Source: Patescibacteria group bacterium
Lineage (GTDB): Bacteria; Patescibacteriota; Patescibacteriia; UM-FILTER-42-10
Assembly (NCBI GenBank): GCA_041664365.1
Contig: JBAYKW010000001.1
Span: forward strand, 144,862 to 208,861
Length of the DNA stretch: 64,000 bases
Direction of reading: 5' to 3'
The notes beneath the pieces are model-generated. The model was given only the letters and a program-made list of their open reading frames with translations. It was not told where the DNA came from and did no database searches. Below, one piece after another: positions 1 to 64,000 of this stretch; the first letter of the stretch is position 1, and the number at the start of each line of letters is the position of its first letter. Made by a program: the position numbers and the translations under genes.

Positions 1-417
1 TTCGACTGGAAGTCGTTCCGGTGCGTCACCAAGCTTGACATCAAGGATTACTACTGGCCGGACATCAGGTTCGGGTGCAAGGTGACGAAGCACGTCAAGT
101 CCAATTCCGTGATCGTGGTTTGGAAAGGGCGCACGATCGGTATCGGCAATGGACAGACCAGCCGAATCAAGTCGACCCGGCTCGCGCTGGAACAGGCCAT
201 GCATAACATGGAAGAGCAGAACATGGATCTGCACCACGCGGTGCTGATCTCGGACAGTTTCTTCCCGTTCGACGACTGCGTGCGCCTTGCGGGCGAGTTC
301 GGCATCAGGACGATTGTACAGCAGGGCGGATCGATGCGTGACCAGGATTCAATCAAGGCTGCAGACGAACTGGGCATCGCGATGCTGTTCACCGACCGCA
401 GGATGTTCTGGCACTAG
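1..417 (+). CDS. purH: bifunctional AICAR transformylase/IMP cyclohydrolase PurH, C-terminal fragment (5' end lies outside window)
   Basis: Frame 1 is open from nt 1. The translation ...CKVTKHVKSNSVIVV...QQGGSMRDQDSIKAADELGIAMLFTDRRMFWH matches the conserved PurH C-terminal region (KHVKSNAIV, GGSxRD). GC is ~60%, against ~35% in the downstream genes. Confidence 0.7.
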   Translation, partial: FDWKSFRCVTKLDIKDYYWPDIRFGCKVTKHVKSNSVIVVWKGRTIGIGNGQTSRIKSTRLALEQAMHNMEEQNMDLHHAVLISDSFFPFDDCVRLAGEFGIRTIVQQGGSMRDQDSIKAADELGIAMLFTDRRMFWH

Positions 418-480
418 AGGGCGGTTCGCTCATTTTTCACGGACCCTGTCTTAACTGCGGAAGTTTTGACAGGTTTTTTT

Positions 481-583
481 ATCCCGTTAGAAGCAGGATA
501 CCTCGCACCTCGTTGCGGGGATGGATGGACATAAGGTATAGAGAATACGGGTTTTAATACCTAAAGTGAGCTTCTAACGGGAT
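481..583. repeat. 14-bp perfect inverted repeat (ATCCCGTTAGAAGC ... GCTTCTAACGGGAT) enclosing ~75 nt; MITE-like or structured-RNA candidate at the high-GC to low-GC junction
   Basis: Read directly: 481-494 atcccgttagaagc and 570-583 gcttctaacgggat are exact reverse complements. The region is non-coding and lies between the purH 3' end and the next gene. Confidence 0.5.
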
Positions 584-629
584 TTATTCCGTAAAATGCG
601 ATATAATATGGGTAATGAAGGAATAAAAT

Positions 630-1154
630 ATGAACGAAAAAAATGAATTGATGATTGTCGTTGATAATAGTAATAATGCTATTGGGAAAGCGACAATGGA
701 GGAAATTAGGAAAAAGGGGCTTAATCACCGTTCAGTACACATTTTCATTTTCAATAAAGATAATGAACTCCTAATCTGTAAACGCCCTCATTTTAAAAAA
801 GCATACCCAAACATGTATACATCTTCTGCTGGAGGAAAAGTTAACTTTGGCGAGACATTTGAAGAATCCGCAAATCGAGAATTAAAAGAGGAATTAGGCA
901 TAGTAACTGAACTGTCAAAAGTTGGGTCTTACGTTATAGAAAATGAGCTGAAAAATAATAAAGTATTTCATGAACTATTTTATGGTATGTCAGAAGGACC
1001 GTTCAATCTTGATCCAAATGAGATTGTACAATGTGAATTTGTTAAATTAGATGAGATTAGTAAAAGAATAAAAAAGGATAATAATAATTTTGTAAGACCA
1101 TTTATTGATGCTTTTAAACTGTATTTAAAAATAAATGATACAAAGAAAAGTTGA
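630..1154 (+). CDS. Nudix hydrolase, isopentenyl-diphosphate isomerase (IDI type 1)-like
   Basis: The GETFEESANRELKEELGI Nudix box (GX5EX7REUXEEXGU) is present. Overall layout resembles small IDI-like Nudix proteins. Confidence 0.6.
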   Translation: MNEKNELMIVVDNSNNAIGKATMEEIRKKGLNHRSVHIFIFNKDNELLICKRPHFKKAYPNMYTSSAGGKVNFGETFEESANRELKEELGIVTELSKVGSYVIENELKNNKVFHELFYGMSEGPFNLDPNEIVQCEFVKLDEISKRIKKDNNNFVRPFIDAFKLYLKINDTKKS

Positions 1155-2040
1155 TCTGCAGGTGCATTCTACCTACTCTGACGGGTCATTAACCCCCTTA
1201 GAGCTTTTTCGTATGGCGAAAAAAACAGGTGTGGAAATACTGGTAGTATGTGATCATGATGCGGCTGAAGGGATGACTGATGTAAAAAAAGCTGCAAAAA
1301 AATACGGATTTCCATTTATTTCCGGAATCGAAGTAACAGTAACTTTCAAAGGGGAAGAATTGCATTTATTAGGCTATGGATTTGATCATCAGCACATTGC
1401 GATAAAGAAAGCGGGGCAGTTTTATGTAAAAAGCAGAATAGTTCGCATTAAAAAGATGATTTCAAATCTTAATAGGCTTGGTTATATAGTCAGTTATAGC
1501 AAGGTTAGCAGAAGAGCAGAAAAAATTATAGGACGTCCGCACCTTGCTGACCAGGTAATATTTGATAAAAGAAATAATAAACAACTGATAAAAGATTTCG
1601 GGTTTGTCCCTGACCGCTCTCAATTCATTGCAAAATATTTGATCAAAGGAGCTAGTGCGTACGCGGAAAAGAAAAATCTTACCGCAAAGGATGCTATCAA
1701 TCTGATACACGACGCGGGCGGCTATGTATTTATATCCCATCCGCTGGGTAGAAGGTATTCGCCTGACCTGTCACTGTGGCCGGTAAAAGGTTCATGGAAA
1801 AGTAATCTGATGGAATTGAAGAAGCTTGGTCTGGACGGCATTGAAGCTTATGCCTCCGATCATTATGTTGAAGATATAAATAATCTGTTAAAATTTGCGA
1901 AGCGGAATAATCTGGAAGTGTCCGGTGGTAGTGATTTTCACAACAGTAACATTCCCGGATTGCCTCTGGGTCATATCTCAAAAACCCGTGCCGTGCCGTA
2001 TTCCGCAGGTGAAAAAATTTTGAAATTAGTTGCAAAATAA
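1135..2040 (+). CDS. PHP-domain phosphoesterase (TrpH/YcdX-like)
   Basis: N-terminal VDLQVHSTYSDGS matches the PHP-domain metal-binding signature (DLHxHSxxSDG). Further His/Asp motifs (CDHD, ISHP, GGSDFH) are present. Confidence 0.7.
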   Translation: MIQRKVDLQVHSTYSDGSLTPLELFRMAKKTGVEILVVCDHDAAEGMTDVKKAAKKYGFPFISGIEVTVTFKGEELHLLGYGFDHQHIAIKKAGQFYVKSRIVRIKKMISNLNRLGYIVSYSKVSRRAEKIIGRPHLADQVIFDKRNNKQLIKDFGFVPDRSQFIAKYLIKGASAYAEKKNLTAKDAINLIHDAGGYVFISHPLGRRYSPDLSLWPVKGSWKSNLMELKKLGLDGIEAYASDHYVEDINNLLKFAKRNNLEVSGGSDFHNSNIPGLPLGHISKTRAVPYSAGEKILKLVAK

Positions 2041-2077
2041 GCTATAATTATATAGGTTAATTATTAATATTATTACT

Positions 2078-2350
2078 ATGGATGAAGTAAAAAAACCGCT
2101 GAAGGAACAGGAAAAAATGTTTAATAAGCAGGAAGATGATCCGGAGCGGATGCTCCCGTCCGGGCATATGTCTCTCATGATGAAATTTCTGTTTCTGGTT
2201 GTACTAAATGTGGTAGTATTTGGCTCGATATATTTGATTGTGAAGTTCTTCTTTGCTCAGAGCAGTGACGTAGCAATCATGTTTTCTGAAATCTTTACGA
2301 TTGTAACATTAATAGGCAGTGTGCTATTCATCATGATAAAAAGAAAATAA
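2078..2350 (+). CDS. small hypothetical membrane protein
   Basis: 90-aa ORF with two hydrophobic helices. No recognisable family. Confidence 0.3.
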   Translation: MDEVKKPLKEQEKMFNKQEDDPERMLPSGHMSLMMKFLFLVVLNVVVFGSIYLIVKFFFAQSSDVAIMFSEIFTIVTLIGSVLFIMIKRK

Positions 2351-2354
2351 CTAT

Positions 2355-3041
2355 ATGCCAAAATCTGTTATCAAACTTCATAAAATTGATAAATCATACC
2401 AGTTAGGCAAGAAAAGATTCCTTCCTGTGATTAAACGTGTTTCACTCGAGATTAATAAAGGAGATTTTATCGCATTTATGGGTCCGTCGGGATCTGGTAA
2501 GTCAACGCTGATGAATATAATAGGATTATTGGACTGGCCGACTGACGGAATCTATGAACTGGACGGACAGAATATACTAGAAATTGCCAAACGTGAATTT
2601 CCAAAAATACGGGGAAAAAAAATTGGATTTATATTTCAAAGTTATAACCTGCTTCCCAGATATTCGGTATATAAAAATGTCGAACTGCCGCTGATTTATG
2701 CCAAAGAGCCGAGGGCTAAAAGAAAGCAAAAAGTCCTGGATGCGATAAAATCAGTAGGGATTACGGAGCGGATGCATCACAAGCCGAATGAACTTTCCGG
2801 CGGAGAAGCTCAAAGGGCGGCGATTGCCCGGGCACTGGTTAATCAACCGGAAATTATATTGGCCGACGAGCCGACCGGCAATTTAGATACTAAAACAGGG
2901 AAAGAAATTATGGAGTTGCTAAAAGCTGCCAATCAGAAAGGCACAACTTTATTGATCGTAACGCATGATCCGGAAATAGCTAAATGGGCAAATAAAACTA
3001 TCAGAATAGTTGACGGAGAATTGGAAGGAGAAAAGGTATGA
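2355..3041 (+). CDS. ABC transporter ATP-binding protein (MacB/LolD family)
   Basis: Walker A GPSGSGKST, ABC signature LSGGEAQR, Walker B ILADEPTGNLD and H-loop VTHD are all present. Confidence 0.85.
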   Translation: MPKSVIKLHKIDKSYQLGKKRFLPVIKRVSLEINKGDFIAFMGPSGSGKSTLMNIIGLLDWPTDGIYELDGQNILEIAKREFPKIRGKKIGFIFQSYNLLPRYSVYKNVELPLIYAKEPRAKRKQKVLDAIKSVGITERMHHKPNELSGGEAQRAAIARALVNQPEIILADEPTGNLDTKTGKEIMELLKAANQKGTTLLIVTHDPEIAKWANKTIRIVDGELEGEKV

Positions 3042-4276
3042 ATATATTTGAAAGCATCCGATTTGCATTTTCATCGATCTGGGCGAATCGCCTAAGGTCA
3101 GTTTTGACAATGCTTGGCATAATAATTGGCGTATTTTCAGTTATCACTTTGGTGAGTATTGGAGATGGCGTAAAACAGGAATTTACCGGTGCGATTGATT
3201 CCTTCGGCGGAAATCTGGCGGCTGTAATTGCAGGTGATATCACAAACGAAGAGATGAACCCCACTTCATTTATGAGCATGTCGTCACTGACAATGGGCGA
3301 TGTGGAAGCGATCAGCGGTGTTGAAAATGTAAATGCAGTCGCTCCACTCATGATAGTTCCGGGATCGGTTACTCCACCGGCGGGTAATCCCTATCTGCCG
3401 ATGGTTTTAGCCACAAACGATCGGATGGACGAGGTTGTTGATATTAAAACAATTGAAGGCAGAAATATTTCCGCGGAAGATATAGCAGAAAAGGCGAAAG
3501 TAATACTGGTGGGTCGCGATGCGGCAAAGAGTGATTTTAATGGGTCTGCTGTCGGACAGAAAGTGAAAGTGTTGGAAGAAGAATTTGAAGTAATAGGGGT
3601 GGTAGAAACAGATATGGAATTTCTGAGCGGTGGCGGTGAAGAAAGTAATATGATGACCAGTCAGCTGCCGAATCTGCATAAAGCATATACTATACCGATT
3701 ACCACAGCGGAAAATACCATGGATGCTTTGAATATATTCCGAATTATGATTGATTTCAAATCGACCGACGCAGTGATCCCCGGTGTTGATAAAATTGATG
3801 CATTAATGCTGGAAAGGCATAAGGGAATTAAGGATTTTACAGTAATGACAACAGATGACATGCTAGAATTATTTGATGAATTCTTTGGAATTTTGACAAA
3901 CGCGATTGCCGGAATAGCAGCAATATCTTTAATTGTGGGAGGAATCGGAATTATGAATATCATGCTTGTCTCTGTAACAGAAAGAACCAGGGAAATCGGA
4001 ATCAGGAAAGCACTGGGTGCTTCGGGATCAAATATTCTGTTCCAGTTTTTAGTTGAATCAAGCGTATTAAGCCTGGTCGGTGGTTTTATCGGGGTTGGAC
4101 TGGCATTTCTGGTTACGCAGTTTATTACGCAGTATTATGGGATTCCGGCATTGATAACTATAAATTCACTCGGGCTGGCATTTGGTGTTTCGGTGATTGT
4201 CGGAATAGTATTTGGAATAATGCCGGCATCAAAGGCCGCTAGAAAAAATCCAATAGAAGCATTGCGCTATGAATAA
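3038..4276 (+). CDS. ABC transporter permease, MacB/FtsX-like (periplasmic domain plus C-terminal 4-TM FtsX domain)
   Basis: There is an N-terminal TM helix, a large extracytoplasmic domain and a C-terminal FtsX-type membrane domain. It overlaps the upstream ATPase gene by 4 nt, which suggests an operon. Confidence 0.75.
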   Translation: MNIFESIRFAFSSIWANRLRSVLTMLGIIIGVFSVITLVSIGDGVKQEFTGAIDSFGGNLAAVIAGDITNEEMNPTSFMSMSSLTMGDVEAISGVENVNAVAPLMIVPGSVTPPAGNPYLPMVLATNDRMDEVVDIKTIEGRNISAEDIAEKAKVILVGRDAAKSDFNGSAVGQKVKVLEEEFEVIGVVETDMEFLSGGGEESNMMTSQLPNLHKAYTIPITTAENTMDALNIFRIMIDFKSTDAVIPGVDKIDALMLERHKGIKDFTVMTTDDMLELFDEFFGILTNAIAGIAAISLIVGGIGIMNIMLVSVTERTREIGIRKALGASGSNILFQFLVESSVLSLVGGFIGVGLAFLVTQFITQYYGIPALITINSLGLAFGVSVIVGIVFGIMPASKAARKNPIEALRYE

Positions 4277-4613
4277 AAAAACTGAGAAGAAAACCGCGAA
4301 AAAACTTCCAAAAAAAATTACCCGCCAGGACGCGGAAAATGCTCTAATGGAAGTGATCGATCCTGAATTAGGCATTAATATTGTTGATCTCGGACTGGTT
4401 TATAAACTTGTTATCCGAGACAATTCAATCACTCTGAAAATGACATTAACATTTCCGGGCTGTCCGCTGGCCGGGCCGATTACCAGGCAGGCACAGGATG
4501 TGCTGGAAAAAATACCAAACGTAAAAACTGTTAAAGTGTTTCTGGTTTGGGATCCGCCCTGGACACCGGATATGGTAAAAGAAAGCGCTAAAGATGAATT
4601 AGGACTATCGTAA
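4269..4613 (+). CDS. DUF59 / MIP18-family Fe-S cluster assembly protein (SufT-like)
   Basis: VIDPELGINIVDLGLVY...TLTFPGCP is the characteristic DUF59 motif with its conserved Cys. Confidence 0.6.
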   Translation: MNKKTEKKTAKKLPKKITRQDAENALMEVIDPELGINIVDLGLVYKLVIRDNSITLKMTLTFPGCPLAGPITRQAQDVLEKIPNVKTVKVFLVWDPPWTPDMVKESAKDELGLS

Positions 4614-5077
4614 TGAATAATAAAAAAATAACCGTAATAGTAGCAATTCTGTTTGGAATAATATTATTGTGGGTATGGCTTGCTCAAAATAATTATTTTA
4701 TGGATGAAAATGACAAAAGCAGTACTGCGGGTCAGGAGATTAATCTGGAGGACGAGCCGAAAGTTCGTTTAATATTTCCGGGAAACCAGGCAATACTGAA
4801 TCCCGGGCCGCTGGTCGCGCAATATTCATTATCCGGGGAAACAAGTAATGTACAAAGAGTTGATTTTGAATTAATAAAAAATGGCGAAACAGTTATCAAA
4901 GTTTCAGGTTCATTCAGTCCAGTGAGTAATTCGGGGAGTCAAATGATCAGGACGGTAGAGGAGGGAGAATACACGTTGAAAGCAATGCTTGTTAATCAGA
5001 CTGGAGAGTATTTTGAATCATCCGAATCAGCTTATATATCATTTTTTAAAGTTCAAAAATCGTATTTTGAAGAATAA
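4613..5077 (+). CDS. hypothetical N-terminally membrane-anchored protein
   Basis: Single N-terminal TM helix followed by a ~120-aa soluble domain. No family recognised. Confidence 0.3.
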   Translation: MNNKKITVIVAILFGIILLWVWLAQNNYFMDENDKSSTAGQEINLEDEPKVRLIFPGNQAILNPGPLVAQYSLSGETSNVQRVDFELIKNGETVIKVSGSFSPVSNSGSQMIRTVEEGEYTLKAMLVNQTGEYFESSESAYISFFKVQKSYFEE

Positions 5078-5095
5078 TTATTTTTCTAATTATCA

Positions 5096-5803
5096 ATGGC
5101 GGAATATTTAGCATTTCTTATGTGGTTTGTAATGTTGATAGTATTCAGTTTTGTGCTGGATTATTTGTGGAGCAGAATATTTCCAAAACACGGATACCGT
5201 TGGTTTATCACATTAGGAATAGTCATTCATGAGCTGAGCCATGCTGTAGCATGTGTTTTAGTTGGAGCTAAAATCATGAAGATCAGCTTTTTTGCCCCGA
5301 GTGGCGGAGAGGTGGAACATGGTCCTCCGAGAATCCCGATCATTGGAAAACCTATAATCGGCCTTGCTCCGTTAATCGGATGTTCATTATCACTATGGGG
5401 TCTTTTTGTGTTATTCGGTTATCATAATTCACTGCCGGTAATTGATTTTTCAGCGGAATTTCTGCAAAATGTAAATACTCTTTTTCAGAGCGCATTAGAA
5501 TTTTTTAAACAGTACAGCAATAACTGGATGTTTTGGTTATTTTTGTACCTTGCAACAGGTATTTCAGCGTCTATAGCGCCAAGCACTGTTGATATAAGAA
5601 ACGCCATATGGGGAATTCTATTTCTAACCATTTTAGGTGGTGCTATGATGTATTATGGAATTGGGAATGAATTAATTGAAAAATTGATTAACAAATATCT
5701 CGGGCGCGTGGTATCATTAGGAGCGCTGATGGAATTTTTTGCCCTAATTGTGACCTTGCCGATATATTTTATAAAAAGCACGCTGATGAAGCGGCCAATA
5801 TAA
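5096..5803 (+). CDS. putative membrane zinc metalloprotease (HExxH within a TM segment; M50/DUF3267-like)
   Basis: Multi-TM protein carrying IHELSHAV, an HExxH motif, inside a hydrophobic segment. Confidence 0.35.
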   Translation: MAEYLAFLMWFVMLIVFSFVLDYLWSRIFPKHGYRWFITLGIVIHELSHAVACVLVGAKIMKISFFAPSGGEVEHGPPRIPIIGKPIIGLAPLIGCSLSLWGLFVLFGYHNSLPVIDFSAEFLQNVNTLFQSALEFFKQYSNNWMFWLFLYLATGISASIAPSTVDIRNAIWGILFLTILGGAMMYYGIGNELIEKLINKYLGRVVSLGALMEFFALIVTLPIYFIKSTLMKRPI

Positions 5804-5807
5804 TAGT

Positions 5808-6386
5808 ATGAAAAAAATTATACTTGCCTCTACATCACCAAGAAGAACTGAACTGCTGAAAAATATAGGTTTGAAATTTTCAGTTGAAGACAGCAAATAC
5901 CAGGAGGACATGGGGAAAAAAATATCACCGGTCCGTCTGGCCAAGTTTTTGGCTTTGAGCAAAGCACAGGCCGTGGCAAAAAGGCACGCAAAGGGGATTG
6001 TCATCGGTGCGGATACCTTTGTAGTGCTAGGCGGACAGTTACTGGGCAAGCCGAAGAATAAAGCTGATGCCCGAAAAATGCTGAAAAAGATCAGTGGAAA
6101 AGATGTTTTGGTGATAACCGGTTTTGCGATTATTGACGCGGGAACGGGAAAGAAACATTCCGGTCACAGTACCGCAAAGGTTTCTATTAAGAATCTGACG
6201 TCCGGTGAGATAGAATGGTACATCAGGACCGGAGAACCACTGGATAAAGCGGGCGCTTTCGCTGTTCAGGAATACGGTGCAGTACTGATCCGGAAGCTGT
6301 CTGGTGATTATTTCAGCGTTGTCGGGTTACCAATTTACATGGTTGCAGAAGCACTAAAAAAATTTGGAATTACAGTAATGAAATAA
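5808..6386 (+). CDS. maf: Maf-like nucleoside triphosphate pyrophosphatase
   Basis: N-terminal IILASTSPRRTELL and the downstream GADT..V.G...GKP pattern are typical of the Maf/YhdE family. Confidence 0.8.
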   Translation: MKKIILASTSPRRTELLKNIGLKFSVEDSKYQEDMGKKISPVRLAKFLALSKAQAVAKRHAKGIVIGADTFVVLGGQLLGKPKNKADARKMLKKISGKDVLVITGFAIIDAGTGKKHSGHSTAKVSIKNLTSGEIEWYIRTGEPLDKAGAFAVQEYGAVLIRKLSGDYFSVVGLPIYMVAEALKKFGITVMK

Positions 6387-6387
6387 A

Positions 6388-7389
6388 ATGCTAATCAATA
6401 CTATTATATTAATCGCGCTTCTACTGATTGCTGGTTTTTTTTCCGCAGCTGAAAGCGCATTGCTTTCCATAACCGATGTGAAAGTACGAACGTTCCTCAA
6501 ACAGAAAAAAAGGGGAGCGGGTACACTGCAAAAGTTAAAAAGAAATCCACGCAGAATGATTATTGTGATACTGGTCGGTAACAACGTAGCGAATATTTCT
6601 GCGGCATCGCTCATGTCAATAATCGTTAATGATAGTTTCGGTTCGGCAGCGCTTGGTTATGCTACCGGAATACTGACTCTACTGGTATTGATCTTCGGAG
6701 AGATTACCCCAAAAACATTTGCTAACCGGTTTTCTGGTACAATTTCACTGTGGATTTCGCGTCCAATATATTTGTTCGGCATAGTAATATTTCCTGTTAC
6801 CTGGCTATTGGAATGGATAACCAGCGCAATGCACAAATTAGTAAAGGTGCAGGATCATGAATCGATAACAGAAACAGAAATAAAAGAAATGATCCAGTTC
6901 GGTGTGGAAAAAAATGTAATCGAACCGCATGAGCAGTACATCATGAACCGCGCTCTGAAATTCAGTGATATATCGGTGAAAGAAATTATGGTGCCTTTTA
7001 AAAATATTTTTTCTCTACCTGGCGAGAAAAACGTTGCTGAAGCGATGAATAAAATAATTCTGAGTGGATATTCACGCGTCCCGATCTATGAGAGAGATCC
7101 CAAAAATATCGTTAGTGTGGCGCTGGCAAAAGACATTGCACGTCAGTTAGTGAAAAAAAATGATTCAATTCAGATAAATCAGATCGCCAAAAAGCCGATT
7201 ATTGTTGATGAGGATTTTAAGATAAAATATTTGTTCAAAATATTTCAAAGAACTCATGTCCACATTGCTGTGATTGTTGATAAACAACAGAGGACTGTTG
7301 GTATAGCCACTTTAGAGGACTTGTTGGAAGAACTGGTGGGGGAAATAGAGGACGAAAGTGACAAAATAGAAAGCGGACAGATTGCTTGA
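6388..7389 (+). CDS. HlyC/CorC (CNNM) family transporter, DUF21 plus CBS pair
   Basis: N-terminal 4-TM DUF21 region followed by a CBS pair and C-terminal CorC_HlyC-like region. This is the typical TlyC/CorC architecture. Confidence 0.75.
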   Translation: MLINTIILIALLLIAGFFSAAESALLSITDVKVRTFLKQKKRGAGTLQKLKRNPRRMIIVILVGNNVANISAASLMSIIVNDSFGSAALGYATGILTLLVLIFGEITPKTFANRFSGTISLWISRPIYLFGIVIFPVTWLLEWITSAMHKLVKVQDHESITETEIKEMIQFGVEKNVIEPHEQYIMNRALKFSDISVKEIMVPFKNIFSLPGEKNVAEAMNKIILSGYSRVPIYERDPKNIVSVALAKDIARQLVKKNDSIQINQIAKKPIIVDEDFKIKYLFKIFQRTHVHIAVIVDKQQRTVGIATLEDLLEELVGEIEDESDKIESGQIA

Positions 7390-7499
7390 TATTTATTGCT
7401 CAATCAGTTAAAGTAACGGACTGATCTGTTTTTGGTCAGTTTGCTCATAAAATTAGGTCGAAGTTAGTAACCAAAGTCTCAATTCCGGGAGGTTTCCGC

Positions 7500-8753
7500 A
7501 TGAGAACCCTTTTGTGTTTGTGTGCCATCATTCTGATGGTGCTGCCTGGTCTTTCGGCAACAGCTGCCGAGCTCCAGTACAAGGCCGTTGCCGGACTCGA
7601 TGCAAGCCCCCGGCAAGTGGGCGGTGAACAGGTTGGAGACATCACGGCGTTCGGCTTGAAGCTGTTCGCCACGGATCCGCGCACGCACAGCATGCTTTTT
7701 GGCTTCCAGTACAAGGAATACGACAACAACGTGCCGGAGAGCGCGGGACTCGCTCTGACCAAGCATGAATTTGCCGCAGGAGTAAGCCTGCAGTTCAGCC
7801 GGCCTCTTTCGCTGAAGGTGGCCTACACGCAGGCTGAATACATGAACGACGATCCCTATTCCGCGTTCGGACTGTACCCCTGCTACCGTGGCGGTGATCG
7901 GGGACTGGATGCCGGTCTGGAGCGTGATCTGGCCGGGACCACATTCACGTTCCTGCAGGCGAAACTGAACCGAGGACACGGTACGTGGTACGGCAACGGG
8001 TCGTACGAGCGGTTTCTGACGACTGGTCACGGTTCTTCTGCTGAAGCGGAGAGCTTCGAGCGAATCGGCGGAGGGTATCTGTATTCGGTGCCGGACACGC
8101 GCTTCCGTCTTTTGGCCGGCGCCAACTACAATTTCACTGAGGCGAAACCCACCTGGATTTTTGGCGCTTCACACCACACAAACTCCGGATCGTCCGGCGT
8201 GAATCCGGCCCTTTCGGTATTCTACCGTCTGAAGCCGAATTCGCGGTATGCGCTGGGGATTCTGGCACTTTGGGCGGATTTCGGTCAGCATGCAACGCTT
8301 GGGATTCACGAGGCCGCGTTGCGTGGCGGTTTGAAACGGACGCAGATCATCGCCGGACGGAACATGGGGGATCCGGGAATCGGATCGGCATACGACGCCA
8401 GTGATTTCGGTCTGATCACTTTCGCCGCATCACTGATGTCAGTGGACGCCGGGGATGCGACTTTGATCGAGAACGATCTGACCGGTTACGCGACCTATCC
8501 TGGTTCAATTCTGGGAGTCGCACGGCCGTACATCGGTGCTACGTGGGTCGAGTCGTCTGACCTGATCTATGACCCCTCTCTGCACAGTCTCACCGATCCC
8601 GAGCAGTCCAGGACGGAGTTCAAGCTGGGAGCGAAGATTCCGGTCGGCACGGTTAACCCTGATGACCGGAATTATGAGACTGGCTACCTGCGGGTTGAGC
8701 TGGTCGTAAACAACATCGGCGGTGGAAGCATCAAATTCCAGCACTGGTTCTAG
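7500..8753 (+). CDS. putative outer-membrane beta-barrel protein (signal peptide, C-terminal ...KFQHWF), lying in a high-GC island
   Basis: Signal peptide ends SATA-AE. There are alternating amphipathic strands and a terminal aromatic Phe typical of OMP beta-barrels. GC is ~60% with a strong GGGAGG RBS, both out of character for the backbone. Confidence 0.5.
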   Translation: MRTLLCLCAIILMVLPGLSATAAELQYKAVAGLDASPRQVGGEQVGDITAFGLKLFATDPRTHSMLFGFQYKEYDNNVPESAGLALTKHEFAAGVSLQFSRPLSLKVAYTQAEYMNDDPYSAFGLYPCYRGGDRGLDAGLERDLAGTTFTFLQAKLNRGHGTWYGNGSYERFLTTGHGSSAEAESFERIGGGYLYSVPDTRFRLLAGANYNFTEAKPTWIFGASHHTNSGSSGVNPALSVFYRLKPNSRYALGILALWADFGQHATLGIHEAALRGGLKRTQIIAGRNMGDPGIGSAYDASDFGLITFAASLMSVDAGDATLIENDLTGYATYPGSILGVARPYIGATWVESSDLIYDPSLHSLTDPEQSRTEFKLGAKIPVGTVNPDDRNYETGYLRVELVVNNIGGGSIKFQHWF

Positions 8754-8776
8754 CACATCGTGCCCATAGGGGTACA

Positions 8777-8813
8777 CGCGCTGTTTTGAGAGGGGAATAC
8801 AGCGCTTTTTTTA
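8777..8813 (+). terminator. rho-independent terminator after the OMP gene
   Basis: Stem GCGCTGT / ACAGCGC followed by TTTTTTT, read directly. Confidence 0.6.
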
Positions 8814-8961
8814 TTCTTGTATATTACGATTGATGAAAATATTTATATATTGAAGTTATTTTAATAAACCAAAAAGCAGAAGCAACCAGTTCATGGTGCT
8901 AAGTTCATACTTAGTTGTAATGGAGTTAAGAATCTAGGGAAATAGTATCCTAGATCCTATA

Positions 8962-9261
8962 TTAATAGCCTGACTGTAGTTCTCTGAGTATTCCTAAAAT
9001 TTCATCAGATGTTAGCGACTCCTGCTTACCCCCTGGGAATTGTATTAAATATTCGTCGTCTCCCGCTTCGTCGTGGCTATTGTCTAAGAAAGCTCCATTT
9101 TCAATCGCGAAGGGTATAATTTCTTCTGGTGATTCAAATCTTGCACCATCGTTAATTACGATACAATTATCGTAGTTTGCATCGTCTGCAGGAACAACTT
9201 TAAATTTTTTTGATGCTAAATCTGGATTTTGGTCTTGATCCATTTTGAAATCGCCTATCAT
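8962..9261 (-). CDS. hypothetical acidic protein
   Basis: 99-aa ORF with a strongly acidic composition. No recognised motif. Confidence 0.3.
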   Translation of the reverse strand: MIGDFKMDQDQNPDLASKKFKVVPADDANYDNCIVINDGARFESPEEIIPFAIENGAFLDNSHDEAGDDEYLIQFPGGKQESLTSDEILGILRELQSGY

Positions 9262-9372
9262 AGTTTTATTGTTAATAATTTAAGACTAATGCTAGCTTAT
9301 ACTATTTATCATGAAAAGTAAAATTAATCCCGGCTTATTTGATCCACGATACGCAAAATATGGGGACTGTCT

Positions 9373-9651
9373 TTATTTAAACCACTTCTTTGCACTTGGT
9401 CTGCGATGAGGGCAACCGGGCCAACAGCAGGGTCTGCGTTTTCCTTCAAGTAGTTCAGCTGACAAGCGTTCCAGATGTTCTTTTCTTGTCTCGGGTTTCT
9501 TTACAATTGTAACCCAGCAAATCCACTCATTGCGGGCAAGGGGAGTAAGATTGTCCCATACTGCCAGTAAATCAGAATTGGCTTTTAAAACTTCATTTAG
9601 ATCCTTTGGGACTTTATGAAGTGGGCCCGATTCTTTCTGCTTTTCAATCAT
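9373..9651 (-). CDS. YdeI/OmpD-associated (bacteriocin-protection, OmdA) family protein
   Basis: LTPLARNEWICWVTIVKKPETRKEHLERL closely matches the conserved YdeI/OmdA C-terminal motif. Confidence 0.55.
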   Translation of the reverse strand: MIEKQKESGPLHKVPKDLNEVLKANSDLLAVWDNLTPLARNEWICWVTIVKKPETRKEHLERLSAELLEGKRRPCCWPGCPHRRPSAKKWFK

Positions 9652-9764
9652 AGTATTTTGTAAATATTATTAAGCTAAACGTAATATCTGAACACAGGAT
9701 ATATTATAATTATATCCTCTTACAGATAAAAGGCAAAAATTGATAAATAAAACTTAGTAAATTA

Positions 9765-10175
9765 TTATATTTTAGCCAAATCTCCGTTCAATGTAATCGG
9801 TTGCATAGCCAGAATTTCATCAGAGTAAAACATGTCAGGAATATTGTTCAACATGAAAATTGTTTTGTTTAAACAATGCGCAAACCCCATCTCCAGAAAA
9901 GCGTTTCCGCCGATATAATTGTGAATACCATTTTTATCAACATTAACAATCAGCACTGCGTCAGCTTTTTTTATCTCTTCAAAATAATCACGTATCAGAT
10001 CTTGTTCAATCTTATCTTTGATTGATTCATAGGAAGTGTCCACACCTAATCCCATTTCAGCATACTCTTTTGTATGCTTTGGCAATATTACTTCATGATT
10101 ATGCTTAAGCAATTCCTTCTCTATATCTAACATTTGAACAGCGGATGACATGCTCCCGCATATTACGATTTTCAT
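9765..10175 (-). CDS. nucleoside 2-deoxyribosyltransferase-like protein (Rossmann-like, NDT/DNPH1 superfamily)
   Basis: IVICGSMSS ... VLIVNVDKNGIHNYIGGNAFLEMGFAHCLNKTIF resembles the NDT-family active-site region (E-x-G-x-A). A paralog lies at 38204-38635. Start is placed at the second Met, directly after the upstream kinase stop. Confidence 0.55.
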   Translation of the reverse strand: MKIVICGSMSSAVQMLDIEKELLKHNHEVILPKHTKEYAEMGLGVDTSYESIKDKIEQDLIRDYFEEIKKADAVLIVNVDKNGIHNYIGGNAFLEMGFAHCLNKTIFMLNNIPDMFYSDEILAMQPITLNGDLAKI

Positions 10176-10666
10176 ATTTTTGGTAAATATGAAAGTATTT
10201 TTTTTGTACATTCATCAATATTTTTAGTAACATCAATTTCTGTGCCATAAGTAAATTCAGTAGATTTTTTATGGACAACAGTGGCAGCATCTTTTCCATG
10301 AGCCTTATCCCTTTTCGCATCTCTCTCTATACAAAGCTCAACGGGGGCTTTTAGGGTAAATACATAATGGGGAAAATCAATCTTTTTTATTAAATCATCA
10401 ATTTGAGATTTCCAATAAAAATTACCATCAAAAATAATTGATTTACCGGATTTTAAAATTTTAATCGCTTCGGGGATTATTATATTATTTGCTTTTTTAA
10501 AACTTTCTTGTGAGACATAACCATCTTCTTCACTTAAGGTAAAATGACCCTCATCTAAAATTCTATCAATAGCAAAATATTTAGCATCAATTATTTTTGT
10601 TAATTTTTCAGAAATTGTGGATTTACCACAACCTAGTGGACCTCTAATTATAATATAATAGTTCAT
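10172..10666 (-). CDS. P-loop nucleoside/nucleotide kinase-like protein (AAA_33/zeta-toxin-like fold)
   Basis: Walker A IIIRGPLGCGKST at the N-terminus. The ~160-aa size fits small NMP-type kinases. Confidence 0.6.
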   Translation of the reverse strand: MNYYIIIRGPLGCGKSTISEKLTKIIDAKYFAIDRILDEGHFTLSEEDGYVSQESFKKANNIIIPEAIKILKSGKSIIFDGNFYWKSQIDDLIKKIDFPHYVFTLKAPVELCIERDAKRDKAHGKDAATVVHKKSTEFTYGTEIDVTKNIDECTKKILSYLPKI

Positions 10667-10738
10667 ATGAAGGATAAAAAATTATTTCTTTTTGCCTCAT
10701 ATCCGGTGCTCGGCGATGTATTTTTCAAAAATACTTGT

Positions 10739-11215
10739 TTATTCAAAAATTATTCCAGATAAATATCTTTCTATCAAAATTTTGTCTGCCGGGAATAGAT
10801 TAAGTTTTAAAGCATCCTTTGGTGTATACCATTGCCAATCCAATCGTCCCTCGTTCTCGAGATCGGAAAAGTTACCATCTACATAATCTGCCTTCATTCC
10901 AATAGTAACATAACTTTTTTCTTTATCGGTTCTATAAAAATCATATACCGAAATAAGTTGAATATTTTCTATTTTAATACCACTTTCCTCTTTAACCTCA
11001 CGAGCAGCACATTCTTTTAGCGTTTCGCCTGATTCCCAATGTCCACCTGGAACACCAAAGACAGCTTCTCCCTTACGAGTATCTTTGCCAATGGCAATTT
11101 TCCCCTCTTTTGCTACAACCGTAGCCACTCCAATAGATGGAGGATTGGATTCATTATTTTGAGACATAAGTTTATTTTTAATATATATTTTGAAAATATT
11201 TCGCCTAACAGACAA
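10739..11215 (-). CDS. Nudix hydrolase
   Basis: Nudix box GGHWESGETLKECAAREVKEESGI. Confidence 0.7.
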   Translation of the reverse strand: MSVRRNIFKIYIKNKLMSQNNESNPPSIGVATVVAKEGKIAIGKDTRKGEAVFGVPGGHWESGETLKECAAREVKEESGIKIENIQLISVYDFYRTDKEKSYVTIGMKADYVDGNFSDLENEGRLDWQWYTPKDALKLNLFPADKILIERYLSGIIFE

Positions 11216-11348
11216 GCGTATGCGACGTTATGAGCGAGCTTTGCGGTAAAATATTTGCGGAGCAAACCACCATAGTGTGCGTAGCAGTTTGATCGTAGGG
11301 CTGCAAGCCCGAACTCATTCTAGTGTCAAGCAGGGATTTTAAGCCGAT

Positions 11349-12326
11349 TCATGCCTGTTTTTGAATATAAAAGGAACCCGGCTCCCTTTCTGGAGTCAAT
11401 CTAGGGCATTTATCCTTTAATAATTTATATTTTTTATGATGTAAAAAGTTTAATGCCCCAATAATTCTCCATTTACTATTAGATGTTAGAAATGCTTCCA
11501 GCAAGTATTGTTCATTCCAGAACCTCACTTTTCCAATTACCCAATCTTCCGGATAGTCTTTAGGCGAAAAGATATCATGAATATGGACAATCACCCCGTT
11601 ATTTAAAGTAGGTAATAATTCAAGATACTCGTACAATACGTCTCCTTGAGGACGTATCATGTGTGATGAGTCAATGAAAAGAATATCATTAGTATCTAAT
11701 TTTTTAAATACTTCCTTGTTGACTTCTTCAACTTTCTTACGAATAACATCAACATTCAGTTCCTCAAGCCAAGGCATTTCGTATGGTTCAATACAAATAT
11801 GTTCGCATTTATAATTTTCATCTTCAATTATATTTTTTTTAATAGCCAATTGAGCAATCTTTGTTGAACTGCCACTACCAATTTCAACAATTGTCTTGGG
11901 TTTTTTAAGTCTAACAATATTATACCAGTATTCGGCATCACCTGATTCAAATGAATCATTATTAAAGTTAAATGACAGATCATCTATATAATCACTTGGG
12001 ATATTATCAAATTCATCATTGTAATGAAACTTCTCTAAAAGAGAAATTTGTTCTGTAATATTCCAATCAATTCCTGGCAATTCTCGATTTTCTGATAAGG
12101 GTTTGCGTAGGCATTTTTTATCAAATAGTGGCTCATAATAATGATTGCAAATCGGCATTACTCCAACTTTCAATAAAGCTTTTTTGGATATTTTCAGATG
12201 TTCTAAGCCGATGCGACGAACAGCACGTAAAATAACCGCTGAAATAAATACAAATGGAAATAATAATACATCAATTAATGGTGAATGTCCTATGCCTTTT
12301 ACAATAGATCTAAAATTCAGTTTCAT
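11349..12326 (-). CDS. class I SAM-dependent methyltransferase (TylF/Methyltransf_24-like) with N-terminal TM helix
   Basis: IVEIGSGSST is a motif I glycine-rich SAM-binding loop. An acidic ILFIDSSH follows downstream. Confidence 0.55.
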   Translation of the reverse strand: MKLNFRSIVKGIGHSPLIDVLLFPFVFISAVILRAVRRIGLEHLKISKKALLKVGVMPICNHYYEPLFDKKCLRKPLSENRELPGIDWNITEQISLLEKFHYNDEFDNIPSDYIDDLSFNFNNDSFESGDAEYWYNIVRLKKPKTIVEIGSGSSTKIAQLAIKKNIIEDENYKCEHICIEPYEMPWLEELNVDVIRKKVEEVNKEVFKKLDTNDILFIDSSHMIRPQGDVLYEYLELLPTLNNGVIVHIHDIFSPKDYPEDWVIGKVRFWNEQYLLEAFLTSNSKWRIIGALNFLHHKKYKLLKDKCPRLTPEREPGSFYIQKQA

Positions 12327-12334
12327 AATAAATA

Positions 12335-13159
12335 TTAATCCTTTTTTTCTAATATAATTCTTGAGATTTCTGCGGCTATAAATTTCATTTCTTGCCTTGC
12401 TTTTTTTACTTCTTCCATTGTTGAAGGGGAGGAATTTTTAGTTGGATGGGCACTGATTTGATTAGTTTTTTCAACGCCAGTAAACATTCTTTTGTAAAAA
12501 GATAATCCAGCAAAATCCGTAGATCCATAAATAATTTTTTTGTTTTTCAGAGTTTCTAAATTTCCGAGATCTTGTGGATCATCTACGGATAATGATGCAA
12601 TGTCAAAATCTACATCCTGCTTTTCAAGTATTCTAGCTAAAGATCCTATACTGTATCCGGTTTGTATGTGTTCTGTTACCAGTAAAGCTTTATCGATGGA
12701 TAATTTTTTTTCAGCAATAAATTGTTGGATAGCTTCATTGATTTGAGCATTATGATGTTGTCCTCCTGCTATAAAGAATGTTTGTACAGGTTCTTCTTCT
12801 AATTCAGCTTTTTTTCTGTTAATTACTTCTCTTAAAAATAAGGATATAATCCTACCGCTAGCGTCATCACTAATTATAGTATCATAATTTGTTATCCTAT
12901 CTTCCAACTCAATGACTAAGCGGGCAAGAGACATAATCACTTCTATCGCTTTTTTTTGCCCCCAGTATTCTAATAAAAATGGAATATTTTTTAGTACATA
13001 ATCCGCGTCAATACAGTCCATTATTCTTTTTTCCGCAATTTCATCCACTTGTCTGGTTATCAGTATGTCTTCAGGGGGGTTTTCAGATTCGACGGCAGTT
13101 TGTTCGGTAGGTTTTTTATCAGAGCTTTCTCTTGTTGGTGATTCAAAAAAAGTTTTCAT
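12335..13159 (-). CDS. hypothetical protein with possible phosphoribosyltransferase-like PRPP motif
   Basis: ALLVTEHIQTGYSIGSL loosely resembles the type I PRTase PRPP-binding loop (four hydrophobics, two acidics, TG). The match is weak. Confidence 0.3.
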   Translation of the reverse strand: MKTFFESPTRESSDKKPTEQTAVESENPPEDILITRQVDEIAEKRIMDCIDADYVLKNIPFLLEYWGQKKAIEVIMSLARLVIELEDRITNYDTIISDDASGRIISLFLREVINRKKAELEEEPVQTFFIAGGQHHNAQINEAIQQFIAEKKLSIDKALLVTEHIQTGYSIGSLARILEKQDVDFDIASLSVDDPQDLGNLETLKNKKIIYGSTDFAGLSFYKRMFTGVEKTNQISAHPTKNSSPSTMEEVKKARQEMKFIAAEISRIILEKKD

Positions 13160-13232
13160 ACTTTTTATAATTTATTACTATTCAATATAATTGGCCTGCA
13201 AATGAGAAGTTGACCGTGAGTAATTGTGATAA

Positions 13233-13310
13233 AATTATAACATCACAGGCACAAGAAGACAATTTGCGAAAACCAGCTCTTTTAAGCTGGCTTTCTTGCG
13301 TACGCTCGCC
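13233..13310 (+). repeat. ~75-bp direct repeat copy 1, containing hairpin CCAGCTCTTTTAAGCTGG
   Basis: ...catcacaggcacaagaagacaatttgcgaaaaccagctcttttaagctggctttcttgcgtacg... recurs at 14063-14140 at roughly 90% identity. Confidence 0.75.
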
Positions 13311-13346
13311 TATACTTGCAGTCTATGGCGAGACGCACGCCGTTGG

Positions 13347-13979
13347 TTATTTAATAAAACTTAATATTTGTGACAGGTCATCAATAACGATGTCTGCACT
13401 GGATAAGTCATTACTAATTCTCGATTTGAAACCAATTGTTGTAATACCTAGCTTTTGTGCGACGGGAAAAATAGTAGACATATCATCGATATAAACAATA
13501 TTTTTTGGTTCAATATTAAGGAAACTAAGCGCTTTTTTCAGGCCCTCTGGGTGTGGTTTTGGATGTTCAACGTCCTGACCACTAATTATAAAAGAAAAAT
13601 ATTCTTGGAGATTAAATTTGTTTAAGCCAGAATTTATTCCATATTTATCTACACTGCTTAAAATTCCCATTTTAATTCCTTTTTGAGAAAGTGCCACTAG
13701 AACGTCGTTTGCATTTTTGGTGAGTTTCACAAAATCAGCGTACTTAGGATAGAAAGTTTTCATCATTGGCAATACCTTTTCTATATCTTTTTTTGATACT
13801 CCGTTGTCAAAAAAGAACTTATGCCAGTCTTGTTTTATTTCTTGAAACCAAGTAGAGGGGCCAACTGTTTTTCCGCTAAGTGCTTTAACGATGTCACAAT
13901 TTGCTCGAGCAACGGCATCTAAATCATCAATAATTACTCCATTCCAATCAAAGATAATAGCCTTTATTGTTTTATTCAT
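13347..13979 (-). CDS. HAD-family hydrolase (beta-phosphoglucomutase/phosphatase-like)
   Basis: Motif I IIFDWNGVI (DxDGV-type) and a C-terminal YIDDM motif IV. Confidence 0.75.
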   Translation of the reverse strand: MNKTIKAIIFDWNGVIIDDLDAVARANCDIVKALSGKTVGPSTWFQEIKQDWHKFFFDNGVSKKDIEKVLPMMKTFYPKYADFVKLTKNANDVLVALSQKGIKMGILSSVDKYGINSGLNKFNLQEYFSFIISGQDVEHPKPHPEGLKKALSFLNIEPKNIVYIDDMSTIFPVAQKLGITTIGFKSRISNDLSSADIVIDDLSQILSFIK

Positions 13980-14062
13980 AAATCATATATTCTATAATAA
14001 GCCCATAGAATTTCGCACAATAGGTAGTATATGCGAAGATGCCTTTGTGGTGACTATGATAC

Positions 14063-14140
14063 AATTTTAACATCACGGGCATAAGAAGACAATTTACAGA
14101 AAACCAGCTCTTTTAAGCTGGCTTTCTTGCATACGCGATG
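14063..14140 (+). repeat. ~75-bp direct repeat copy 2 (same orientation as 13233-13310)
   Basis: ...catcacgggcataagaagacaatttacagaaaaccagctcttttaagctggctttcttgcatacg... Confidence 0.75.
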
Positions 14141-14231
14141 ATAGAGTATATTCATTTTTATTACATCTTTATCATTAGAGTCAGTAACTCTATAACTGAG
14201 TAAGAAAAAATTTTAGATTCCCAATGTTAGC

Positions 14232-14894
14232 TTACTCGGGTAATCCGGCTCGTTCCCTTATAGCATTAACTTTTTCCTCGACTGTGGTGAAAAGATTCTC
14301 TATGGCTTCTATTTTTTCTAAATATGTTTTTCCACTATAAATTATTATTTCATCAAATCCAGGGTCCCTCTTCATTATTTCTTCAAATGCTTTAATATTA
14401 TCTTCTTGACCACCTTTTTCTTTTAATGCAGCTATATATTTATTTATTTTTCTAAAAAGTATCTCTGATCGTCTGTCAACAAATTTATCAGATAATTTTG
14501 ATATTACTGCTTCATTTTCAAACATACCCCTTTTTTGTGTTTCTTTCTCATACGCTTCAAACCTACTATTAAAACTATTATTACAAGCATATAGTAGTTT
14601 CAATTTTTCTGCTTCACTAATACTTTCATCGCTTGTAATTTCGTCTATATCAGAAATTAAGTATTCTAGAATAGCGTCAAGGCGACGTTCATCATGTGGG
14701 TGTTCAGCAACTTCATTGTACCTTTCATTTCCACTCTTTTGATTTAATACACGTTTGTTTGCCGATGCAATTATTTCTTCTCGTACTTCAGCGTATGATT
14801 CTGTACTATTGTCTATTGTTGGCATCTCATCAGCTGGAGGTATTTGCTCATCGGTTTCGTCTACTATTGGGGATGGGGATCCAAATTCGTTCAT
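14232..14894 (-). CDS. hypothetical acidic protein
   Basis: 220-aa ORF predicted to be helical and acidic. No family recognised. Confidence 0.3.
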   Translation of the reverse strand: MNEFGSPSPIVDETDEQIPPADEMPTIDNSTESYAEVREEIIASANKRVLNQKSGNERYNEVAEHPHDERRLDAILEYLISDIDEITSDESISEAEKLKLLYACNNSFNSRFEAYEKETQKRGMFENEAVISKLSDKFVDRRSEILFRKINKYIAALKEKGGQEDNIKAFEEIMKRDPGFDEIIIYSGKTYLEKIEAIENLFTTVEEKVNAIRERAGLPE

Positions 14895-15024
14895 ATTTTA
14901 TAATTATTCAATTATATCTATATTATAAATAAATAATGTAATTTTGCAAATAGCAGCCATTAGCATAGCTGAATGGCCGGTTTTCATGTATTATTAAATG
15001 TAGATAAGCATTAACTAAATACAT

Positions 15025-15360
15025 ATGAAAATACTTATAAGGTGGCTATTAGCAACAGTTGCTATTATGATCGCGGCATATTTATTGCCGGGTGTGGAAG
15101 TGGACGGCTTTTTTTCCGCATTAATCGGAGCGTTGGTATTGGGTTTGATTAATGCATTTATTAAACCGATATTGGTGATTTTTACCCTCCCGATCAATAT
15201 TCTGACCCTTGGTCTGTTTACCCTGGTGATCAACGCGCTATTGGTCATGCTCATGGCGATGATCGTCTCGGGATTCTCCGTGGCAAGTTTTTGGTGGGCA
15301 TTGCTATTTGGTGTGGTGCTGGCAACTGTGAACTGGTTTCTTTCGCAATTGTCCAAATAG
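15025..15360 (+). CDS. phage-holin-family 4 / DUF360 (YvlD-like) membrane protein
   Basis: Four TM helices. ALIGALVLGLINAFIKPIL...TLGLFTLVINAL is typical of the DUF360 / Phage_holin_4_2 family. Confidence 0.55.
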   Translation: MKILIRWLLATVAIMIAAYLLPGVEVDGFFSALIGALVLGLINAFIKPILVIFTLPINILTLGLFTLVINALLVMLMAMIVSGFSVASFWWALLFGVVLATVNWFLSQLSK

Positions 15361-15470
15361 AAAGCTGTAGTATGAATTAGCCAGAAATTTCTTTACTATT
15401 TTAGAATGTTTCGGCAATTTATTTCAAATCAAACATAATTTTATATAATTTACAATTAATAAATAAACTT

Positions 15471-15836
15471 ATGGAATCACCAAAAATTGGCATGGATGAT
15501 CCAAAACCAAAACCCGAGCAAGTAAAAAAGGAATTTCAATTTGGTCTATTAGTGAGTCCAAAACAACTTTGGAATGTTCTTTATGAGAGAGATATTAATG
15601 CCCCTTGGACGGTTGCTAAGCAACAAATCCTAAATAATATAACTAAATTTCTTCAGGATAGAGGCAGACATGTAGATGGAGTAGAGATGGAAAGAATAGA
15701 TAAAATTTTAGAAGGTGCCGATGAGGAATTTAAAAATCCAGCTGGAAATACGGAAAAATATCCCAGCGGAACACTCGCTTGGGGTATGGACAAACTCCAA
15801 CAAGCTATAGCGGAAGAATTAAATAGAAGAGAATAA
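15471..15836 (+). CDS. hypothetical protein
   Basis: 121-aa ORF with no recognised motif. Confidence 0.3.
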   Translation: MESPKIGMDDPKPKPEQVKKEFQFGLLVSPKQLWNVLYERDINAPWTVAKQQILNNITKFLQDRGRHVDGVEMERIDKILEGADEEFKNPAGNTEKYPSGTLAWGMDKLQQAIAEELNRRE

Positions 15837-16035
15837 ATTGCAAAAACTGTAAGAGGAAATTTTTTGTTTACATAACTTAATAGTACATAAGCGGTTCTGC
15901 TTATTACACTTTGTCACATTACTCATATTTGCCGAGTTGTAGCCATCGGTATATCACGTAACATGTAGTAGTTGCTTATGCGCAAACGTTAAACAAGTAA
16001 ATAAAAAAAGCGCTGATTGAATATCAACGCGCGCT

Positions 16036-16335
16036 TTAGTCTTCCCCGGATTCTCTCCAACTCTTTGTGCAGTTCTGGCAGCGGTATTCTACCTGTGTTT
16101 TTCCGAAGGAGAATATTCCGGAGAATGATGAGAAGGTGCGTTGACGAGTGGGAAAGACCAGGTAGTGGCGTGTCTTACAGACGGGACAGCAACGTTTCCC
16201 TTCTTCATCGCGAGGGATGAGATGATCTTCTAAAGGTGCAAGGTATATGACCGCCGCGATGGTCAGAAACAGGGGGTGGATGAAAAGTCCGAAAAGAAGC
16301 ATTATACAGAAAAGAACACGCTGGTTGCCTGACAT
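16036..16335 (-). CDS. small membrane protein with C-terminal zinc-ribbon (CPVC...CQNC), in a high-GC island
   Basis: GGAGGAGGTG RBS upstream of the second Met. Two TM helices, then CxxC...CxxC. A terminator hairpin AGCGC...GCGCT plus a T-run follows on the minus strand at about 16000-16035. Confidence 0.3.
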   Translation of the reverse strand: MSGNQRVLFCIMLLFGLFIHPLFLTIAAVIYLAPLEDHLIPRDEEGKRCCPVCKTRHYLVFPTRQRTFSSFSGIFSFGKTQVEYRCQNCTKSWRESGED

Positions 16336-16482
16336 TTTCACCTCCTCCATGAATTAATAAGTCAGCCTACAGGACAGTTAACAATGCTAATCTATTTGCG
16401 TTTTGCTGTCAATATTTGTAAATAAAAAATGGGCGAGTTTTGTGGACTCGCCCGGTGTGCATCTCAACGATGATCTTCTTCT

Positions 16483-16938
16483 CTACGCCTTCGCGTAGGC
16501 TGCGACAATTTCGGATGACAGGGCATCCGGTCCGATCCGCTGAATCAGCGCGGCAGCCTGCTTTCTGGTCGGCTTCGCCGTGCCGGTTCGTGGGTCGAGC
16601 TTCGGAATGCTCAGGAGGTTGACGGGGGGCGAGTAGCCTCCCGCCATGGCATCAGTCACATCCTGATCGAAGCAGCGCTGCAGGTAGCTGTGCAGGGGTC
16701 CTGCGGGGGTCATGGGGTTGTTGGAGTTCATGCAGCTCCCGCAGACGCACAACAGGACGGTGCGCGCGCATCCGACGGGGGATTCCTTGTCCTTGGGGGA
16801 CACTGACTGGACTACGAGCACGTGGCTCGAAGACCATTGGGTTTTGTCGCACATGCGAGATCCTCTCATCATTAGAGTCGTGGGCATTGACTGCTCTGAC
16901 GGAGAAGATCGCATGTCAACCGAACCCGCGATGTGCAT
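16483..16938 (-). CDS. hypothetical cysteine-rich protein (high-GC island); reading frame uncertain
   Basis: Longest ORF in the ~60% GC segment and contains a CVCGSC cluster. Several overlapping alternative frames are open, as expected at high GC, so the call is weak. Confidence 0.25.
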   Translation of the reverse strand: MHIAGSVDMRSSPSEQSMPTTLMMRGSRMCDKTQWSSSHVLVVQSVSPKDKESPVGCARTVLLCVCGSCMNSNNPMTPAGPLHSYLQRCFDQDVTDAMAGGYSPPVNLLSIPKLDPRTGTAKPTRKQAAALIQRIGPDALSSEIVAAYAKA

Positions 16939-17224
16939 GACACCACGAGTACATAGTGGGTACCTCCCTGTAGGATCGGGGTTGTGGGGTGGCCAACAGA
17001 TACGGACAGAGTGTCCGCACTACAAAATGGTAGAAGAAAGTGGGGTAGGAGGACACGCATTTAGCAAATCCCAGAGGGCAACATCTGCCCACGGGCGAGC
17101 GAACTCGCCAGTCAATGTTACCCAATGGGTAGCATTTCTGCCTGCTTTTTGGTGTTGCGGTCCTCCCACCCACATCGTTGTTTCAAAGGTCAATATACAA
17201 AGAAAGTAATACAAATATGCCCTA

Positions 17225-17269
17225 TTGTCAAGACTAGTGTAATATTGTACAAAGCTGCCAGCTTGACAA
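17225..17269. promoter_or_regulatory. candidate ArsR operator: inverted repeat TTGTCAAG-n25-CTTGACAA containing palindrome AAGCTGCCAGCTT
   Basis: Read directly, upstream of the arsR-family gene. ArsR/SmtB regulators typically bind imperfect 12-2-12 inverted repeats overlapping their own promoter. Confidence 0.4.
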
Positions 17270-17307
17270 ATTAATAAAACTGATATAACATTAAAACAGT
17301 TGAGCAA

Positions 17308-17658
17308 ATGATAAAACGTAATATGCTGACACAGAAACAGGTATTAAAAAATAAAAACTGGTTACTTAAAAACGGTAAACATATAAAAATCCAAAGTGAT
17401 CTTTGTAATGTTTTATCTGATCCGACCAGGATAAAAATATTGCTGTTATTAAAACATTACAAAGAGATTTGCGTTTCAGATATCGCATCCATTTTGGATG
17501 TAAGTGTCAGTGCGGTATCACATCAGCTGAGTATGATGGAACGCTCCAATATTGTGACTAAATACAAAATGGGTAAACATGTCTGCTACTTGCTTGAAAT
17601 TAATGATAAAAAGATGGTTGGAATGCTGGATAATCATTTAGATAAACATATTCACTAA
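17308..17658 (+). CDS. ArsR/SmtB-family transcriptional regulator
   Basis: LSDPTRIKILLLL...ICVSDIASILDVSVSAVSHQLSMM is a winged-HTH ArsR signature. Confidence 0.75.
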   Translation: MIKRNMLTQKQVLKNKNWLLKNGKHIKIQSDLCNVLSDPTRIKILLLLKHYKEICVSDIASILDVSVSAVSHQLSMMERSNIVTKYKMGKHVCYLLEINDKKMVGMLDNHLDKHIH

Positions 17659-17797
17659 TTATGCCTGTATAATATGCAGGTAAATATGAAAGGAACATAC
17701 AAATGACATCAGGTCCTGATTGCGGTTGCTAACCGATTTAATAAAACTCCTGCCATGAAAATGGAAGGAGTTTTACTTAATATTAAATATAAGATAT

Positions 17798-18313
17798 ATG
17801 AGTAAAAAAATGGGAATAATACTAACTGTACTGATAATCATTTTGTTTGGCGGTTGGTATGTCTGGAATGCAGGATCGGATAGTTCTGACGGTAACGCAA
17901 ACACCAACAGTATAGTTTTAGTAAATCAAAATGCCGGAATTAATAAATCCGCAACATCTGATGATAACACAAATGTAGCAGCAGAGGTTTTGCCGGAGAC
18001 GAAAAATAGTCCTGGAAAATACATAGATTATTCTGACTCCGCATTCTCGAAAGAAGTGGGAAAAAAGAGGGTTATATTTTTTCATGCCACTTGGTGTCCG
18101 ACCTGCAAGATTGCAAATCAGGTATTTATCGACAAGGCAAATGAAATACCAGAGGGTGTTGTAATTTTCAAAACTGACTATGATTCAGAAAAAGAATTAA
18201 AAAGTAAATACGGGATAACTTATCAGCATACTTTTGTTTTAGTGGATGAAGAAGGAAACGAAATTAAAAAGTGGAATGGCGGTGATATTGACCAATTAGT
18301 TAACAATATATAA
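17798..18313 (+). CDS. membrane-anchored thioredoxin-like protein
   Basis: N-terminal TM helix. WCPTC active site in FFHATWCPTCKIANQVF. Confidence 0.7.
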   Translation: MSKKMGIILTVLIIILFGGWYVWNAGSDSSDGNANTNSIVLVNQNAGINKSATSDDNTNVAAEVLPETKNSPGKYIDYSDSAFSKEVGKKRVIFFHATWCPTCKIANQVFIDKANEIPEGVVIFKTDYDSEKELKSKYGITYQHTFVLVDEEGNEIKKWNGGDIDQLVNNI

Positions 18314-18315
18314 TA

Positions 18316-20055
18316 ATGTTCCTACTTATTTTATTTGCGTTTATTGGCGGTGTTGTAACAATTCTTTCCCCGTGCATTCTGCCTGTTCTGCCTATTATAC
18401 TGTCCGGGTCAGTTGGGGGAGGTAAGCGCAAACCATTGGGCATTGTATTCGGATTTGTTCTGAGTTTTACTTTCTTTACACTATTCTTAACGTCAATTGT
18501 TAATATTTTAGGTGTCCCCGCAGATTCGCTAAGAAATTTATCAGTAATTATAATACTGATTTTTGGAATTTTCCTGTTTGTACCTAGATTTCAGATTTTA
18601 TTAGAAAAATTGTTTTCGAAACTTGCCAGCAAAGCGCCAAGACAGGGAAACTCAACCGGTTTTTCCGGCGGAATACTAATCGGATTAAGCCTGGGACTTA
18701 TCTGGACTCCTTGCGTTGGACCAATTTTAGCGTCAGTTATTTCCCTTGCTCTTACCGGAACAGTAACGGGTTCGGCTTTGCTTATCACGCTGGCATATTC
18801 ACTCGGTACTGCTATACCGATGCTGATAGTAATGCAGGGCGGCAGGAAAATTTTACTGAAAGTGCCGGGACTTATGAAAAATACAGTTAAAATACAGAAG
18901 GTGTTTGGTTTAATAATGGTATTGACTGCTTTCGGAATATTTTTTAATATTGACCGTTCTTTTCAAACATATATTTTAAATGTATTCCCGAATTATGGCA
19001 GCGGATTAACGGCAATTGAAGACAATAATGCGGTAAAACAGCAACTGGATAAAATTAGAAATGGCACAATCAATGAGGAAGACATGGGAAAGACATTAGA
19101 TCAAATTACAAATCTGGCACCGGAACTGATCCCTGGAGGAGAATGGATAAATTCTGACCCACTGACACTAAAGGAGCTAAGGGGAAAGGTTGTATTATTA
19201 GATATTTGGACATACTCTTGCATTAATTGTATTCGTACGCTGCCCTATATCCAGGCCTGGCACGAAAAGTACCGAGATCAGGGCTTGGTGATAATCGGTG
19301 TTCATACGCCGGAATTTGAGTTTGAAAAGATTGCGGATAACGTACGAAAAGCGACAGTTGATTTCGGTTTGACTTACCCAATCATGCAGGACAATAACTA
19401 TGCCACATGGCGGGCGTATAAAAATAACTACTGGCCACGTAAATTCCTGGTGGATCATACGGGAAAAATTATTTATGATCACATTGGAGAAGGTGATTAT
19501 GCTCAAACGGAAATGGAAATTATCAAAGCCCTAGAAAATATGAATGAATCTAACGGGGATTCATCAGAGATTAGCAATGATTTGGTAAATGCAGTAAAAA
19601 CGGATACTAATTATTTACAACAAAGAAGCCCAGAGACATATTTTGGTTCAGCCAGAAATAGTAATTTAGCAAATGGTACTCCCTCCAAAAGCGGTGTGCA
19701 AAATTTTATTGTTCCCAATACTATAAAATCCAATAAATTGTATCTGGAAGGTGAATGGGATATCACGGCGGAATATGCGCAAAATATTAATCCTGGTGAC
19801 AAAATTGTGTTTGAATATCAGGGGAAGGACGTTTATTTAGTTGCGAGCGCAGAAGATTCAGTACAATTATCAATACTTCGGGACGGTCAAAAGGCGGGTG
19901 AGGATGGCGGTGCGGATTTATCATCTGAAAGCACTATGAATATTACGGATGAACGGTTATATAGAATTATCGAGGCCAGCGATTATGGTACGCATACATT
20001 AGAAATAATTATCAATCAGCCCGGCTTGCGGGCATTTGCATTTACGTTTGGCTAG
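18316..20055 (+). CDS. cytochrome c biogenesis CcdA/DsbD-like membrane domain fused to TlpA/ResA-type redoxin and a C-terminal extracytoplasmic domain
   Basis: LSPCILPVLP and TPCVGPIL Cys motifs in a 6-TM DsbD core. Followed by a thioredoxin-like domain with WTYSCINCIRTLPY (CxxC). Confidence 0.75.
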   Translation: MFLLILFAFIGGVVTILSPCILPVLPIILSGSVGGGKRKPLGIVFGFVLSFTFFTLFLTSIVNILGVPADSLRNLSVIIILIFGIFLFVPRFQILLEKLFSKLASKAPRQGNSTGFSGGILIGLSLGLIWTPCVGPILASVISLALTGTVTGSALLITLAYSLGTAIPMLIVMQGGRKILLKVPGLMKNTVKIQKVFGLIMVLTAFGIFFNIDRSFQTYILNVFPNYGSGLTAIEDNNAVKQQLDKIRNGTINEEDMGKTLDQITNLAPELIPGGEWINSDPLTLKELRGKVVLLDIWTYSCINCIRTLPYIQAWHEKYRDQGLVIIGVHTPEFEFEKIADNVRKATVDFGLTYPIMQDNNYATWRAYKNNYWPRKFLVDHTGKIIYDHIGEGDYAQTEMEIIKALENMNESNGDSSEISNDLVNAVKTDTNYLQQRSPETYFGSARNSNLANGTPSKSGVQNFIVPNTIKSNKLYLEGEWDITAEYAQNINPGDKIVFEYQGKDVYLVASAEDSVQLSILRDGQKAGEDGGADLSSESTMNITDERLYRIIEASDYGTHTLEIIINQPGLRAFAFTFG

Positions 20056-20214
20056 CTGCGAATAAAAGTAGGAAACAGATCATTAAGGAGAATATATTCA
20101 ATTTTAAAATTTATAAAATACTGAAATAGTATCTGTAGTTATGTAAATACAAAATCAGAATTGAACAGCTGGCTGGATCCTAAACAATATATTTAAAAAT
20201 TAGCTTTAAATAAT

Positions 20215-20781
20215 ATGTCAGAGAATACTTTGAATATACCGATCATTCTTGGTACGACTAGGGAAGGCCGTGAAAGTGAGAAAGTTGCGAAATATATTGA
20301 GAAAAAGGTAAAAGAAAAAACGGAAATTGTTACTAAATTAATTGATGTAAGGAAACTGGATTTCTCCGGCACAGAAGGACGTGACTTAGGTGATAAGAAT
20401 ATTGAGTTTAAAGAATCAATTACTAATGCTGATGGTTTGATTATAGTTACACCCGAGTATAATCACAGTTTCCCGGGTAGTTTAAAAATGGCATTGGATA
20501 TGTTTTTGCCTGAATATAAACATAAAGCGGTCGGGTTATGCGGTGTTTCCGACGGCGGGTTTGGTGGCGCAAGAGCAATTGAAGGTCTGGTGTCTGTTAT
20601 GAAAACACTCCGATTATCTATGATTAAACCTGATTTGAATTTCTCATTGGTTGATCAACTATTCGACAAAAATGGTAACGTTTTAGATAACTCATACGAT
20701 AAAAGAATAGAGAGCTTTTTGGAGGAACTAATTTGGATGACAAAAACCCTTAAATGGGGAAGAAATAGTATTATAAATTAA
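20215..20781 (+). CDS. NADPH-dependent FMN reductase (flavodoxin-like FMN_red family)
   Basis: IPIILGTTREGRESEKVAKYI...GLIIVTPEYNHSFPGSLKMALD is a typical FMN_red family pattern. Confidence 0.7.
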   Translation: MSENTLNIPIILGTTREGRESEKVAKYIEKKVKEKTEIVTKLIDVRKLDFSGTEGRDLGDKNIEFKESITNADGLIIVTPEYNHSFPGSLKMALDMFLPEYKHKAVGLCGVSDGGFGGARAIEGLVSVMKTLRLSMIKPDLNFSLVDQLFDKNGNVLDNSYDKRIESFLEELIWMTKTLKWGRNSIIN

Positions 20782-20795
20782 TATTAGGAGGAAAT

Positions 20796-20990
20796 ATGCC
20801 AAATAGGGAATATTTCTTTGCCGGTGACAAAGCACCGGAGACTGGCGAATATCTTTGTATGCCATGCGCGTATAAATCTAAAATAAAAAAAGGAGAAAAA
20901 TTCCCAGAATGCGTTTCGTGCCTGGTTCCTCAGAAAAAAATAGATATTGAGGAAGTCGCTGATGATGCGTTTTGGGAAAAGGTGAGTTAA
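20796..20990 (+). CDS. small zinc-ribbon protein (rubredoxin-like CxxC...CxxC)
   Basis: 64 aa with CMPC and CVSC pairs. Confidence 0.4.
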   Translation: MPNREYFFAGDKAPETGEYLCMPCAYKSKIKKGEKFPECVSCLVPQKKIDIEEVADDAFWEKVS

Positions 20991-21007
20991 TTATTAATAT
21001 AAGAAAT

Positions 21008-21457
21008 ATGAAAAAGGGGATCTTTATCGCTGTTATATTATTAATCATTATAATTGCCGGTGTGTTAGCATTGACTAGGGGCAGCGAGAATAAAACGGCA
21101 AATCAAAATACTAATTCATTTGTTAATTCTGCCAATACAAATACGCGATTGAATGCCAATACAGATTCTCAATCCGAGGACGCAGTCAGAATATTTAATA
21201 TCACCGGCGAAAGTTATGCTTTTTCTGTGAAAGAAATTAGAGTGAAAAAAGGTGATCTAGTTAGAATTAATTTTTCCAGCAACGGTGGAATGCATGATTG
21301 GAATATTGACGAGTTTAATGCGTCAACAATATTGGTTGATGATGGAGATTCAGATTTTGTGGAATTTACAGCAAGTAAAACGGGAACATTTGAATATTAC
21401 TGCAGTGTTGAAAACCACCGAAGTATGGGTATGGTAGGCAAACTGATCGTAGAATAA
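21008..21457 (+). CDS. cupredoxin-like copper-binding protein (plastocyanin/azurin fold)
   Basis: N-terminal TM/signal anchor. Candidate type-1 Cu ligands H (GGMHDW) and C-x2-H-x4-M (YYCSVENHRSMGM). Start placed at the second Met to avoid overlap with the upstream gene. Confidence 0.55.
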   Translation: MKKGIFIAVILLIIIIAGVLALTRGSENKTANQNTNSFVNSANTNTRLNANTDSQSEDAVRIFNITGESYAFSVKEIRVKKGDLVRINFSSNGGMHDWNIDEFNASTILVDDGDSDFVEFTASKTGTFEYYCSVENHRSMGMVGKLIVE

Positions 21458-21501
21458 GACACACCGGTAATTACTTTTATAGAGCTGTTTTGTTTGCTAG
21501 T

Positions 21502-22992
21502 CTACCTTTTTGCTGATTTAGTCAGTTTTCTGATATTGACGGCCAGTTCTTCTGATAGTGCGTCATTTTTCATGCGCCATTGCCAATTTTTCTTTCTGGT
21601 TGATGGTTTATTCATGCGCGCTTCAGAACCTAAATTCAGGGCATCCTGAATCGGGAAGATAAACCAGCACGCTTTCGAGCGCAGGCCCAATTCAATCAGC
21701 CTCCACGCGAAATGTTTTTTATCTGTTTTAGTGTATTTTAGAGCAAATCTTTTCTGCTGTGTTTTGCCGGATTTTGTTATCCAACCGTAAGTTGTATCGT
21801 TATCATGCGTGCCGGTATATGCCACGCAGTCAGTTGTAAAATTAGTAGGTAAATGAAAATTATTCCGTTTTCCACTGAAACCGAACTGCATTACTCTCAT
21901 GCCGGGAAATTTCAGATCTTTCTTAAGCATCACAACGTCACGGGTGATATATCCCAAATCTTCTGCGATGATTGAGAGATTTTTAAATTTTGTCTTTACC
22001 TGTTTGAAAATATTTTTTCCTGGAACTATTACCCATTTTCCTTTTTTCGATGTTCGGGATTTCGGGTCAACATGCCATACAGCAGCGTACCCTCGGAAAT
22101 GATCCAGTCTGACATCATCATAAAACTGAGCGGCCATCTCAATTCTGCGTACAAACCACTGGAAATTATTTTTTTTCATTTTTTCCCAGTCGTATTGAGG
22201 GTCACCCCACAGCTGTCCGCGCTTGCTGAAATAATCCGGTGGTACGCCTGATTTAGCAAGTGGCTGGTTATTTTCATCCAGCAGAAAAAGATCTCTACTG
22301 ACCCAGACGTTAACACTGTCGTGAATTACAAAAAACGGAATATCGCCGAAAATCCTAACACGTTTTTTATTCGCATATTTTTTTACTTTGGCGTATTGTG
22401 AAAAAAAGATCCACTGTCCATATTGATATACTCTGATTTGCCGGTGGAGTTTTTTTTGCCAGAATTCAATCGCATGCTTGTTTCTTTTGGCAATATCCTC
22501 AGGCCAATTGAACCAGCGTGCGCCTTTGAAATGATCCTTCAGCGACATAAACAATCCAAAATCATTAAGCCATTTCGAATGGTGCTGGATGAATTTTTCC
22601 AGGCTGTCTTTTTGCTCGATCGACGCGTGTCTACGGAAATATTCATATGATGTTTCAATCAGCCTTCTTTTTTCCTGAAAAACTTTTGAATACTTCACTG
22701 GGCCAACGCGTTTTTCTTTTGGGAGAGAATTTTTATGCAATAATCCTTCATTAACTAATTCGTCCGGGCTGATTAAAAGCCAGTTACCAGCAAAAGCTGA
22801 TGGTGAGGCGTATGGTGATCCTATGGAGTCGGGGATTGTCAACGGAAGAATTTGCCAAATACTCTGGCCGGACATGCTTAAAAAATCAATAAATCGGAAT
22901 GCTTCTTTTCCCAAATCACCGATTCCGTACGGACTGGGTAGTGATGTGATATGCAATAATATTCCGGATTGTCTTTTCATAATACCAATCAT
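21502..22992 (-). CDS. malQ: 4-alpha-glucanotransferase (amylomaltase, GH77)
   Basis: N-terminus RQSGILLHITSLPSPYGIGDLG and ~500-aa length are typical of MalQ. Confidence 0.85.
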   Translation of the reverse strand: MIGIMKRQSGILLHITSLPSPYGIGDLGKEAFRFIDFLSMSGQSIWQILPLTIPDSIGSPYASPSAFAGNWLLISPDELVNEGLLHKNSLPKEKRVGPVKYSKVFQEKRRLIETSYEYFRRHASIEQKDSLEKFIQHHSKWLNDFGLFMSLKDHFKGARWFNWPEDIAKRNKHAIEFWQKKLHRQIRVYQYGQWIFFSQYAKVKKYANKKRVRIFGDIPFFVIHDSVNVWVSRDLFLLDENNQPLAKSGVPPDYFSKRGQLWGDPQYDWEKMKKNNFQWFVRRIEMAAQFYDDVRLDHFRGYAAVWHVDPKSRTSKKGKWVIVPGKNIFKQVKTKFKNLSIIAEDLGYITRDVVMLKKDLKFPGMRVMQFGFSGKRNNFHLPTNFTTDCVAYTGTHDNDTTYGWITKSGKTQQKRFALKYTKTDKKHFAWRLIELGLRSKACWFIFPIQDALNLGSEARMNKPSTRKKNWQWRMKNDALSEELAVNIRKLTKSAKR

Positions 22993-23248
22993 ACCATTTT
23001 ATCCGGTGATATAATAGTTGCGATATTATCAGTTTAATATTCAATAGGTAATTTCAAACAGTAAAAAAATGGCTAAAATTAGCCAATAAAAAATCATAAA
23101 AAAAATTATTATTGACATAAAAATAATTTTAGCTGATGAAAATAGTTATAAACAAAGGGGAATCTATGCAAATATTGCAAATTGGTATATACTACGCATG
23201 TAATCATTAACATGTGAATAACTAATTAAGTAAAGGAATGAGAACATT

Positions 23249-23530
23249 ATGGCATCAATGACCAAGTCTCAATTCATCGGAGCACTGGTTGAAAAAACCG
23301 GACTCCAAAAAAAAGAGGTTGTTTCGTTCATGGATAACCTGAACGAGCTGGTTTACAAGGAATGTAAATCAAACGGCGAAATCACTCTCCCGGGTTTGGG
23401 AAAGATGATCAAGAAACATCGTGAAGCACGCATGGGCCGAAACCCAGCCACAGGCGAATCGATTCAGATCAAAGCCAAAACTGTGCTGAAATTCAGAGTC
23501 GCCAAAGCAGCTAAAGACGCAATTCTCTAG
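23249..23530 (+). CDS. hup: HU-family DNA-binding protein
   Basis: [21 protein letters not shown]...GLGKM...[21 protein letters not shown] matches the HU signature (GFGxF...R.GRNP.TGE). Confidence 0.85.
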
Positions 23531-23558
23531 TAAAATAGAAATTGAAAAGGAGGAAGAA

Positions 23559-23594
23559 GGACCCCGATCCGCTTTGCGCGGTGGGGTCTTTTTT
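23559..23594 (+). terminator. rho-independent terminator after the HU gene
   Basis: GGACCCC...GGGGTC stem followed by TTTTTT. Confidence 0.65.
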
Positions 23595-23648
23595 ATAGAT
23601 ATGATTCTTTATTATATGGTTTAAATAAGGTATAATTGCTGTAATGCA

Positions 23649-23987
23649 ATGAAAAGCGAATCAAAAAAATGGCTAGGAAAAAAAGTGCAGGTAATAATTG
23701 ACCGTCCGATCGGATCAATCCATCCTGATTTTCCGGAAACCAAGTACAAAGTGAATTACGGATATATTCCCGGAACTTTAGCTGGAGACGGAGATCCGAT
23801 TGATGCCTATGTACTGGGAGTCAGTAATCCAATCAATGAATACGATGGTGTGGTCATTGCGTTTGTGGAAAGGGATGATGATAATGAATTTAAATTAGTA
23901 GTTGCCCAAGGTAAATACACTATCAATGAAATTAGTAACCTGATTGATTTTCAGGAGAAATATTTTAAATCAAAAATCATAATCTAA
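23649..23987 (+). CDS. short inorganic-pyrophosphatase-like protein (core of the family I PPase fold only)
   Basis: DRPIGSIHP...YKVNYGYIPGTLAGDGDPIDAYVL parallels the E. coli Ppa motif DRF...YPCNYGYI..T...DGDPVDVLV. At 112 aa it is far shorter than the ~175 aa of a canonical Ppa. Confidence 0.5.
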   Translation: MKSESKKWLGKKVQVIIDRPIGSIHPDFPETKYKVNYGYIPGTLAGDGDPIDAYVLGVSNPINEYDGVVIAFVERDDDNEFKLVVAQGKYTINEISNLIDFQEKYFKSKIII

Positions 23988-23988
23988 T

Positions 23989-24858
23989 ATGCCGGAACTT
24001 CCCGAAGTACAAACTATTGTTTCTGACTTAAATGTAAAATTGAAAGGACATTCCGTTCAAAAGATTTGGACTGATTGGCCAAAAAGTTTTCATCCATCCG
24101 TCTTAAGAGTTAGAAAAGGTATCGTTGGCAGGAAAGTAAACGGTGTCCGCAGACGGGCAAAAAATATTCTGATTGATTTTCAAGGCGACCAGACACTGCT
24201 GATTCATCTGAAAATGACCGGTCATTTGCTGTATCGTGATCATGATTGGAAGAACAAGGAAAGAAAAGACAGCCCGTTTTATGATTCATTCAATCAGTTT
24301 ATACGCACCTGCTTTTATCTGGATAAAAATAAAGAGCTGGCCTTTTCGGATGTGCGCAGGTTCGGGGAGATTAAACTGTTTAAAACAAGTGAAGAAAATG
24401 ATATTCCCCGTTTGAAAAAACTTGGTCCGGAACCGCTGAGCCGTGAATTCAAATTTGCGTTGTTTAAAACAAGACTGAAAAATAAAAAAGGATTTATTAA
24501 ATCAGTTTTACTGGATCAGAATACAATATCAGGAATAGGGAACATATATGCCGATGAGATTTTGTGGGAAGCGAAGATTAATCCTAAGCAGAAAACGGAC
24601 AGTTTGAATACCAAGCAAAGTATAGCAATCCACAAGGCTATTGTTAAAATACTGAAAAAAGCGGTAAAGTATCGTGGTACATCTATTTCGGATTACCGCG
24701 ATGCCCTCGGCAGAAAAGGTAATTATCAAAATGTGAGAAAAGTATATAAACGAGATGGATTAAATTGCTATCGTTGCAAAACAAAACTGTCCAGGACCAA
24801 AGTGAATAACCGCGGAACAACGTATTGTTCCAAATGCCAAAAATTATATGTTCAATAA
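23989..24858 (+). CDS. mutM: formamidopyrimidine-DNA glycosylase (Fpg/MutM)
   Basis: N-terminal MPELPEV with the catalytic Pro2/Glu3. C-terminal zinc finger CYRC...CSKC. Confidence 0.85.
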   Translation: MPELPEVQTIVSDLNVKLKGHSVQKIWTDWPKSFHPSVLRVRKGIVGRKVNGVRRRAKNILIDFQGDQTLLIHLKMTGHLLYRDHDWKNKERKDSPFYDSFNQFIRTCFYLDKNKELAFSDVRRFGEIKLFKTSEENDIPRLKKLGPEPLSREFKFALFKTRLKNKKGFIKSVLLDQNTISGIGNIYADEILWEAKINPKQKTDSLNTKQSIAIHKAIVKILKKAVKYRGTSISDYRDALGRKGNYQNVRKVYKRDGLNCYRCKTKLSRTKVNNRGTTYCSKCQKLYVQ

Positions 24859-26338
24859 ACTATCTGATTACCGTAAATATCGAATACTGGAAATTATACC
24901 CGGTGCGCTGACTTGGACGACTTTTATCACTGCAATTTCCCTGTCGTTTTTTCAGCCGATCTGGGTCATATATTTTGTAATTGTATTTGATTTGTTATGG
25001 CTCATGCGCATACTGTATCTGCAACTGTACATGATTATCTCATATCGCCGTTTTAAGAAAGCGATCAAAGTAAATTGGCTGGAGGAATGCAAAAAAAATC
25101 CCAGGTGGAATGATATGTATCATTTCATTATGTTACCGACATACAAAGAACCGATTGAAGTTATCCGGTCGACTTTCCAAAGTCTGGTAAACTCTAACTA
25201 TCCGAAAGACAAATTTATCGTTACATTTGCAATTGAAGAACGTGATAAAGAGAGAGCAAGGGGAATTGCGGAAATTATGCAAAGAGAATTCGGCGATATG
25301 TTTCATAAATTACTGGTGGTTGAACACCCGGCTGGAATTCCAGGAGAAATGCCCGGCAAGGGTTCGAATATCGCCTGGGCGGGAAGAAAAACAAAAGAGT
25401 ATATTGATAGTCAGAGTATCCCGTATGAAAACGTTATTGTGTCATCATTTGATGTGGATACATGTGTACACAGTGAATATTTTTCCTATTTGACGAACAT
25501 GTATCTCAATCATCCGAATCCGACTAAAACCAGTTTCCAGCCAGTACCGTTGTTTAACAATAATATCTGGGATTCGCCGGCTCTGATGCGAGTAGTGGCG
25601 AACGGTACGACATTCTGGCTGATGACCGAACAGCTGCGACCGGAAAGATTATTTACATTTTCATCGCACAGCATGAGCTTCCGCGCATTAGTAGACATTG
25701 ATTTTTGGCAAAATGACATTGTGACGGAAGATTCCAGAATATTTTTGCAGTGCTTTTTGGAATACGACGGTGACTATACTGTAACCCCGATGTATATACC
25801 GGTTTCCATGGATACGGTTATGGGGAGTACACTTTGGCAGAGTCTGAAAAATCAATACAAACAGCAAAGGCGCTGGGCATACGGCATAGAGCATTTTCCA
25901 TACATGCTTTGGTTTTTTAAGAAGAATAAAAAAATTAAATGGCATCAAAAATTCCACTATGTGTGGAATATGGCGGAAGGCCACTATTCATGGGCAACCG
26001 CGCCTATTCTGATATTTATTTTAGGCAGATTACCAATAGCGGTGGCGCACTATCAGGAATCTTCTTCAATAGCTGCTCAAACAGTGCCGTACGTTCTGGA
26101 ATGGCTGATGACGGCTGCGTTGATCGGTCTGATTTTAATGGCAATATTCAGTACTACACTGCTTCCAAAAAGACCGGAGCAAAAGCACAGGATTAAATTT
26201 GTTGAAATGCTTTTGCAGTGGGTGTTATTTCCAATCACTATGATTGTATTCGGATCTATTCCGGCAATCGATGCTCAGACCAGGCTGATGCTGGGTAAAT
26301 ACATGGGTTTTAATGTGACGGAAAAAATTAGAAAATAG
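24848..26338 (+). CDS. processive family-2 glycosyltransferase (cellulose/chitin-synthase-like, QxxRW motif) with TM domains
   Basis: GT2 fold with D,D,D motifs (FDVD) and QQRRW. TM helices sit N- and C-terminal. Confidence 0.7.
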   Translation: MFNKLSDYRKYRILEIIPGALTWTTFITAISLSFFQPIWVIYFVIVFDLLWLMRILYLQLYMIISYRRFKKAIKVNWLEECKKNPRWNDMYHFIMLPTYKEPIEVIRSTFQSLVNSNYPKDKFIVTFAIEERDKERARGIAEIMQREFGDMFHKLLVVEHPAGIPGEMPGKGSNIAWAGRKTKEYIDSQSIPYENVIVSSFDVDTCVHSEYFSYLTNMYLNHPNPTKTSFQPVPLFNNNIWDSPALMRVVANGTTFWLMTEQLRPERLFTFSSHSMSFRALVDIDFWQNDIVTEDSRIFLQCFLEYDGDYTVTPMYIPVSMDTVMGSTLWQSLKNQYKQQRRWAYGIEHFPYMLWFFKKNKKIKWHQKFHYVWNMAEGHYSWATAPILIFILGRLPIAVAHYQESSSIAAQTVPYVLEWLMTAALIGLILMAIFSTTLLPKRPEQKHRIKFVEMLLQWVLFPITMIVFGSIPAIDAQTRLMLGKYMGFNVTEKIRK

Positions 26339-26418
26339 GGTGTTTAAAAAGGGTATAGGGATTAGGGGAAAGGTGGAGAAAATACGGAGTATAAATGGTA
26401 AATACGAATTGCCAGCTT

Positions 26419-27384
26419 TCATTCAAGCTGAGCATTTTTAAAATCTGGATTACCGTTGATAAACTCATTGGCGGTTTGCAACCTTTTTCCTTCTAGCTGG
26501 AGTTTTAAAATTTTCAAATTGCCTTTGCCTGAACCGATTAATATTGAATTATCAGTATAGGATATTTTGCCCGGATCAAGCTGAATTTTTGCATCTGAAA
26601 TATCCGCAGAATGTATTTTCAATGTTTTTCTGTCATGCTTGCAAAAAGAACCCGGCCACGGATAATACGCTCTGATCTGTCTAGCTATCTGCTGCGCATC
26701 TTTAGTCCAGTCTATTCTGCCGTCTTCTTTTTTTATGATTGCTGTTTTTGTAGCAATTGAGTCGTCTTGTGGTATGGGCTTTAACTTTTCGTTCAAATAA
26801 TCAATCAGTGAATCTTTCAGTATATCCGCTCCGAGCAGAGCCAATTTATCATGCAGTGATTCAAAATTATCTTCATTACTGATCGGAATTATTTTTTGTT
26901 TGATAATTGCACCCGTATCCAGACCGGCATCAATCTTCATTAGAGTAACTCCCGTTTCTGTTTCACCATTTAAAATTGCCGCTTGAATCGGTGAAGCTCC
27001 TCGGAATTTCGGCAAAAGCGATCCATGAATATTTAGCCATCCATGCTTAGGCATATCTAGGACTTTTTCCGGTATGATTTTTCCGTAAGCCACAACTATT
27101 GCAACGTCAAGTTCAAGATCAGAAAGGCACTGATCGAACTTTGTTGATTTAATTCGTTCCGGCTGACAGACCGGCAGATTATATTTTTCTGACAGTTTTT
27201 TAACCGGCGGGGCAGTCAACTCCTGTTTTCGACCGACCGGCTTGTCCGGTTGAGTAACAGCGGTAACCATATCTATCTCCGGCATGGAAAGCAGTGCCTG
27301 CAGTGCGGGTACGGCAAAATCCGGAGTACCAAAAAAAGCAACTCGGAATTTATGGTTATTAGTATTTTGGTTCTTATCAGTCAT
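26419..27384 (-). CDS. fmt: methionyl-tRNA formyltransferase
   Basis: FRVAFFGTPDFAVPAL, HGSLLPKFRGASPIQAAI and the C-terminal domain are all present. Confidence 0.85.
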   Translation of the reverse strand: MTDKNQNTNNHKFRVAFFGTPDFAVPALQALLSMPEIDMVTAVTQPDKPVGRKQELTAPPVKKLSEKYNLPVCQPERIKSTKFDQCLSDLELDVAIVVAYGKIIPEKVLDMPKHGWLNIHGSLLPKFRGASPIQAAILNGETETGVTLMKIDAGLDTGAIIKQKIIPISNEDNFESLHDKLALLGADILKDSLIDYLNEKLKPIPQDDSIATKTAIIKKEDGRIDWTKDAQQIARQIRAYYPWPGSFCKHDRKTLKIHSADISDAKIQLDPGKISYTDNSILIGSGKGNLKILKLQLEGKRLQTANEFINGNPDFKNAQLE

Positions 27385-27480
27385 GATTCAAAGTATGGTA
27401 TACTACTGCTACAGTATGACCCAAGTTCAGATAATATTCAAGAATAATCATTAATAAAACTAGAATCGAGAACAACGGAT

Positions 27481-27759
27481 ATGGTCAAAAATGCGGTTGC
27501 CAGGATAGCACTGCTTGATCGGATCATGTATTTTATGGGTATTGCGATACCAATATTGACCTCCTCACAAGTATTGAAAATTTGGCTGAGTAAAAATGCT
27601 GATGGAGTCTCATTATTGGCCTGGGCCACTTATGCGATTAATTCAATATTGTGGGTGTACTACGGAAAACTGCATAGGAAAAAACCGGTAATATTTGCAA
27701 ACCTGATGTGTTTTGTAATCAATATCATGGTTGTTATCGGGACAATAATTTATAGCTAA
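27481..27759 (+). CDS. SemiSWEET / PQ-loop family small sugar-transporter-like protein (3 TM)
   Basis: 92 aa with three TM helices. The PQ-loop-like segment is ...ILTSSQVLKIW...LLAWATYAINSILWVYYG (W..YG). Confidence 0.5.
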   Translation: MVKNAVARIALLDRIMYFMGIAIPILTSSQVLKIWLSKNADGVSLLAWATYAINSILWVYYGKLHRKKPVIFANLMCFVINIMVVIGTIIYS

Positions 27760-27894
27760 AATTTCCAGTATTGAGCCCGTTAGAGGATTTTTTTCAAACG
27801 GGCTTGACAAAATTATTTTGGAGTGATACAATTCCGAGAAGCTCATTTTGTTTTCACCCCGAACGCGCTGTTTCAGCTTTGAAAGGACAGAGCA

Positions 27895-28095
27895 ATGACG
27901 GAAGAACCGCTCAAAGAACTGCATGATTTGGATCAACGTGATCCTCTCATCGATGGGGGCATCGAGTTCTGGAAAGGCGAATGGCACGCGGTGCCGCGCG
28001 CCGGAAAGATCTTCATTATTGTCCTTACGGTGGCGTTTATGATGATGTTTGTCCACGACATCTACGTGGAAATCAATCTCCCAGCAGTGCAATAA
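27895..28095 (+). CDS. small hypothetical membrane protein in a locally GC-enriched patch
   Basis: 66 aa with one TM helix. Local GC is ~50% against ~35% in the flanks. Weak call. Confidence 0.2.
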   Translation: MTEEPLKELHDLDQRDPLIDGGIEFWKGEWHAVPRAGKIFIIVLTVAFMMMFVHDIYVEINLPAVQ

Positions 28096-28426
28096 AGAGT
28101 GTCTGAAATGAGCTCTTTTTTTATAGTAAAAATATTTAAATATGGATAATATACTGACGAAAATTATAGAATGACTATTTGTTAGAGACTAAATAAACGC
28201 TAATATTAGAACTATACTACAAATAATTCATATGTATGCATATCCTTATTCTTTACATATATATGACAATTTAGTAAAATTAATAGTGTCTTTTATCATA
28301 AAATTAGCAGTTTTGCATGAATTAAGTAATGATTCAGCTTCAGCAAAAATTATGTAAATAAAATAAATTATAAAAAATTAAAGAATCATTATTACAAATC
28401 AAACTTAATGATTCTAACCAAATTAA

Positions 28427-30718
28427 ATGGTAAAGAACATTACATCTCAAGAATCGAAAAATATATTAATCAAATCTGAGCTTCGTTATCGCAGACTTTT
28501 TGAAACCGCACAGGATGGCATACTATTGGTTGATTATAGCAATGGAATGATTCTGGATGTAAATCCTTACTTAATAAAAATGCTTGGTTACCCCAAGTCT
28601 ATTTTTTTAAAAAAATATCTTTGGGAAATTGGAATTTTTAAAGACATTGCGGCATCTAAAAATAATTTCAAAATACTAAAGAAAAAGAATTATGTCCGCT
28701 TTGAAGATCTACCGCTTGAATCAAAAAATGGAAATAGAGTAGATGTTGAATTTGTCTCTAACGTCTATAAAGTCGGTAATGAAACAATCATTCAGTGCAA
28801 CATACGGAATATCACAGATCGTGTGGATGCGGTAAAGCGCATGAAGGACAGTGAAAGGCAATTCAGGCATCTCTTTGAAAATATGGATAGCGGAGCTATT
28901 ATTTATCGGCCAATAAAAAATGGTAATGATTTTATAATTATAGATTTAAATAAAGCGGTAGAAAAGATAGAAAAAGTTCAAAAAGATAAGATAATTGGTA
29001 AAAGTATTTTGAAAGTATTCCCGGGTATAAAAGATTTCGGTCTTTTTAGTGTTTTGCAAAAAGTATGGAAAACCGGCAGATCAGCACATCATCCAATTTT
29101 GTTTTATCAAGATAAACGAATAACCGGTTGGAGAGAAAATAGGGTCAATAAGCTTCCGAACGGAGATATTTTTACTATCTATAATGATCTTTCCGAGCGT
29201 CGAGAAATGGAGCATCATATCGAAACATCTGAACTTCGATATCGGAGACTTTTCGAAACGGCTAAAGATGGAATTTTGCTATTAGACTTTTATACCGGTA
29301 TGATCATCGATGTGAACCAATATCTGATTGATATGTTAGGGTATCCTAAGTCAGTTTTTTTGAAAAAATATCTTTGGGAGATCGGTACATTTAGAGATAT
29401 AGCAGCTTCAAAAGATAATTTTAAGACACTGCAGAAAAAGAAATATGTCCGCTTTGAAGATCTGCCACTGGTAACAAAAAAAGGAGAAAAGGTGGCGGTT
29501 GAGTTTGTTTCAAATGCCTACAAGGTAGATGGGGAAAAAATTATTCAGTGTAACATTCGTAACATTACAGATCGGAAAAGGGCTCAACAAGAGACGATAG
29601 ATAAAGTAAATGAGATTAGTTTGAGAGATGAGGCAATCTTAGATTCAATCGGAGAGGCTGTCTTTGCGTGTGATCGGAATGGAATAATATTTATCTACAA
29701 CAGAATTGCTGAACAAATGATCGGTGTTTCTGTAAAAAACGCTATTGGTAAACATTACAATAAAATAGTAGATTTTGTTAAAGCAAGTGACGGTAAACCC
29801 GGGGATGATTTTATAAAAAAAGCAATCAAAGAGGATAAAATTACAAGAATGTCTATTAAGACACTTTTAATCAATACCAATGGCGATAAAATACCGGTGC
29901 TGGAGGTTGCTTCGCCAATAAAAGATTTAGCGGATAAAATTGTCGGCACGGTCGTTGTTTTTCATGATGTTACGAAGGAATTTCAAATAGATAAGGCAAA
30001 AACGGAATTTGTTTCACTTGCATCACATCAACTCCGCACTCCCTTAGCCAGTATCAACTGGACCAGCGAAATGCTTCTTAATAACGATTTCGGCAAAATC
30101 TCAGAAAAACAAAAGGAAGGTTTGAAAATAGTTCACAGTTCAGGCAGAAGAATGGCCGTGCTAATTAGCGCGCTTCTGAATGTTTCCAGATTGGAACTTG
30201 GTACTTTTCCCGTTAATTCAAGGCCATTAAAATTAGCAAAAATCTGTGATGAAGTGCTGGAAGAATTACGTGAAGATACTAGATCAAAGCAAATCAAGAT
30301 CGTGAAAGAATATTTTAAAGGTGAATTTCAGATTAATGCCGATCCAATTCTTTTGAAAATTATATGCCAGAATATAATTGCTAATGCTATTCGTTACTCG
30401 AAATCACAATCAGAAGTTACTATTAAAATTGATAAAGATAAATATAATATTTTACTGAGTGTCAGTGATCATGGGATTGGTATTCCAAAAGAAGAACAAG
30501 TAAAAGTATTTACTAAATTGTTCCGCGCGAGTAACGCTCAGCAAATGGAGACAGATGGTACTGGATTAGGGCTATATATTGTAAAATCAATTTTGGATTC
30601 AACTGGTGGTAAGATTTGGTTTAGTTCCGTGCTAGGTAATGGTTCTAAATTTTATGTGTCAATTCCACTGACTGGCATGCTATCTAAAAAGGGGACCAAA
30701 CCACTCGAAATTTTATAA
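28427..30718 (+). CDS. multi-PAS sensor histidine kinase (HisKA plus HATPase_c)
   Basis: PAS repeats (LFETA.DGILL.D...NIRNITDR), H-box FVSLASHQLRTPL, and N/G-boxes in the C-terminal ATPase. Confidence 0.85.
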   Translation: MVKNITSQESKNILIKSELRYRRLFETAQDGILLVDYSNGMILDVNPYLIKMLGYPKSIFLKKYLWEIGIFKDIAASKNNFKILKKKNYVRFEDLPLESKNGNRVDVEFVSNVYKVGNETIIQCNIRNITDRVDAVKRMKDSERQFRHLFENMDSGAIIYRPIKNGNDFIIIDLNKAVEKIEKVQKDKIIGKSILKVFPGIKDFGLFSVLQKVWKTGRSAHHPILFYQDKRITGWRENRVNKLPNGDIFTIYNDLSERREMEHHIETSELRYRRLFETAKDGILLLDFYTGMIIDVNQYLIDMLGYPKSVFLKKYLWEIGTFRDIAASKDNFKTLQKKKYVRFEDLPLVTKKGEKVAVEFVSNAYKVDGEKIIQCNIRNITDRKRAQQETIDKVNEISLRDEAILDSIGEAVFACDRNGIIFIYNRIAEQMIGVSVKNAIGKHYNKIVDFVKASDGKPGDDFIKKAIKEDKITRMSIKTLLINTNGDKIPVLEVASPIKDLADKIVGTVVVFHDVTKEFQIDKAKTEFVSLASHQLRTPLASINWTSEMLLNNDFGKISEKQKEGLKIVHSSGRRMAVLISALLNVSRLELGTFPVNSRPLKLAKICDEVLEELREDTRSKQIKIVKEYFKGEFQINADPILLKIICQNIIANAIRYSKSQSEVTIKIDKDKYNILLSVSDHGIGIPKEEQVKVFTKLFRASNAQQMETDGTGLGLYIVKSILDSTGGKIWFSSVLGNGSKFYVSIPLTGMLSKKGTKPLEIL
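28465..28823 (+). repeat. PAS-domain coding repeat copy A (intragenic tandem duplication; partner at 29227-29575)
   Basis: SELRYRRLFETAQDGILLVDYSNGMILDVNPYLIKMLGYPKSIFLKKYLWEIG... is nearly repeated as SELRYRRLFETAKDGILLLDFYTGMIIDVNQYLIDMLGYPKSVFLKKYLWEIG... Confidence 0.7.
29227..29575 (+). repeat. PAS-domain coding repeat copy B
   Basis: See copy A. About 80% nucleotide identity over ~350 bp by eye. Confidence 0.7.
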
Positions 30719-30757
30719 CAAAATAAATTTAAATATTAGAACAACTATTTCACACCT

Positions 30758-31141
30758 ATGACAAATACAAAAAAGAAACTACTAATTATAGAAGATGATG
30801 AGGCAATCCTTTTTTCTTTAAAGAAAAAACTTGAATTAATACCAGAAATTCAGATTTTTAGTGCTTTGAATGGTGAGGAAGGGTTAAAGATTGCAATCGA
30901 TGAAACACCGGACCTGATATTATTGGATATTGTATTGCCAAAAATGAATGGTTTAGAGATGCTGAAAAAATTTCGGCAGAAAAATCCATCGAAAGATGTA
31001 AAAGTGATTATTTTGTCAAATCTTTCTAATACCAATGTGGAAGCAGAAGCAGTGGAGTTAGGAGTGAAAATGTATATAATTAAGGCGGACTGGAAGCTCG
31101 AGGATGTAATAACCAAGGTTAAAGAGAGTCTGGAAATATAA
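30758..31141 (+). CDS. stand-alone response-regulator receiver (CheY-like REC) protein
   Basis: LLIIEDDE...DLILLDIVLPKMNGLEML...K carries the conserved Asp pocket and phospho-acceptor. Confidence 0.8.
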   Translation: MTNTKKKLLIIEDDEAILFSLKKKLELIPEIQIFSALNGEEGLKIAIDETPDLILLDIVLPKMNGLEMLKKFRQKNPSKDVKVIILSNLSNTNVEAEAVELGVKMYIIKADWKLEDVITKVKESLEI

Positions 31142-31236
31142 TAGTATATTTCAAAATGATAATCTTAATTATCAATGATTTTTGTGATTAATAATATATC
31201 TAGGTAAAAATTTGTATAGTAATTTATCATAATAAA

Positions 31237-31866
31237 ATGACAATTTGGAATAATATATATAGCGATTATCAAAAAGGTGGGGAGGCTTGGGCGAGTTTAA
31301 AAGAAAGTCTGCTTCCACGTTTTGTCACTTTCGTTCAGAATAATGAATTTAATGAAAAAAGTGCTTTTGATATCGGAGTTGGCACAGGAAAATATTTGGC
31401 TTATCTGAAGAATTTAGGATTTGCAATCGCCGGAATTGATTCAAGTGAGGTTGCTGTTGAGATGACCAAAAAAGTTTTGGACAGTGATACAAATGTGCTG
31501 TGCGTTAACATGTATGAATATGAAATTCCGGAAAATAGATATGATTTTATATTTTCAATTTCTACAATATATCATGGCACAAAGAAGGAAGTAATAAGCC
31601 TGTTAGATCAAATTTATTATAAAATTATGCCTGGAGGCAAGATATTTATAACTCTGCCGGATACGGCAAGTAGCAAAAATTGGAAAACATTTAAAGAGAG
31701 TAAAGAAACATCTCCCGGAACATATATCCCTCAAACCGGACCGGAAAAAGGTTTACCACACAGTTTTTTTTCAGCGCAGGAAATTAGTAATATTTTTTCG
31801 AAATTTAGTAAAGTTGAATTTGAGTTAGGAGACAAAGGGAAATGGTGTATCATGGGGCAGAAGTAG
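31237..31866 (+). CDS. class I SAM-dependent methyltransferase (Methyltransf_11/23-like)
   Basis: FDIGVGTGKYLAYLKNLGFAIAGIDSS is a motif I glycine loop with an acidic motif II. Confidence 0.65.
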   Translation: MTIWNNIYSDYQKGGEAWASLKESLLPRFVTFVQNNEFNEKSAFDIGVGTGKYLAYLKNLGFAIAGIDSSEVAVEMTKKVLDSDTNVLCVNMYEYEIPENRYDFIFSISTIYHGTKKEVISLLDQIYYKIMPGGKIFITLPDTASSKNWKTFKESKETSPGTYIPQTGPEKGLPHSFFSAQEISNIFSKFSKVEFELGDKGKWCIMGQK

Positions 31867-32023
31867 TTATCAAGTTTGAATAAAGTATTATCTTTGCGAC
31901 AAACTTATCAAAATGCTTGTCTATGGTGGCAATAAAAAAACAAGCTGTGAAAACAGCTAAGGGTGATGGTAAGATATACCGTGAATTGAAAAATAGTTTT
32001 ATTAAGTCAATTATCAAAAATAA

Positions 32024-32530
32024 CTAAAGGATATTGTCATCCTGCGGATCGCGGGTTTTTTTGACCATCTTGTCGATAAAAAGTATGCCATTCAGGTGGT
32101 CAACCTCGTGCTGGATTACTCTGGCGAGCAAACCTTCCGCCTTAATTGTAAATAACTTTCCAGTGCTGTCCAAGGCATTGGCCTTAATTTTTTTTGATCG
32201 CTTAACCATGCCAAAAATTCCTGGTACACTGAGGCATCCTTCTTCAGCAATCTCGGTGCGGATCGATTTTATTATAATTTTCGGATTGATCATCACCAAT
32301 GGTTTATCTTTATGATTGATAATAATCATCTGAATTGATTCGCCGACCTGCGGGGCGGCGATACCAATCCCGTCCTCTTGAATCATAGTTTCTGTAAGTA
32401 TTGGGATCAGTTTCTGAATAGCTGCATCTAGCGGATTTTTGATTGTTTCCGCTTTTTTTCTCAATATTGGACTAGGGTTGATAACAATGGGTAGAGTTGG
32501 CATTTGATTGAAATATTGGTAATTTTGCAC
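32024..32530 (-). CDS. def: peptide deformylase
   Basis: GIGIAAPQVG, EGCLSVPG and HEVDHLNG are the three PDF motifs. Confidence 0.85.
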   Translation of the reverse strand: MQNYQYFNQMPTLPIVINPSPILRKKAETIKNPLDAAIQKLIPILTETMIQEDGIGIAAPQVGESIQMIIINHKDKPLVMINPKIIIKSIRTEIAEEGCLSVPGIFGMVKRSKKIKANALDSTGKLFTIKAEGLLARVIQHEVDHLNGILFIDKMVKKTRDPQDDNIL

Positions 32531-32664
32531 AAATCACGGGTTATAAGTATAATTAGACTACCGCATGTTTGCAAAATGTGCAAATTTGCCTGAATTTAGA
32601 TTTTAGAGTACTGCTTGGCTAGAGGCAGGCTCAATAAATATTAAACTGTAGAGAATTAATCTAT

Positions 32665-33498
32665 TTGAGCAACTTGTTACCCGGAATCATCATGTCATTT
32701 CGGGAGGGGCTGGAGGCATTTTTAATCCTAATATTGATATTCAGATTTTTAACAAAAACTGAAAATCAACATTTAAATCGAAGCGTTATCTATGGCTTTA
32801 TATCCAGTATCGTCTTTTCTTTAGTTTTCGGGGGGCTACTGTTTATTATCGGATCACAGTTCGATAACCTGGATGAAATCGGTAAGGTATGGGAAAGCAT
32901 AATCAGCATTGTAGCTGTCGGATTTGTTACGTCGTTTATTATCTGGATGATACGTCATGGCGACGGTATAAAAAGTTATGTAGAAAGCAAAACGGCTTTC
33001 AGACTTACAAAAAAGGGGATATACATTATATCGTTTGTGCTGGTGGGTAGAGAGGGTGTGGAAATCGCGTTATTCTCATTTGCCGGTCAGTACCATTACT
33101 TATCAGTTGTCATCGGAATATTCCTTGCTATGATTGTTGCGCTGGGAATATTCTTCTCACTGTTTAGGATAAATATTTCTGTTTTATTTAAAATCACACT
33201 CCTTTATATAATTATTCAGGTTGGTTATTTATTGGGATATGGAATCCACGAGGGATTATCGGCACTTAATTCCACCGGTTACCTGGAATCAAATAGCTTC
33301 CTGCTGACCAAAGCATATGATATGTCAAATACTGTTTTGAATCACAAGGAAGGTATAATCGGATTGCCCTTGAATATTCTGGTCGGTTGGTATTCCAAAC
33401 CGGAATGGACCCAGTTATTTGCACAATATACATTTACAATCTACCTATTACTCTACTGGTTAAGTTACAATCGGAAAAAATCGAAATTAAGCGTATAA
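32665..33498 (+). CDS. FTR1/EfeU-family iron permease-like membrane protein
   Basis: Two REXXE motifs (REGLEAF, REGVEIAL) within a 7-TM protein. Confidence 0.55.
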   Translation: MSNLLPGIIMSFREGLEAFLILILIFRFLTKTENQHLNRSVIYGFISSIVFSLVFGGLLFIIGSQFDNLDEIGKVWESIISIVAVGFVTSFIIWMIRHGDGIKSYVESKTAFRLTKKGIYIISFVLVGREGVEIALFSFAGQYHYLSVVIGIFLAMIVALGIFFSLFRINISVLFKITLLYIIIQVGYLLGYGIHEGLSALNSTGYLESNSFLLTKAYDMSNTVLNHKEGIIGLPLNILVGWYSKPEWTQLFAQYTFTIYLLLYWLSYNRKKSKLSV

Positions 33499-33580
33499 TG
33501 GTATAATATGATAATATAAAGATATTAAACTATTCTTTAGTATTGTAATAATTTATTGAAAATCAGGCATTTCTCATAAT

Positions 33581-34138
33581 ATGAAATTTCCAAAAAATTC
33601 GAAAAAGGTATTTACAGGAAAAATATTCAGTGTATATCAATGGCGCCAGAAGATGTATGACGGGACGTATAAGATATTTGAAGGTGCCTATCGAAAGGCA
33701 ACTGTTGATATTATTGCAACGGTTGGTGATAAAATAATCGTACTGAAGCAGGAACAGCCAACTAAACCGCTTTTTCCGTCGCTTCCGGGTGGTGGTATTG
33801 AAAGCGGCCAAACTGCTTTACAAACCGTAAAAAGGGAACTGCTGGAAGAAACCGGGTTTGCTGCAAAAAAAATTATTAAATATAAATATTTTGAAGGAAC
33901 TCCCAAGATAATATTTCATCAGTTTGTTTTTATAGCCAAAGAATGTGCCAAAGTTTCCGATCAGCATCTGGATAGCGGTGAAAGAATTACAGTTACTTTT
34001 AAAACCTTTGATCAGTTTTTGCAGCTTTGCCGTGACGAACGTTTTACCGCAGTACTCGGCCTACGATTTATAATGTATGAAGCACTTTTGGATCGGAAAA
34101 AATATATGGAATTGAAAAAAGTGATATTCAAAAAATAG
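33581..34138 (+). CDS. Nudix hydrolase (ADP-ribose pyrophosphatase-like)
   Basis: Nudix box GGGIESGQTALQTVKRELLEETGF. Confidence 0.7.
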   Translation: MKFPKNSKKVFTGKIFSVYQWRQKMYDGTYKIFEGAYRKATVDIIATVGDKIIVLKQEQPTKPLFPSLPGGGIESGQTALQTVKRELLEETGFAAKKIIKYKYFEGTPKIIFHQFVFIAKECAKVSDQHLDSGERITVTFKTFDQFLQLCRDERFTAVLGLRFIMYEALLDRKKYMELKKVIFKK

Positions 34139-34148
34139 ACGAAAACTT

Positions 34149-34604
34149 ATGCCCAAGAGAGACTATTACCACATATCTTTAAAGCTGATTTTAAAAAATG
34201 AAAAAGACGAAGTTTTGGTATTGGGTTCAGACCCGAAAGGGAGTCTGTTAGGCAAATATGATTTGCCCGGCGGTAGAATTGACGAGTCGGAATTTAGTAC
34301 TCCCTATGAGCAAATTATCAGACGCGAAGTTTCCGAGGAAGTCGGTAATATTGAATTATCACTAAATCAAAAGCCGGTCGCCATCGGTCGCCATTTAATT
34401 CCGAAAAAATTAACGAGTGAGAATAAGGATATTCACATCATGTATATATTTTTTGAAGCAAAAATGATCAGTGGCAACATACAGATCAGTTCAGAACATA
34501 ATGGATATAAATGGGTTAAACTTGGCGAGAATGATCCCGCTGACTATTTCACATCCGGTATTTTGGAAGGAATAAATATGTATCTATCTAATTCTAATAA
34601 ATAA
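34149..34604 (+). CDS. Nudix hydrolase
   Basis: Nudix box GGRIDESEFSTPYEQIIRREVSEEVG. Confidence 0.65.
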   Translation: MPKRDYYHISLKLILKNEKDEVLVLGSDPKGSLLGKYDLPGGRIDESEFSTPYEQIIRREVSEEVGNIELSLNQKPVAIGRHLIPKKLTSENKDIHIMYIFFEAKMISGNIQISSEHNGYKWVKLGENDPADYFTSGILEGINMYLSNSNK

Positions 34605-34612
34605 TTTATAAA

Positions 34613-35053
34613 ATGAAGATCAAAGTCATTTGCGGTGCCGTGGTTGTAAAAGATAATAAATTTGTGATAGTCCAGGAAGCACAAGGTCTCGTGCGCGGTC
34701 TGTGGAATATTCCGGCCGGCCATCTGGATGACGAAGAGGATCTTAAAAGTGCGGCTGTACGAGAGGTGAAAGAGGAGACGGGTCTGGATGTTAAACTGGA
34801 AGGTCTGATTGGCATTTACCAACATAAAAGCTTGCATGGCAATAATGTCGTTGGCTTTTATTTCAAAGCGTCTGTACTAGGCGGTGAGCTGTTAATTAAT
34901 CCTGTTGAAATCCTTGATTCCAAATGGGTAACTTTTGAGGAGTTTTTGAATTACCCAGAAAATATTGTCCGAGCGCTACTGTTGAAAACAGTCATCAAAG
35001 ACTATTTGGATCATGGCTCTGTTGATAATAGAATAAATAGCGGAATTAATTAG
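34613..35053 (+). CDS. Nudix hydrolase
   Basis: Nudix box AGHLDDEEDLKSAAVREVKEETGL. Confidence 0.7.
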   Translation: MKIKVICGAVVVKDNKFVIVQEAQGLVRGLWNIPAGHLDDEEDLKSAAVREVKEETGLDVKLEGLIGIYQHKSLHGNNVVGFYFKASVLGGELLINPVEILDSKWVTFEEFLNYPENIVRALLLKTVIKDYLDHGSVDNRINSGIN

Positions 35054-35117
35054 TAACCTGTTAACATTGACAGCTAGATTTAGTTGATATATACTTGATA
35101 TGTTAAGTAAATATTAA

Positions 35118-35555
35118 TTGACCATTATGACAACAGTAAATCCTTCGCTAAAACTATTTATTAATTTATCCCGTGTTCTGACCGAAAACAGCCGTAGATT
35201 CAACGGCGGACTGGACGGAATAGGATTTAACGAATTTGTGATACTTTTTCATTTGAACCAAGCGGAAGGTGCTAAAATGCGCCGGATTGATTTGGCTGAA
35301 AAAATGGGTCTGACCGCGTCCGGCGTGACCAGAATTCTGGCACCAATGGAGAAAATAGGACTGGTGAAAAGAGAAGCTTCAACCGGTGATGCCCGCGTAA
35401 GTTTTGTAGCTATAACTACAAGCGGGCAACGCAATTTAAAAGAGACTCTAGTCCATTCGGAACCGTTTTTTGAGGAGATATTTCCAAGCGAGAAATTGAA
35501 AAAAATTTCCGGTCTATCAGATTTACTGATCGAACTGGGTGGGGCGGTTAAATAA
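35118..35555 (+). CDS. MarR-family transcriptional regulator
   Basis: NEFVILFHLNQAEGAKMRRIDLAEKMGLTASGVTRILAPMEKIGLVKRE is a winged HTH of MarR type. Confidence 0.7.
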   Translation: MTIMTTVNPSLKLFINLSRVLTENSRRFNGGLDGIGFNEFVILFHLNQAEGAKMRRIDLAEKMGLTASGVTRILAPMEKIGLVKREASTGDARVSFVAITTSGQRNLKETLVHSEPFFEEIFPSEKLKKISGLSDLLIELGGAVK

Positions 35556-35587
35556 TATTATTAGCTAATTAGCATTATTGTTAAAAC

Positions 35588-36523
35588 ATGAAAAAAATCA
35601 TTGTCACCGGTGCAACCGGGCAAATCGGGTCGGAACTTGTGGATGAGTTAAGAAAAAAGTACGGCAAGGATCAAGTCGTTGCTGTCGGCCATTCCAAACC
35701 TAAAGCGGGCGACGACAATAGCGGACCGTTTGAAAGTGTGGATGTAACAAATAAACAAGCATTGGATGAATTGGTAAAAAAGCATGAGCCGGATACAATT
35801 TTTCATTTGGTTGGAATATTGTCGGCTACCGGAGAGAAAAATCCGGAATTAGCCTGGAATGTAAACATGGGTGGTCTGAAAAACGTCCTGGATATTTCTA
35901 TCGCCCGCGGAGTGAAACATGTTTTTTGGCCAAGTTCAATTGCAGCGTTCGGACCGACTACGCCCCGCGATTTTACTCCTCAGCATACAATTTTAGAACC
36001 GACCACAATATACGGTGTAACAAAGGTTGCCGGGGAACTTTTGTGCCAGTACTATTTTAAAAAATTTGCACTGGATATCCGCAGTCTGCGCTACCCGGGG
36101 TTAATTAGCTATAAAACCCCTCCGGGTGGAGGCACGACAGATTACGCAGTGGCAATATATTTTGATGCAATAAAAAATAAAACATATGATTGTTTTGTCG
36201 GACCGGATACTGTCCTGCCAATGATGTACATGGCTGACGGTGTCCGTGCAACGATAGAATTAATGGAGGCTCCGGCGGAAAATATCAAGGTGCGTACAAG
36301 TTACAACCTTACTGCTATGAGTTTTTCTGCGGAAGAGCTGGCAGAGTCAGTCGCCAAGCACATTCCTGATTTTGTATGTACATACAATCCGGATGAACGT
36401 CAGAAAATAGCTGACTCGTGGCCGAAATCGATAGATGACAGCGCTGCCAGAGCGGATTGGGGTTGGAAACATGAATTTGATCTGGATAGGATGACGGCTG
36501 ACATGCTTAAAAATGTGAAATAA
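35588..36523 (+). CDS. NAD-dependent epimerase/dehydratase family protein (L-threonine 3-dehydrogenase-like extended SDR)
   Basis: TGATGQIGSEL Rossmann motif and YGVTKVAGELL (YxxxK). Overall resembles short-chain-type L-threonine dehydrogenases. Confidence 0.7.
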   Translation: MKKIIVTGATGQIGSELVDELRKKYGKDQVVAVGHSKPKAGDDNSGPFESVDVTNKQALDELVKKHEPDTIFHLVGILSATGEKNPELAWNVNMGGLKNVLDISIARGVKHVFWPSSIAAFGPTTPRDFTPQHTILEPTTIYGVTKVAGELLCQYYFKKFALDIRSLRYPGLISYKTPPGGGTTDYAVAIYFDAIKNKTYDCFVGPDTVLPMMYMADGVRATIELMEAPAENIKVRTSYNLTAMSFSAEELAESVAKHIPDFVCTYNPDERQKIADSWPKSIDDSAARADWGWKHEFDLDRMTADMLKNVK

Positions 36524-36584
36524 TTATTGATTATTAATCAAAATTTATAAGGATTAATTTTCTAGGAAGGTCTAGTCATAATTT

Positions 36585-36947
36585 ATGAAGGATTTTAAAA
36601 CGATTAATGATTACATCAAATCGTTTCCGGAAAGTACGCAAGTGCTGCTAAAGAAGATGAGAAAGACAATTACGGAGGCCGCGCCCACCGCAGATGAAGC
36701 AATAAGATATGGCATGCCAACATTCAGGCTTAATGACAGAAATCTGGTACATTTTGCTGGGTATGCCAAGCATATTGGTTTTTATCCGGCGCCGAGCGGT
36801 ATTATTGCATTCAAAAAGGAATTATTTAATTTCAAAACTTCCAAAGGCGCAATTCAGTTTCCGATTAGTGAAGAACTACCACTTGCTCTGATAAAAAAGA
36901 TTGTAAAATATCGAGTAAAAGAGAATGCAGGACGAATAAAGAAGTAA
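36585..36947 (+). CDS. DUF1801 (YdhG-like) domain protein
   Basis: INDYIKSFPESTQVLLKKMRKTI...YGMPTF...LVHFAGYAKHIGFYP is the typical DUF1801 pattern. Confidence 0.5.
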   Translation: MKDFKTINDYIKSFPESTQVLLKKMRKTITEAAPTADEAIRYGMPTFRLNDRNLVHFAGYAKHIGFYPAPSGIIAFKKELFNFKTSKGAIQFPISEELPLALIKKIVKYRVKENAGRIKK

Positions 36948-36958
36948 AAGAAAGATAC

Positions 36959-37447
36959 ATGATAAAAGCAATTGTCAGTGATTTTTCCAGGGTAGTGTTA
37001 CTACCGAATGATGAAACCTATACCGGGGGTCTTAATGCGTTGCATAAAAAATTATCCAAAGACGGGGAATATGATTTTTGGAATTACTTCCGATTAAACA
37101 GTGATTTAGTTGATTTTTACAAATCTATCAGTAGTAAAGTTGATGTATATATTTTTACAAAAGGATATATCCAAGAATACCCTGTATTGAAAGAAAAAAT
37201 TAGAGGAAGTTTTAAGAATATTTTTAGCGCCTCAGAATTAGGAATAAAAAAAGATAACGACGAATCATATCGGATAATTGCGGATCTAATTAAAATTGAG
37301 CCAGAACAAGTAATTTATATCGACGACAATCAGGATAATTTAAATTCAGCAAAAAAAGCAGGTATGCACGTAATTTGCTATAATTCAAATGAACAGGTGA
37401 TCAATAGTATTAGTGAGGAACTAAAATTAAACATTAATAAAAATTAA
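36959..37447 (+). CDS. HAD-like hydrolase
   Basis: C-terminal IYIDDNQDNLNSAKKAGMHVI (motif III/IV). The N-terminal motif is degenerate. Confidence 0.45.
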   Translation: MIKAIVSDFSRVVLLPNDETYTGGLNALHKKLSKDGEYDFWNYFRLNSDLVDFYKSISSKVDVYIFTKGYIQEYPVLKEKIRGSFKNIFSASELGIKKDNDESYRIIADLIKIEPEQVIYIDDNQDNLNSAKKAGMHVICYNSNEQVINSISEELKLNINKN

Positions 37448-37449
37448 AT

Positions 37450-38187
37450 ATGAGATTAGAAAATAAGGTCGCAATAGTAACAGGATCAGCATCCGGAATA
37501 GGCAAAGCGATCGCTGAACAATTTATAAAAGAAGGAGCCAAAGTTGTTTTCAGTGACATTAACGGAGATGATTCAATTTCTGCGGAATTTGGTGACAAGG
37601 CAATATTTGTAAAATGTGATGTATCAAAATCGCAGGATGTAAAGAATTTAGTTGAAAAAACATTAGCACATTTCGGACAGCTGGATGTAATGGTGAATAA
37701 TGCCGGAATCGGCGGTTTGGGCGGGATTATTGATATTACGGATGAGAGTTGGGAAAAAACAATCGGAATCAACCTTTCCGGAACAATGTTTGGGATGAGA
37801 GCAGCGGCTGGCGTCATGAAAGATAAAGGTATAAAAGGTTCAATTATTAATTTGAGTTCAATACTTGGAAAAGTGGGTTTCAGCGGTGCGATAGCCTACT
37901 GTGCGTCAAAAGGAGGAGTTGTTCAGTTAACTCATGCCGGGGCTTTGGACTTAGCACCGGACCAAATCAGGGTAAATGCCATTGCGCCGGGATTTATAGA
38001 AACGAATATGACTAAGGATGTTCTTGAGATGAAAGAGTTTAACGATTTAGTTATATCATCAACGCCACTCGGTTATGTCGGCAAGACTGAGGACATTGCT
38101 AACGCAGCAGTATATTTGGCATCGGACGAATCCGGCTATGTAACCGGTACCGTGATTTATGTAGACGGCGGTTGGACAGCTAAATAA
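37450..38187 (+). CDS. SDR-family oxidoreductase (FabG / glucose 1-dehydrogenase-like)
   Basis: TGSASGIGKAIA, NNAGI and YCASKGGV (YxxxK) are present. Confidence 0.85.
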   Translation: MRLENKVAIVTGSASGIGKAIAEQFIKEGAKVVFSDINGDDSISAEFGDKAIFVKCDVSKSQDVKNLVEKTLAHFGQLDVMVNNAGIGGLGGIIDITDESWEKTIGINLSGTMFGMRAAAGVMKDKGIKGSIINLSSILGKVGFSGAIAYCASKGGVVQLTHAGALDLAPDQIRVNAIAPGFIETNMTKDVLEMKEFNDLVISSTPLGYVGKTEDIANAAVYLASDESGYVTGTVIYVDGGWTAK

Positions 38188-38203
38188 ATACAAAAATATT
38201 CAT

Positions 38204-38635
38204 ATGAAAATAGGATTAATGCACAGCCTGGATTTTTCTAACGAAGTTCTGGCGATAAAAAAGCAACTGGAGGAAAAAGGACACAGTGTTTCCATGTGTT
38301 ATTCAGTTTCAAAAATAGAGAACGGAATATTCAGTGTTCAGGAAGTATTGGATTTGAAAAAATCCGGTAATTTTTCTGACTATACTATTTCCAAGGATTT
38401 GATCAGATGGAATTGGGAACGGATGAAGAAAGATGATGCTATCCTGGTTATCAATCTAGATAAAAATGGAATTGAAAATTATATCGGCGGTAATACATTC
38501 CTAGAAATAGGATTTGCGCATGTACTGAATAAGAAAATATTTTTGTGGAATGATGTCCCGGCAATGCCTTATTCTGACGAGATAAAAGCAATGCAGCCAG
38601 TGGTAATTAACCACAATTTAGATTTGATTGTTTAG
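38204..38635 (+). CDS. nucleoside 2-deoxyribosyltransferase-like protein (paralog of 9765-10175)
   Basis: DAILVINLDKNGIENYIGGNTFLEIGFAHVLNKKIFLWNDVPAMPYSDEIKAMQP aligns almost residue-for-residue with the motif block of the 9765-10175 protein. Confidence 0.55.
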   Translation: MKIGLMHSLDFSNEVLAIKKQLEEKGHSVSMCYSVSKIENGIFSVQEVLDLKKSGNFSDYTISKDLIRWNWERMKKDDAILVINLDKNGIENYIGGNTFLEIGFAHVLNKKIFLWNDVPAMPYSDEIKAMQPVVINHNLDLIV

Positions 38636-38701
38636 GTATTAGAGCGTTGCCGGTTTAGGTTCACGATGATATAATTACTGATAATATTTAATAAAATTTC
38701 A

Positions 38702-39661
38702 ATGCTAACGTATATCTTGTTTGTAATTGGATTCGTAGTTTTAATTAAAGGAGCGGATCTCCTGGTGGACGGCGCGGCTTCGGTCGCCAAAAAAATGAAA
38801 GTATCCAGCATCGTGATTGGACTCACGATTGTGGCTTTTGGAACGTCCGCGCCGGAGTTCATTGTAAATATCTTCGCCAGTTTTCAGGGCAATACTGAAA
38901 TTGCCATTGGTAATATTTTGGGCAGTAATATCGCCAATATACTTCTTATTCTGGGAATCTCAGCCATTATATTTCCATTAGTATCAAAGAAAAATACAGT
39001 TTGGAAAGAAATACCACTCGCACTGCTCGCGGCGCTTTTGCTTGGGGTTATGGCAAACGACATTCGAATTGATAATGGAATATATTCCGGTTTGACCAGG
39101 ATTGACGGTATGGTACTTTTAAGTTTCTTTATCATATTCATGTATTATACTTTCGGAATATCAAAAGTAACTGGAGATGGTGCGGACGATGGTAATATCA
39201 AAAAGATGAGTTATCCAATGGCTACACTCTACATAATTGGTGGACTAGTACTATTGATATTTGGAGGAAAATGGATTGTGGATGGTGCGGTTAAAATTGC
39301 CGAAGCATTTAATGTTAGTGAGTCGCTGATCGGTTTGACGGTTGTTGCGGTCGGCACATCCCTACCTGAGCTTGCGACGTCCGCAATCGCCGCCCGCAAA
39401 AAACAAACTGATATTGCAATTGGAAATATCGTCGGGTCGAACATCTTTAATATTTTCTGGATTCTGGGTGTAAGTGCTTTGATTCGACCACTCCCTTTCA
39501 GCCCCACAAATAATGTAGATATTATAATGACGGTTGTAGCAAGCGTGATTCTTTTTATGATTATGTTTATCGGAAAGCGCCATACGATAGAAAGATGGCA
39601 GGGGGTGTTAATGATCATGATTTATGTCGGTTATGTCGTATTTTTGGTCATGACTAAATAG
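38702..39661 (+). CDS. Ca2+/Na+ antiporter (CaCA family, YrbG-like)
   Basis: Two alpha-repeats, GNILGSNIANILLILG and GNIVGSNIFNIFWILG. Confidence 0.8.
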   Translation: MLTYILFVIGFVVLIKGADLLVDGAASVAKKMKVSSIVIGLTIVAFGTSAPEFIVNIFASFQGNTEIAIGNILGSNIANILLILGISAIIFPLVSKKNTVWKEIPLALLAALLLGVMANDIRIDNGIYSGLTRIDGMVLLSFFIIFMYYTFGISKVTGDGADDGNIKKMSYPMATLYIIGGLVLLIFGGKWIVDGAVKIAEAFNVSESLIGLTVVAVGTSLPELATSAIAARKKQTDIAIGNIVGSNIFNIFWILGVSALIRPLPFSPTNNVDIIMTVVASVILFMIMFIGKRHTIERWQGVLMIMIYVGYVVFLVMTK

Positions 39662-39681
39662 ATTAAATATTCCTAAATTAC

Positions 39682-40209
39682 TTGAAAGTATTAGATTTCC
39701 CGTCAATTCGGCAAACATATAAATGGGACTGCGGAGCAAACGTCGTCCAATCTCTTTTGGAGTATTACGGCATTGACCGGCGGGAAGATAATACAATTAA
39801 ATCAGTCGGAACAGATCAGAGTGGCACATCGGTTATTCAAATACAGAAAGCATTTAAAAAGTTCGGGTTAAATGTATATGCCGGTGAAATGATGGTAGAT
39901 GATATAAAAAAATATATCGATAATAAAATTCCGATAATTATACCGCTTCAGGCCTGGACAAATAAGAAAAAAGTAAATTGGGAGGAAAATTGGACGGACG
40001 GGCATTACGTTGTGGTTATCGGTTATGATCAAAAGAAAATATATTTTGAGGACCCTTCATCTTTTAATCGCACATATCTTGCATATGCAGAGCTAAAAAA
40101 ACGCTGGCATGATGAAGGAGTGGACGGAAAAAAATATATCAACTGGGGGATTGCCGTTTACGGAAAAAAACCGGTTTATAACTCCAGAAAAATAAAGCAC
40201 ATGGATTAA
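39682..40209 (+). CDS. papain-like cysteine peptidase, C39-like (Peptidase_C39_2-type)
   Basis: QTYKWDCGANVV suggests a catalytic Cys in a Q...C context. GHYVVVIGYD gives a downstream His. Confidence 0.5.
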   Translation: MKVLDFPSIRQTYKWDCGANVVQSLLEYYGIDRREDNTIKSVGTDQSGTSVIQIQKAFKKFGLNVYAGEMMVDDIKKYIDNKIPIIIPLQAWTNKKKVNWEENWTDGHYVVVIGYDQKKIYFEDPSSFNRTYLAYAELKKRWHDEGVDGKKYINWGIAVYGKKPVYNSRKIKHMD

Positions 40210-40328
40210 CAATTAGATAGCGCAATATTAGGCAATATGCGTCAGGAGTTGACAGAAACATCGTTATCAGGCATACTGTACGAGTTAATCAATCTAGTCG
40301 CAATTTGCGCGACTTTTTTTAATAAAAT

Positions 40329-42086
40329 ATGGAAATTAGAAATATAGCGATCATTGCTCATGTTGATCACGGAAAAACCGCTTTGACGGATGCTTTGATG
40401 CGCCAGTGCAACATGGTTGAAGAAGGCGTTAGTATGGACAGCAATGATTTGGAATTGGAAAGAGGAATCACGATTTATTCCAAGAATACGTCGGTTTTTT
40501 ACAAAGACACAAAAATTAATATCGTGGATACCCCGGGACATGCTGATTTCGGTTCCGAAGTGGAACGGGTATTGCGTTCGATTGATTGCGTATTGCTGGT
40601 TGTGGATGCTCAGGAAGGTCCGATGCCCCAGACCACATTTGTATTGAGAAAATCGCTGGAACTGGGATTGAAACCGATTGTTGTTCTGAATAAGATTGAT
40701 AAGCCGGCAGCGAGACCAGACTGGGCGCATGACGCCGTATTTGAACTGTTTATGAGTCTCGGCGCATCTGACGAACAGCTGGATTTTGCCGTGATATACA
40801 CAATCGGCAGAGACGGCTTAGCCAAATTAAAAATGGAAGATGAGGCGAAGGATCTGACTCCGCTTCTGGATTTAATTTTGCGTGAAGTACCGCCGGCGTC
40901 ATCAGAAGTATTTGAAGAAAAGGATTTGGCAGCACAAGTTTTTAATCTGGGTTATGATAATTTTCTGGGTCGTATGGCTGTTTCCAGAATATACACAGGC
41001 AAGCTGAAAGTCGGAGATAGTGTATTTATCAAGAAGATCGGCGGTGAGACCAATTCAAATAAGATTACAAAAATATATACATTTGAGGGTATAAAGAAAA
41101 AGGAAGTACCTGAGGCCTCCGCGGGAGATATTGTTATGATTGCCGGCATCCCCGATATATTTATTGGTGAAACAATTTGTGAAAAAGAAGATCGCGAGGC
41201 ACTACCAGCTATTATGGTGGACGAACCGACAATCTCTTTGGACTTCCTCGCTAATAATTCACCATTTGCGGGAAAGGACGGAAAGTATGTTACTACCAGG
41301 CAAATAAAAGAACGCCTGCAGAAAGAACTGGAGATCAATGTCGGTTTGAAGATTGATTTTTCATCAACAGATCACTATAAAGTGTTCGGCAGGGGAGAAT
41401 TGCACATTGCTATTCTGCTCGAGAACATGCGCAGAGAAGGATATGAACTGCAGGTTTCCCAACCGCAGGTCATCATCAAAGAAATTGACGGAGTAAAATG
41501 CGAACCTTTTGAGGAGATAACTGTGGATGTTCCGGTAGACTATTCCGGCATTGTGATAGAAAAGCTTTCCAAACGCAAAGCGAACATGCTGGAAATGCGT
41601 CCGGAACTGAGTCATATCCGAATAATTTTTGAAATACCAACCAGAGGTTATCTCGGTTATCGTAATGAATTTGTGATTGATACCAAAGGCGAGGGGATCA
41701 TCAGTTCGCGCATTACAGGATTTAAACCGTATGTTGAAGGAATAGAAAAACACAGCTTTGGTTCCATGATTTCCATGGCGACCGGCAAAGCGCTCGGATT
41801 TTCACTTTCCAATTTGCAGGATAGAGGAACTCTGTATATTGGACCTGGAGTAGATGTATATGAAGGAATGATAATTGGTAGCGCTGCAAAGGGATATAAT
41901 ATGGATGTAAACCCGATCAAAGGAAAACATCTGACCAATATGCGCGCTTCGGCAGCCGACGATGCTCTGAATCTGGCGCCTCCGATGGAGCTGACCCTGG
42001 AACGCGGTCTGGAAATAATCAAAGAAGATGAATATTTGGAAATAACTCCGAAAAATATCCGCCTTAGAATCAACAAACGGAAATAA
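40329..42086 (+). CDS. typA: translational GTPase TypA/BipA
   Basis: [15 protein letters not shown] (G1), DTPGHADF (G3) and NKID (G4). At 585 aa it carries the EF-G-like domains typical of BipA. Confidence 0.9.
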
Positions 42087-42097
42087 TATTATTAGTT

Positions 42098-42135
42098 AAA
42101 ATCGACTGTAAAATTGAGCAGTCGGTTTTGATTTA
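42098..42135 (+). terminator. rho-independent terminator after typA
   Basis: AAAATCGACTG...CAGTCGGTTTT hairpin plus T-run. Confidence 0.55.
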
Positions 42136-42138
42136 CAG

Positions 42139-42167
42139 TTGATTTTTAAGCTAAAATATGCTAAGAT
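42139..42167 (+). promoter_or_regulatory. sigma70-like promoter (TTGATT-17-TAAGAT) for paralog 1; duplicated at 42844-42872
   Basis: ttgatttttaagctaaaatatgctaagat. The same string with 4 substitutions lies upstream of paralog 2. Confidence 0.5.
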
Positions 42168-42196
42168 ACGGTCATCTAAGTATTAATCAAAATATT

Positions 42197-42688
42197 ATGG
42201 CAGATCCAAAAATGCCAATGCCTGGCACACCAGATGATAATATGCCTGACGAGACTTCAGTTGATGAGAATAATCAGGAGACAATGGAGGCGGAAGTAAA
42301 CGAAAAAATAAGAGTATTTTTTGCTGATATAACAGAGTTGCGAGCTACCGGTGAGTTTGCTAGGAAAGACATATATAGTCAGTATTTTGACCAAGTATTT
42401 GATTCAATAAGTAAAAGTAAAGGTGAATATGTAAATTTTGATCATGTTGCTAACCAAGTTGACAATGCTACAGATATAATAAGAAGACTTCAGTTTAAAT
42501 GCGAAGCCGAAGCGCGTCATAAAAAGGATGAAGGAAATGATGTTATTAGTGAAAAAATGAATCAATTAGTAAAAAGAGCAGAAGAGATCTTACATCAGAT
42601 AATGGTAATAGCTTATAGAAAACATTACGATCTAGATTATGATGAGGTCCAGAGGGCATATGCAGAAATTCAAAAAGACGAAGAATGA
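42197..42688 (+). CDS. hypothetical acidic protein, M-A-D-P-K-x-P N-terminal family, paralog 1
   Basis: Starts MADPKMPMPG. The C-terminal RAEEILHQIM is shared with paralog 2. The ORF-track start at 42158 lies inside the conserved promoter string and is rejected. Confidence 0.4.
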   Translation: MADPKMPMPGTPDDNMPDETSVDENNQETMEAEVNEKIRVFFADITELRATGEFARKDIYSQYFDQVFDSISKSKGEYVNFDHVANQVDNATDIIRRLQFKCEAEARHKKDEGNDVISEKMNQLVKRAEEILHQIMVIAYRKHYDLDYDEVQRAYAEIQKDEE

Positions 42689-42843
42689 CATTTTGATGAA
42701 AATTTAAACAATAGTAAGAAAGATCAAGTGAAATTGTAACTCATAGAATTGGTGATTGATAGCAATCATCATGATCAGTAATCTTAGAAAAGAATAGTCA
42801 GTAAAATAGACCACAATAGTAGGTGGTCTATTGTTTTGTAGCT

Positions 42844-42872
42844 TGATTTTTAAGCTAAAATGTGGTAAACTT
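42844..42872 (+). promoter_or_regulatory. duplicated sigma70-like promoter (TTGATT-17-TAAACT) for paralog 2
   Basis: ttgatttttaagctaaaatgtggtaaact. Near-identical to 42139-42167. Confidence 0.5.
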
Positions 42873-42899
42873 CACTTAATTAAGTATTAAAACAATATT

Positions 42900-43307
42900 A
42901 TGGCTGATCCAAAACTACCAACATATGGGCAGGATAAAGAGTCTGAAAATAATGTGGAAGTAATGAAGTCATTAGTAAGTCAAAAAACAGAATCGCTATT
43001 TTCTGATTTAATGGAATCATATTCAGAAGATGAAGATCTTAACCTGGAGGATTATCATAGTCAGAATTTTGAATATTATCTAAATAGAATAAGACAATAT
43101 AGTTATATATATCCAGATGGACAGAATCCTGATATGGAGGAAGATGAGCGTTCCTTTTTAAAAAGAATTAAAACTATATGTGAAATGGAAAAAGAATTTC
43201 AGGCAGAAAATATGAATGAAGTTCTGCGAAATAAATATCAAAATTTTACTGAAAGAGCCGAAGAAATTTTACAACTGATAGGTGCCATAATTGATGCGTC
43301 AAAATAA
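42900..43307 (+). CDS. hypothetical acidic protein, M-A-D-P-K-x-P family, paralog 2
   Basis: Starts MADPKLPTYG. C-terminal ERAEEILQLIGAI. Confidence 0.4.
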   Translation: MADPKLPTYGQDKESENNVEVMKSLVSQKTESLFSDLMESYSEDEDLNLEDYHSQNFEYYLNRIRQYSYIYPDGQNPDMEEDERSFLKRIKTICEMEKEFQAENMNEVLRNKYQNFTERAEEILQLIGAIIDASK

Positions 43308-43338
43308 ATAATTATAGTGATAAATAAAGAAAATATTT

Positions 43339-43896
43339 ATGCAAGAAAAACAAGATCCGATATACGCAGATGATGATTATGAATCTGTCGGACTGCTATT
43401 TCGGCTACGCGCGCCGGCACTGATTATTGGGCTGTTTTTGGGCATTATCATTTCTTTTGTTACTTCTAATTTTGAGAAAGTTTTGGAAAAAGACTTTCAA
43501 GTTGCCTATTTTATTCCGTTTATTGTCTATATCGCAGACGCGATTGGCTCACAGACGACGGCTATCTATTCGCGCGACTTAAAGTCCGGAACGACAAAGC
43601 TTGGGAACTATATGAAAAAAGAGTTTTTGCTCGGCCTGTTATTTGGAACAGCGTTTGGTGTTGTATCAGGATTCGTGACTTATTTATGGCTACATAATTA
43701 TTTATTATCAATTACGATAGCTATTTCGGCGGTGCTGGCTATTACTACCGCACCATTAGTAGCCTTGGTTGTAGCCACTTTGTTCCAAAGATCGCACAGA
43801 GATCCGGCGGCGGGAACCGCTCCTATCGCAACCGTACTCCAGGATATTCTAAGCGTTGTGATATACGGTACTGTGGCAAGTATCATAATATTATAA
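43339..43896 (+). CDS. MgtE-family divalent-cation transporter membrane domain only (no N-terminal MgtE_N/CBS module)
   Basis: YFIPFIVYIADAIGSQT and GTAPIATVLQDILSVVIY match the MgtE TM-domain signatures. At 185 aa it has no cytosolic sensor domains. Confidence 0.6.
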   Translation: MQEKQDPIYADDDYESVGLLFRLRAPALIIGLFLGIIISFVTSNFEKVLEKDFQVAYFIPFIVYIADAIGSQTTAIYSRDLKSGTTKLGNYMKKEFLLGLLFGTAFGVVSGFVTYLWLHNYLLSITIAISAVLAITTAPLVALVVATLFQRSHRDPAAGTAPIATVLQDILSVVIYGTVASIIIL

Positions 43897-43921
43897 ACAC
43901 ATAATAAACTAACTAAATTTT

Positions 43922-44461
43922 ATGGGAGATCCAAAACCACCGTTACCAGATGAATTTAACGATCCGCAAATTGACCGTGTGCTTGGCGATGCAGAAATGA
44001 GTGATACGAACCACCTCATTGATAGTGCTGCAAGTGCGGGCAATCCTGAGCAAGGCACCTACCGTGAACCAGCCGACCTAGAAGCACACATCGCGTTGCG
44101 AGACGAGATGTTGGATCAATACTACCGCTATAAAGATAAGTCAAAGCGACCAACTCAAAGAATTGGAGAAAATTTTGAGCCAGCGGCAGATCTGGATGGT
44201 CTTTTGCGACAGATAGAGGTTGTTACCGATGAGTGGCACCGTGATCTGGGTCCTGACGATTCACTAGATTATATGCGAAACGAAGCAGTTCGTGTACTAG
44301 AACTACCACTTATTCAATCACTCGCAATACGTATTAACGAGATACCTGAAGAAAAGCGTAGCGACGTCATTGCACTTCTAGAAGACTTTGCAACTATTGG
44401 TGATGATAGGCGCGCAAGAGAAGAAGCACAATCCATTATTGAACGTCTTCAAGGTGCATAG
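43922..44461 (+). CDS. hypothetical acidic protein, M-G-D-P-K-P-P family, divergent paralog 3 (higher GC)
   Basis: Starts MGDPKPPLPDE. C-terminal ...ARREEAQSIIERLQGA resembles the RAEEIL tail of paralogs 1 and 2. GC is ~47%. Confidence 0.35.
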   Translation: MGDPKPPLPDEFNDPQIDRVLGDAEMSDTNHLIDSAASAGNPEQGTYREPADLEAHIALRDEMLDQYYRYKDKSKRPTQRIGENFEPAADLDGLLRQIEVVTDEWHRDLGPDDSLDYMRNEAVRVLELPLIQSLAIRINEIPEEKRSDVIALLEDFATIGDDRRAREEAQSIIERLQGA

Positions 44462-44462
44462 T

Positions 44463-45107
44463 ATGGTAAAAGCTGTAATATTCGACATGGATGGTGTGAT
44501 ATCAGACACGCAGAAATTCCACTCAAAAGTTGAAAGTGAATTACTTGGTCGTTTCGGGATTGTTATAACCCCGGCGCAGATAACCGAAAGGTATGCCGGA
44601 GTAAAGACGACTGAATTTTTTACAGATTTGCTGGAAAAAAACGGCGCAAGTTTTGATCTGGATGAACTGATGAAAGAAAAATGGGTGATGATGGAAAATT
44701 TATCAAAGTCACATGTAGATGAAATTACTGGATCCGTCTCTCTGATAAAAATGCTGACTGAGATGAATATTAAACTAGCAGTGGCATCGGCGTCTGATAC
44801 AAAATATGTAATTTCAGTATTGGATAAATTAGCGATAAGGGACTATTTTGAAGCGGTTGTAACGGGACAAATGGTTTCTCGCGGAAAGCCCGATCCGGAA
44901 ATATTTCTGCTGGCTGCGGAAAAAATTGGTGTTGATCCGAAAAATTGCGTAGTTATTGAAGACGGAAAAAGCGGGATGCAGGCAGCAGCTGCTGCGCAAA
45001 TGAAAAGTATTGGCTTGGTTAACGATAAAAATGCTGATTACCCGACAAAAAACCTGGTAACTACTTTGCCTGAAATTACATTTGGATATATTAATAAATT
45101 GGTTTGA
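44463..45107 (+). CDS. HAD-family hydrolase (beta-phosphoglucomutase-like)
   Basis: VIFDMDGVISDT motif I, LAVASAS motif II, and C-terminal VVIEDGKSGMQAA motif IV. Start moved to the Met at 44463 to remove overlap with the upstream gene. Confidence 0.75.
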   Translation: MVKAVIFDMDGVISDTQKFHSKVESELLGRFGIVITPAQITERYAGVKTTEFFTDLLEKNGASFDLDELMKEKWVMMENLSKSHVDEITGSVSLIKMLTEMNIKLAVASASDTKYVISVLDKLAIRDYFEAVVTGQMVSRGKPDPEIFLLAAEKIGVDPKNCVVIEDGKSGMQAAAAAQMKSIGLVNDKNADYPTKNLVTTLPEITFGYINKLV

Positions 45108-45400
45108 ATATGAACCGTGCACCGTTAAAAAAATCAGAAATGGAAAATATCGGTGATATTTTCAAGAAAAAAACCCCCGGCAAAAAACCGCCCGCTTACC
45201 AGTGGCAGGATCTGGCATTGCGGGTGATTGAGGATTTACATATACCCAGTTTCAAAAGGAATTCCGTCTTTAAAGCCTGCCGGGATCATGATAAATATTT
45301 TATCCAGAAGTGTGTAGCAGACACGAAAGAATTGGCGGATGAAGGAGAAAAGTGGAAATACTTTTTCAAACTGGTTGGTAAAAAGCCTGAGGAAAAATAA
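45104..45400 (+). CDS. hypothetical basic protein
   Basis: 98 aa, lysine-rich. No motif recognised. Confidence 0.3.
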   Translation: MNMNRAPLKKSEMENIGDIFKKKTPGKKPPAYQWQDLALRVIEDLHIPSFKRNSVFKACRDHDKYFIQKCVADTKELADEGEKWKYFFKLVGKKPEEK

Positions 45401-45432
45401 AAAAGAGTTTAGTCGCTAAGCTCTTTTTTTGT
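45398..45432. terminator. bidirectional rho-independent terminator between convergent genes
   Basis: AAAAAGAG-loop-CTCTTTTT with A/T runs on both sides. Confidence 0.6.
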
Positions 45433-45436
45433 TTGA

Positions 45437-46231
45437 TTACCCAAGCAAAAAATTACAGGTCAGATAACCGACGCCGAATGGATGTTCGTACGCCAAAACG
45501 TTTGCGCGATAATTAATCCCTTTCAAAATTCCCATCAGCATCACCATTGAACGGTATCCGCATTCTGCAGCTTCTTCCACAAATTTGGGATCCAATTTTA
45601 ATATGTTTTGTTCCTGTTTATTCTTCAGCATATCGACTATCATTTCATCAAATTCTTTCCCTTTTTCGTTGAAACCGGCCGGAGCTTCGGAAGTTATGGC
45701 GTGAGAAAGGTCGCCGGAAGCGATTACGGCAATTCTTTTATTCGTCTTCATTATTTCTCTTTGTAAAAGCTTTCCGAATTCAAAGTGCGTCTTTACGTCC
45801 AAAAAACTGAAACTGATCGGAACTATCGGTACGCTTTTAAGATTTTTCATAAGGTAAAAAAGCGGAACAGCACAGCCGTGATCCAGCTTTGATTCACAGA
45901 TCAGATTTAGAGGAATACCCTCATCCTGAGTGCGCATTTTTATATTGGCGGAAAGTTCCAGATCAGGCTTGAAGGAAAAGGAAGTTTCGAAATCACCAAA
46001 ATCTTCAAAATCGCAGTTAAATTTTTCGCAAGCATTAATAAAAAAAGTGTCCTCGGAAATCGGAGCGTGCGGGGAAATTATAATAACTGTATCCGGCTTT
46101 GAAGCGTAAAGTTCATTCGCCAGACTATGCAGGGCCTGTTCTGATTTCTTAACCCTCTCTAAATTTTCCCGTCCGACATTCGGGATGAGCAGGGGAGGAT
46201 GCGGTGTGATGGCGCTGAAAATAAGCGACAT
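45437..46231 (-). CDS. class III extradiol dioxygenase-like protein (LigB/YgiD/MEMO1 superfamily)
   Basis: ITPHPPLLIP, IISPHAP and ASGDLSHAI parallel the His-containing motifs of YgiD/LigB (GHGSP, SAHW, ASGNVVHNL). Confidence 0.5.
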   Translation of the reverse strand: MSLIFSAITPHPPLLIPNVGRENLERVKKSEQALHSLANELYASKPDTVIIISPHAPISEDTFFINACEKFNCDFEDFGDFETSFSFKPDLELSANIKMRTQDEGIPLNLICESKLDHGCAVPLFYLMKNLKSVPIVPISFSFLDVKTHFEFGKLLQREIMKTNKRIAVIASGDLSHAITSEAPAGFNEKGKEFDEMIVDMLKNKQEQNILKLDPKFVEEAAECGYRSMVMLMGILKGINYRANVLAYEHPFGVGYLTCNFLLG

Positions 46232-46249
46232 AACTTTTATGTGAGTTAT

Positions 46250-47671
46250 TTATTCTACCTTAATCGAAGGCCCGGTTGGGTGAATGTCTAGCGATCTTTG
46301 ATTGGTATGGATGATATTATCCCATTTGTAGCCGAAGGAAACAAAAGCATCGCCATTTTTGAACGGTCTTTTCTCGCCGTTGGAGATAACGTAAACTATA
46401 CCTGTCTGATCGGATGTAACTAATTCACCATCCTTGAATTTGACGTAATCTCCCTTGGGATATTTTTCCATATCAGCCTGGTCAACCTGTGTCAGCACTC
46501 TGTTTCGATAGCGGGATTGCAGAATCTCTTTGGACATTATTGGATGGAGGACGCCGTCTTCAATATAGGCAACACCGCCAGTCTCTTTGGATTGGAGCAG
46601 TATGCCCGTTGGAAAAACGGAATCAATTGTAATCGGTTCTCCTTCCGCTATTGAATTAATCTCATTCCAACTGGCAGGGATTACTTCTTCCGGATTGAAT
46701 CCGAGATACGCAAAAACATCCTGAGAAGTCATCCCACGTCTTTCACCGTTGATAATTATATAAACAGTTCCTTTTGGCGATTGGATCAATACATTATCAG
46801 GAAATTTTATCTCAGGCCCGTCTTCATAAGCATCAAGTTCGTTCGGGCTGACGATGATTATTTTGTTCGGGTCATAATTAGCCAGTAAAGTAGTCCTGTT
46901 TCGGAATGGATACTTTTTTCCGTTCTTAATCAGATAAACACCGTTCTGTCCTTCTGCCTGAACAAGTGTCCCGTCCAGATAGTGTCTGACAAACCATTCC
47001 TGGAAAAGTTTGCCAACAAGCGATGTCCCACCCCAGTTTGTAGCACCGCCGCCGTATTTTCCAACCCATGGCGTATAGGTGTATAGGGCAGCAGTTGCCG
47101 CATTTTCAGGAGTAACCGCTATACCTTCTTGCGTTATTTTTGTTATGCCTGGTCCCCAGCCGCTGATAGTTGTACCTGTTGTAGCAATACGGGTTAAATA
47201 TCCTCTAGGGTTACCATATTTATCAAGTTCTTCATTAATAAAAACTTTTGCACCCCAATTAATCTGATTAAAAAATCCTATATATTCCGGATTACATGGT
47301 CGTCCATCCGCGCAGGAATATCCCATAGCATAATCTACTTGTCTCTGAGTAGGATCATTATCATATATCAGGCTTTGTTCCACCTGTAATCTAACTAGTA
47401 AATATTTAGGGCTTATTTGGTAAAAATTAGCGGCATCAAAGATAATTTCTGCCGCGGTTTTAGGAGCCCCACCGACACCTTCTGTCATGTAACCAGCAAG
47501 ATAACTGCCTTTATCTTTCAAAAAATTCTGAATTCTCACTATTGACATAGAATCGTAATCAAGTAATTCCGAATCTGAAAGAATATTATTCCTATTGATT
47601 GAATAAGCCTGTGTAATAGTAGGTAAAACCAGTGAGAAAGCAACTGAAAAAATAGCGATTTTTTTGAGCAT
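46250..47671 (-). CDS. secreted protein with N-terminal domain and four ~55-60-aa C-terminal tandem repeats (possible cell-wall-binding repeats)
   Basis: Signal peptide MLKKIAIFSVAFSLVLPTITQA. Four repeats of the form G.VY.I.NG.(K)RP/G..., for example VYLIKNGKKYPF, VYIIINGERRGM, VAYIEDGVLHPI, VYVISNGEKRPF. Confidence 0.5.
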   Translation of the reverse strand: MLKKIAIFSVAFSLVLPTITQAYSINRNNILSDSELLDYDSMSIVRIQNFLKDKGSYLAGYMTEGVGGAPKTAAEIIFDAANFYQISPKYLLVRLQVEQSLIYDNDPTQRQVDYAMGYSCADGRPCNPEYIGFFNQINWGAKVFINEELDKYGNPRGYLTRIATTGTTISGWGPGITKITQEGIAVTPENAATAALYTYTPWVGKYGGGATNWGGTSLVGKLFQEWFVRHYLDGTLVQAEGQNGVYLIKNGKKYPFRNRTTLLANYDPNKIIIVSPNELDAYEDGPEIKFPDNVLIQSPKGTVYIIINGERRGMTSQDVFAYLGFNPEEVIPASWNEINSIAEGEPITIDSVFPTGILLQSKETGGVAYIEDGVLHPIMSKEILQSRYRNRVLTQVDQADMEKYPKGDYVKFKDGELVTSDQTGIVYVISNGEKRPFKNGDAFVSFGYKWDNIIHTNQRSLDIHPTGPSIKVE

Positions 47672-47754
47672 ATTTTGTATCTATTTTAATATTATTACGA
47701 ATTTAAGTATATCATAAAATGTGATATAATTCAATTGAATAAATATATGAAATT

Positions 47755-48303
47755 ATGAAATATCGTGCATTTTTAGCGATTTATCCTAGCACTGAGATTA
47801 TAAAATTACTGGGCAGGGTACTCGCGGATTTAAAAGGCAGTTCAATTCCCGCGAAGTGGGTTGAGAAGCAGAATCTGCACCTGACTTTGAAATTTTTCGG
47901 CGCGCAAGCTGACGATCGGATATATGATATTGAACAGGTACTGGAGGATGTTTTGTCAGACTTTAATCCCTTTACATTACGATTGAAGGGAGTTTCCATA
48001 TTTCCTGAGGGCAATCCGAAAATTGTCAGTGCTGATCTGGATGTTTCGCAGGAACTTACAAAAATTAAAAGAACGATTGACAGCGAGGTTTCTAATCTGC
48101 CGTTTGTCCAAGGAGACCGGCGTTCTTTCCTGACGCACATTACTCTGGGTAGAATCAGTTCGCAATTGTCGGAAGATCATAGAAAGTTATTGAGCAATAT
48201 TGTACTTGATGACGTGTGGGAAGTAGGCTCCGTGCATCTGATGGAGAGCGATCTCACAGGAGCATCGCCTAATTATTCCGTATTACAATCATATCAATTA
48301 TGA
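47755..48303 (+). CDS. thpR: RNA 2',3'-cyclic phosphodiesterase (2H phosphoesterase, ThpR/LigT)
   Basis: Two HxT/Sx motifs, HLTLKFFG and HITLGRI, at the expected spacing. Confidence 0.75.
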   Translation: MKYRAFLAIYPSTEIIKLLGRVLADLKGSSIPAKWVEKQNLHLTLKFFGAQADDRIYDIEQVLEDVLSDFNPFTLRLKGVSIFPEGNPKIVSADLDVSQELTKIKRTIDSEVSNLPFVQGDRRSFLTHITLGRISSQLSEDHRKLLSNIVLDDVWEVGSVHLMESDLTGASPNYSVLQSYQL

Positions 48304-49064
48304 AACAGGATATATTAGGGGTACAAGTCAGTAGGATTAATATGAAGGAAGCGCTGGATGTTATAGAACAATGCGTAGTTTTTCCGCGCTTGAATTATAT
48401 CGTTACTCCCAACCCGGAATTCATTGTACGCGCACAAAAAGATAAAATATTCCGGGACATTTTGAATAACGCTGTGATTGCGCTTCCAGATGGATTTGGT
48501 CTGATGCTCGCCGCGAAGTTTTTGAAACGCCCGCTTAACCAGCGCATAACTGGAGTTGATTTTATCTGGCATGTTGCTGAGCTTGCCGAGAAAAATGATT
48601 ATTCAATATATTTATACGGCGCTGGAAAAGGCATTGCAAAAAAAACAGCACAGAGATTACAGAAAAGATTTCCACATTTGAAAATTCTGGGTGCGGAAAG
48701 CGGGTATGACAAAGATGGTAAAATGAATGATGCTTTGTTTGTTGAAGACATCCGGTTAAAATCCCCGGATATACTGCTGGTTGCGCTGGGAGCACCAAAA
48801 CAGGAAAAATGGATCGCCGCGCATTTGCCGGATTTTACCGGTGTGAAAGTGGCAATGGGCGTGGGCGGAGCATTCGATTATATTTCCGGCAGTATCAAGC
48901 GAGCGCCAAAACTTATTCGAAAGATTGGACTGGAGTGGCTCTACCGTTTAATTCTTCAGCCATGGCGCATAAAGCGGATTTTTACCGCTACAATTCATTT
49001 TACATATTTAGTTATTAAGGTAAAGATAATGGATTCCCGCCTGCGCGGGAATGACATACAATAA
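48300..49064 (+). CDS. WecB/TagA/CpsF-family glycosyltransferase; its C-terminal 10 codons are read from a palindromic repeat unit
   Basis: ILGVQVSRINMKEALDVIEQ...NYIVTPNPEFIV is typical of the TagA/WecG family. The tail ...MDSRLRGNDIQ* is encoded by repeat unit C1 (ggattcccgcctgcgcgggaatgaca). Confidence 0.7.
   Translation: MKQDILGVQVSRINMKEALDVIEQCVVFPRLNYIVTPNPEFIVRAQKDKIFRDILNNAVIALPDGFGLMLAAKFLKRPLNQRITGVDFIWHVAELAEKNDYSIYLYGAGKGIAKKTAQRLQKRFPHLKILGAESGYDKDGKMNDALFVEDIRLKSPDILLVALGAPKQEKWIAAHLPDFTGVKVAMGVGGAFDYISGSIKRAPKLIRKIGLEWLYRLILQPWRIKRIFTATIHFTYLVIKVKIMDSRLRGNDIQ
49031..49056. repeat. palindromic repeat unit C1 (GGATTCCCGC-ctgc-GCGGGAATGACA)
   Basis: 7-bp perfect stem, read directly. 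Reverse-orientation member of the family GTCATyyyCGG...CCGrrATCCA. Confidence 0.7.
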
Positions 49065-49075
49065 CAATTCAATAG

Positions 49076-49095
49076 TGTCATCTTCGGACTCGACT
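49076..49095. repeat. partial repeat unit A' (TGTCATCTTCGGACTCGAC)
   Basis: Matches the first 15 nt of unit A. Confidence 0.5.
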
Positions 49096-49120
49096 TTAAT
49101 GTAATTACCGCTATCTCTCT

Positions 49121-49153
49121 GTCATTATCGGGCTTGGCCCGGTAATCCAAAAA
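49121..49153. repeat. palindromic repeat unit B1 (GTCATTATCGGGCTTGGCCCGGTAATCCAAAAA)
   Basis: Hairpin CGGGC-ttgg-CCCGG. About 75% identical to unit A. Confidence 0.7.
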
Positions 49154-49160
49154 CAATCAA

Positions 49161-49205
49161 TGGATCCCCGGACCACCTTCTGCGAAGGCGTCCGAGGATG
49201 ACAAT
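49161..49205. repeat. palindromic repeat unit D (GGATCCCCGGACC-loop-GTCCGAGGATGACA) with internal hairpin CCTTC-tgc-GAAGG
   Basis: Same terminal arms as C1 with a longer loop. Confidence 0.6.
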
Positions 49206-49242
49206 ACTGGGGTTTACTGACATGTCAAATACAATTTTTAAT

Positions 49243-49272
49243 GTCATCTTCGGACTTGGTCCGGAGATCCAC
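49243..49272. repeat. palindromic repeat unit A1 (GTCATCTTCGGACTTGGTCCGGAGATCCAC)
   Basis: Exact 30-nt copy recurs at 49645-49674. Hairpin CGGAC-ttg-GTCCG. Confidence 0.8.
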
Positions 49273-49281
49273 GAATAGAAT

Positions 49282-49569
49282 ATGAACCAATACTACGTTT
49301 ACATAATGGCAAGTAAAAAGAATGGAACGCTTTACATAGGCGTTACGAATAATATTATCAGAAGAGTATATGAGCATAAGAATAATGAAGTTGAAGGATT
49401 TTCGAAGAAATATAAAGTGCATAGACTAGTCTATTACGAGCAAACAGAAAATGTGGAGAGTGCATTGAATCGTGAAAAGCAATTAAAAAAGTGGAATAGA
49501 GAGTGGAAAATTAATTTAATACAAAAAGAAAATCCGAATTGGAAAGATTTATATAACGAGCTAATATAA
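49282..49569 (+). CDS. GIY-YIG nuclease-family protein (UPF0213/YhbQ-like)
   Basis: YYVYIMASKKNGTLYIGVTNNIIRRVYEHK contains the GIY...YIG...R...E catalytic motifs. At 95 aa it resembles E. coli YhbQ. Confidence 0.75.
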   Translation: MNQYYVYIMASKKNGTLYIGVTNNIIRRVYEHKNNEVEGFSKKYKVHRLVYYEQTENVESALNREKQLKKWNREWKINLIQKENPNWKDLYNELI

Positions 49570-49575
49570 AGACAT

Positions 49576-49626
49576 GGATTCCCGTTCCCCGATCAAGTCG
49601 AGGACAAGCTTTGCGGGAATGACAAA
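49576..49626. repeat. palindromic repeat unit C2 (GGATTCCCG-long loop-CGGGAATGACA)
   Basis: Same arms as C1 with an expanded loop. Confidence 0.6.
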
Positions 49627-49644
49627 CAATGTAGTATAACAAAT

Positions 49645-49674
49645 GTCATCTTCGGACTTGGTCCGGAGATCCAC
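49645..49674. repeat. palindromic repeat unit A2 (exact copy of A1)
   Basis: gtcatcttcggacttggtccggagatccac is identical to 49243-49272. Confidence 0.8.
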
Positions 49675-49689
49675 AAACAATCTAAAACT

Positions 49690-49722
49690 GTCATTCTCGG
49701 GCTTGACCCGGGAATCCAAAAA
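49690..49722. repeat. palindromic repeat unit B2 (GTCATTCTCGGGCTTGACCCGGGAATCCAAAAA)
   Basis: Differs from B1 at 4 positions. Confidence 0.7.
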
Positions 49723-49748
49723 ATAAATAAAATAAGTAATATAACAGC

Positions 49749-51203
49749 ATGAAAAATAAAGAAGTCAGAGTCCGAATTGCTCCATCACCAACCGGCTCCT
49801 TGCATTTAGGAACGGCGAGGTCCGCTTTGTATAACTATTTATTTGCCAAAAGAGAAGGCGGAACATTTATTCTGCGCATAGAAGATACCGACCTGGAACG
49901 CTCTGAAGAAAGATTCACCAAACAAATTATAGAGGGTTTGGAATGGCTAGGCATAGAGTGGGACGAAGGTCCGACATTAGACGGAAAAGAAAAAGGCAAA
50001 TATGGTCCGTATTTCCAGACCAAACGAACCGCAACTTATGAAAAATATATAAAACAGCTTCTGGATGAAGACAAGGCGTATTATTGCTACTGCACCAAAG
50101 AAGAGCTGGAAGCGGAAAGAAAAGCGATGGGAGAAAAAGGTGAAGCGCCGATCTATAGCGGTAAATGCGCGCATTTATCAAAAGAAGAAAAAGAAGCATT
50201 TGAAAAAGAAGGAAGGAATTCAATCATCCGATATCGTGTGCCGGAAAGTACGATCAAATTCAAAGACATGATCAGGGGCGATATGAGTTTTGAAGCCGGG
50301 CTGATGGGCGATATTGCCGTGGCACGCGATGTTAAAACTCCGCTCTACAATCTGGCAGTCGTGATCGACGACTACATGATGGAGATATCGCACGTGATCC
50401 GTGGAGAGGATCATTTATCCAACACACCAAAGCAGATATTAATGACCGAGGCGCTGGGATTTCCCGTGCCGGAATTTGGGCATCTGCCTTTGATTCTCAA
50501 TGAAGATAAAACCAAACTTTCCAAACGCAAGACCAAGGTAACGATAGATGATTATAAAGAAGAGGGCTATCTGCCGGAAGCAATCTTAAACTTTGTATTA
50601 CTTCTCGGTTGGAACCCGAAAACCGAACAGGAAATGTTTACTCTGCCTGAGATGGTTCATGTATTCAATATCGGCGGTGTGCACAAGGGTGGTGCGGTTT
50701 TCGCCAAGGATAAATTGGACTGGATCAATTCCCAATATCTGCGCAAACTTTCTCCCGACCAATTCCTGGAACTTGCTTTACCATTCTTAGAAAAAGCGGG
50801 GATTAATATTAGCGACAAAGAATATGTGAGGAAAGCAATCGTGTTGGAACAGGAGCGGATTAAAAAACTTTCCGACCTGCCCGAAATGGTGAAATTCTTC
50901 TTCAATGACATTTCCTACGACCCGAAACTTTTGGTCTGGAAAAAATCCGATCCGGAAGTTACAAAAGTAAATTTAAAATTGGCTTTGGAATTCTTTGAAA
51001 GCCTGGATGAAAAAGACTGGTCCGAGGAGAAAATAGAAAATGGATTGATGAAACTGATTGAAGAAAAGGGATTGAAAAACGGTGAAATCCTCTGGCCGAT
51101 CCGCGTGGCTTTGACGGGGGAAGAAAAATCCCCAAGTCCTTTTGAAGTCGCGGGGGTTTTGGGTAAGGAGAGGGTGGTGGAGAGGTTAAATAATGTTGTT
51201 TAA
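49749..51203 (+). CDS. gltX: glutamate--tRNA ligase
   Basis: RVRIAPSPTGSLHLGTARSALYNY (HIGH region), KLSKRK (KMSKS) and a C-terminal anticodon-binding domain. Confidence 0.9.
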   Translation: MKNKEVRVRIAPSPTGSLHLGTARSALYNYLFAKREGGTFILRIEDTDLERSEERFTKQIIEGLEWLGIEWDEGPTLDGKEKGKYGPYFQTKRTATYEKYIKQLLDEDKAYYCYCTKEELEAERKAMGEKGEAPIYSGKCAHLSKEEKEAFEKEGRNSIIRYRVPESTIKFKDMIRGDMSFEAGLMGDIAVARDVKTPLYNLAVVIDDYMMEISHVIRGEDHLSNTPKQILMTEALGFPVPEFGHLPLILNEDKTKLSKRKTKVTIDDYKEEGYLPEAILNFVLLLGWNPKTEQEMFTLPEMVHVFNIGGVHKGGAVFAKDKLDWINSQYLRKLSPDQFLELALPFLEKAGINISDKEYVRKAIVLEQERIKKLSDLPEMVKFFFNDISYDPKLLVWKKSDPEVTKVNLKLALEFFESLDEKDWSEEKIENGLMKLIEEKGLKNGEILWPIRVALTGEEKSPSPFEVAGVLGKERVVERLNNVV

Positions 51204-51220
51204 TTTTTTCAAATGTAAAT

Positions 51221-51817
51221 ATGAAGTTTGAAGTTGAAAAAAGAAGTAAAATAGATGATGCTGAAGAAATAGAAAGAGTTAAGGAATACTTATCTGCACA
51301 CGGAGAGTACCTGGGCTCAAAAATGATGCGCTCTTTTCTATTTCGGAATCCTACATCTCTACGAATTCGTCTGATTGAAGGAAAGGATTCAGCATTGGTT
51401 ACAATAAAGAAAGGTGAATATGCTGATCCGGCGATGGAAGAAGAGGAGTATGAAGTACCATTAACAGAATTAGATGCTTTTATTGAGCAAAAAAAAGTTG
51501 AAGGCTATGAGGCATGTTCAGAAGTAAATACTTTTCGCGAAACATATATTTTAAATGGATTGAAAATTGAGATAAATGATATTGATTCTTTGGGTTTGAT
51601 TATTGAGATAGAGGCATTGACTGAAGATAAAGATGAAATAGATGGTTTAGAAGAACGAATTCGTGAGACAATGCAGGAATTAAATTTGCCGGAACTCGAT
51701 CCATCTGAATATAAATTGATGATGGACGCAATGCAGGACGAAACAAATAGGCCAGTAAGTGAGCAAGTTTTTACAGTTGATTGGGATGAAGATATTAATG
51801 AGAAGAAAATTAAGTAA
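51221..51817 (+). CDS. CYTH-domain protein (triphosphate tunnel metalloenzyme, CyaB/ThTPase-like)
   Basis: N-terminal MKFEVEKRSKI resembles the CYTH ExExK motif. Acidic beta-strand pattern throughout. Confidence 0.45.
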   Translation: MKFEVEKRSKIDDAEEIERVKEYLSAHGEYLGSKMMRSFLFRNPTSLRIRLIEGKDSALVTIKKGEYADPAMEEEEYEVPLTELDAFIEQKKVEGYEACSEVNTFRETYILNGLKIEINDIDSLGLIIEIEALTEDKDEIDGLEERIRETMQELNLPELDPSEYKLMMDAMQDETNRPVSEQVFTVDWDEDINEKKIK

Positions 51818-52374
51818 TGAGTCTAATGAGTAGAACCTGGAAAAAATTGAATTCAAAGATTGTATATAGTAACTCTTGGATAAAAGTCCATGAGGATCAA
51901 GTTTTGAAGCCGGATGGTAAGGAAGGTATCTATGGTTATCTGGAAAAAAACCAAGCTTGCTTTGTGATAGCGCTGGATAATGAAGAAAATATCTATCTGG
52001 TAAAACAGTTCAGATATGCTCTGCAAAAAACAATTCTGGAATTACCGGCCGGTACGGTAAATAATGAAGATATCGCTGATAGAGCAAAAGCGGAACTTTT
52101 GGAAGAAGCAGGAATAGAAGCAAAGGAATGGAAAAGGCTGGGTGGGTTTTACGTAGCACCAGGGCATGAATCTACTTATATTAATGTTTACCTCGCGACG
52201 GATTTAGATTTATCCAAACTATCTACCAGTGGGCAAGATGATGATGAATCAATATTGGAGATAGTTAAAGTAAGTCAGCCAGAATTAAAGAAGATGTTAA
52301 CAGATGGAAAGATTGAATGCGGAATATCGATAGCCGCTTTGAATCTGTTTTTTCTGAGTCATAATAAAAGTTAA
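51817..52374 (+). CDS. Nudix hydrolase (ADP-ribose pyrophosphatase NudF-like)
   Basis: Nudix box AGTVNNEDIADRAKAELLEEAGI. N-terminal substrate-recognition beta-domain. Confidence 0.7.
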   Translation: MSLMSRTWKKLNSKIVYSNSWIKVHEDQVLKPDGKEGIYGYLEKNQACFVIALDNEENIYLVKQFRYALQKTILELPAGTVNNEDIADRAKAELLEEAGIEAKEWKRLGGFYVAPGHESTYINVYLATDLDLSKLSTSGQDDDESILEIVKVSQPELKKMLTDGKIECGISIAALNLFFLSHNKS

Positions 52375-52384
52375 GATTGTGAGT

Positions 52385-52460
52385 ATGAAAAAGATTGAGA
52401 AAAAAGTTTGGCAGGAATATTTTCAGTAAATATTGGATGGTAACAAAAAATTAAAAACTT
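52385..52460 (+). pseudogene. decayed 5' fragment of the DUF3850 gene (intact copy at 53479)
   Basis: atgaaaaagattgagaaaaaagtttggcaggaatattttcagTAAatattggatgg... is ~88% identical to 53479-53550 and translates MKKIEKKVWQEYFQ* with an in-frame stop. Confidence 0.7.
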
Positions 52461-52478
52461 TATTGTTAAATAAATATT

Positions 52479-53420
52479 ATGCTAGAAAAATCAACCCAGG
52501 AGAAAGAGCAAAAACGTATTGTTAAAAAAATTAGCGGTTTTACAATATTAGGAATATTTTTGACTGTAGGTTCCTTGCCGGTTTGGTTTGGTGGTAATAT
52601 GGTAGGATACTTGCTACGTTTTGAAGAGTGGTATGCCTTCAATATTTTTAATTATTTTGCATTTGTCATGCTTCTTGTTGGTGTGTATTTCCTCATCAAG
52701 GCAAACCAAAAAAGCCAACAAAAAAATATACCAACAAATTCTACTAAGTATGCATTTATCGCTGCATCTTTTTGTCTATTGATAATATTCTTAACAATAG
52801 TGTTTCCCAGTTTAAACACAATTATTAAAAAAAACATAACTCCTTTATCAACATTTGTTCTTGATGACGGATCATTTATTAGTGTACGTGAATATAGAGA
52901 ATACTCAAAAAAATTGATTGGCATTTTACCTGGAAATAATTTAAATGAGGATAGAGTTGATGTTGTAAGAGCACGTGTTGTAAACAGCAAATACGAATTT
53001 ATTTGGGAAAATGTATATTTGAGAAAATCAACACAAGGTTTAAGTGTGACGCCAGGTACAGCAATAGAGGGTGCAAACATTATGGAAGAGATTTCTAATA
53101 GAATTCCAAATGTTCTGCATTTGGATAACTATGATGGTAAGACGATTAGGAAATGTTCAGATGGAAGTATTCAAATTGCCTGGGAAAAAACAAGTCGGGA
53201 TAGTTCCCCAATAAATGATGCACATATAGATATTGATACAGGAAAAACTGTTGCATTTCAGAATGTTGCATTTCCACATCTGGAATTTGAGCAACCATTA
53301 TGTGACGAAACTATACCTGAAAGTATATGGCAAGATATGAGTCACTGTCTTGGAAACAGCCAGATCGAAACATTATCTGGCAAAGAGTGTTCCGAGGCTG
53401 TCTTTAAGACTTTGCAATGA
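52479..53420 (+). CDS. hypothetical membrane protein (2-3 N-terminal TM helices plus a soluble domain)
   Basis: 313-aa ORF with N-terminal hydrophobic helices. No recognised motif. Confidence 0.3.
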   Translation: MLEKSTQEKEQKRIVKKISGFTILGIFLTVGSLPVWFGGNMVGYLLRFEEWYAFNIFNYFAFVMLLVGVYFLIKANQKSQQKNIPTNSTKYAFIAASFCLLIIFLTIVFPSLNTIIKKNITPLSTFVLDDGSFISVREYREYSKKLIGILPGNNLNEDRVDVVRARVVNSKYEFIWENVYLRKSTQGLSVTPGTAIEGANIMEEISNRIPNVLHLDNYDGKTIRKCSDGSIQIAWEKTSRDSSPINDAHIDIDTGKTVAFQNVAFPHLEFEQPLCDETIPESIWQDMSHCLGNSQIETLSGKECSEAVFKTLQ

Positions 53421-53478
53421 GAATCATTATTAGTAAATATAGATATTAGTTTATATTAGAGTATATAATACCCAGAAA

Positions 53479-53742
53479 ATGAAAAAAATTGAGAAAAAAG
53501 TTTGGCCGGAATATTTTCAGCAAATACTGGACGGTGACAAGAAATACGAACTTCGTCTTGCTGATTTTGACTGCCAACCCGGTGATGTATTGCTATTAAA
53601 AGAATGGGACAATAAAACCAAAAAATATACCGGCAGGGAAATTGAAAAGGAAGTAACTTCCATTTTGAAAACAAAGGATGTAAAATTTTGGAATGAAGAG
53701 GAAATAGATAAACATGGGTTTCAGATTATTTCTTTTAAGTAA
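53479..53742 (+). CDS. DUF3850 (ASCH/PUA-like) domain protein
   Basis: KVWPEYFQQILDGDKKYELRLADFDCQPGDVLLLKEWD matches the DUF3850 consensus (W.EYF..V..G.K.FE.R.ND..FQVGD.L.L.E). Confidence 0.55.
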   Translation: MKKIEKKVWPEYFQQILDGDKKYELRLADFDCQPGDVLLLKEWDNKTKKYTGREIEKEVTSILKTKDVKFWNEEEIDKHGFQIISFK

Positions 53743-53788
53743 TGTAATAATCACGTTTAAGAAATTAGATTATTAAATAAATAGTTAT

Positions 53789-54286
53789 ATGGAAAAATTC
53801 AGTCTGCCGATTATTTCCGCGATTATTGAGAGGCAAAAAGACGGAGAAACAGAAATATTGGTTCAAACTAGGTGGAAACCGGAAGAAGATCCTGTATATA
53901 CGGGATGTTTGGAAATTCCGGCAGGAAAAATAAGGGAATTTGAAAATGTCTATGATGCTTTAAATAGAGAGGTGAAGGAAGAAACGGGGTTGAAAATAAC
54001 CAGTATTTTTCCAGATATTAAAACAAAAACGCATTCTCCAAAGGATGACGGATCGTTCGCTTTTCAGCCGTTTTGCTGCCAGCAACAAACAAAAGGAGGA
54101 CGACCATGGATCGGTTTCGTTTTTATTTGCAATGTTGAGGATAAGACACCATTAAAGGAGGGGGATAATACAAGAGATATTCGTTGGATAAAAAAATCTG
54201 AATTGAAGAGAATTTTTGAAGAAACACCAGAAAAGATATTTACCCTGCAATTAGGGGTTTTGGATTATTACTTTAATAAAAGTTAG
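53789..54286 (+). CDS. Nudix hydrolase
   Basis: Nudix box AGKIREFENVYDALNREVKEETGL. Confidence 0.65.
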   Translation: MEKFSLPIISAIIERQKDGETEILVQTRWKPEEDPVYTGCLEIPAGKIREFENVYDALNREVKEETGLKITSIFPDIKTKTHSPKDDGSFAFQPFCCQQQTKGGRPWIGFVFICNVEDKTPLKEGDNTRDIRWIKKSELKRIFEETPEKIFTLQLGVLDYYFNKS

Positions 54287-54321
54287 GTATTATTTTGTGA
54301 TTAAAACATTCAAGGCATTAC

Positions 54322-54418
54322 ATGATCAAAATCAGAAAACACTTGCCGAAAGATATTCCGTACCGTGTTTTATGGTTAATTACCACAAGGTAAACAGGTT
54401 CACTGGTGAGGGAGTTTG
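54322..54418 (+). pseudogene. decayed 5' fragment (~100 nt) of the GNAT acetyltransferase gene (intact copy at 56592)
   Basis: atgatcaaaatcagaaaacacttgccgaaagatattccgtaccgtgttttatggtt... is ~88% identical to 56592-56695. It translates MIKIRKHLPKDIPYRVLWL then frameshifts (1-nt deletion) to a stop. Confidence 0.7.
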
Positions 54419-54476
54419 CTTCGAAACCACAATAAAATGATTTTACTAATTATTTAATGATGTGTTCATAGAATTT

Positions 54477-54953
54477 ATGGCATTAATATACGAGTCAATA
54501 AACTATATAGTAGAAGCAGTAGAGAAACCTCATGTGGATAGAAATGATGGTGGTCATATTAAGATATATCCAAAAGTTAGAATCATAGATAGGCAGCAAC
54601 TTTCTCCAAAACTGGCTATTGAATTGATGAGATTGACAATGGTTGTCGGAGAGGCAATGAAGATCGCAATGGCCAAAAGTGGTATTAAAATAATGAGAGT
54701 TAATTATCAGGATATGGGTAATTGGGCTTTTAAAAAAAATGAAAAACCATATTTTCATATCCATATTTATGGGAGAGCAAAAAATGCAAAATTTCAACCA
54801 TTTCAGGAAGCAGTCAAACTGCCTGATAGAGCTTCTGGATTCTATGATAAATTTATTCCCTTAAATCCTGTAGATATCAAGGGCATAAGAGCTGAGATTA
54901 ACAGGCTAATAAAAGAAAATAAATATTCTGAGTCTGATTGGGGAATTCTATAA
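54477..54953 (+). CDS. HIT-like domain protein (histidine-triad-like FHIHIYGR motif)
   Basis: YFHIHIYGRAKN resembles the HIT HxHxH(xx) loop. The ORF-track start at 54462 is a GTG, so the first ATG is used instead. Confidence 0.35.
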   Translation: MALIYESINYIVEAVEKPHVDRNDGGHIKIYPKVRIIDRQQLSPKLAIELMRLTMVVGEAMKIAMAKSGIKIMRVNYQDMGNWAFKKNEKPYFHIHIYGRAKNAKFQPFQEAVKLPDRASGFYDKFIPLNPVDIKGIRAEINRLIKENKYSESDWGIL

Positions 54954-54971
54954 AAAATATATGAATAAAAT

Positions 54972-55880
54972 ATGAAATTCAAACAGATAGTATTATTAGA
55001 CAAGGTGGGACTTTCTGATAACGCGGTTGAGAAACTTGCGAAATTTTCTGATAGCCCGATAAAGACATTTTCCTCTGATCCTGCGGATGAAGCGGAAGTG
55101 TGTAAAAGAATCTCGGATGCTGACTGCATCATGCTGACCTGGCGGACATCAATATCAAAAGAAGTGCTTGCAAAGTGTGAGAACCTGAAATTCATCTGCC
55201 TTTGCTCTACTAATTCCAATAATATTGATCTGAATGAATGTGCAAAAAGAGGTATCACAGTTTCCAACGTGCGCGATTATGGAGACGAGGGAGTTGTGGA
55301 GTGGATTATCATGCAGTTATTGCTCCTGTTCAGAGGAGTCGGAAAAAATCAATATAAAGGGTTTAGTTCAGAACTAAGCGGGAAAACAATCGGGATATTT
55401 GGTATGGGTGTTGTAGGAAAACTGCTTGCCAAGGCAGCAAAAGGTCTTGGTATAAATGTTTTGTATAACAGTAAAACCAGGAATTCTGATCTGGAAAAAC
55501 AGGGGATACAGTTTGTGGAGAAAAGCAGTCTGCTGGCGAAGAGTGATATCATTGGCCTGCATACACCGAAGAATGTAAAGATTTTGGACAAATCGGACTT
55601 CGATCTGATGCAAGGAAAAATTCTCGTTAATACAACCCTGGGAAAAGCATTTGATTCAAGCGATTTTATGAGATGGATTAAGCGTGAAAATAATTTTGCG
55701 ATATTTGATGGAGCGTCAGAATTTGGCGCGGAATTTGAGGGATTGGATAGAGTAATATATTCAGATGTAGTCTCTGGTTTAACAAATGAAGCAATAGAAA
55801 GATTGAGCCAAAAAACCTTAGATAATGTAGCCTCATATATTTCGGGTAATCCGATTAATGTAGTCACAGGTTTAAAATAA
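54972..55880 (+). CDS. D-isomer-specific 2-hydroxyacid dehydrogenase family protein
   Basis: GIFGMGVVGKLLAKAAKGLGINVLY (GxGxxG NAD-binding motif) plus downstream catalytic R/E/H positions. Confidence 0.8.
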   Translation: MKFKQIVLLDKVGLSDNAVEKLAKFSDSPIKTFSSDPADEAEVCKRISDADCIMLTWRTSISKEVLAKCENLKFICLCSTNSNNIDLNECAKRGITVSNVRDYGDEGVVEWIIMQLLLLFRGVGKNQYKGFSSELSGKTIGIFGMGVVGKLLAKAAKGLGINVLYNSKTRNSDLEKQGIQFVEKSSLLAKSDIIGLHTPKNVKILDKSDFDLMQGKILVNTTLGKAFDSSDFMRWIKRENNFAIFDGASEFGAEFEGLDRVIYSDVVSGLTNEAIERLSQKTLDNVASYISGNPINVVTGLK

Positions 55881-55892
55881 ATATAATAATTC

Positions 55893-55945
55893 ATGCTCAA
55901 AATCCGAAAAAATTTACCGAGAGATATTCCATGCCGGTTTTTTTA
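55893..55945 (+). pseudogene. decayed 5' fragment (~50 nt) of the GNAT acetyltransferase gene
   Basis: atgctcaaaatccgaaaaaatttaccgagagatattccatgccggttttt is ~85% identical to 56592-56641. It translates MLKIRKNLPRDIPCRFF*. Confidence 0.65.
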
Positions 55946-55958
55946 AACAAAAAAATAT

Positions 55959-56588
55959 ATGAATAAAAAAAGAATACTATGTTATGGCGATTCCAATACT
56001 TGGGGATGTGTCCCTGGAACCAGGTTTGAAAGATTTTCTGAGGAAATCAGATTTCCAAAGCGCCTCCAAAAACTATTAGGGACTGATTTTGAAATTATTG
56101 AAGAAGGACTATACAGCCGGACACTGGCATCTGAATATGATCGACCGAATAAAGAGGGTAGAAATGGGAGTACGTATTTTGTCCCATGCCTTTTATCTCA
56201 TGATCCGCTAGATTTGGTAATTATAATGCTTGGAACTACAGAATTAAAAGCAGAATTCAATAATTCGGTGGAAGAAATTGGTAGATATCTGGAGGACTAT
56301 TATATTAGAGTTATTTCGAAAATCAAATATCTGACTCGAGATGAATCTCCTGAATTATTAATTATATGTCCACCAATAATTAACGAGAGTCTTACGTCCA
56401 AAAGATATGCCGGTGGGGAGGAGAAATCGAAACAGTTAGCTGGGGTGTATTCAAAAATTTCCAATAGTAACAAATGTGCGTTTATTGACGCAAGTAAACT
56501 AATGGTTGGTTCTGACGGAGTTCATATGACGGAAGAAAGTCATAAGAAACTTGCGGAAATGATTGCATATGAAATAAATAAGAAGTAA
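55959..56588 (+). CDS. SGNH/GDSL-family hydrolase
   Basis: ILCYGDSNTWG (block I GDS), block III GTTE and block V DGVHMT. Confidence 0.75.
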   Translation: MNKKRILCYGDSNTWGCVPGTRFERFSEEIRFPKRLQKLLGTDFEIIEEGLYSRTLASEYDRPNKEGRNGSTYFVPCLLSHDPLDLVIIMLGTTELKAEFNNSVEEIGRYLEDYYIRVISKIKYLTRDESPELLIICPPIINESLTSKRYAGGEEKSKQLAGVYSKISNSNKCAFIDASKLMVGSDGVHMTEESHKKLAEMIAYEINKK

Positions 56589-56591
56589 TTT

Positions 56592-57101
56592 ATGCTCAAA
56601 ATCAGAAAACATTTACCGAAAGATATTCCGTACCGTGTTTTATGGTTGAATGACCATAAGGTAAACAAGTTTACTGGTGAGGAAGTTTGGGAAGAGACAA
56701 CACTGAGGAAACAAAAACAGTGGTTTGCCGAATATCAAAAGTCTGACGAAAAACGTTTTTTTACCATCTGTGACGGAACGAAGCCGGTTGGATTCATGGG
56801 ACTGTCTAAAATATCCAAGATAAATAAAAATGCGGATTTGTTTGTTGCCATCGGTGATGCTGATTACCGCGGAAAAGGCGTAGGAAGATTAGTAATGACC
56901 TGGATAATTGATTACGGTTTTAATAAGCTCAAACTGCATAAAATTTATTTGAACGTCTATGAGGATAATATTCCGGCAGTTAATTTATATAAATCTTTGG
57001 GCTTTGTCGTAGAGGGGAAGATAAAAGATGATGTTTTCTTTGGAGGGAAATTCCATAACACTTTGTACATGGCAAAATTTTATAAACGATCTAAAAAGTA
57101 A
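56592..57101 (+). CDS. GNAT-family N-acetyltransferase
   Basis: YRGKGVGRLVMTWIIDYGF...LKLHKIYLNVYEDNIPAVNLYKSLGF contains acetyl-CoA-binding motif A (R/QxxGxG/A). Confidence 0.75.
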   Translation: MLKIRKHLPKDIPYRVLWLNDHKVNKFTGEEVWEETTLRKQKQWFAEYQKSDEKRFFTICDGTKPVGFMGLSKISKINKNADLFVAIGDADYRGKGVGRLVMTWIIDYGFNKLKLHKIYLNVYEDNIPAVNLYKSLGFVVEGKIKDDVFFGGKFHNTLYMAKFYKRSKK

Positions 57102-57117
57102 TTTGAAATTTACCAAT

Positions 57118-57576
57118 ATGCGCCACAAAGCTTTTTCTTCCATCGTCAATATACTTACGCTTTGCATAATCATCGGAGCAGTAAGTTTTTATTCAATTGA
57201 TCATTCTGAATGGACCGGAATTATTCTTATTCTATTATCCGTTATCTGCGTAGTTTCATTGTTGCCGTTTAAAATAAAATTAAAATCATTGAAACCAGAT
57301 ATTATATTCGGTTTGATTGATAATGGCATTCTCGCCGTGATGGCGATATTCGGCGGACATTTTGCCGGGGTGGCTGGCGCGGTTATGGGTGGAGTGGTTG
57401 GCAATGCCATCACGGACGGTATCGCGGGCATCTTTGAGGGACGGTCGGCGGAAAAACTGCGCCAACAGCTGATACCGGAAGAGCGTACTATGCTGAAATC
57501 AGCAGTCGGCAAAATGGCCGGGTGTCTTTTGGGTGCCGGGATAATTTTATTAATTGCGGATTTATTTAACTTTTAA
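57118..57576 (+). CDS. membrane protein with glycine-zipper segment
   Basis: Two TM helices followed by GGHFAGVAGAVMGGVVGNAITDGIAGIFEG. Start placed at the ATG at 57118 (MRHKAFSS), after the GNAT stop. Confidence 0.35.
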   Translation: MRHKAFSSIVNILTLCIIIGAVSFYSIDHSEWTGIILILLSVICVVSLLPFKIKLKSLKPDIIFGLIDNGILAVMAIFGGHFAGVAGAVMGGVVGNAITDGIAGIFEGRSAEKLRQQLIPEERTMLKSAVGKMAGCLLGAGIILLIADLFNF

Positions 57577-57578
57577 AT

Positions 57579-57983
57579 ATGTCAGAAAAAAGAGTTTCAG
57601 CAGTGATTATCAGTGGAGATAAACAAATATTGTTAGTCCATAGGATAAAAAATGGCAGTGAATATTTTGTTTTGCCCGGCGGGAGTGTTGAGACGGAAGA
57701 AGATCATATATCTGCCCTGATCAGAGAAGTAAAAGAGGAAACAAATTTAGATGTGAAAATTGGAAAAGAACTTTGGCAGGTAAAAAGTGATGCTGATCGG
57801 AGAATTCAACATATATTCCTAGTTTCAAAATATGCTGGTAATCTGGAATTAGGCAGTCCGGAAAAAGAAAGGCAATCAGAAAGTAACAAATACTTTTTGG
57901 AGTGGCGTAAGATTGAAGATATTAGCAATATTGATTTTTATCCAGAAGAAATTAGATTAAACATTATTAAAGAATTCGCATGA
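57579..57983 (+). CDS. Nudix hydrolase
   Basis: Nudix box GGSVETEEDHISALIREVKEETNL. Confidence 0.7.
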   Translation: MSEKRVSAVIISGDKQILLVHRIKNGSEYFVLPGGSVETEEDHISALIREVKEETNLDVKIGKELWQVKSDADRRIQHIFLVSKYAGNLELGSPEKERQSESNKYFLEWRKIEDISNIDFYPEEIRLNIIKEFA

Positions 57984-58567
57984 GCACAGTAACAACCATT
58001 ATCGAAGGATATGTTCGCGATGAAGGCGAAGATGAATACGCCTCATCTTCAGTTACGCTGGTTCGTGATGGCAATATAAATATTCTCGTGGATGTCGGTA
58101 TGGACCGGGAGCGCCTGCTGGATGCGCTGAACAATGAAAATTTAAGACCGATTGATATTGACTTTGTTGTTTTGACTCATACCCATTTGGATCATTGTTT
58201 ACTCACTGGAATATTTGAGAACGCAAAAATTTTGGATGTCTCAAGCATCTATTCTTTTGACGGTAAAATTACCGAACATAAAGGTAAAATTCCCGGAACA
58301 GAAATAGAAATAATTCCTACACCCGGTCACGACCATCACCACTCGGCAGTACTCGTTAAAACTGAGGAATTCGGCATGGTAGCAATCGTCGCGGATCTCT
58401 TCTGGTGGGAAGACGGCCAGGAGCAGAAAACTGATCGCATGAGTTTACTCAATCTGAAAGATCCGTATCTGAATGACGGTGTTATTTTGAGAATGAGCCG
58501 TGAAAAAGTTCTAAAAATGGCTGACTATATCATTCCTGGTCACGGCAAACCATTTAAGCTACAATAG
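57980..58567 (+). CDS. MBL-fold metallo-hydrolase
   Basis: VLTHTHLDH (HxHxDH), downstream PTPGHDHHH and final PGHG. Confidence 0.75.
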   Translation: MSTVTTIIEGYVRDEGEDEYASSSVTLVRDGNINILVDVGMDRERLLDALNNENLRPIDIDFVVLTHTHLDHCLLTGIFENAKILDVSSIYSFDGKITEHKGKIPGTEIEIIPTPGHDHHHSAVLVKTEEFGMVAIVADLFWWEDGQEQKTDRMSLLNLKDPYLNDGVILRMSREKVLKMADYIIPGHGKPFKLQ

Positions 58568-58598
58568 ACTTGAATAGGGTAATTAAACTTCATAAAAA

Positions 58599-58916
58599 AT
58601 GTCAATTGAAGGCGAGCAAAACGTAGATCGGGACCGAAAACCGCAAGCATTTATCCGCTTCGGTCTGCCGGGCCATGAGACGGAATATGTGTTCAAAACA
58701 CAGGCGAATAAGTACAGCGAAGCTGAAACGATGTCGGACGAATGGGAATACGCAATTACGCAACAACTGGGCGCGGAATGGGCTGTGATGAATCGCGGTG
58801 AAAGAATAGAAATAATCCCTCCGCGTAGTCAGCGGACTCCAGAAACGGATCAAAAAGTTAATCAAGTGATAATGTCTGTAATTGGGGATGGTTACGAATT
58901 TCCTGAGGAAGAATAA
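58599..58916 (+). CDS. hypothetical acidic protein
   Basis: 105-aa ORF with no recognised motif. Confidence 0.3.
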   Translation: MSIEGEQNVDRDRKPQAFIRFGLPGHETEYVFKTQANKYSEAETMSDEWEYAITQQLGAEWAVMNRGERIEIIPPRSQRTPETDQKVNQVIMSVIGDGYEFPEEE

Positions 58917-58920
58917 TAGT

Positions 58921-59568
58921 ATGAAACCAAAAAAACAAAATGAACCGCTCAGCGCACTAACCCATTTGATTGGGGCGATTTTATCTGTTGTTGCCTTGGT
59001 TCTGATGGTTGTATTTGCGTCAATGAAGGGAACGGCAGTACATGTCATTGGTGTTTCTATTTTCGGCGCCAGTTTAATAATTCTTTATACAACCAGCACG
59101 TTGTATCATTTTTTTCCGCAGGAAACGAAAGTTAAAACTGTTTTCCAGCGTTTGGATCATGCCATGATCTATTTTTTAATTGCCGGCTCATATACGCCAA
59201 TTACTTTACTGATGCCCCAGAGAGTATGGGGCTGGAGTATTTTCGGTGTTGTCTGGGCTATTGCAATCGCTGGAATAATTATGAAAAGTCTCGGCATCAA
59301 AATGACCGGCTGGCTTTCCGTGGTTATGTATATCGGAATGGGCTGGATGCTCCTGATTGCAATTCGCCCACTGGCTGAGTGGCTTTCTCCCGGTGCTTTG
59401 ACGTGGCTGTTTGTTGGTGGAGTGATGTACACTGCTGGATGCCTTTTTTACGCGCTGGACAAATACGTTCCGCGTACCAGATGGTTCGGGATGCACGAAA
59501 TATTCCATCTCTTTGTAATCGCCGGAAGCTTCAGTCATTTTTGGATGATGATTAAATACGTTGTATAA
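58921..59568 (+). CDS. hemolysin III / PAQR-family channel protein
   Basis: 7-TM protein. YHFFP, HAMIYFLIAGSYTP and HLFVIAGSFSHFW are hlyIII motifs. Start at the Met after the upstream stop. Confidence 0.75.
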   Translation: MKPKKQNEPLSALTHLIGAILSVVALVLMVVFASMKGTAVHVIGVSIFGASLIILYTTSTLYHFFPQETKVKTVFQRLDHAMIYFLIAGSYTPITLLMPQRVWGWSIFGVVWAIAIAGIIMKSLGIKMTGWLSVVMYIGMGWMLLIAIRPLAEWLSPGALTWLFVGGVMYTAGCLFYALDKYVPRTRWFGMHEIFHLFVIAGSFSHFWMMIKYVV

Positions 59569-59608
59569 TTTTAATACTTTTTGATTAGAAATCAGTTTGA
59601 AAAAAAAT

Positions 59609-60040
59609 ATGGATAATGTTTGGATAATTTACGCGTTGCTTTCGGCTTTTGGCGCGGCGCTTGTAGCCATTTTCGGAAAAATTGGTTTGCAGGGGATTGA
59701 TACAAATGTCGCGACCGCGATCAGGGCAGTAGTCATGGCACTTTTTTTGATTGGTATAATCTTTATTCAAGGCAAGCTGGTTGATATCAAACCGGTTCTG
59801 ACGAATCACAAAGCACTGCTTTTTATTGTTTTGAGCGGAGTGGCCGGAGCGGTGTCGTGGCTTTTCTATTTCATTGCGCTGAAAAACGCCAAGGTGTCGC
59901 AGATTGTACCGATTGACCGCCTGAGCGTAGTATTTGCTCTGCTACTGGCATTTATTATCTTGGGTGAAAAGATATCACTACAGGCGTGGATTGGCGCGGT
60001 ACTGGCGGTGATTGGTGGCATACTGATTGCGCTGGGATAA
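59609..60040 (+). CDS. small EamA/DMT-family transporter (single EamA domain, 4 TM)
   Basis: Four TM helices with an EamA-like pattern ...LSAFGAALVAIFGKIGLQGID...ATAIRAVVMALFL. The ORF-track start is a TTG, so the first ATG is used. Confidence 0.5.
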   Translation: MDNVWIIYALLSAFGAALVAIFGKIGLQGIDTNVATAIRAVVMALFLIGIIFIQGKLVDIKPVLTNHKALLFIVLSGVAGAVSWLFYFIALKNAKVSQIVPIDRLSVVFALLLAFIILGEKISLQAWIGAVLAVIGGILIALG

Positions 60041-60060
60041 AAGATTAATTTAATAAATAT

Positions 60061-60678
60061 ATGCTGAATATTTACGTAGCACGGCACGGGCAGGATGAGG
60101 ATAACCGGAGGGGAATCCTGAACGGCAGGAGAAACATGGGTCTGACCAGTCTGGGGATTGAGGAAGCAATATCGGTCGGGAAGAGGATCGCAGAGCACCA
60201 AATAAACTTTGATCAGATTTATTCCTCTCCCTTAAAAAGGGCCATGCATACGGCAGAACTGATTGCTTCTGAAGCCGGCGGTCCCCAGCCGCAAATTATC
60301 GAAGACCTAATTGAGCGGGATTTCGGCGTTATGACCGGGCTTCCGCATTCCAGCATTATCCCGATGTGCTCGCCGGATGTAATTATTTCGGAACATGTGG
60401 ACTACTTTCTTAATCCGGAAAACGGCGAAACATTTCCACAACTGATTGAAAGAGGGAAAAGGGTAATCAATGATCTACACATAGCCCACCCGGAAGGAAA
60501 TATACTGTTGGTTACTCATGGCGACACAGGTATGATGATGTATAATGAATTTTACAAACTGGAATGGATGAAAACTTTGAAAGATTTCTATTTTCATAAC
60601 GCGGAACTCATTTTGCTTTCCAAAGATACATCGCCTGAAAATCCGCATGTATTTAGAATTAATGATTACAAAAAGTAA
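60061..60678 (+). CDS. histidine phosphatase family protein (phosphoglycerate-mutase-like)
   Basis: IYVARHGQDEDNRRGILNG is the RHG catalytic motif. LLVTHGDT downstream. Confidence 0.75.
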   Translation: MLNIYVARHGQDEDNRRGILNGRRNMGLTSLGIEEAISVGKRIAEHQINFDQIYSSPLKRAMHTAELIASEAGGPQPQIIEDLIERDFGVMTGLPHSSIIPMCSPDVIISEHVDYFLNPENGETFPQLIERGKRVINDLHIAHPEGNILLVTHGDTGMMMYNEFYKLEWMKTLKDFYFHNAELILLSKDTSPENPHVFRINDYKK

Positions 60679-60681
60679 CCA

Positions 60682-61479
60682 ATGAAGATTATCAGCTTAA
60701 ATGTCGGGATTAAGATTGACAACTCAAAACAAGTTGGTGAGTTTATTCAATCACAGAATCCGGATATAGTTGCATTTCAGGAAATTATCCGAAATTTGGA
60801 TGAATCAGTTTATGATATTTACCGCTCAAAAGAACATATCGAGAAAATAATCGGTAAAGAACTGCCGTATTCTTTTTTCGGTCCGCTTTTTGTTGCTAGA
60901 GATTTTACGAAGGATGGAAAGATTCATAGAGATTTTGGCGGTTACATAGAACAGGGGAATGAGGTTATCTCAAAATTTCCGATTAATGAAGCAACAAACG
61001 AATTTTATTATAAAGCGTATTCATACGATAAAGACCGCACGAACTTTGCAACAGAGGATAATTCAAGGGCACTACAGGTTGTTGATTTGGATATCGCTGG
61101 TCAAAAATTGATTATTATCAATGTGCACGGAACATACTCAAAAGATAAGCAGGATAGCGAAAGATCACTCGCGCAGTCAAAATATGTAATTAAAGTAGCG
61201 TTAAGGAAAAAATTGCCAACTATAATAGTCGGTGATTTTAACCTGTTTCCGGAGACAAACAGTATTAAAATTATCAACAGAAAATTCAGAAATTTAGTTG
61301 TTGAAAATAAAATAAAAACAACCAGGCCTAAATTTGATGATGGTTTAGATAAAGGAGAAAATGTCGTGGATTATATTTTTGTTAATGATCAGATCAAAGT
61401 TAATAAGTTTGAGCTTATTGATACCAATATTTCAGACCATCTTCCAATAATACTGGATTTCGATATTATAAAAAAATAA
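60682..61479 (+). CDS. endonuclease/exonuclease/phosphatase (EEP) family protein
   Basis: N-terminal IISLNVG...IVAFQEI and C-terminal SDHLPI are EEP catalytic motifs. Confidence 0.75.
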   Translation: MKIISLNVGIKIDNSKQVGEFIQSQNPDIVAFQEIIRNLDESVYDIYRSKEHIEKIIGKELPYSFFGPLFVARDFTKDGKIHRDFGGYIEQGNEVISKFPINEATNEFYYKAYSYDKDRTNFATEDNSRALQVVDLDIAGQKLIIINVHGTYSKDKQDSERSLAQSKYVIKVALRKKLPTIIVGDFNLFPETNSIKIINRKFRNLVVENKIKTTRPKFDDGLDKGENVVDYIFVNDQIKVNKFELIDTNISDHLPIILDFDIIKK

Positions 61480-61493
61480 TTTGTAAATATATT

Positions 61494-61901
61494 ATGTGGA
61501 CATGTCCAAAATGCAAAAGGGTGTTTCAGCGCGCCGGGCAACAGCACTCATGTGCGACAAAACCACTGAGTGAACACTTTAAGAACAAGCAGGAGGCTTT
61601 TAGTTTATATAAAAATCTTTTGAAAGTAATTGAAAACAAAGTTGGCAAGTTCAAAGTAATATCAATTCCTTGCTGTATCCATTTGTTCGGCAAGTATGAC
61701 TTTTTAGCAATATTGCCAAAAAAAGATGGTGTAATTGAAATACGGATTGCACTGAATCATGCAATTAAAGACAAAAGCATTGTTAACTGTGTTCCACTTT
61801 CCTCGACATGCTATAAGAATTGCATGAATATTAAATCGTCTGCAGATATTAATTCAAAACTGATCGGATGGTTGAAGGAGTCGTATGATTTGCAACGGTA
61901 A
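61494..61901 (+). CDS. hypothetical protein with N-terminal zinc-ribbon (CPKC...HSC)
   Basis: MWTCPKCKRVFQRAGQQHSC, then a ~110-aa domain with no recognised motif. Confidence 0.3.
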   Translation: MWTCPKCKRVFQRAGQQHSCATKPLSEHFKNKQEAFSLYKNLLKVIENKVGKFKVISIPCCIHLFGKYDFLAILPKKDGVIEIRIALNHAIKDKSIVNCVPLSSTCYKNCMNIKSSADINSKLIGWLKESYDLQR

Positions 61902-61904
61902 AAT

Positions 61905-61975
61905 ATTTTGATCAAATAAAAAAACCGCATTCAGCAAAGATTGCTGGTGCGGTGTGGGGAATGAACGGCGTTCAG
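61905..61975. terminator. bidirectional terminator-like hairpin between convergent genes
   Basis: AAAAAACCGC...GCGGTTTTTTT with internal complementarity. Marks the boundary into the high-GC segment. Confidence 0.45.
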
Positions 61976-63969
61976 CGCGGTTTTTTTGCATGCAGCAGAT
62001 CTTTGAGAAATGCTGAAAACAGCGCTAGGTCAGCATGAGCGAAACGGATTGTTCTGGCGCTGAAAAGTAGCCAGATCCTTCCGTGGGCAACTCTGTGTTT
62101 CAAAATCCGCCAATGCTCCTCAATGTCCACCCGTGTGTTTCTGGCTGAAGTACGCATGTTGGCCAGTCGTAAACCACTTGGTACCTTATGACCATGTGAT
62201 TTATACAAACTCCTTAGCTCAGAGAGTTTGAGGTTCGGCCAATGGCCCGCATGCTTCTTTTCAACCAGCTGGATGACCTCTTCCTCGATCTTGCCCTGTT
62301 CACGGGTTTGTAGCCACACTTCCAGCATGATCCGCAGGAACCGGGCTGTCTCCCGGGCTAGGCGGATGTTTTCACGCGTGTTGTAGACCCAAAACTGGAA
62401 CAGATTGAGCTGAGGAAAACTGCTCCTCCTCGAATGCCGGGATCGCACCCGGGCAAAACCCGCCACCATCGGATGGCGTTTCGGCACCATCAGCGCGTAT
62501 TTGTACCAGACGAGGTTCCAGAAGATCTTCCAGTAATCCTGCCTTTCCGTATGTTTGAGGATACGTACCATGTTCTCGGTGGAATAGAACGTCTCCCACG
62601 CAGACCGGTAGGCGGATAGCCACTCCTCCCGGGTCATCAGCGGGTGATCTATGACCGGATGTGAGAATGAGTCGAAGGAGTTCAGGTCCGAATCCATCGG
62701 TACACCGGCTAGGAACAGCCGTTTGTGATCCATTGCTCCCGGCAGTGGTGTGGCAATGAAAAACGACACGGTATCCGGTTCCAGCTCCATCAGCTGAAGA
62801 ACGTCCTTATGCACTGATTCCGGCGTGTCGTGCGGCAGGCCGATCATGAAGGCAAGGTGGGTCGCGATGCCGTGCTTTTTGAAGGCAGACATCATTTCCC
62901 GGAACTGCTCCACGTGGTTTTGGCCTTTGCCGACCGCAGACAAGTTCAAAGGGTTCAGACTTTCGATCCCGATGAACGCCATCGAACAGCCGGCCAGCGC
63001 CGCTTTTTCTAGGAATTGCGGAATCTTGTGGCACTGGGTATCCACCTGCATCAGGAAGTGAATATGGATTCTTTCTTCTTTCTGCATGGCGATCAGCGTG
63101 TCGAAGCGCTCTTCCCAAAAAGGATCTCGGGCTGTGTTGTCAGAAGTCAGGAAGTAGACCCGAATGCCCAATCTCCAGTTGGCTCGGATCGCGTCCGCGA
63201 AACCCTGAACGCCTCGCGCCCTAATCACCCTGCCTTGGACTACCCAGATCGTGCAGTACTGGCAGTTGAATGGGCATCCACGGCACGCGTCGATGGTGCT
63301 GGTGTTCGGATAGACGAATCGGTGCTTAATCTCCGCAATGGACATTGGAACCGGTTCCTCCAGAAGGCTCGGCGGATCGTCGACGTAGTTGTATGTCGGC
63401 TTGAGACCGCCGGACAGAAAGTCCTGCAGCAATCCCAGCATCCTGCCTTCTGCTTCACCGGCAAACAGCGCCACGCCATTGTCGGTCAGAGCTTTCAGAC
63501 CCAGTTCCTTGTAGGCTCTCATGTTATCCGCGCTCCCGTCCTGCGGAAACTGCTTCAGGATTCCGGACACATGGTATCCGCCCATGATCACGGAAATTCC
63601 CCGTTTCCTGAACTCGAGCGCAAGATCGGAAGCTCGTACGAACTGGCTGGTTTGAACACCGGCCAGCATTACCAGAGTACGTCCGGGAAGGGTACGGCAG
63701 AGAAAAGCTATCCTGCTCGGCAGAACAGCCTCCACCGCCTCGTCGTAGATTCTGACGACGATGTGCACCTTGATTCCCAGTCGCAGATTTTGCCTCACAT
63801 CCTGAATCAGGCTGTAAAGCGTCGCCAGCGTATTGCTGGGATACACGCCCCGGAAGTCCTGCCAGACAAAGCCGTTCTCATCGTCGTATTTTGACGGTTT
63901 GATCAGCACCAAGTTGAGGACTTTCTTTCCCGAAAGCACAGCCCAGAAAGACGTTGTTTGTCTCGCCAA
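61972..63969 (-). CDS. B12-binding-domain radical SAM protein (cobalamin-dependent rSAM with DUF4070-like C-terminus), in a high-GC segment
   Basis: N-terminal Rossmann-like B12-binding region, then CRGCPFNCQYC (the CxxxCxxC radical SAM cluster motif) and a ~250-aa C-terminal domain. GC is ~58%. Confidence 0.75.
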   Translation of the reverse strand: MARQTTSFWAVLSGKKVLNLVLIKPSKYDDENGFVWQDFRGVYPSNTLATLYSLIQDVRQNLRLGIKVHIVVRIYDEAVEAVLPSRIAFLCRTLPGRTLVMLAGVQTSQFVRASDLALEFRKRGISVIMGGYHVSGILKQFPQDGSADNMRAYKELGLKALTDNGVALFAGEAEGRMLGLLQDFLSGGLKPTYNYVDDPPSLLEEPVPMSIAEIKHRFVYPNTSTIDACRGCPFNCQYCTIWVVQGRVIRARGVQGFADAIRANWRLGIRVYFLTSDNTARDPFWEERFDTLIAMQKEERIHIHFLMQVDTQCHKIPQFLEKAALAGCSMAFIGIESLNPLNLSAVGKGQNHVEQFREMMSAFKKHGIATHLAFMIGLPHDTPESVHKDVLQLMELEPDTVSFFIATPLPGAMDHKRLFLAGVPMDSDLNSFDSFSHPVIDHPLMTREEWLSAYRSAWETFYSTENMVRILKHTERQDYWKIFWNLVWYKYALMVPKRHPMVAGFARVRSRHSRRSSFPQLNLFQFWVYNTRENIRLARETARFLRIMLEVWLQTREQGKIEEEVIQLVEKKHAGHWPNLKLSELRSLYKSHGHKVPSGLRLANMRTSARNTRVDIEEHWRILKHRVAHGRIWLLFSARTIRFAHADLALFSAFLKDLLHAKKPR

Positions 63970-64000
63970 TTCACGCAGAACGGCGATGACAGCATGCGAC

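Follow-up and report, generated by a model that had tools for sequence, protein, structure and literature searches.

The minus strand of the 64-kb Patescibacteria window (the whole stretch of DNA analyzed, 64,000 nt) contains a tightly folded transcript whose leader appears to couple a short leader peptide to translation of a downstream gene. In the explanation we favor, to which we give somewhat better than an even chance as a whole, approximately 17195-16424 is one mRNA that encodes an orphan Cys-rich protein of 123 aa, bounded by a sigma-70-type promoter and a conserved intrinsic terminator, and its leader is a conserved cis-acting RNA that serves as a leader-peptide-dependent translational switch. 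The analysis showed the transcript signals, the coding status of the gene, its conservation and that of the leader, folding in excess of controls, and compensatory changes in key helices; Table 1 collects the features.

Table 1. Features of the locus, in window coordinates and in the order of minus-strand transcription, followed by the neighboring genes
Feature	Coordinates	Strand	Basis or remark
Island-transcript promoter	17203..17231	-	-35 TTGACA 17231-17226, 17-nt spacer, -10 TACTTT 17208-17203; read from sequence
5' flank ACAACGAUGU	17172..17181	-	Complementary to 3'-UTR CAUCGUUG (16465-16472); paired in whole-transcript folds
Leader domain 1, ~135 nt, multi-stem	17040..17173	-	Lineage folds, alignment, shuffles
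Invariant internal-loop segment CGUGGGCA of domain 1	17086..17093	-	Perfect complement of UGCCCACG at 16879-16886
U-rich tract UUUCUUCUAC directly 3' of P1	17030..17039	-	U-rich in all five lineages holding the tract
Variable hairpin GCGGAC-ACUCU-GUCCGU	17002..17018	-	Per-lineage folds; position and stem kept, sequence changes
C-rich linker GCCACCCCAC (anti-SD1)	16984..16993	-	Pairs with the uORF Shine-Dalgarno sequence
SD1 AGGGAGGU	16962..16969	-	7 nt 5' of the uORF AUG; conserved in 5 lineages
uORF, 12 codons + UGA stop, MYSWCHAHRGFG	16916..16954	-	Conserved in 5 lineages; presumably translated
Anti-SD2 GCGAUCUUCUC	16902..16912	-	Begins 4 nt past the uORF stop; pairs with SD2
Invariant UGCCCACG, apical region of the SD2-sequestering hairpin	16879..16886	-	Invariant in 6 lineages
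SD2 region GAGAGGAUCUCGC	16855..16867	-	Directly 5' of the main start codon; sequestered along with the AUG
CDS, orphan Cys-rich protein, 123 aa, conserved C2 + CxCxxC	16483..16854	-	Homologues, open frame, substitution pattern
3'-UTR element AGAAGAUCAUCGUUG	16465..16479	-	Complementary to the post-P1 U-rich tract and the 5' flank
Intrinsic terminator GGGCGAG...CUCGCCC + U-tract	16424..16453	-	Terminator scan; ends the leader-CDS transcript
Zinc-ribbon/TM protein unit	16003..16412	-	Promoter TTGACA-17-TAGCAT 16412-16384; CDS 16335-16036, 99 aa; terminator 16030-16003
Divergent ArsR/SmtB-family regulator gene	17308..17658	+	Pfam HTH_5, 2e-14

The high-GC island noticed in the sequence-only reading was borne out at 16017-17204, with a mean GC content of 53% and a peak of 64% compared with 38.8% for the window. 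Within it, minus-strand positions 16424-17231 form a single promoter-to-terminator unit of 53-64% GC in a contig of approximately 38% GC. The TTGACA -35 element and its spacing are kept in lineages L005, L008, and L015, and transcription would start at approximately 17190-17196. The terminator stem is kept in the 6 aligned lineages with three covarying pairs (helix 30), and L016 carries a stem at the equivalent place (GGGCAAGC...GCUUGCCC). The region 16940-17230 had been described as non-coding; the leader is real, but it extends to 16855 (approximately 17195-16855, or 340 nt, as set by the CDS start at 16854) and holds an overlooked 12-codon upstream open reading frame (uORF, 16954-16916). 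The order of the ArsR gene, the leader and Cys-rich gene, the zinc-ribbon gene, and a holin gene recurs in independent ENA, JGI, NCBI-MAG, and Logan assemblies; this synteny answers the call for assembly support and rules out a chimera.

Relatives of the locus were recovered from eight lineages, with four full-length and two partial leaders. The leader folded better than all 200 of 200 dinucleotide shuffles (z -4.4), and the z score was -7.1 for the whole 771-nt unit and -6.2 for window 17000-17199(-). Sliding windows were negative only over 16400-17200, and not over the zinc-ribbon gene or the other GC islands of the window; because those islands gave z scores near control values, the excess folding is not explained by GC content alone. 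Column shuffling of the alignment (alifold) put domain 1 at a z score of -7.5, the leader at -5.3, and the whole transcript at -11, and separate folds of the domain from four lineages arrived at a common architecture, with z scores from -4.8 to -7.7. Identity between lineages was 86-91% in domain 1 and 87-93% in the block comprising the uORF and SD2 but 50-66% in the variable linker, and the flanking genes had a dS of 1.1-2.4, with synonymous sites near saturation.

In the five-lineage alignment, 93.2% of cells were paired, compared with 42-48% when the partners were slid. Eleven pairs had changed on both sides; shuffles gave 3.5+-1.6 such pairs, with none of the 500 reaching 11, and slid controls gave 0-3, in tests that used structures derived from the same sequences. 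The covariation is only moderate and carries little statistical power because the lineages are few. For the held-out lineages aligned with MAFFT, the changed cells were paired only slightly more often than in slid controls, at 53% against 48% for L015, whose P3c hairpin MAFFT visibly misaligns, and at 52% against 39% for L003. The sequence-only reading had stated that a mere spacer would show helices no more stable than shuffled sequence, no covariation in homologs, and no Rfam match. The helices exceeded the shuffles and covariation was seen, and only the third sign was present: the Rfam 15 covariance scan of the window gave no gathering-level match, and relaxing it to E<=10 over 15900-17400 returned unrelated families at 15-20 bits against thresholds of 48-64.5. 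Scanning the homologues L006, L003, and L008 likewise gave nothing, and ARAGORN found no tRNA or tmRNA. On these Rfam and ARAGORN results, tmRNA, tRNA, RNase P, and the known large noncoding RNAs were rejected as identities. The earlier proposal of a riboswitch or other cis-regulatory RNA rather than a spacer thus holds in its cis-regulatory part, given the conservation, the domain z scores, and the 11 compensatory pairs.

The 3' part of the leader consists of two consecutive Shine-Dalgarno (SD) masking helices. The first, anti-SD1 with SD1 (helix 6), is 96.7% paired in 5 lineages and includes one compensatory C-G to U-A change in L015, where CCACCUC faces AAGGAGG. SD1 reads AGGGAGG or AAGGAGG across the five lineages, and the spacer to the AUG varies in sequence while keeping a length of 6-7 nt. 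The length, start, and stop of the uORF are identical in the window, L005, L008, L003, and L015, which together encode MYSW[SC][YH][AT][HR][RH]GFG; in L015, the uORF contains two synonymous changes, UAC to UAU and UUC to UUU. The second helix, anti-SD2 with SD2 (helix 9), comprises 9 pairs, is 100% paired in 5 lineages, and has 2 compensatory and 4 one-sided changes among them; in the closer lineages, flanking pairs extend it to the AUG. Fold energies of this masking module were -24 to -32 kcal/mol in four lineages. Upstream of the module, the stem of the variable hairpin is GCGGAC/GUCCGU in the window and L008, GCGGGUGGA/UCUGCCCGC in L005, GCGAUGG/CCGUCGC in L003, and UACGCA/UGCGUA in L015; identity around this hairpin, in the internal linker, is only 50-66% between lineages.

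These features suggest a mechanism in which the C-rich segment would partly mask the SD of the 12-codon uORF, and the 9-bp anti-SD helix, 4 nt past the uORF stop, would lock the SD of the main gene. A ribosome translating the uORF and sitting or pausing on its UGA would unwind the anti-SD strand; the main ribosome-binding site would then be exposed, so that output of the Cys-rich protein would depend on translation of, or stalling on, the uORF. We infer the uORF translation, the ribosome-mediated unmasking, and the signal sensed. The uORF nucleotides also sit in predicted helices, and their conservation could be structural rather than coding.

Leader-peptide translational attenuation is a ribosome-mediated mode of control, with ermC/ermCL, secM-secA, and mifM-yidC2 as examples. 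The present leader resembles these systems in having a short uORF with its own SD, with start, stop, and length all conserved, and a main-gene SD masked in a hairpin; the 5' strand of this hairpin lies just 3' of the uORF end, within ribosome reach, where a ribosome would open it. However, the MYSW.....GFG peptide matches none of the ErmCL, SecM, or MifM leaders, and an extra structured domain of approximately 135 nt lies upstream. Sensing of secretion or membrane insertion is excluded because a 12-aa peptide would lie wholly inside the exit tunnel.

Domain 1 is closed by P1, a helix of 15-17 bp formed by 17157-17173 and 17040-17058. The long-range helix GGGTGGGAGGAC/GTCCTCCTACCC noted earlier is real and is part of P1, which has two compensatory pairs in L015 (G-C to A-U and U-A to G.U). 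P1 encloses P2 (AGCA/UGCU), P2a (the hairpin GGCA-GAAA-UGCU at 17131-17142, whose loop remains of the GNRA type across lineages as GAAA or GUAA), and P3, a long arm at 17070-17129. The tip of P3 is the UUCG hairpin GGCGAG-TTCG-CTCGCC at 17094-17109; this second helix of the sequence-only reading also proved genuine, with compensatory changes and a 33-nt insertion in L005 that merely lengthens the stem. The compensatory pairs of domain 1 lie in P1 and in the P3c hairpin. A third proposed hairpin, GGGCA-gatgt-TGCCC, can form but is absent from the consensus fold, in which GAUGUUGCCC pairs with GGGUAACAUU, and the latter pairing fits A-U to G.U changes in L008 and L015. Most pairs of domain 1 are invariant and are therefore uninformative for or against the structure.

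The domain may be a ligand or protein binding site, a stabilizer, or an attenuator. We consider it unlikely, albeit the best of the alternatives to the leader-peptide switch, that domain 1 acts as the aptamer in a novel riboswitch for a small molecule or ion, perhaps related to redox or metals given the divergent ArsR gene, and that binding would control translation of the uORF or the main gene or termination at the U-tract that follows P1. The leader shares with riboswitches and the cis-regulatory leaders in Rfam a conserved, GC-rich, multi-stem 5'-UTR domain with a junction, GNRA and UNCG loops, invariant unpaired junction nucleotides, and an SD-sequestering helix downstream. The 8-nt Watson-Crick complementarity of CGUGGGCA and UGCCCACG (duplex -16.5 kcal/mol), each invariant in every lineage holding it, would additionally provide a physical link between domain 1 and the expression module. 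However, 3 complementary 8-mer pairs were observed in the leader against 0.8+-1.2 per shuffled leader, and this complementarity is only a lead because it lies within chance expectation. UGCCCACG can also pair with uORF codons 3-4 (UCGUGG), and the C-rich linker resembles the 3' strand of P1; none of these alternative pairings, including UGCCCACG with the domain-1 loop, showed covariation, and the analysis could not demonstrate a structure that would exclude P1 and be excluded by it. P1 is moreover GC-rich, unusually long, and far more stable than typical switching P1 stems. The element precedes a single orphan gene in one narrow Patescibacteria clade, and the gene context therefore gives no hint of a ligand. 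No ligand or recognizable aptamer class was found, and a uORF combined with SD masking, rather than ligand sensing, is the clearest regulatory logic at the locus; the riboswitch part of the earlier claim is thus a possibility only. Because no known family matches, any riboswitch here would belong to a new class.

The main gene downstream of the leader is real, as had been proposed, but the 151-aa frame at 16483-16938 was over-extended at its start; homologues place the ATG at 16854 and give a protein of 123 aa. This frame is the only one open in all lineages, differences at third positions are approximately twice those at positions 1 and 2, and dN/dS is approximately 0.27-0.33. The homologues are 51-80% identical, 121-123 aa long, and not hydrophobic. 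The 3' two-thirds of the unit is thus a genuine CDS. The z score near -7 had raised the possibility of a noncoding RNA spanning the whole 770 nt with a spurious ORF; amino-acid conservation, the single open frame, and third-position bias reject it, and the reading frame sets the unit apart from OLE-, GOLLD-, and ROOL-like RNAs, which would show no conserved frame. An antisense ORF of 163/165 aa annotated by the ENA gene caller has no relatives besides itself, and the antisense ORFs of L008 differ in extent; we treat it as a GC artefact.

The raw dS of the Cys-rich gene (0.4-0.6 compared with >1.1) overstates the constraint; once codons had been resampled according to the codon usage of the gene concerned, only a modest effect was left, with observed/saturated pS of 0.48-0.69 against 0.57-0.99 in the neighbors. 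An overlapping ORF in an alternative frame was rejected as the cause of the low dS; the other frames hold stops in several lineages. Structure internal to the CDS was paired at 61% against 34% in L003 but at 33% against 33-35% in the more distant L009 and L004; conservation of the CDS-internal helices does not extend to these two lineages.

Searches of the Cys-rich protein against Pfam, NCBIfam, PDB, PADLOC, and PHROG returned no match, and the family searches detected no RNA-binding domain. The AlphaFold2 model was uninformative (pLDDT 53). The family is tiny: of 1.84 billion representative proteins, only four, as representatives of clusters at 50% identity, belong to it. A sequence from the Pseudomonadota (L014), retrieved through the shared pattern RCFDQDVTDA, aligned weakly at 32% identity (E 5e-5, calculated among candidate stretches only).

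A quite unlikely reading is that domain 1 is bound by a protein, either the encoded Cys-rich protein or a general RNA-binding protein, in autoregulation or as a ribonucleoprotein; the arrangement would resemble that of ribosomal-protein leaders. The RNA domain is always accompanied by the orphan protein, whereas a different gene replaces the downstream zinc-ribbon gene in L009. The conserved C...CxCxxC motif could be a zinc knuckle, and a scaffold-like domain of such stability is better suited to being recognized by a protein than to switching with a ligand. However, a 5' UTR and its gene co-occur in any case, the family searches do not point to RNA binding, and the structural model is uninformative.

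The U-rich tract behind P1 has 5-6 U in 8 nt in all five lineages, and its predicted helix with the 3' UTR (helix 7) is 87.5% paired. The tract could be the end of an attenuator or a small RNA, or the partner of AGAAGA in the 3' UTR. With the promoter directly upstream and a strong GC-rich stem preceding the tract, domain 1 and its tail might constitute a separate small RNA or attenuator of approximately 185 nt, with P1 as the terminator stem and the mRNA arising by read-through. We regard this as improbable: the stem encloses approximately 100 nt, which is atypical of intrinsic terminators, the terminator scan gave no call, and the complementarity of the U-tract and 5' flank to the conserved 3'-UTR element is sensible only in a full-length transcript.

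That 3'-UTR element is kept in the window, L005, L008, and L003 within an otherwise variable 3' UTR. Its helix with the 5' flank (helix 1) is 90% paired, and both segments are conserved; because no covariation was observed, the end pairing, which could close the two ends of the mRNA, rests on complementarity and conservation. Complementary ends and a high-GC coding region with excess structure suggest that the mRNA is tightly closed, and long-lived or inert, by default. The hok/sok system offers a parallel, in that the hok mRNA has fbi-tac end pairing and a mok leader frame. A stored, hok-like mRNA, locked from 5' to 3', activated by processing, coupled to its uORF as with mok, and encoding a toxin-like or addictive module, would share the end pairing (here of the 5' flank and the post-P1 tract with the 3'-UTR element), the highly folded and stable message, the leader frame, and the masked SD. 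It is nevertheless very improbable: the product is a soluble-looking Cys-rich protein of 121-123 aa instead of a hydrophobic toxin of <60 aa, the uORF ends before the main ORF begins, a consensus scan for an antisense RNA found no promoter-like site on the plus strand inside the leader, and the locus is chromosomal and syntenic, in a conserved position and not on a plasmid or mobile element. An origin from a phage, plasmid, or virus was rejected; there were no sequence matches, and PADLOC and PHROG gave none.

The zinc-ribbon/transmembrane ORF at 16036-16335 exists and has conserved homologues. It had been placed behind the leader together with the Cys-rich gene, but it has its own promoter and terminator. 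This unit showed no excess folding (z approximately 0 to +1), and the synonymous sites of the gene are far more diverged (dS 0.8-2.0) than those of the Cys-rich gene. The gene downstream of the Cys-rich gene differs in L009 and has no identification for L016.

On the other side, L005, L008, and even the distant L015 retain the divergent pairing of the ArsR gene with the leader and Cys-rich gene, and the only plus-strand site in a consensus scan was the ArsR promoter at 17263-17291. This arrangement, with thiol-redox genes nearby, is similar to that of smtB-smtA, where an ArsR/SmtB repressor gene is divergent from the gene of a small Cys-containing protein. In contrast to SmtA, however, just 5-6 of the 123 residues of the present protein are Cys (approximately 5%), and it has no metallothionein similarity or Pfam, NCBIfam, or PDB match. 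Nothing in smtA corresponds to the structured leader or the uORF, and the ArsR/Cys locus yielded no conserved operator.

The least probable reading, already disfavored, is that the island is foreign GC-rich DNA with incidental structure: the very high GC3 suggests a high-GC donor, and the other GC islands of the window correspond to genes that are ordinary (radical SAM; PurH, in its C-terminal part) or orphan (one of 417 aa), but those islands lack excess folding, and the leader is conserved far above neutral, with compensatory changes. Across lineages, the locus has 55-65% GC, and the GC3 of the Cys-rich gene is 0.62-0.88 compared with 0.24-0.54 in neighboring genes; the high GC was maintained in eight of eight lineages while the adjacent zinc-ribbon gene and flanks drifted. 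The locus clearly exemplifies how local selection can preserve base composition in a genome that is under AT pressure throughout.

In a farther-reaching form of the leader-peptide switch, which we rate as unlikely, domain 1 would be a new Patescibacteria-specific sensor of a ligand or protein that drives two-step SD unmasking through a 12-aa arrest-type peptide, and the whole transcript would be selected as a folded, dual-function RNA. The Patescibacteria (CPR) have tiny genomes. To our knowledge, which does not draw on a targeted literature search, few cis-regulatory RNAs have been described in them. The leader is a new candidate for a translational control element, seen in just a handful of related genomes, and its general reach is limited because the family is very small. 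It would be a clade-specific leader in which a folded domain and a leader peptide are combined with SD masking before an ArsR-paired orphan Cys-rich gene, and it would offer a testable handle on post-transcriptional control, possibly of redox or metal responses, in uncultured bacteria.

The window belongs to a 392-kb metagenome contig (ENA ERZ27249449 k141_744634) and has a GC content of 38.8%. A 200-nt scan identified four large islands exceeding 50% GC (1-562, 7413-8829, 16017-17204, and 61922-64000), and comparison of the islands with each other revealed no sequence similarity. The island at 16017-17204 and both of its ORFs, described in the sequence-only reading, exist, and independently assembled contigs run across both junctions; the island is therefore not a chimera. 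The proposal that one structured leader serves both small proteins was not borne out. The zinc-ribbon gene has its own promoter and terminator, indicating that the island comprises two transcription units.

Features of the island and of the leader preceding the Cys-rich gene (SD1, Shine-Dalgarno sequence of the uORF; P1, P2, P2a, and P3, helices)
Feature	Position	Strand	Remark
Promoter TTGACA-17-TACTTT	17231-17203	minus	first unit of the island
Domain 1	17173-17040	minus	leader; P1, P2, P2a, P3
U-rich tract	17039-17030	minus	immediately 3' of P1 in all lineages
Variable hairpin	17018-17002	minus	stem retained, sequence different in each lineage
C-rich segment	16993-16984	minus	pairs with SD1 (16969-16962); one compensatory change, in L015
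uORF	16954-16916	minus	12 codons, MYSW[SC][YH][AT][HR][RH]GFG, UGA then C
Strong intrinsic terminator	16453-16424	minus	closes first unit
Second promoter	16412-16384	minus	ahead of zinc-ribbon gene
Zinc-ribbon gene	16335-16036	minus	
Second terminator	16030-16003	minus	after zinc-ribbon gene

Relatives were gathered by searching with the zinc-ribbon protein and then with the Cys-rich protein, yielding eight lineages in all: the window and, from MAGs labeled "Patescibacteria group bacterium", the related sequences L005 (GCA_041666845.1; L006 and L007 are identical to it), L008 (GCA_041666485.1), L003/L002, L004, L009, L015 (GCA_018827645.1), and L016. Only four cluster representatives turned up when 1.84 billion representative proteins were searched with a profile, so the Cys-rich family is very small. 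Neither small protein matched Pfam, NCBIfam, PADLOC, PHROGs, or PDB sequences, and the AlphaFold2 model (pLDDT 53) was unusable.

The gene order ArsR (divergent), leader-Cys gene, zinc-ribbon gene, and holin-family gene is shared by the window, L005, and L008, and the distant L015 also retains the divergent ArsR/leader-Cys pairing. The terminator after the Cys gene is retained in L009, yet the downstream gene differs; L016 likewise has a terminator. The island and ArsR promoters (the latter TTGACA-17-TAACAT, 17263-17291, plus strand) meet back to back at 17232-17300, with approximately 30 nt between their -35 boxes. This spacer contains a palindrome that differs in each lineage, such as TTGGCTAA-AA-TTAGCCAA in L015, and its comparison across lineages revealed no conserved operator. 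The ArsR-family gene and the redox genes next to it (encoding thioredoxin, a DsbD-like protein, glutaredoxin, and FMN reductase) point to a thiol-redox or metal setting. These redox genes differ between lineages while the divergent leader-Cys gene stays constant: after ArsR, the window has genes for thioredoxin, a DsbD-like fusion, FMN reductase, and cupredoxin, and L015 (520-937) has genes for a 48-aa SEC-C-motif protein, glutaredoxin, and thioredoxin. The L008 MAG carries an uncalled zinc-ribbon gene (6516-6813) that reads EYRYQDC in place of EYRCQNC and so lacks one of the four zinc-ribbon cysteines. On the short L004 contig (1-110), the reading frame of the Cys-rich gene appears to shift between ...ETVSP and GC(T/A)RTV..., which could reflect a pseudogene or an assembly indel.

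The Cys-rich ORF was confirmed as coding, but its original length of 151 aa was excessive, because the protein-level alignment of homologues begins at MC(D/K/R)..., corresponding to ATG 16854 preceded by GAGAGGA. The cysteines C2 and those of a CxCxxC motif are conserved. The idea that the whole 770 nt is a non-coding RNA was rejected on the basis of this amino-acid conservation, a single frame open across all lineages, approximately twice as many differences at codon position 3 as at the first two positions, and a dN/dS of about 0.27-0.33. NCBI annotates the gene from an internal Met, at only 82 aa (P0008). The ENA call of a 163-aa antisense protein over the leader and CDS start (16712-17209, plus strand) is most likely spurious in GC-rich sequence; a homology search revealed no relatives beyond itself.

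The GC3 of the Cys-rich CDS was 0.62-0.88 in all lineages, that of the zinc-ribbon gene was intermediate (0.53-0.69), and that of the neighbours was 0.24-0.54. Raw dS among the window, L005, L008, and L003, which form the closer group, was 0.38-0.61 for the Cys gene versus 0.8-2.4 for ArsR, holin, and zinc-ribbon genes, a contrast partly accounted for by codon bias. When synonymous codons were redrawn from each gene's usage, observed pS reached 48-69% of the saturated value in the Cys gene and 57-99% in its neighbours. The extra synonymous constraint is real but modest, and the retention of high GC is more striking. The consensus fold of the CDS gave z-scores (fold energy against shuffled sequence) of -3.2 to -4.0 in column shuffles. 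In held-out L003, 61% of changed cells were still paired versus 34% in slid controls, whereas L009 and L004, both distant, gave the control value of 33%; CDS structure is thus supported only inside the closer clade.

The leader, the approximately 340 nt ahead of the Cys-rich CDS, folds in excess of expectation. Segment 16940-17180 reached -97.8 kcal/mol versus -75.1±5.2 in dinucleotide shuffles (z -4.4), more stable than all 200; the whole first unit (16420-17190) gave z -7.1. In 200-nt windows, the excess was restricted to 16400-17200, peaking at 17000-17199 on the minus strand (z -6.2), and the zinc-ribbon gene scored about 0 to +1. The remaining GC-rich islands and 40 control windows averaged about -0.5, indicating that GC-richness alone does not explain the signal. 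No Rfam family reached its gathering threshold in the window or the homologues, and matches up to E<=10 included none of relevance. ARAGORN found no match in the window.

Elsewhere in the window, an approximately 105-nt element (480-583, plus strand) has a perfect 14-bp closing stem (AUCCCGUUAGAAGC/GCUUCUAACGGGAU) around three small hairpins. It comes just after a terminator-like hairpin and is flanked by the C-terminal fragment of PurH and a NUDIX gene. Region 410-630 folded with z -3.6, and Rfam returned no match for the element at E<=1. The 7413-8829 island (plus strand, 56% GC) holds a 417-aa ORF (7500-8753) without a Pfam, NCBIfam, PADLOC, or PHROG match and, unlike the 16017-17204 island, lacks folding excess (z near 0). 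The 61922-64000 island (minus strand, 54% GC), also without folding excess, is the gene of a 665-aa radical SAM protein (PF04055, 1.3e-15). GC-rich protein genes recur in this low-GC genome and were possibly acquired.

Four full leaders each folded independently to the domain-1 architecture (z -4.8 to -7.7). The long-range helix noted originally is real and constitutes P1, extended to 15-17 bp, with compensatory changes in L015 (GAGGAC/GUCCUC to GAGAAC/GUUCUC; U-A to G.U). P2 is AGCA/UGCU, and P2a always carries a GNRA loop (GGCA-GAAA-UGCU in the window, AGCA-GUAA-UGCU in L008, and GGCA-GUAA-UGCC in L015). In the long arm P3, GGGUAACAUU pairs with GAUGUUGCCC. The UUCG hairpin, also proposed originally, tips P3; a G-C pair becomes A-U in L008 and L015, and a 33-nt insertion in L005 only lengthens the stem. 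The proposed GGGCA/TGCCC hairpin is a P3 competitor absent from the consensus fold.

Downstream, the uORF has identical length and boundaries in five lineages, with two synonymous changes in L015. From 4 nt past its stop, GAUCUUCUC (anti-SD2) pairs with GAGAGGAUC, the Shine-Dalgarno sequence of the main gene (SD2). The 9-bp core of this helix is 100% paired in five lineages, with two compensatory pairs (L015: G-C to C-G and U-A to A-U) and four one-sided changes; flanking pairs lengthen it up to the AUG in closer lineages. In the 3' UTR, the conserved AGAAGA.CAUCGUUG could pair with the U-rich tract and with ACAACGAUGU, the 5' flank of the leader; this pairing, which showed no covariation, would close the transcript. 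A lead on a possible contact comes from 8 invariant nt in the internal loop of domain 1 (CGUGGGCA, 17093-17086), which are complementary to UGCCCACG, likewise invariant, in the SD2 hairpin (16886-16879); chance expectation is ~0.8 such matches per shuffled leader.

In the five-sequence leader alignment, 93.2% of cells were paired versus 42-48% with slid partners, and 11 pairs showed two-sided changes versus 3.5±1.6 in shuffles (0/500 reached 11) and 0-3 when slid; the whole-transcript alignment gave 85.4% versus 36-43% and 24 pairs versus 12.0±2.6 in shuffles, the tested structures having come from the same sequences. Most domain-1 pairs are invariant across the aligned lineages. Held-out leaders showed only a small excess (L015, 53% versus 48%; L003, 52% versus 39%), in part because MAFFT misaligns the L015 tip hairpin. 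Identity was 86-91% in domain 1, 87-93% in the uORF/SD2 block, and 50-66% in the intervening linker; this conservation is a separate line of evidence.

The sequence-only observation was mostly right, with ORF boundaries and operon structure corrected. The accompanying view of the leader as a riboswitch or other cis-regulatory RNA, not spacer, is supported in general form by folding excess, conservation, and compensatory changes; a riboswitch is unproven. Domain 1 could be a ligand aptamer, a protein-binding site, or a 5' stabiliser, or together with the U-tail could form an attenuator or a separate sRNA. The best-supported reading of the whole is a cis-acting leader making main-gene translation uORF-dependent. 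When a ribosome terminates or pauses on the UGA of the uORF, it would sit over the anti-SD2 strand and melt its pairing, leaving SD2 and the main-gene AUG free. The same logic of a uORF ribosome unmasking a Shine-Dalgarno sequence operates in ermC, secM-secA, and mifM-yidC2. The leader peptide and upstream domain here are new. On this reading, the element is a new, clade-restricted form of leader-peptide control with Shine-Dalgarno sequestration, carried on an unusually GC-rich, folded mRNA.

What the first reader, a model, noticed from the sequence alone, without database searches (positions are those of the whole stretch)
33581..35053. Three Nudix hydrolase genes in tandem; nine Nudix genes in 64 kb
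Nudix boxes are readable in ORFs at 630, 10739, 33581, 34149, 34613, 51817, 53789 and 57579. The IDI-like one at 630 is counted too, which makes nine. The three at 33581-35053 are adjacent, co-oriented and not close paralogs of one another, which implies distinct substrates. This density far exceeds that of typical bacterial genomes. It suggests heavy investment in nucleotide-pool sanitation or salvage, or that Nudix genes are the preferred cargo of the cassette mechanism above, since two Nudix genes directly precede the decayed gene-start repeats.
Basis: seen in the sequence. Interest (0 to 1): 0.55.

Follow-up and report, generated by a model that had tools for sequence, protein, structure and literature searches.

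The report
Eight Nudix hydrolase genes, three tandem
A 64-kb stretch of an uncultured Patescibacteria (CPR) chromosome carries eight unrelated-looking genes for small Nudix "housecleaning" hydrolases. Three lie head to tail, the density is unusually high, and the enzymes themselves are ordinary, gained and lost one by one between close relatives.

Summary
Eight ORFs pass Pfam NUDIX, and a six-frame HMM scan finds no ninth. All eight keep the three catalytic glutamates of the Nudix box. Three have lineage-conserved deviations elsewhere in the box. The eight share at most about 30% identity over more than 100 residues and match different structural relatives: YfcD, NudF/ADP-ribose pyrophosphatase (two genes), NudJ, NUDT15/NudI-like, and one with no close relative.

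The trio at 33581-35053 has spacers of 10 and 8 nt and ends just before marR's own conserved promoter. Two close relatives carry one or two Nudix genes in the same slot, so the trio is not a fixed operon. N53789 and N57579 are missing from one relative. A ninth Nudix family present in both relatives is replaced here by a HAD hydrolase.

The density (125 per Mb) far exceeds the controls: 0 in 624 kb of non-CPR DNA and 1 in 440 kb of presumed CPR DNA. The genome-wide count could not be obtained.

The "cassette cargo" idea is not supported. No segment bounded by gene-start repeats contains a Nudix gene.

Verdict: a lineage-specific, locally clustered set of ordinary Nudix enzymes. The substrates are inferred, not shown.

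The parts
630..1154 (+). N630: YfcD-like Nudix hydrolase, 174 aa, with a canonical Nudix box (GKVNFGETFEESANRELKEELGI). It overlaps the downstream PHP-domain gene by 20 nt.
   Evidence: Pfam NUDIX 2e-18. NCBIfam YfcD 93.7 bits (cut-off 152) and IDI 68.5 bits (cut-off 127). PDB 2fkb YfcD 2.5e-17 over the full length. Context.
10739..11215 (-). N10739: MutT/NUDT15/AtNUDX1-like Nudix hydrolase with a canonical box. The longest ORF is 158 aa. Public gene calls use a 142-aa version that starts at 11167.
   Evidence: Pfam 2e-18. PDB 4kyx 6e-18, AtNUDX1 and NUDT15. Gene call.
33581..34138 (+). N33581: first gene of the trio. ADP-ribose-pyrophosphatase-like, 185 aa, with an N-terminal extension. In the box the GX5E glutamate is replaced by Q, while RELLEE is intact.
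   Evidence: Pfam 1e-11. PDB 1v8i ADPRase 1.1e-9, query residues 10-166 against chain residues 4-162. The family is widespread in CPR, with 215 clusters below 1e-10. E->Q occurs in only 3 of 30 aligned members.
34149..34604 (+). N34149: second gene of the trio. A Patescibacteria-wide 150-aa Nudix family whose Nudix box is three residues longer (GX5E-X10-REUXEEXG). It is the only trio member present in both close relatives.
   Evidence: Pfam 3.9e-9. 165 clusters below 1e-8; every cluster that carries a taxon label is Patescibacteria or unclassified 'bacterium'. The invariant box is shown in alignment A6. AF2 model pLDDT 92, nearest 3grn, NUDT15 and NudI. Orthologues: 84% in L094 and 75% in L091.
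34613..35053 (+). N34613: third gene of the trio. NudJ-like, 146 aa, with a canonical box. It is present only in the window's genome, exactly between the N34149 stop and the marR promoter.
   Evidence: Pfam 1.2e-18. PDB 3dku NudJ 1.2e-9. 45 clusters below 1e-10, the best at 71-72%. Homologues sit in unrelated contexts. Absent from L091 and L094.
35067..35095 (+). Promoter-like site of marR (TTGACA-17-TATACT), conserved in three genomes. It marks the downstream limit of the trio's transcription unit.
   Evidence: 11 of 12 matches. Conserved in the window, L094 and L091.
51817..52374 (+). N51817: NudF/ADP-ribose-pyrophosphatase-like, 185 aa. Its start overlaps the stop of the upstream CYTH gene (51221-51817). 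The box is one residue shorter and has R->A (KAELLEE), a deviation shared with its L094 orthologue. A proline lies 15 residues after the box.
   Evidence: Pfam NUDIX 2.5e-7 and NDPSase_N. PDB NudF 5c7q 1.3e-23. NCBIfam TIGR00052 53.9 bits (cut-off 79.55). Alignment with the 86%-identical L094 orthologue.
53789..54286 (+). N53789: Nudix hydrolase of a small family, 165 aa, canonical box, with no characterised relative. It follows an ASCH/DUF3850 gene (53479-53742) and precedes a decayed GNAT gene start. It is absent from L094.
   Evidence: Pfam 3.2e-15. No PDB sequence match below 1e-5. AF2 model pLDDT 97, with best fold matches at TM 0.7 or lower and 20% identity or lower. 461 representatives. 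Fusions to DUF2064/CofC, methyltransferase, GNAT, ASCH and others.
57579..57983 (+). N57579: MutT-like Nudix hydrolase, 134 aa. The last G of the box is N. It is wedged between the 152-aa gene and the Lactamase_B gene, with a 2-nt gap on one side and a 4-nt overlap on the other. It is absent from L094.
   Evidence: Pfam 1.9e-15. PDB 3id9 2.7e-10. In L094 the two flanking orthologues are adjacent.
44388..45107 (+). HAD hydrolase gene. It occupies the slot where both close relatives carry an orthologous 148-aa Nudix gene, a ninth family that is absent from the window.
   Evidence: The L091 and L094 Nudix proteins are 63% identical. No remnant is left in the window.
52385..52455 (+). Decayed copy of the first ~70 nt of the ASCH gene (90% identical, now with a stop codon), directly after N51817.
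   Evidence: Repeat family D5; alignment.
54322..54425 (+). Decayed copy of the first ~105 nt of the GNAT gene (whose intact start is at 56592), directly after N53789. A second, shorter copy lies at 55893-55948.
   Evidence: Repeat family D2; alignment.

Best explanation
The window is chromosomal DNA of an uncultured Patescibacteria (CPR) bacterium. It carries eight separate genes for small, single-domain Nudix pyrophosphohydrolases, about one gene in ten.

Each protein has the Mg-binding glutamates of the Nudix helix. Each is therefore most likely an active enzyme that cleaves a pyrophosphate bond in a nucleoside-diphosphate derivative. That is inferred from the family, not shown.

The eight belong to eight different subfamilies, which suggests different substrates:
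- N33581 and N51817: ADP-ribose or NDP-sugar type.
- N10739, N34149 and N57579: (d)NTP or oxidised-nucleotide type.
- N34613: NudJ-like.
- N630: YfcD-like.
- N53789: unknown.

The three adjacent genes are probably one transcript. They do not form an ancient operon. The same slot between def/FTR1 and marR holds one, two or three Nudix genes in three close relatives. Other Nudix genes appear, disappear or are swapped for a HAD hydrolase at otherwise syntenic positions.

The cluster is therefore a lineage-specific, local accumulation of housecleaning or salvage hydrolases. It sits in the flexible slots of a conserved, housekeeping-rich chromosomal region and was built by single-gene gains and losses.
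For: Organism and contig:
- NCBI names the proteins as Patescibacteria group bacterium, on a contig of 392 kb.

Family membership and diversity:
- Eight ORFs pass PF00293 and no ninth exists.
- The REUXEE glutamates are intact in all eight.
- Identity between the eight is 21-30% over alignments longer than 100 residues.
- Each has a different nearest solved structure.
- AF2 models of N34149 (pLDDT 92) and N53789 (pLDDT 97) adopt the Nudix fold.

Trio anatomy:
- The spacers are 10 and 8 nt.
- No strong internal promoter-like site lies between the genes. The one terminator-like hit, inside N34149, is within the number expected from shuffles.
- marR's promoter-like site is conserved downstream.

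Gene turnover between relatives:
- L091 has orthologues of N33581 and N34149 only. L094 has N34149 only.
- N53789 and N57579 are absent from L094, although the flanking genes are conserved.
- An orthologous Nudix gene in L091 and L094 is replaced by a HAD gene in the window.

The region is chromosomal:
- fmt, def, gltX, bipA, fpg, the HU gene and purH are interspersed.
- The GC content of the Nudix genes is within the window's range.

Density controls (HMM of the eight against six-frame translations):
- BipA-selected loci: 0 Nudix in 624 kb of non-CPR DNA, and 1 in 440 kb of relatives with 64-82% BipA identity.
- Flanks of the ADPRase-like gene: 25 extra Nudix per Mb in CPR against 2.5 per Mb in non-CPR.

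Literature:
- Nudix gene number scales roughly linearly with genome size, and E. coli has 13 (PMC10311068).
Against: - No substrate is shown, and none of the eight reaches an NCBIfam equivalog cut-off.
- Three boxes deviate from the consensus: E->Q in N33581, a 3-aa insertion in N34149, and R->A with a one-residue deletion in N51817. Some could be altered or weak enzymes.
- Co-transcription of the trio is inferred from spacing only.
- The genome-wide Nudix count is unknown, so 'expansion' could be only a local cluster.
- The direction of each gain or loss rests on three genomes and on a topology inferred from identities.
- The BipA-selected 'CPR' loci were assigned by an identity gap (64-82% against 51% or less), not by taxonomy.
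Confidence: 0.6

Rival explanations
1. The window merely samples a cluster. These eight are all, or nearly all, of the genome's Nudix genes, the genome-wide number is within the upper-normal range, and the clustering is a by-product of this region being the flexible part of the chromosome.
For: The 9.4 kb upstream and 7.9 kb downstream of the window hold no Nudix gene. BipA neighbourhoods of 32 presumed CPR relatives hold almost none. Many non-Nudix genes also vary in the same slots, including the PAS kinase, FTR1, HAD, CYTH, GDSL and 2-Hacid_dh genes.
Against: CPR genomes are typically 0.5-1.5 Mb (own knowledge). Even if there were no further Nudix genes, eight in a genome of at most ~1.5 Mb is at least 5 per Mb, about twice the E. 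coli density of 13 in 4.6 Mb (PMC10311068). Extra Nudix genes are about ten times more frequent near the ADPRase-like gene in CPR than in non-CPR genomes.
Confidence: 0.25
2. Nudix genes are the preferred cargo of a cassette-like insertion mechanism that leaves decayed gene-start repeats.
For: N51817 and N53789 each end 10-35 nt before a decayed gene start. N34613, N53789 and N57579 are present or absent between relatives with precise junctions.
Against: Every segment bounded by a scar and the intact start contains non-Nudix genes only: the 313-aa unknown, the 163-aa unknown plus 2-Hacid_dh, and the GDSL gene. The trio, N630, N10739 and N57579 have no such repeats. No integrase family appears in the window's Pfam tables.
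Confidence: 0.08
3. Some of the Nudix genes serve phage defence or counter-defence, or nucleotide signalling such as ADP-ribose or NAD-derived messengers, rather than housecleaning.
For: Seven of the eight hit the PADLOC candidate model PDC-S07 at 21-53 bits. Phage Nudix families also match.
Against: These are generic Nudix-domain matches. No recognised defence partners (TIR, SIR2, restriction, CBASS and the like) appear in the Pfam tables of the window. The genes sit among housekeeping genes.
Confidence: 0.04
4. Several of the MutT-like members act on RNA 5' ends (RppH/NudC-type decapping) rather than on free nucleotides.
For: Fold matches of N53789 and N34149 include NUDT12, NudC, Dcp2 and RppH.
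Against: These matches have TM 0.7 or lower and 21% identity or lower, and they are mixed with NTPases and ADPRases. NCBIfam RppH and NudC scores are far below the cut-offs.
Confidence: 0.1

Closest known systems
Nudix hydrolase superfamily (Pfam PF00293; MutT, NudF/ADPRase, NudJ, NudI/NUDT15, YfcD)
   Same: All eight pass the Pfam gathering score and carry the REUXEE glutamates. Two were modelled and have the Nudix fold. Each resembles a different characterised branch.
   Different: None reaches a curated equivalog cut-off. Identity to solved relatives is low, at most 24% for the two genes with modelled structures. Three have lineage-conserved deviations of the Nudix box.
Nudix-rich genomes such as Deinococcus radiodurans (about 20 or more Nudix genes in 3.3 Mb; own knowledge) and E. 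coli with 13 (PMC10311068)
   Same: Many divergent Nudix paralogs occur in one genome, and the usual reading is housecleaning.
   Different: Here eight lie within 57 kb of a small-genome symbiont-type bacterium, with three in tandem. The whole-genome number is unknown.
E. coli YfcD / type-1 IPP isomerase clade
   Same: N630 aligns over its full length with YfcD (2fkb, 2.5e-17) and more weakly with IDI models.
   Different: N630 has a canonical hydrolase Nudix box. At the place of the IDI Cys/His motif it reads SSAGGKV (sequence; motif position from own knowledge). It is therefore not an isomerase.
Integron gene cassettes
   Same: Single promoter-less genes are inserted or absent between fixed neighbours, with short direct repeats around some inserts.
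   Different: No integrase family appears in the window's Pfam tables. The repeats are 5' ends of the downstream gene, not attC sites. No Nudix gene lies inside a repeat-bounded segment.

Membership tests
Nudix superfamily (PF00293) | Profile match above the curated gathering score | tested here: met
   All eight score 31-68 bits against a cut-off of 21.1.
Nudix superfamily (PF00293) | Nudix box GX5EX7REUXEEXGU with the three catalytic/metal-binding glutamates | tested here: met
   The glutamates of RE..EE are present in all eight. The box is fully canonical in N630, N10739, N34613 and N53789. Deviations elsewhere: N57579 G->N, N33581 E->Q, N34149 with X10 spacing, N51817 with GX4E and R->A.
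Nudix superfamily (PF00293) | Alpha/beta/alpha Nudix fold | tested here: met
   Tested for two of the eight. N34149 model pLDDT 92, and N53789 model pLDDT 97. In both, all top PDB matches are Nudix proteins.
Nudix superfamily (PF00293) | Mg-dependent pyrophosphohydrolase activity | not testable with these tools
   Needs enzyme assays.
ADP-ribose pyrophosphatase (NudF/YffH, TIGR00052; NudE) | Curated family score, N-terminal domain, and a proline ~15-16 residues after the box (the last from own knowledge: Dunn et al. 1999) | tested here: inconclusive
   N51817: NDPSase_N domain, NudF 5c7q 1.3e-23, Pro at +15 (sequence), but TIGR00052 53.9 bits, below the 79.55 cut-off, and R->A in the box. N33581: full-length match to 1v8i at 1e-9, but NudE 34 bits, below the 169 cut-off, and the proline is not conserved in the family.
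MutT 8-oxo-dGTPase (TIGR00586 / PRK10776) | Equivalog score | tested here: not met
   The best score among the eight is 37 bits against cut-offs of 97.9 and 148.
Type-1 IPP isomerase (IDI) | Equivalog score, and the catalytic Cys/Glu with His metal ligands in place of a hydrolase Nudix box | tested here: not met
   N630 scores 68.5 bits against a cut-off of 127. YfcD scores higher, at 93.7 bits. A canonical Nudix box is present.
Integron-type gene cassette array | Tyrosine recombinase IntI next to an array of cassettes, each ending in an attC site | tested here: not met
   No integrase or recombinase family is listed for any gene of the window. The repeats found are gene 5' ends. attC sites were not searched for with a dedicated model.
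Anti-phage defence system (PADLOC) | Specific model match together with system partners | tested here: not met
   Only the generic single-gene candidate PDC-S07 matched, at 21-53 bits. No partner genes are present.

The most novel reading that the evidence does not exclude
This Patescibacteria lineage lacks much of nucleotide and cofactor biosynthesis. It may rely on an enlarged, fast-turning-over set of Nudix hydrolases (together with HAD and other small hydrolases) as its main way of breaking down scavenged host metabolites such as ADP-ribose, NDP-sugars, NAD, CoA and capped RNA. The genes would be exchanged between related genomes at fixed chromosomal slots by recombination anchored in the 5' end of the downstream gene, leaving the gene-start scars seen at 52.4, 54.3 and 55.9 kb. 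Under this reading, Nudix clustering would be a general signature of CPR genomes.
Probability: 0.15. Interest if true: 0.6.

Novelty: new member of a known kind. Interest (0 to 1): 0.33.

Why it matters
If the enrichment holds genome-wide and across the clade, it would point to Nudix-type hydrolysis of scavenged nucleotide derivatives as a noticeable part of the stripped-down metabolism of CPR bacteria. Nothing on this was found in the literature library searched.

It also supplies concrete targets for enzymology. Two are Patescibacteria-wide families: the ADPRase-like 185-aa family, and the 150-aa family whose Nudix box is invariably three residues longer. A third is an uncharacterised family (N53789) with unusual domain fusions.

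In itself, though, the finding is eight ordinary small hydrolase genes.

Tried and rejected
- Ninth Nudix gene: a six-frame HMM scan and the Pfam tables found none.
- Named enzymes: no NCBIfam equivalog cut-off was reached by any of the eight.
- Defence role: PADLOC gave only the generic PDC-S07 model, and PHROGs gave only generic phage Nudix families.
- RNA genes: no Rfam family and no tRNA in the window.
- Foreign origin by composition: the GC content of the Nudix genes is within the spread of the window's genes.
- Fixed partnership of the ADPRase-like gene with a particular second Nudix: the neighbouring Nudix genes in other CPR loci belong to different families.
- Conserved context for N34613: its homologues sit next to pilus genes, or next to HIT/GNAT/CN_hydrolase genes.
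- Remnant of the ninth Nudix family in the HAD slot: none.
- Gene-start repeats next to the trio, N630, N10739 or N57579: none.
- Genome-wide count: not obtainable. The source genome was not among the best genome contigs matches, and contig look-ups are limited to 10 kb around window genes.
- Literature on Nudix expansion in CPR: three searches found nothing relevant.
- ASCH-Nudix-GNAT as a functional module: fusions of the N53789 family with ASCH (1) and GNAT (2) exist. The commonest partner is DUF2064/CofC-like and many partners are one-offs, so this is kept only as a weak hint.
Full report
**What is there**

Greedy ORF calling gives 82 genes in the 64-kb window. Eight of them pass Pfam NUDIX (PF00293) above the gathering score:
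- 630-1154 (+)
- 10739-11215 (-)
- 33581-34138 (+)
- 34149-34604 (+)
- 34613-35053 (+)
- 51817-52374 (+)
- 53789-54286 (+)
- 57579-57983 (+)

An HMM built from these eight was searched with all filters off against every six-frame segment of 40 aa or more. It finds the eight at E of 1e-41 or lower and nothing else below E=1. The precomputed Pfam tables that cover the window list no further NUDIX gene.

The window has no tRNA and no Rfam match.

**Source**

The proteins are exact matches to NCBI entries MFA6391265-MFA6391341, named "MAG... [Patescibacteria group bacterium]", on a contig of 392 kb. The window is positions 144850-208849 of ENA contig k141_744634. An independent Logan assembly of SRR6484324 shows the same def-FTR1-Nudix-Nudix-Nudix order, so the trio is not an assembly artefact.

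The 9.4 kb before the window and the 7.9 kb after it hold no Nudix gene.

**The proteins**

Alignments longer than 100 residues among the eight are 21-30% identical. Only short stretches around the box score higher.

All eight keep the glutamates of REUXEE. The box is canonical in N630, N10739, N34613 and N53789. The other four deviate:
- N57579 has N in place of the last G.
- N33581 has Q in place of the GX5E glutamate. This occurs in only 3 of 30 family members.
- N34149 has three extra residues (GX5E-X10-RE..EE). This is invariant across 24 aligned Patescibacteria clusters, so it is a family trait and not decay.
- N51817 is one residue shorter and reads KAELLEE. Its 86%-identical orthologue in a relative shares this, whereas proteobacterial homologues are canonical.

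None of the eight reaches any NCBIfam equivalog cut-off. The nearest solved structures differ from gene to gene:

| Gene | Nearest solved structure | E-value |
|---|---|---|
| N630 | YfcD (2fkb) | 2.5e-17 |
| N10739 | 4kyx, AtNUDX1, NUDT15 | 6e-18 |
| N33581 | ADP-ribose pyrophosphatase (1v8i), full length | 1e-9 |
| N34149 | 3grn | 1.7e-7 |
| N34613 | NudJ (3dku) | 1e-9 |
| N51817 | NudF (5c7q) | 1.3e-23 |
| N53789 | none below 1e-5 | - |
| N57579 | 3id9 | 2.7e-10 |

AlphaFold models give confident Nudix folds. N34149 has pLDDT 92, with nearest matches 3grn, NUDT15 and NudI. N53789 has pLDDT 97, with its best matches at TM of about 0.7 or lower and identity of 20% or lower.

N630 is YfcD-like and carries a hydrolase-type box. 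It is not an IPP isomerase.

**The trio**

The spacers are 10 and 8 nt. No strong promoter-like site lies inside the trio, and the single terminator-like hit there is within the number expected from shuffles. The best promoter-like site of the region (TTGACA-17-TATACT, 35067-35095) lies just after N34613, in front of marR. That promoter region is conserved in two relatives. One transcript for the three genes is the likely arrangement, but this is inferred.

**Relatives**

Two contigs have BipA 97% identical to the window's and conserved gene order. L091 is from Logan SRR11844740, and L094 is Ga0172379_10000553.

Between def/FTR1 and marR:
- The window has three Nudix genes.
- L091 has two, orthologues of N33581 (73%) and N34149 (75%).
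- L094 has one, the N34149 orthologue (84%).

N34613 is found only in the window. Its nearest homologues (71-72%, including Uhrbacteria) lie in unrelated contexts.

Between gltX and the Lactamase_B gene, L094 has N51817orth-159aa-GNAT-181aa-LactB. The window has CYTH-N51817-[ASCH'-313aa-ASCH-N53789-GNAT']-163aa-[2-Hacid_dh-GNAT''-GDSL]-GNAT-152aa-[N57579]-LactB.

Upstream of the 98-aa gene and Memo, both relatives carry an orthologous 148-aa Nudix gene (63% identical to each other). The window carries a HAD hydrolase there, with no remnant of that Nudix gene.

Nudix genes therefore come and go singly at fixed positions. N34149 and N51817 are the stable ones in the genomes that cover their positions. 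The region itself is chromosomal, with fmt, def, fpg, the HU gene, bipA, gltX and purH interspersed. The GC content of the Nudix genes is unremarkable.

**Is the density unusual?**

Eight genes in 64 kb is 125 per Mb. At 2.8, 7 or 20 per Mb, the Poisson probability of eight or more in 64 kb is 2e-11, 3e-8 or 6e-5.

Two control sets were scanned with the same HMM:
- Loci fetched with BipA, so not selected for Nudix. 47 non-CPR loci (624 kb) hold none. 32 loci with 64-82% BipA identity (440 kb; presumed CPR relatives) hold one partial hit. L094 holds three.
- Loci fetched with the ADPRase-like family. The flanks in 23 CPR-titled loci hold 9 extra Nudix genes in 356 kb (25 per Mb). The flanks in 53 non-CPR loci hold 2 in 789 kb (2.5 per Mb). 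Fisher tests give p=0.0007 against the non-CPR flanks and p=0.007 against the CPR BipA loci.

In CPR genomes, Nudix genes therefore tend to sit near one another. The partners belong to varying families.

Published numbers state that Nudix gene count scales with genome size, with 13 in E. coli (PMC10311068). For a CPR genome of at most ~1.5 Mb (typical size, own knowledge), the window alone implies at least 5 per Mb. The true genome-wide figure could not be obtained.

**The cassette idea**

The repeats are real:
- About 70 nt of the ASCH gene start is repeated right after N51817.
- About 105 nt of the GNAT gene start is repeated right after N53789.
- About 55 nt of the GNAT gene start is repeated again after the 2-Hacid_dh gene.

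Each forms the pattern Y'-Z-Y. The inserted Z is the 313-aa unknown, the 163-aa unknown plus 2-Hacid_dh, or the GDSL lipase. It is never a Nudix gene.

The pattern fits integration anchored by homology in the 5' end of gene Y, either Campbell-type or homology-facilitated illegitimate recombination. This is inference. In L094 the 163-aa gene lies directly upstream of GNAT, the arrangement a donor would need. No integrase family is annotated in the window.

"Nudix as preferred cargo" is therefore not supported. [quoted passage not shown] is supported, though on a small sample.

**Function**

The window is rich in other small nucleotide or phosphoester hydrolases: three HAD genes, CYTH, LigT, Maf, an inorganic pyrophosphatase, PHP, His_Phos_1, Exo_endo_phos and Lactamase_B. 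That fits a housecleaning or salvage reading, but no substrate is shown.

The N53789 family is sometimes fused to other domains: a DUF2064/CofC-like nucleotidyltransferase (the most frequent partner), a methyltransferase, GNAT, ASCH, ABM or GGACT. Its position here between ASCH and a former GNAT start echoes two of those fusions, which is only a weak hint.

PADLOC and PHROGs give only generic Nudix matches. Three literature searches found no report of Nudix enrichment in CPR.

**Verdict**

The feature is real and well above chance. It consists of ordinary members of a known superfamily. The notable points are:
- the density in a small-genome bacterium;
- the gene-by-gene turnover, including a Nudix/HAD swap;
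- two Patescibacteria-wide Nudix families, one with an elongated Nudix box.

Interest is moderate to low.

Noticed in passing
window 52385-52455, 54322-54425, 55893-55948 (intact starts at 53479 and 56592): There are decayed copies of the 5' ends of the ASCH and GNAT genes, arranged as Y'-Z-Y around inserted non-Nudix genes. In relative L094 the 163-aa gene lies directly upstream of GNAT. The pattern fits homology-anchored insertion at gene starts.
   Followed up: partly
window 44388-45107; L091 18018-18464; L094 11802-12248: The same slot upstream of the 98-aa gene and Memo holds a HAD hydrolase in the window. Both close relatives hold an orthologous Nudix gene there (63% identical to each other). 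The swap is clean and leaves no remnant.
   Followed up: yes
window 49118-49722 (copies at 49118, 49240, 49642, 49687): Four 36-nt repeats with an internal palindrome bracket the 95-aa GIY-YIG ORF (49282-49569). The stretch 49100-49290 folds far better than shuffles (z = -5.5). It may be a small mobile or homing element, or a structured RNA. There is no Rfam match.
   Followed up: partly
window 34149-34604 and alignment A6: This is a Patescibacteria-wide Nudix family of about 150 aa. Its Nudix box is invariably three residues longer (GX5E-X10-REUXEEXG), and it has further invariant residues (GRH, F..E, EH, W, SG.L.G...Y). No characterised member was found.
   Followed up: partly
window 42139-44461: Three tandem paralogous small genes (42158-42688, 42900-43307 and about 43922-44461) share near-identical promoter and start sequences (repeat families D4 and D14). 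They have no Pfam match.
   Followed up: no
window 13220-13305 and 14050-14136: An ~86-nt direct repeat (81-97% identical) lies in the intergenic gaps at 13160-13346 and 13980-14231 among minus-strand genes, on either side of the HAD gene 13347-13979. Part of it contains a hairpin-like AGCTCTTTTAAGCTGGCT.
   Followed up: no
window 28474-28773 and 29227-29526: A 300-nt internal repeat (72% identical) lies inside the 763-aa PAS histidine-kinase gene. It corresponds to duplicated PAS modules.
   Followed up: no
L009 12757-18102 (just beyond the window's 3' end): A 1781-aa protein combines alpha-2-macroglobulin domains with faint Hint/intein-type hits. It is large for a CPR genome.
   Followed up: no
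window 51221-52374: The stop of the CYTH gene overlaps the start of the NudF-like N51817. In relative L094 three unknown genes take the place of CYTH, so the pairing is not conserved.
   Followed up: partly

What the first reader, a model, noticed from the sequence alone, without database searches (positions are those of the whole stretch)
42139..44461. Tandem family of small acidic proteins starting M-[A/G]-D-P-K-x-P, two with duplicated promoter and 5' UTR
Three consecutive genes (42197, 42900, 43922) encode 135-179-aa acidic, probably helical, proteins that all begin MADPK(M/L)P or MGDPKPP. They share a C-terminal RAEEIL(H/Q)xI-like segment but diverge in between. Paralogs 1 and 2 each have the same upstream string TTGATTTTTAAGCTAAAAT(A/G)TG...TAAGTATTAA...ATATTATGGC, a sigma70-like -35/-10 plus leader, so the duplication included the promoter. 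Each is followed by its own hairpin terminator. A gene for an MgtE-type channel domain with no cytosolic sensor sits between paralogs 2 and 3, and paralog 3 has noticeably higher GC. A strictly conserved N-terminal pentapeptide right after Met suggests a processing, secretion or modification signal. I cannot place the family.
Basis: seen in the sequence. Interest (0 to 1): 0.6.

Follow-up and report, generated by a model that had tools for sequence, protein, structure and literature searches.

The report
Orphan acidic gene pair, duplicated promoter
Two unique small acidic genes were inserted behind the promoter of a magnesium-channel operon in one uncultured Patescibacteria lineage and then duplicated with that promoter; they share only a short N-terminal peptide with a conserved downstream gene, and nothing yet shows what any of them does.

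Summary
The sequence features are real, but the "family of three" holds only in part.

- **P1 and P2 are paralogs.** P1 (42197-42688) and P2 (42900-43307) match over their full length (BLASTP 6e-14).
- **P3 shares only the N-terminus.** P3 (43922-44461) shares M-[A/G]-D-P-K-x-P, up to about 14-23 weakly similar residues. The profile comparison finds nothing more.
- **P1/P2 are orphans.** An exhaustive HMMER search of 1.84 billion representative proteins found only themselves.
- **P1/P2 are a lineage-specific gain.** Two related genomes have BipA-terminator-promoter-MgtE-P3 with no P1 or P2. The 1159 bp holding them corresponds to 28 bp there.
- **The duplicated promoter is the ancestral MgtE operon promoter.** A roughly 703-bp cassette (BipA-type terminator, promoter, leader, gene) was duplicated in tandem.
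- **Only P1 has its own terminator.** P2 now appears to head a P2-MgtE-P3-HAD operon.
- **All three proteins look soluble.** They are acidic and all-helical, with a disordered N-terminal tail. In P3 orthologs the first 15 residues are among the best conserved, despite synonymous changes.

My best guess is that the motif is a cytoplasmic docking peptide, not a secretion signal. Function is unknown and no known family matches. Interest is modest.

The parts
40329..42086 (+). BipA/TypA GTPase gene (context; upstream neighbour in all related genomes)
   Evidence: 585-aa ORF. The ortholog in L001 carries GTP_EFTU/BipA_C Pfam families and is 98% identical at the protein level.
42094..42133 (+). BipA intrinsic terminator hairpin (16-bp stem, T-run). 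It is the ancestral template of the hairpin after P1.
   Evidence: RNA fold -18.6 kcal/mol, z -5.7. It is conserved in L001.
42139..42167 (+). Promoter copy 1: -35 TTGATT (42139-42144), 17-nt spacer, TGc extended -10 TAAGAT (42162-42167). It is orthologous to the MgtE operon promoter of related genomes.
   Evidence: The pattern is unique to two sites in the window. It aligns with the L001 and L007 BipA-MgtE intergenic promoter. The hexamer assignment is inferred.
42168..42196 (+). Leader of P1: AT-rich, no Shine-Dalgarno sequence, unstructured
   Evidence: 73% identical to the P2 leader. No significant fold. The genome is SD-poor, with 5 of 56 genes carrying one.
42197..42688 (+). P1: 163-aa orphan acidic protein with a disordered tail (residues 1-18) and a long helical bundle
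42805..42832 (+). Terminator hairpin after P1, a diverged copy of the BipA terminator with a changed but still pairing stem
   Evidence: Terminator scan. Fold -15.7 kcal/mol, z -3.8. It aligns with the BipA terminator at 57% identity.
42843..42871 (+). Promoter copy 2: -35 TTGATT (42843-42848), 17-nt spacer, TGg extended -10 TAAACT (42866-42871)
   Evidence: It is 78% identical to copy 1 over the spacer and promoter block.
42900..43307 (+). P2: 135-aa orphan acidic protein, paralog of P1. No terminator follows it, so it is probably the first gene of a P2-MgtE-P3-HAD transcript.
   Evidence: BLASTP against P1 gives 6e-14, 29% identity over the full length. No hairpin in the 31-nt gap to MgtE. 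The only database match is its own C-terminal 40 aa, P0007.
43339..43896 (+). MgtE-family transmembrane domain only (185 aa), with no N or CBS domains
   Evidence: Pfam PF01769, 3.9e-20, residues 59-177. It is 96% identical to the L001 ortholog.
43922..44461 (+). P3: 179-aa conserved acidic protein with a disordered tail (residues 1-46) headed by MGDPKPPLPDEFNDP and a helical-repeat-like domain (residues 50-179)
42191..42218 (+). 28-nt repeat around the start codon (-6 to +22), copy 1. Copies 2 and 3 are at 42894-42921 and 43916-43943.
   Evidence: the repeat finder family D1: 100%, 89% and 75% identity.
42164..43322 (+). Segment present in the window lineage and absent from relatives. It corresponds to 28 bp in L001.
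   Evidence: blastn of the window against L001 has a break between 42163 and 43323, matching 7372 and 7401 in L001. L007 lacks the segment too.

Best explanation
**Origin (well supported)**
- The ancestral arrangement is BipA - terminator - promoter - short MgtE - P3. Two related genomes still have it.
- In the window's lineage a gene was placed between the MgtE promoter and MgtE. It carried the 5' end of P3, from about -8 to +25 nt (peptide M-A-D-P-K-x-P).
- The whole cassette of about 703 bp was then duplicated in tandem. The cassette is BipA-type terminator, promoter, leader and gene.
- The result is P1 as a monocistronic unit with its own promoter and terminator.
- P2 sits behind the second promoter copy and is probably co-transcribed with MgtE, P3 and the HAD gene.
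- P1 and P2 have diverged to 29% protein identity. Promoter, leader and the first 7 codons stayed 73-86% identical.

**Function (inferred, low confidence)**
- All three are soluble, acidic, all-helical cytoplasmic proteins with a disordered N-terminal tail.
- After methionine removal the tail begins with A, G or P, followed by D-P-K-x-P.
- I think this tail is a short linear docking peptide for one shared cellular partner.
- The different helical bodies would then bring different modules to that partner, or compete for it.
- The partner is unknown. The co-transcribed sensor-less MgtE channel is one candidate.
For: **Gain in the window lineage**
- Window versus L001 is collinear at 75-80% nt identity. 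The exception is window 42164-43322, which matches 28 bp in L001.
- L007 also has BipA-MgtE-P3 without P1 or P2.
- MgtE protein identity is 96% (window-L001) and 86% (either against L007). That makes L007 the outgroup, so a single gain is the parsimonious reading.

**Promoter and cassette**
- The promoter is identical in layout to the MgtE promoter of L001 and L007.
- The cassette includes the terminator: the P1-P2 spacer aligns with the BipA-P1 spacer from hairpin to ATG. Both hairpins fold well.
- Identity by block between P1 and P2: terminator 57%, promoter 78%, leader 73%, codons 1-7 86%, rest of the CDS 51%.

**P1 and P2 are real coding genes**
- The chance of no stop codon is 5e-7 for P1 and 2e-6 for P2.
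- Protein similarity appears only in frame 1: Smith-Waterman score 117, against 33 in the other frames.

**P1 and P2 are orphans**
- Searches found only the query proteins themselves.
- Viral contigs, phages and plasmids gave no match.

**Only source of similarity for the inserted DNA**
- The inserted DNA resembles only the promoter copy and the 5' end of P3.
- P1 residues 1-23 match L001 P3 at 10 of 23 positions without gaps.

**The motif is selected as a peptide**
- P3 residues 1-15 are 87% invariant across three orthologs. This ties for the best-conserved block, although AF2 predicts disorder there.
- Codons differ synonymously between orthologs: GAT/GAC, CCG/CCA, TTA/TTG.
- The second residue varies only among G, A and P. 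By established knowledge of methionine aminopeptidase specificity, all three permit Met removal.
Against: - No partner is identified and there is no experimental or co-variation evidence for docking.
- The P3-MgtE adjacency is seen only in three close genomes, where synteny is conserved overall.
- Seven more distant short-MgtE loci have no P3-like neighbour.
- The distant P3 relative P0006 lacks the tail and is not next to MgtE.
- P1/P2 dN/dS is about 0.74 with saturated dS. This is compatible with weak constraint on the bodies.
- I could not decide whether P1/P2 descend from a whole P3 copy or captured only its 5' end.
- The conserved promoter-leader-start tract could reflect gene conversion rather than selection.
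Confidence: 0.5

Rival explanations
1. All three are true full-length paralogs. P1 and P2 would be whole-gene duplicates of P3 whose bodies diverged beyond recognition, keeping only the N-terminal motif. This is a variant of the origin step in the best explanation and is not exclusive with it.
For: - With the N-terminus removed, P2 aligns collinearly with P3 orthologs P0003 and P0004. Smith-Waterman scores are 61 and 57, against shuffles of 31 +/- 5.5 (0 and 1 of 500 shuffles reach them).
- A P3-family HMM without the tail scores P2 above all but 8 of 2000 shuffles, and P1 above all but 61 of 2000.
- Modelled P1 and P3 are both acidic and all-helical with disordered tails.
- The C-termini share a loose RA-x-EE motif.
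Against: - hhalign aligns only residues 1-14, at 9.6% probability. The next hit is at 0.8% in a different register.
- The window's own P3 gives chance-level scores against both P1 and P2.
- Weak hits are inconsistent in register.
Confidence: 0.3
2. The conserved element acts at the RNA or translation-initiation level. It would be a 5' coding and leader sequence (AAT[A/T]TTATGG-N-GATCCAAAA) that boosts initiation in a genome lacking Shine-Dalgarno sites, and the peptide would be incidental.
For: - Only 5 of 56 genes in the window have an SD-like sequence.
- The 28-nt repeat spans -6 to +22.
- The region is A-rich and unstructured.
- For P1 versus P2 the conserved tract is continuous from the promoter into codon 7.
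Against: - P3 orthologs keep the peptide for 15 residues while changing codons synonymously.
- The second codon varies (GGA, GCA, CCA) but always encodes a small residue.
- None of the other 53 listed genes uses this start context.
- No Rfam family matches.
Confidence: 0.12
3. The N-terminal motif is a secretion, processing or modification signal. For example, it could be a leader recognised by the stand-alone C39-like peptidase encoded two genes upstream, or by an unknown Patescibacteria export route.
For: - The motif sits at a strictly conserved position directly after Met.
- A C39-family peptidase gene (39682-40209) is conserved two genes upstream in the window and in L001.
- The small second residue predicts Met removal.
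Against: - There is no hydrophobic core, no GG/GA/GS cleavage motif and no WxG. The tail is acidic, with net charge -2 to -6 in the first 25 residues.
- The peptidase is separated from these genes by BipA and a strong terminator.
- The peptidase is present whether or not P1/P2 exist.
- The conserved tail is 15 residues long in P3 and continues into a conserved region without any obvious cleavage boundary.
Confidence: 0.08
4. P3, and by extension P1 and P2, are trans-acting cytosolic partners of the sensor-less MgtE channel. They would replace the missing acidic N/CBS Mg2+-sensing domains, with the tail docking on the channel.
For: - MgtE here is the transmembrane domain only.
- P3 lies immediately downstream, 25 nt away with no terminator, in all three genomes that have it.
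- P1/P2 were recruited to the same promoter.
- The proteins are acidic and helical, in very general terms like the MgtE N domain.
Against: - No Pfam MgtE_N or CBS signal at E <= 1.
- Seven other short-MgtE loci lack any such neighbour.
- P0006 is unlinked to MgtE.
- MgtE is 96% conserved while P3 is only 63% conserved, so the pair is not visibly co-evolving.
Confidence: 0.12
5. P1 and P2 are functionless or decaying by-products of a local duplication, transcribed only because they carry a strong promoter.
For: - They are orphans.
- Their GC is low, 0.31-0.35 with GC3 0.19-0.25.
- dN/dS is about 0.74.
Against: - Both reading frames are intact despite 8-9% stop-codon frequency (P about 1e-6).
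- Similarity is frame-specific, and second codon positions are the most conserved (0.61, against 0.44 and 0.49).
- P1, modelled with P2 as its only alignment partner, folds as a helical bundle at pTM 0.64.
- The terminator stem is maintained after divergence.
Confidence: 0.1

Closest known systems
Taxonomically restricted (orphan) genes expanded by tandem duplication of a promoter-gene cassette
   Same: - No homolog was found anywhere outside this population.
- GC is low and evolution is fast.
- The copies are tandem, and each keeps a duplicated regulatory region.
- The insertion lies in a locally variable region. The gene after P3 is a HAD hydrolase here and a NUDIX hydrolase in L001.
   Different: - The duplicated regulatory region is the captured promoter of a neighbouring conserved operon, together with a copy of the preceding gene's terminator.
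- The new genes carry the N-terminal peptide of another gene in the same operon.
Short linear motifs in disordered tails (docking peptides), such as the conserved terminal peptides that tether SSB or FtsZ partners. This comparison is from general knowledge.
   Same: - It is a very short segment in a region predicted to be disordered.
- That segment is as well conserved as the folded core.
- It is shared by proteins whose bodies differ.
   Different: - It sits at the extreme N-terminus, not the C-terminus.
- The partner is unknown.
- The sequence A/G/P-DPK-x-P-x-P matches no motif I could find. My full-text search for MADPK returned 42 papers, and none of the 10 listed was relevant.
MgtE cytosolic N domain and CBS pair, the Mg2+ sensor of full-length MgtE as in Thermus thermophilus MgtE (general knowledge)
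   Same: - It is an acidic, all-helical cytosolic module encoded with an MgtE transmembrane domain.
- P3 has a helical-repeat-like architecture.
   Different: - No sequence signal for MgtE_N or CBS.
- No specific structural match.
- It is a separate polypeptide.
- The linkage to MgtE is not conserved outside three close genomes.
Small acidic four-helix-bundle proteins: generic up-down bundles, including immunity-type and DNA-mimic-type proteins (general knowledge)
   Same: - The proteins are acidic, small, fast-evolving and duplicated.
   Different: - No toxin, nuclease or defence gene is nearby.
- I did not run a PADLOC search.

Membership tests
One protein family containing P1, P2 and P3 | Significant sequence or profile similarity over the body of the proteins | tested here: not met
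   - P1 and P2 are related: BLASTP 6e-14 over the full length.
- P1/P2 against P3 aligns only residues 1-9 to 1-14. hhalign gives 9.6% probability.
- There are weak hints only, at p about 0.004-0.03 and in an inconsistent register.
Sec/Tat/lipoprotein signal peptides | Positively charged n-region followed by a hydrophobic h-region of about 7-15 residues near the N-terminus | tested here: not met
   - The maximum 15-residue Kyte-Doolittle score in the first 45 aa is 0.06 (P1), 0.13 (P2) and -0.11 (P3).
- Net charge of the first 25 residues is -2 to -6.
Double-glycine leader peptides (substrates of C39 peptidases) | Leader of 15-30 residues ending in GG, GA or GS | tested here: not met
   No GG, GA or GS occurs in the first 40 residues of any of the three proteins.
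WXG100 / type VII secretion substrates | Helical hairpin of about 100 aa with a central W-x-G motif | tested here: not met
   No WxG motif. No Pfam hit.
MgtE cytosolic sensor (MgtE_N PF03448, CBS PF00571) | A Pfam match to MgtE_N or CBS | tested here: not met
   hmmscan at E <= 1 gave no such family for P1, P2 or P3.
MgtE family (the gene between P2 and P3) | MgtE transmembrane domain PF01769 above the gathering score | tested here: met
   72.8 bits against a cut-off of 27.6, residues 59-177 of 185. No other domain was found.
M-box or other riboswitch or leader RNA controlling mgtE | An Rfam covariance-model match in the leader | tested here: not met
   The only chance-level match in 41800-44700 is WsnRNA46 at E 0.59, on the minus strand. 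The leaders are about 25-30 nt and unstructured.
Phage- or plasmid-borne gene cassette | Similar DNA or protein in viral or plasmid collections | tested here: not met
   - No relatives in IMG/VR.
- No blastn match in the phage or plasmid collections.
- No PHROG family at E < 0.03.

The most novel reading that the evidence does not exclude
The N-terminal peptide A/G/P-DPK-x-P-x-P is a previously undescribed docking tag. It would let small acidic helical proteins act in trans on the sensor-less MgtE channel or on another shared hub. The window lineage would then have been caught creating new tag-bearing regulators, by fusing the tag to new bodies and duplicating them together with the operon's own promoter.
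Probability: 0.1. Interest if true: 0.6.

Novelty: new member of a known kind. Interest (0 to 1): 0.3.

Why it matters
If the reconstruction is right, this is an unusually clean example of how a streamlined Patescibacteria genome gains new genes.

- Both the ancestral and the derived states are available.
- The captured promoter, the copied terminator and the retained N-terminal peptide can all be read directly from the sequence.
- It flags a 7-15-residue N-terminal motif that is conserved as strongly as the folded core of an uncharacterised protein. That motif is a concrete handle for pull-down experiments.

It does not reveal a new system, and the function remains unknown.

Tried and rejected
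1. **Family and fold searches gave nothing specific.**
   - Pfam, NCBIfam, PHROGs and PDB sequence searches for P1-P3 gave only chance-level hits.
   - The afdb50 library was unavailable.
2. **Homolog searches.**
   - P1 and the P1+P2 profile recovered only themselves.
   - P3 has four relatives.
   - Scans of genome contigs and metagenome contigs with the P3 profile found none.
   - A DNA pattern for the P3 tail peptide also found nothing.
3. **The P1/P2 N-terminus or leader as a copy of the MgtE 5' end.** MAFFT aligned them suggestively (P2 PTYGQD against MgtE PTYADD). Shuffle tests were not significant, so I rejected this.
4. **The P1/P2 leader as a copy of the P3 upstream region.** This was not significant beyond about 6-8 nt before the ATG.
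5. **The inserted DNA as a frame-shifted remnant of neighbouring genes.** tblastx found nothing except the P3 5' end.
6. **Assembly artefact.** Rejected. P1 and P2 are only 51% identical at the nucleotide level, and two other assemblies are identical to the window.
7. **EF-P-dependent stalling at a PP motif.** Only P3 has PP, in the context KPPL. P1 and P2 have none. I did not pursue this, and the reasoning rests on general knowledge.
8. **Minus-strand terminator-like hairpins** over codons 6-11 of P1 and P2. There is no upstream minus-strand gene and no equivalent in P3, so I treated them as chance.
Full report
**What is in the sequence**

The three ORFs exist as described.
- P1 is at 42197-42688 (163 aa, MADPKMP...).
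- P2 is at 42900-43307 (135 aa, MADPKLP...).
- P3 is at 43922-44461 (179 aa, MGDPKPP...).

The degenerate start pattern ATGGSNGAYCCNAAR occurs three times in 64 kb, against 0.02 expected. None of the other 53 gene starts I listed carries it.

The proteins are acidic, with pI 4.4-4.6 and net charge -15 to -20. GC is 0.35 for P1, 0.31 for P2 and 0.46 for P3, against 0.39 for the window.

The gene between P2 and P3 is a 185-aa MgtE transmembrane domain with nothing else attached (Pfam PF01769, 3.9e-20).

The promoter-like string TTGATTTTTAAGCTAAAAT(A/G)TG(C/G)TAA occurs only at 42139 and 42843. A 28-nt repeat spanning -6 to +22 of the start codon occurs at all three genes.

One detail in the finding is wrong. 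Only P1 is followed by a terminator hairpin (42805-42832, -15.7 kcal/mol, z -3.8). The other hairpin (42094-42133, -18.6 kcal/mol, z -5.7) precedes P1 and terminates the BipA gene. Nothing comparable follows P2 (31 nt to MgtE) or P3 (1 nt to the HAD gene).

The arrangement is not an assembly artefact. An ENA assembly and a Logan assembly of another run are 100% identical across it.

**Are the three one family?**

P1 and P2 are clearly homologous over their whole length: BLASTP 6e-14, 29% identity.

P3 aligns with them only at residues 1-9 by BLASTP. By profile-profile comparison it aligns at residues 1-14, with 9.6% probability.

With the N-terminus removed there are weak hints.
- P2 against two P3 orthologs reaches Smith-Waterman z of about 5 (0 and 1 of 500 shuffles).
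- A tail-less P3 HMM ranks P2 above all but 8 of 2000 shuffles, and P1 above all but 61 of 2000.

These hints are not robust. The window's own P3 scores at chance, and the aligned registers are inconsistent. The predicted architectures also differ:
- The P1 model has long helices of about 30 residues in a bundle (pTM 0.64).
- The P3 model has a 46-residue disordered tail and a short-helix, repeat-like domain (pTM 0.62).

So this is a pair of paralogs plus a third protein that shares only the N-terminal peptide.

**Relatives and synteny**

P1, and the P1+P2 profile, found only themselves among 5.8 billion clusters. An exhaustive HMMER pass over 1.84 billion representatives gave the same result. 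The second hit there, P0007, is the C-terminal 40 aa of P2 itself.

P3 has four relatives.
- P0003 and P0004 (62-63% identity) begin MPDPKPPLPDDFNDP and MADPKPPLPDEFNDP.
- P0005 is truncated by a contig end.
- P0006 (40% identity) begins MPKEKK and lacks the tail.

In L001 (a 1.18-Mb contig) and in L007 the order is BipA - MgtE(185) - P3 ortholog - NUDIX - 92/94-aa ORF - Memo. This is the window's order without P1 and P2.

blastn shows the window and L001 collinear at 75-80% identity. The break is at window 42164-43322 (1159 bp), which corresponds to 28 bp in L001.

MgtE protein identity is 96% for window-L001 and 86% for either against L007. That places L007 outside, so a single gain in the window lineage is the parsimonious reading.

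**The promoter is the ancestral MgtE promoter**

In L001 the BipA stop is followed by the same terminator and then by TTGATTTTTGGGCTAAAATGTGCTAGAAT, directly upstream of MgtE. L007 has TTGATTTTAAAAGGTAATGTGGTAAAAT in the same place.

The layout conserved in all four copies is TTGATT, a 16-17 nt spacer, then a TGn extended -10 (TAAGAT, TAAACT, TAGAAT or TAAAAT). The hexamer assignment is my inference.

The P1-P2 spacer aligns with the BipA-P1 spacer from the hairpin through to the ATG. So the duplicated unit of about 703 bp was terminator + promoter + leader + gene. This explains why P1 has a terminator and P2 does not.

Identity between the two copies by block:

| Block | Identity |
|---|---|
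| Terminator (both still fold) | 57% |
| Promoter | 78% |
| Leader | 73% |
| Codons 1-7 | 86% |
| Rest of CDS | 51% |

The regulatory region and the first codons are therefore either under purifying selection or homogenised, while the bodies diverged (dN/dS about 0.74, dS about 0.95 and near saturation).

P1 and P2 are nevertheless maintained as coding genes.
- The chance of no stop codon is 5e-7 and 2e-6.
- Similarity exists only in frame 1 (Smith-Waterman score 117, against 33).
- Second codon positions are the most conserved.

**Where did the inserted DNA come from?**

tblastx and sensitive blastn of the 1159 bp against the rest of the window and all fetched loci find only two things:
- the promoter copy;
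- the 5' end of P3 and its orthologs, about -8 to +25 nt, with P1 residues 1-23 matching L001 P3 at 10 of 23 positions ungapped.

A MAFFT alignment suggested descent from the MgtE 5' end, but this is not significant in shuffle tests.

There is no match in IMG/VR, phage or plasmid collections. No Rfam family matches.

So the N-terminal module comes from P3. It arrived either by whole-gene duplication followed by extreme divergence or by capture of the 5' end. The origin of the bodies is undetermined.

**What the motif is likely to be**

In P3 orthologs, residues 1-15 are 87% invariant. This ties with the EAVRVLELPLIQSLA block as the most conserved part, whereas residues 31-45 are 40% invariant. 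AF2 nevertheless predicts residues 1-46 as disordered.

Orthologs differ synonymously within the motif (GAT/GAC, CCG/CCA, TTA/TTG). Selection therefore acts on the peptide.

The second residue is G, A or P. By the known specificity of methionine aminopeptidase all three allow Met removal, so the mature end would be A, G or P followed by DPK-x-P.

There is no hydrophobic stretch, no GG-type leader and no WxG, and the tail is acidic. A classical secretion or leader-peptide role is therefore not supported.

A conserved short peptide in a disordered tail, shared by proteins with different bodies, is best read as a docking motif for a common partner. This is an inference and the partner is unknown.

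The MgtE channel is a candidate only by adjacency. That adjacency does not extend to seven more distant short-MgtE loci, and P0006 is not linked to MgtE either.

P3 itself evolves fast: dN is 0.27, against 0.02 for BipA and MgtE at the same divergence. Its window branch is about 2.5 times longer than the L001 branch.

**Comparison with known things and verdict**

No known family or system fits. The membership tests for signal peptides, GG leaders, WXG100, MgtE_N/CBS, riboswitch leaders and mobile-element origin all failed.

The closest description is a taxonomically restricted gene pair produced by tandem duplication of a promoter-gene cassette, carrying a putative linear motif inherited from a neighbouring conserved gene. 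It is a neat evolutionary vignette and a usable experimental handle, but it is not evidence for a new system.

Confidence is about 0.75 for the origin and organisation, and about 0.3 for the docking-peptide function.

Noticed in passing
window 43339-43896; L009-L014 around position 5000: The short MgtE (185 aa, transmembrane domain only) carries an invariant acidic N-terminal motif, YADDDYES, just before TM1. Six of the seven more distant short-MgtE loci fetched (L009-L014) keep it, and L015 does not. It might be a minimal cytosolic cation-sensing element replacing the N/CBS domains.
   Followed up: partly
window 44463-45107 vs L001 8581-9027 and L007 1445-1924: The gene directly after P3 is a HAD hydrolase in the window but a NUDIX hydrolase in L001 and L007, at the same position. 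Together with the P1/P2 insertion this marks a local hotspot of gene turnover in otherwise collinear genomes.
   Followed up: partly
L005 6829-8486: The distant P3 relative P0006 (161 aa, no MADPK tail) lies 8 nt downstream of a 387-aa protein with no family match. It is not near an MgtE gene.
   Followed up: partly
window, all listed gene starts: Only 5 of 56 genes have a Shine-Dalgarno-like GGAG/GAGG/AGGA sequence upstream. Leaders are AT-rich, so this genome seems to initiate translation largely without SD.
   Followed up: partly
window 42158-42196: ENA and Logan gene calls start P1 at ATG 42158 (176 aa), which lies inside the predicted extended -10 region. NCBI starts it at 42197 (163 aa). 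Conservation of the promoter and of the MADPK start favours 42197.
   Followed up: yes
window 42212-42228 and 42915-42932, minus strand: Terminator-like hairpins on the minus strand overlap codons 6-11 of P1 and P2. Their T-run is the complement of GATCCAAAA. There is no minus-strand gene upstream and no equivalent in P3, so this is probably chance.
   Followed up: partly
window 39682-40209: A stand-alone C39-family peptidase-like gene (175 aa, TTG start) sits two genes upstream and is conserved in L001. No link to the MADPK proteins could be shown.
   Followed up: no
window 45104-45400: A conserved 98-aa ORF of unknown function (92-96 aa in L001, L007 and L008) always lies between the variable HAD/NUDIX gene and the Memo-like gene. 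It has no Pfam or NCBIfam match.
   Followed up: no
window 43186-43201 and 43484-43499: A 16-nt near-identical repeat (TGGAAAAAGA[A/C]TTTCA) occurs in P2 and in MgtE. My rough estimate is that one such match is expected by chance in this AT-rich stretch.
   Followed up: partly
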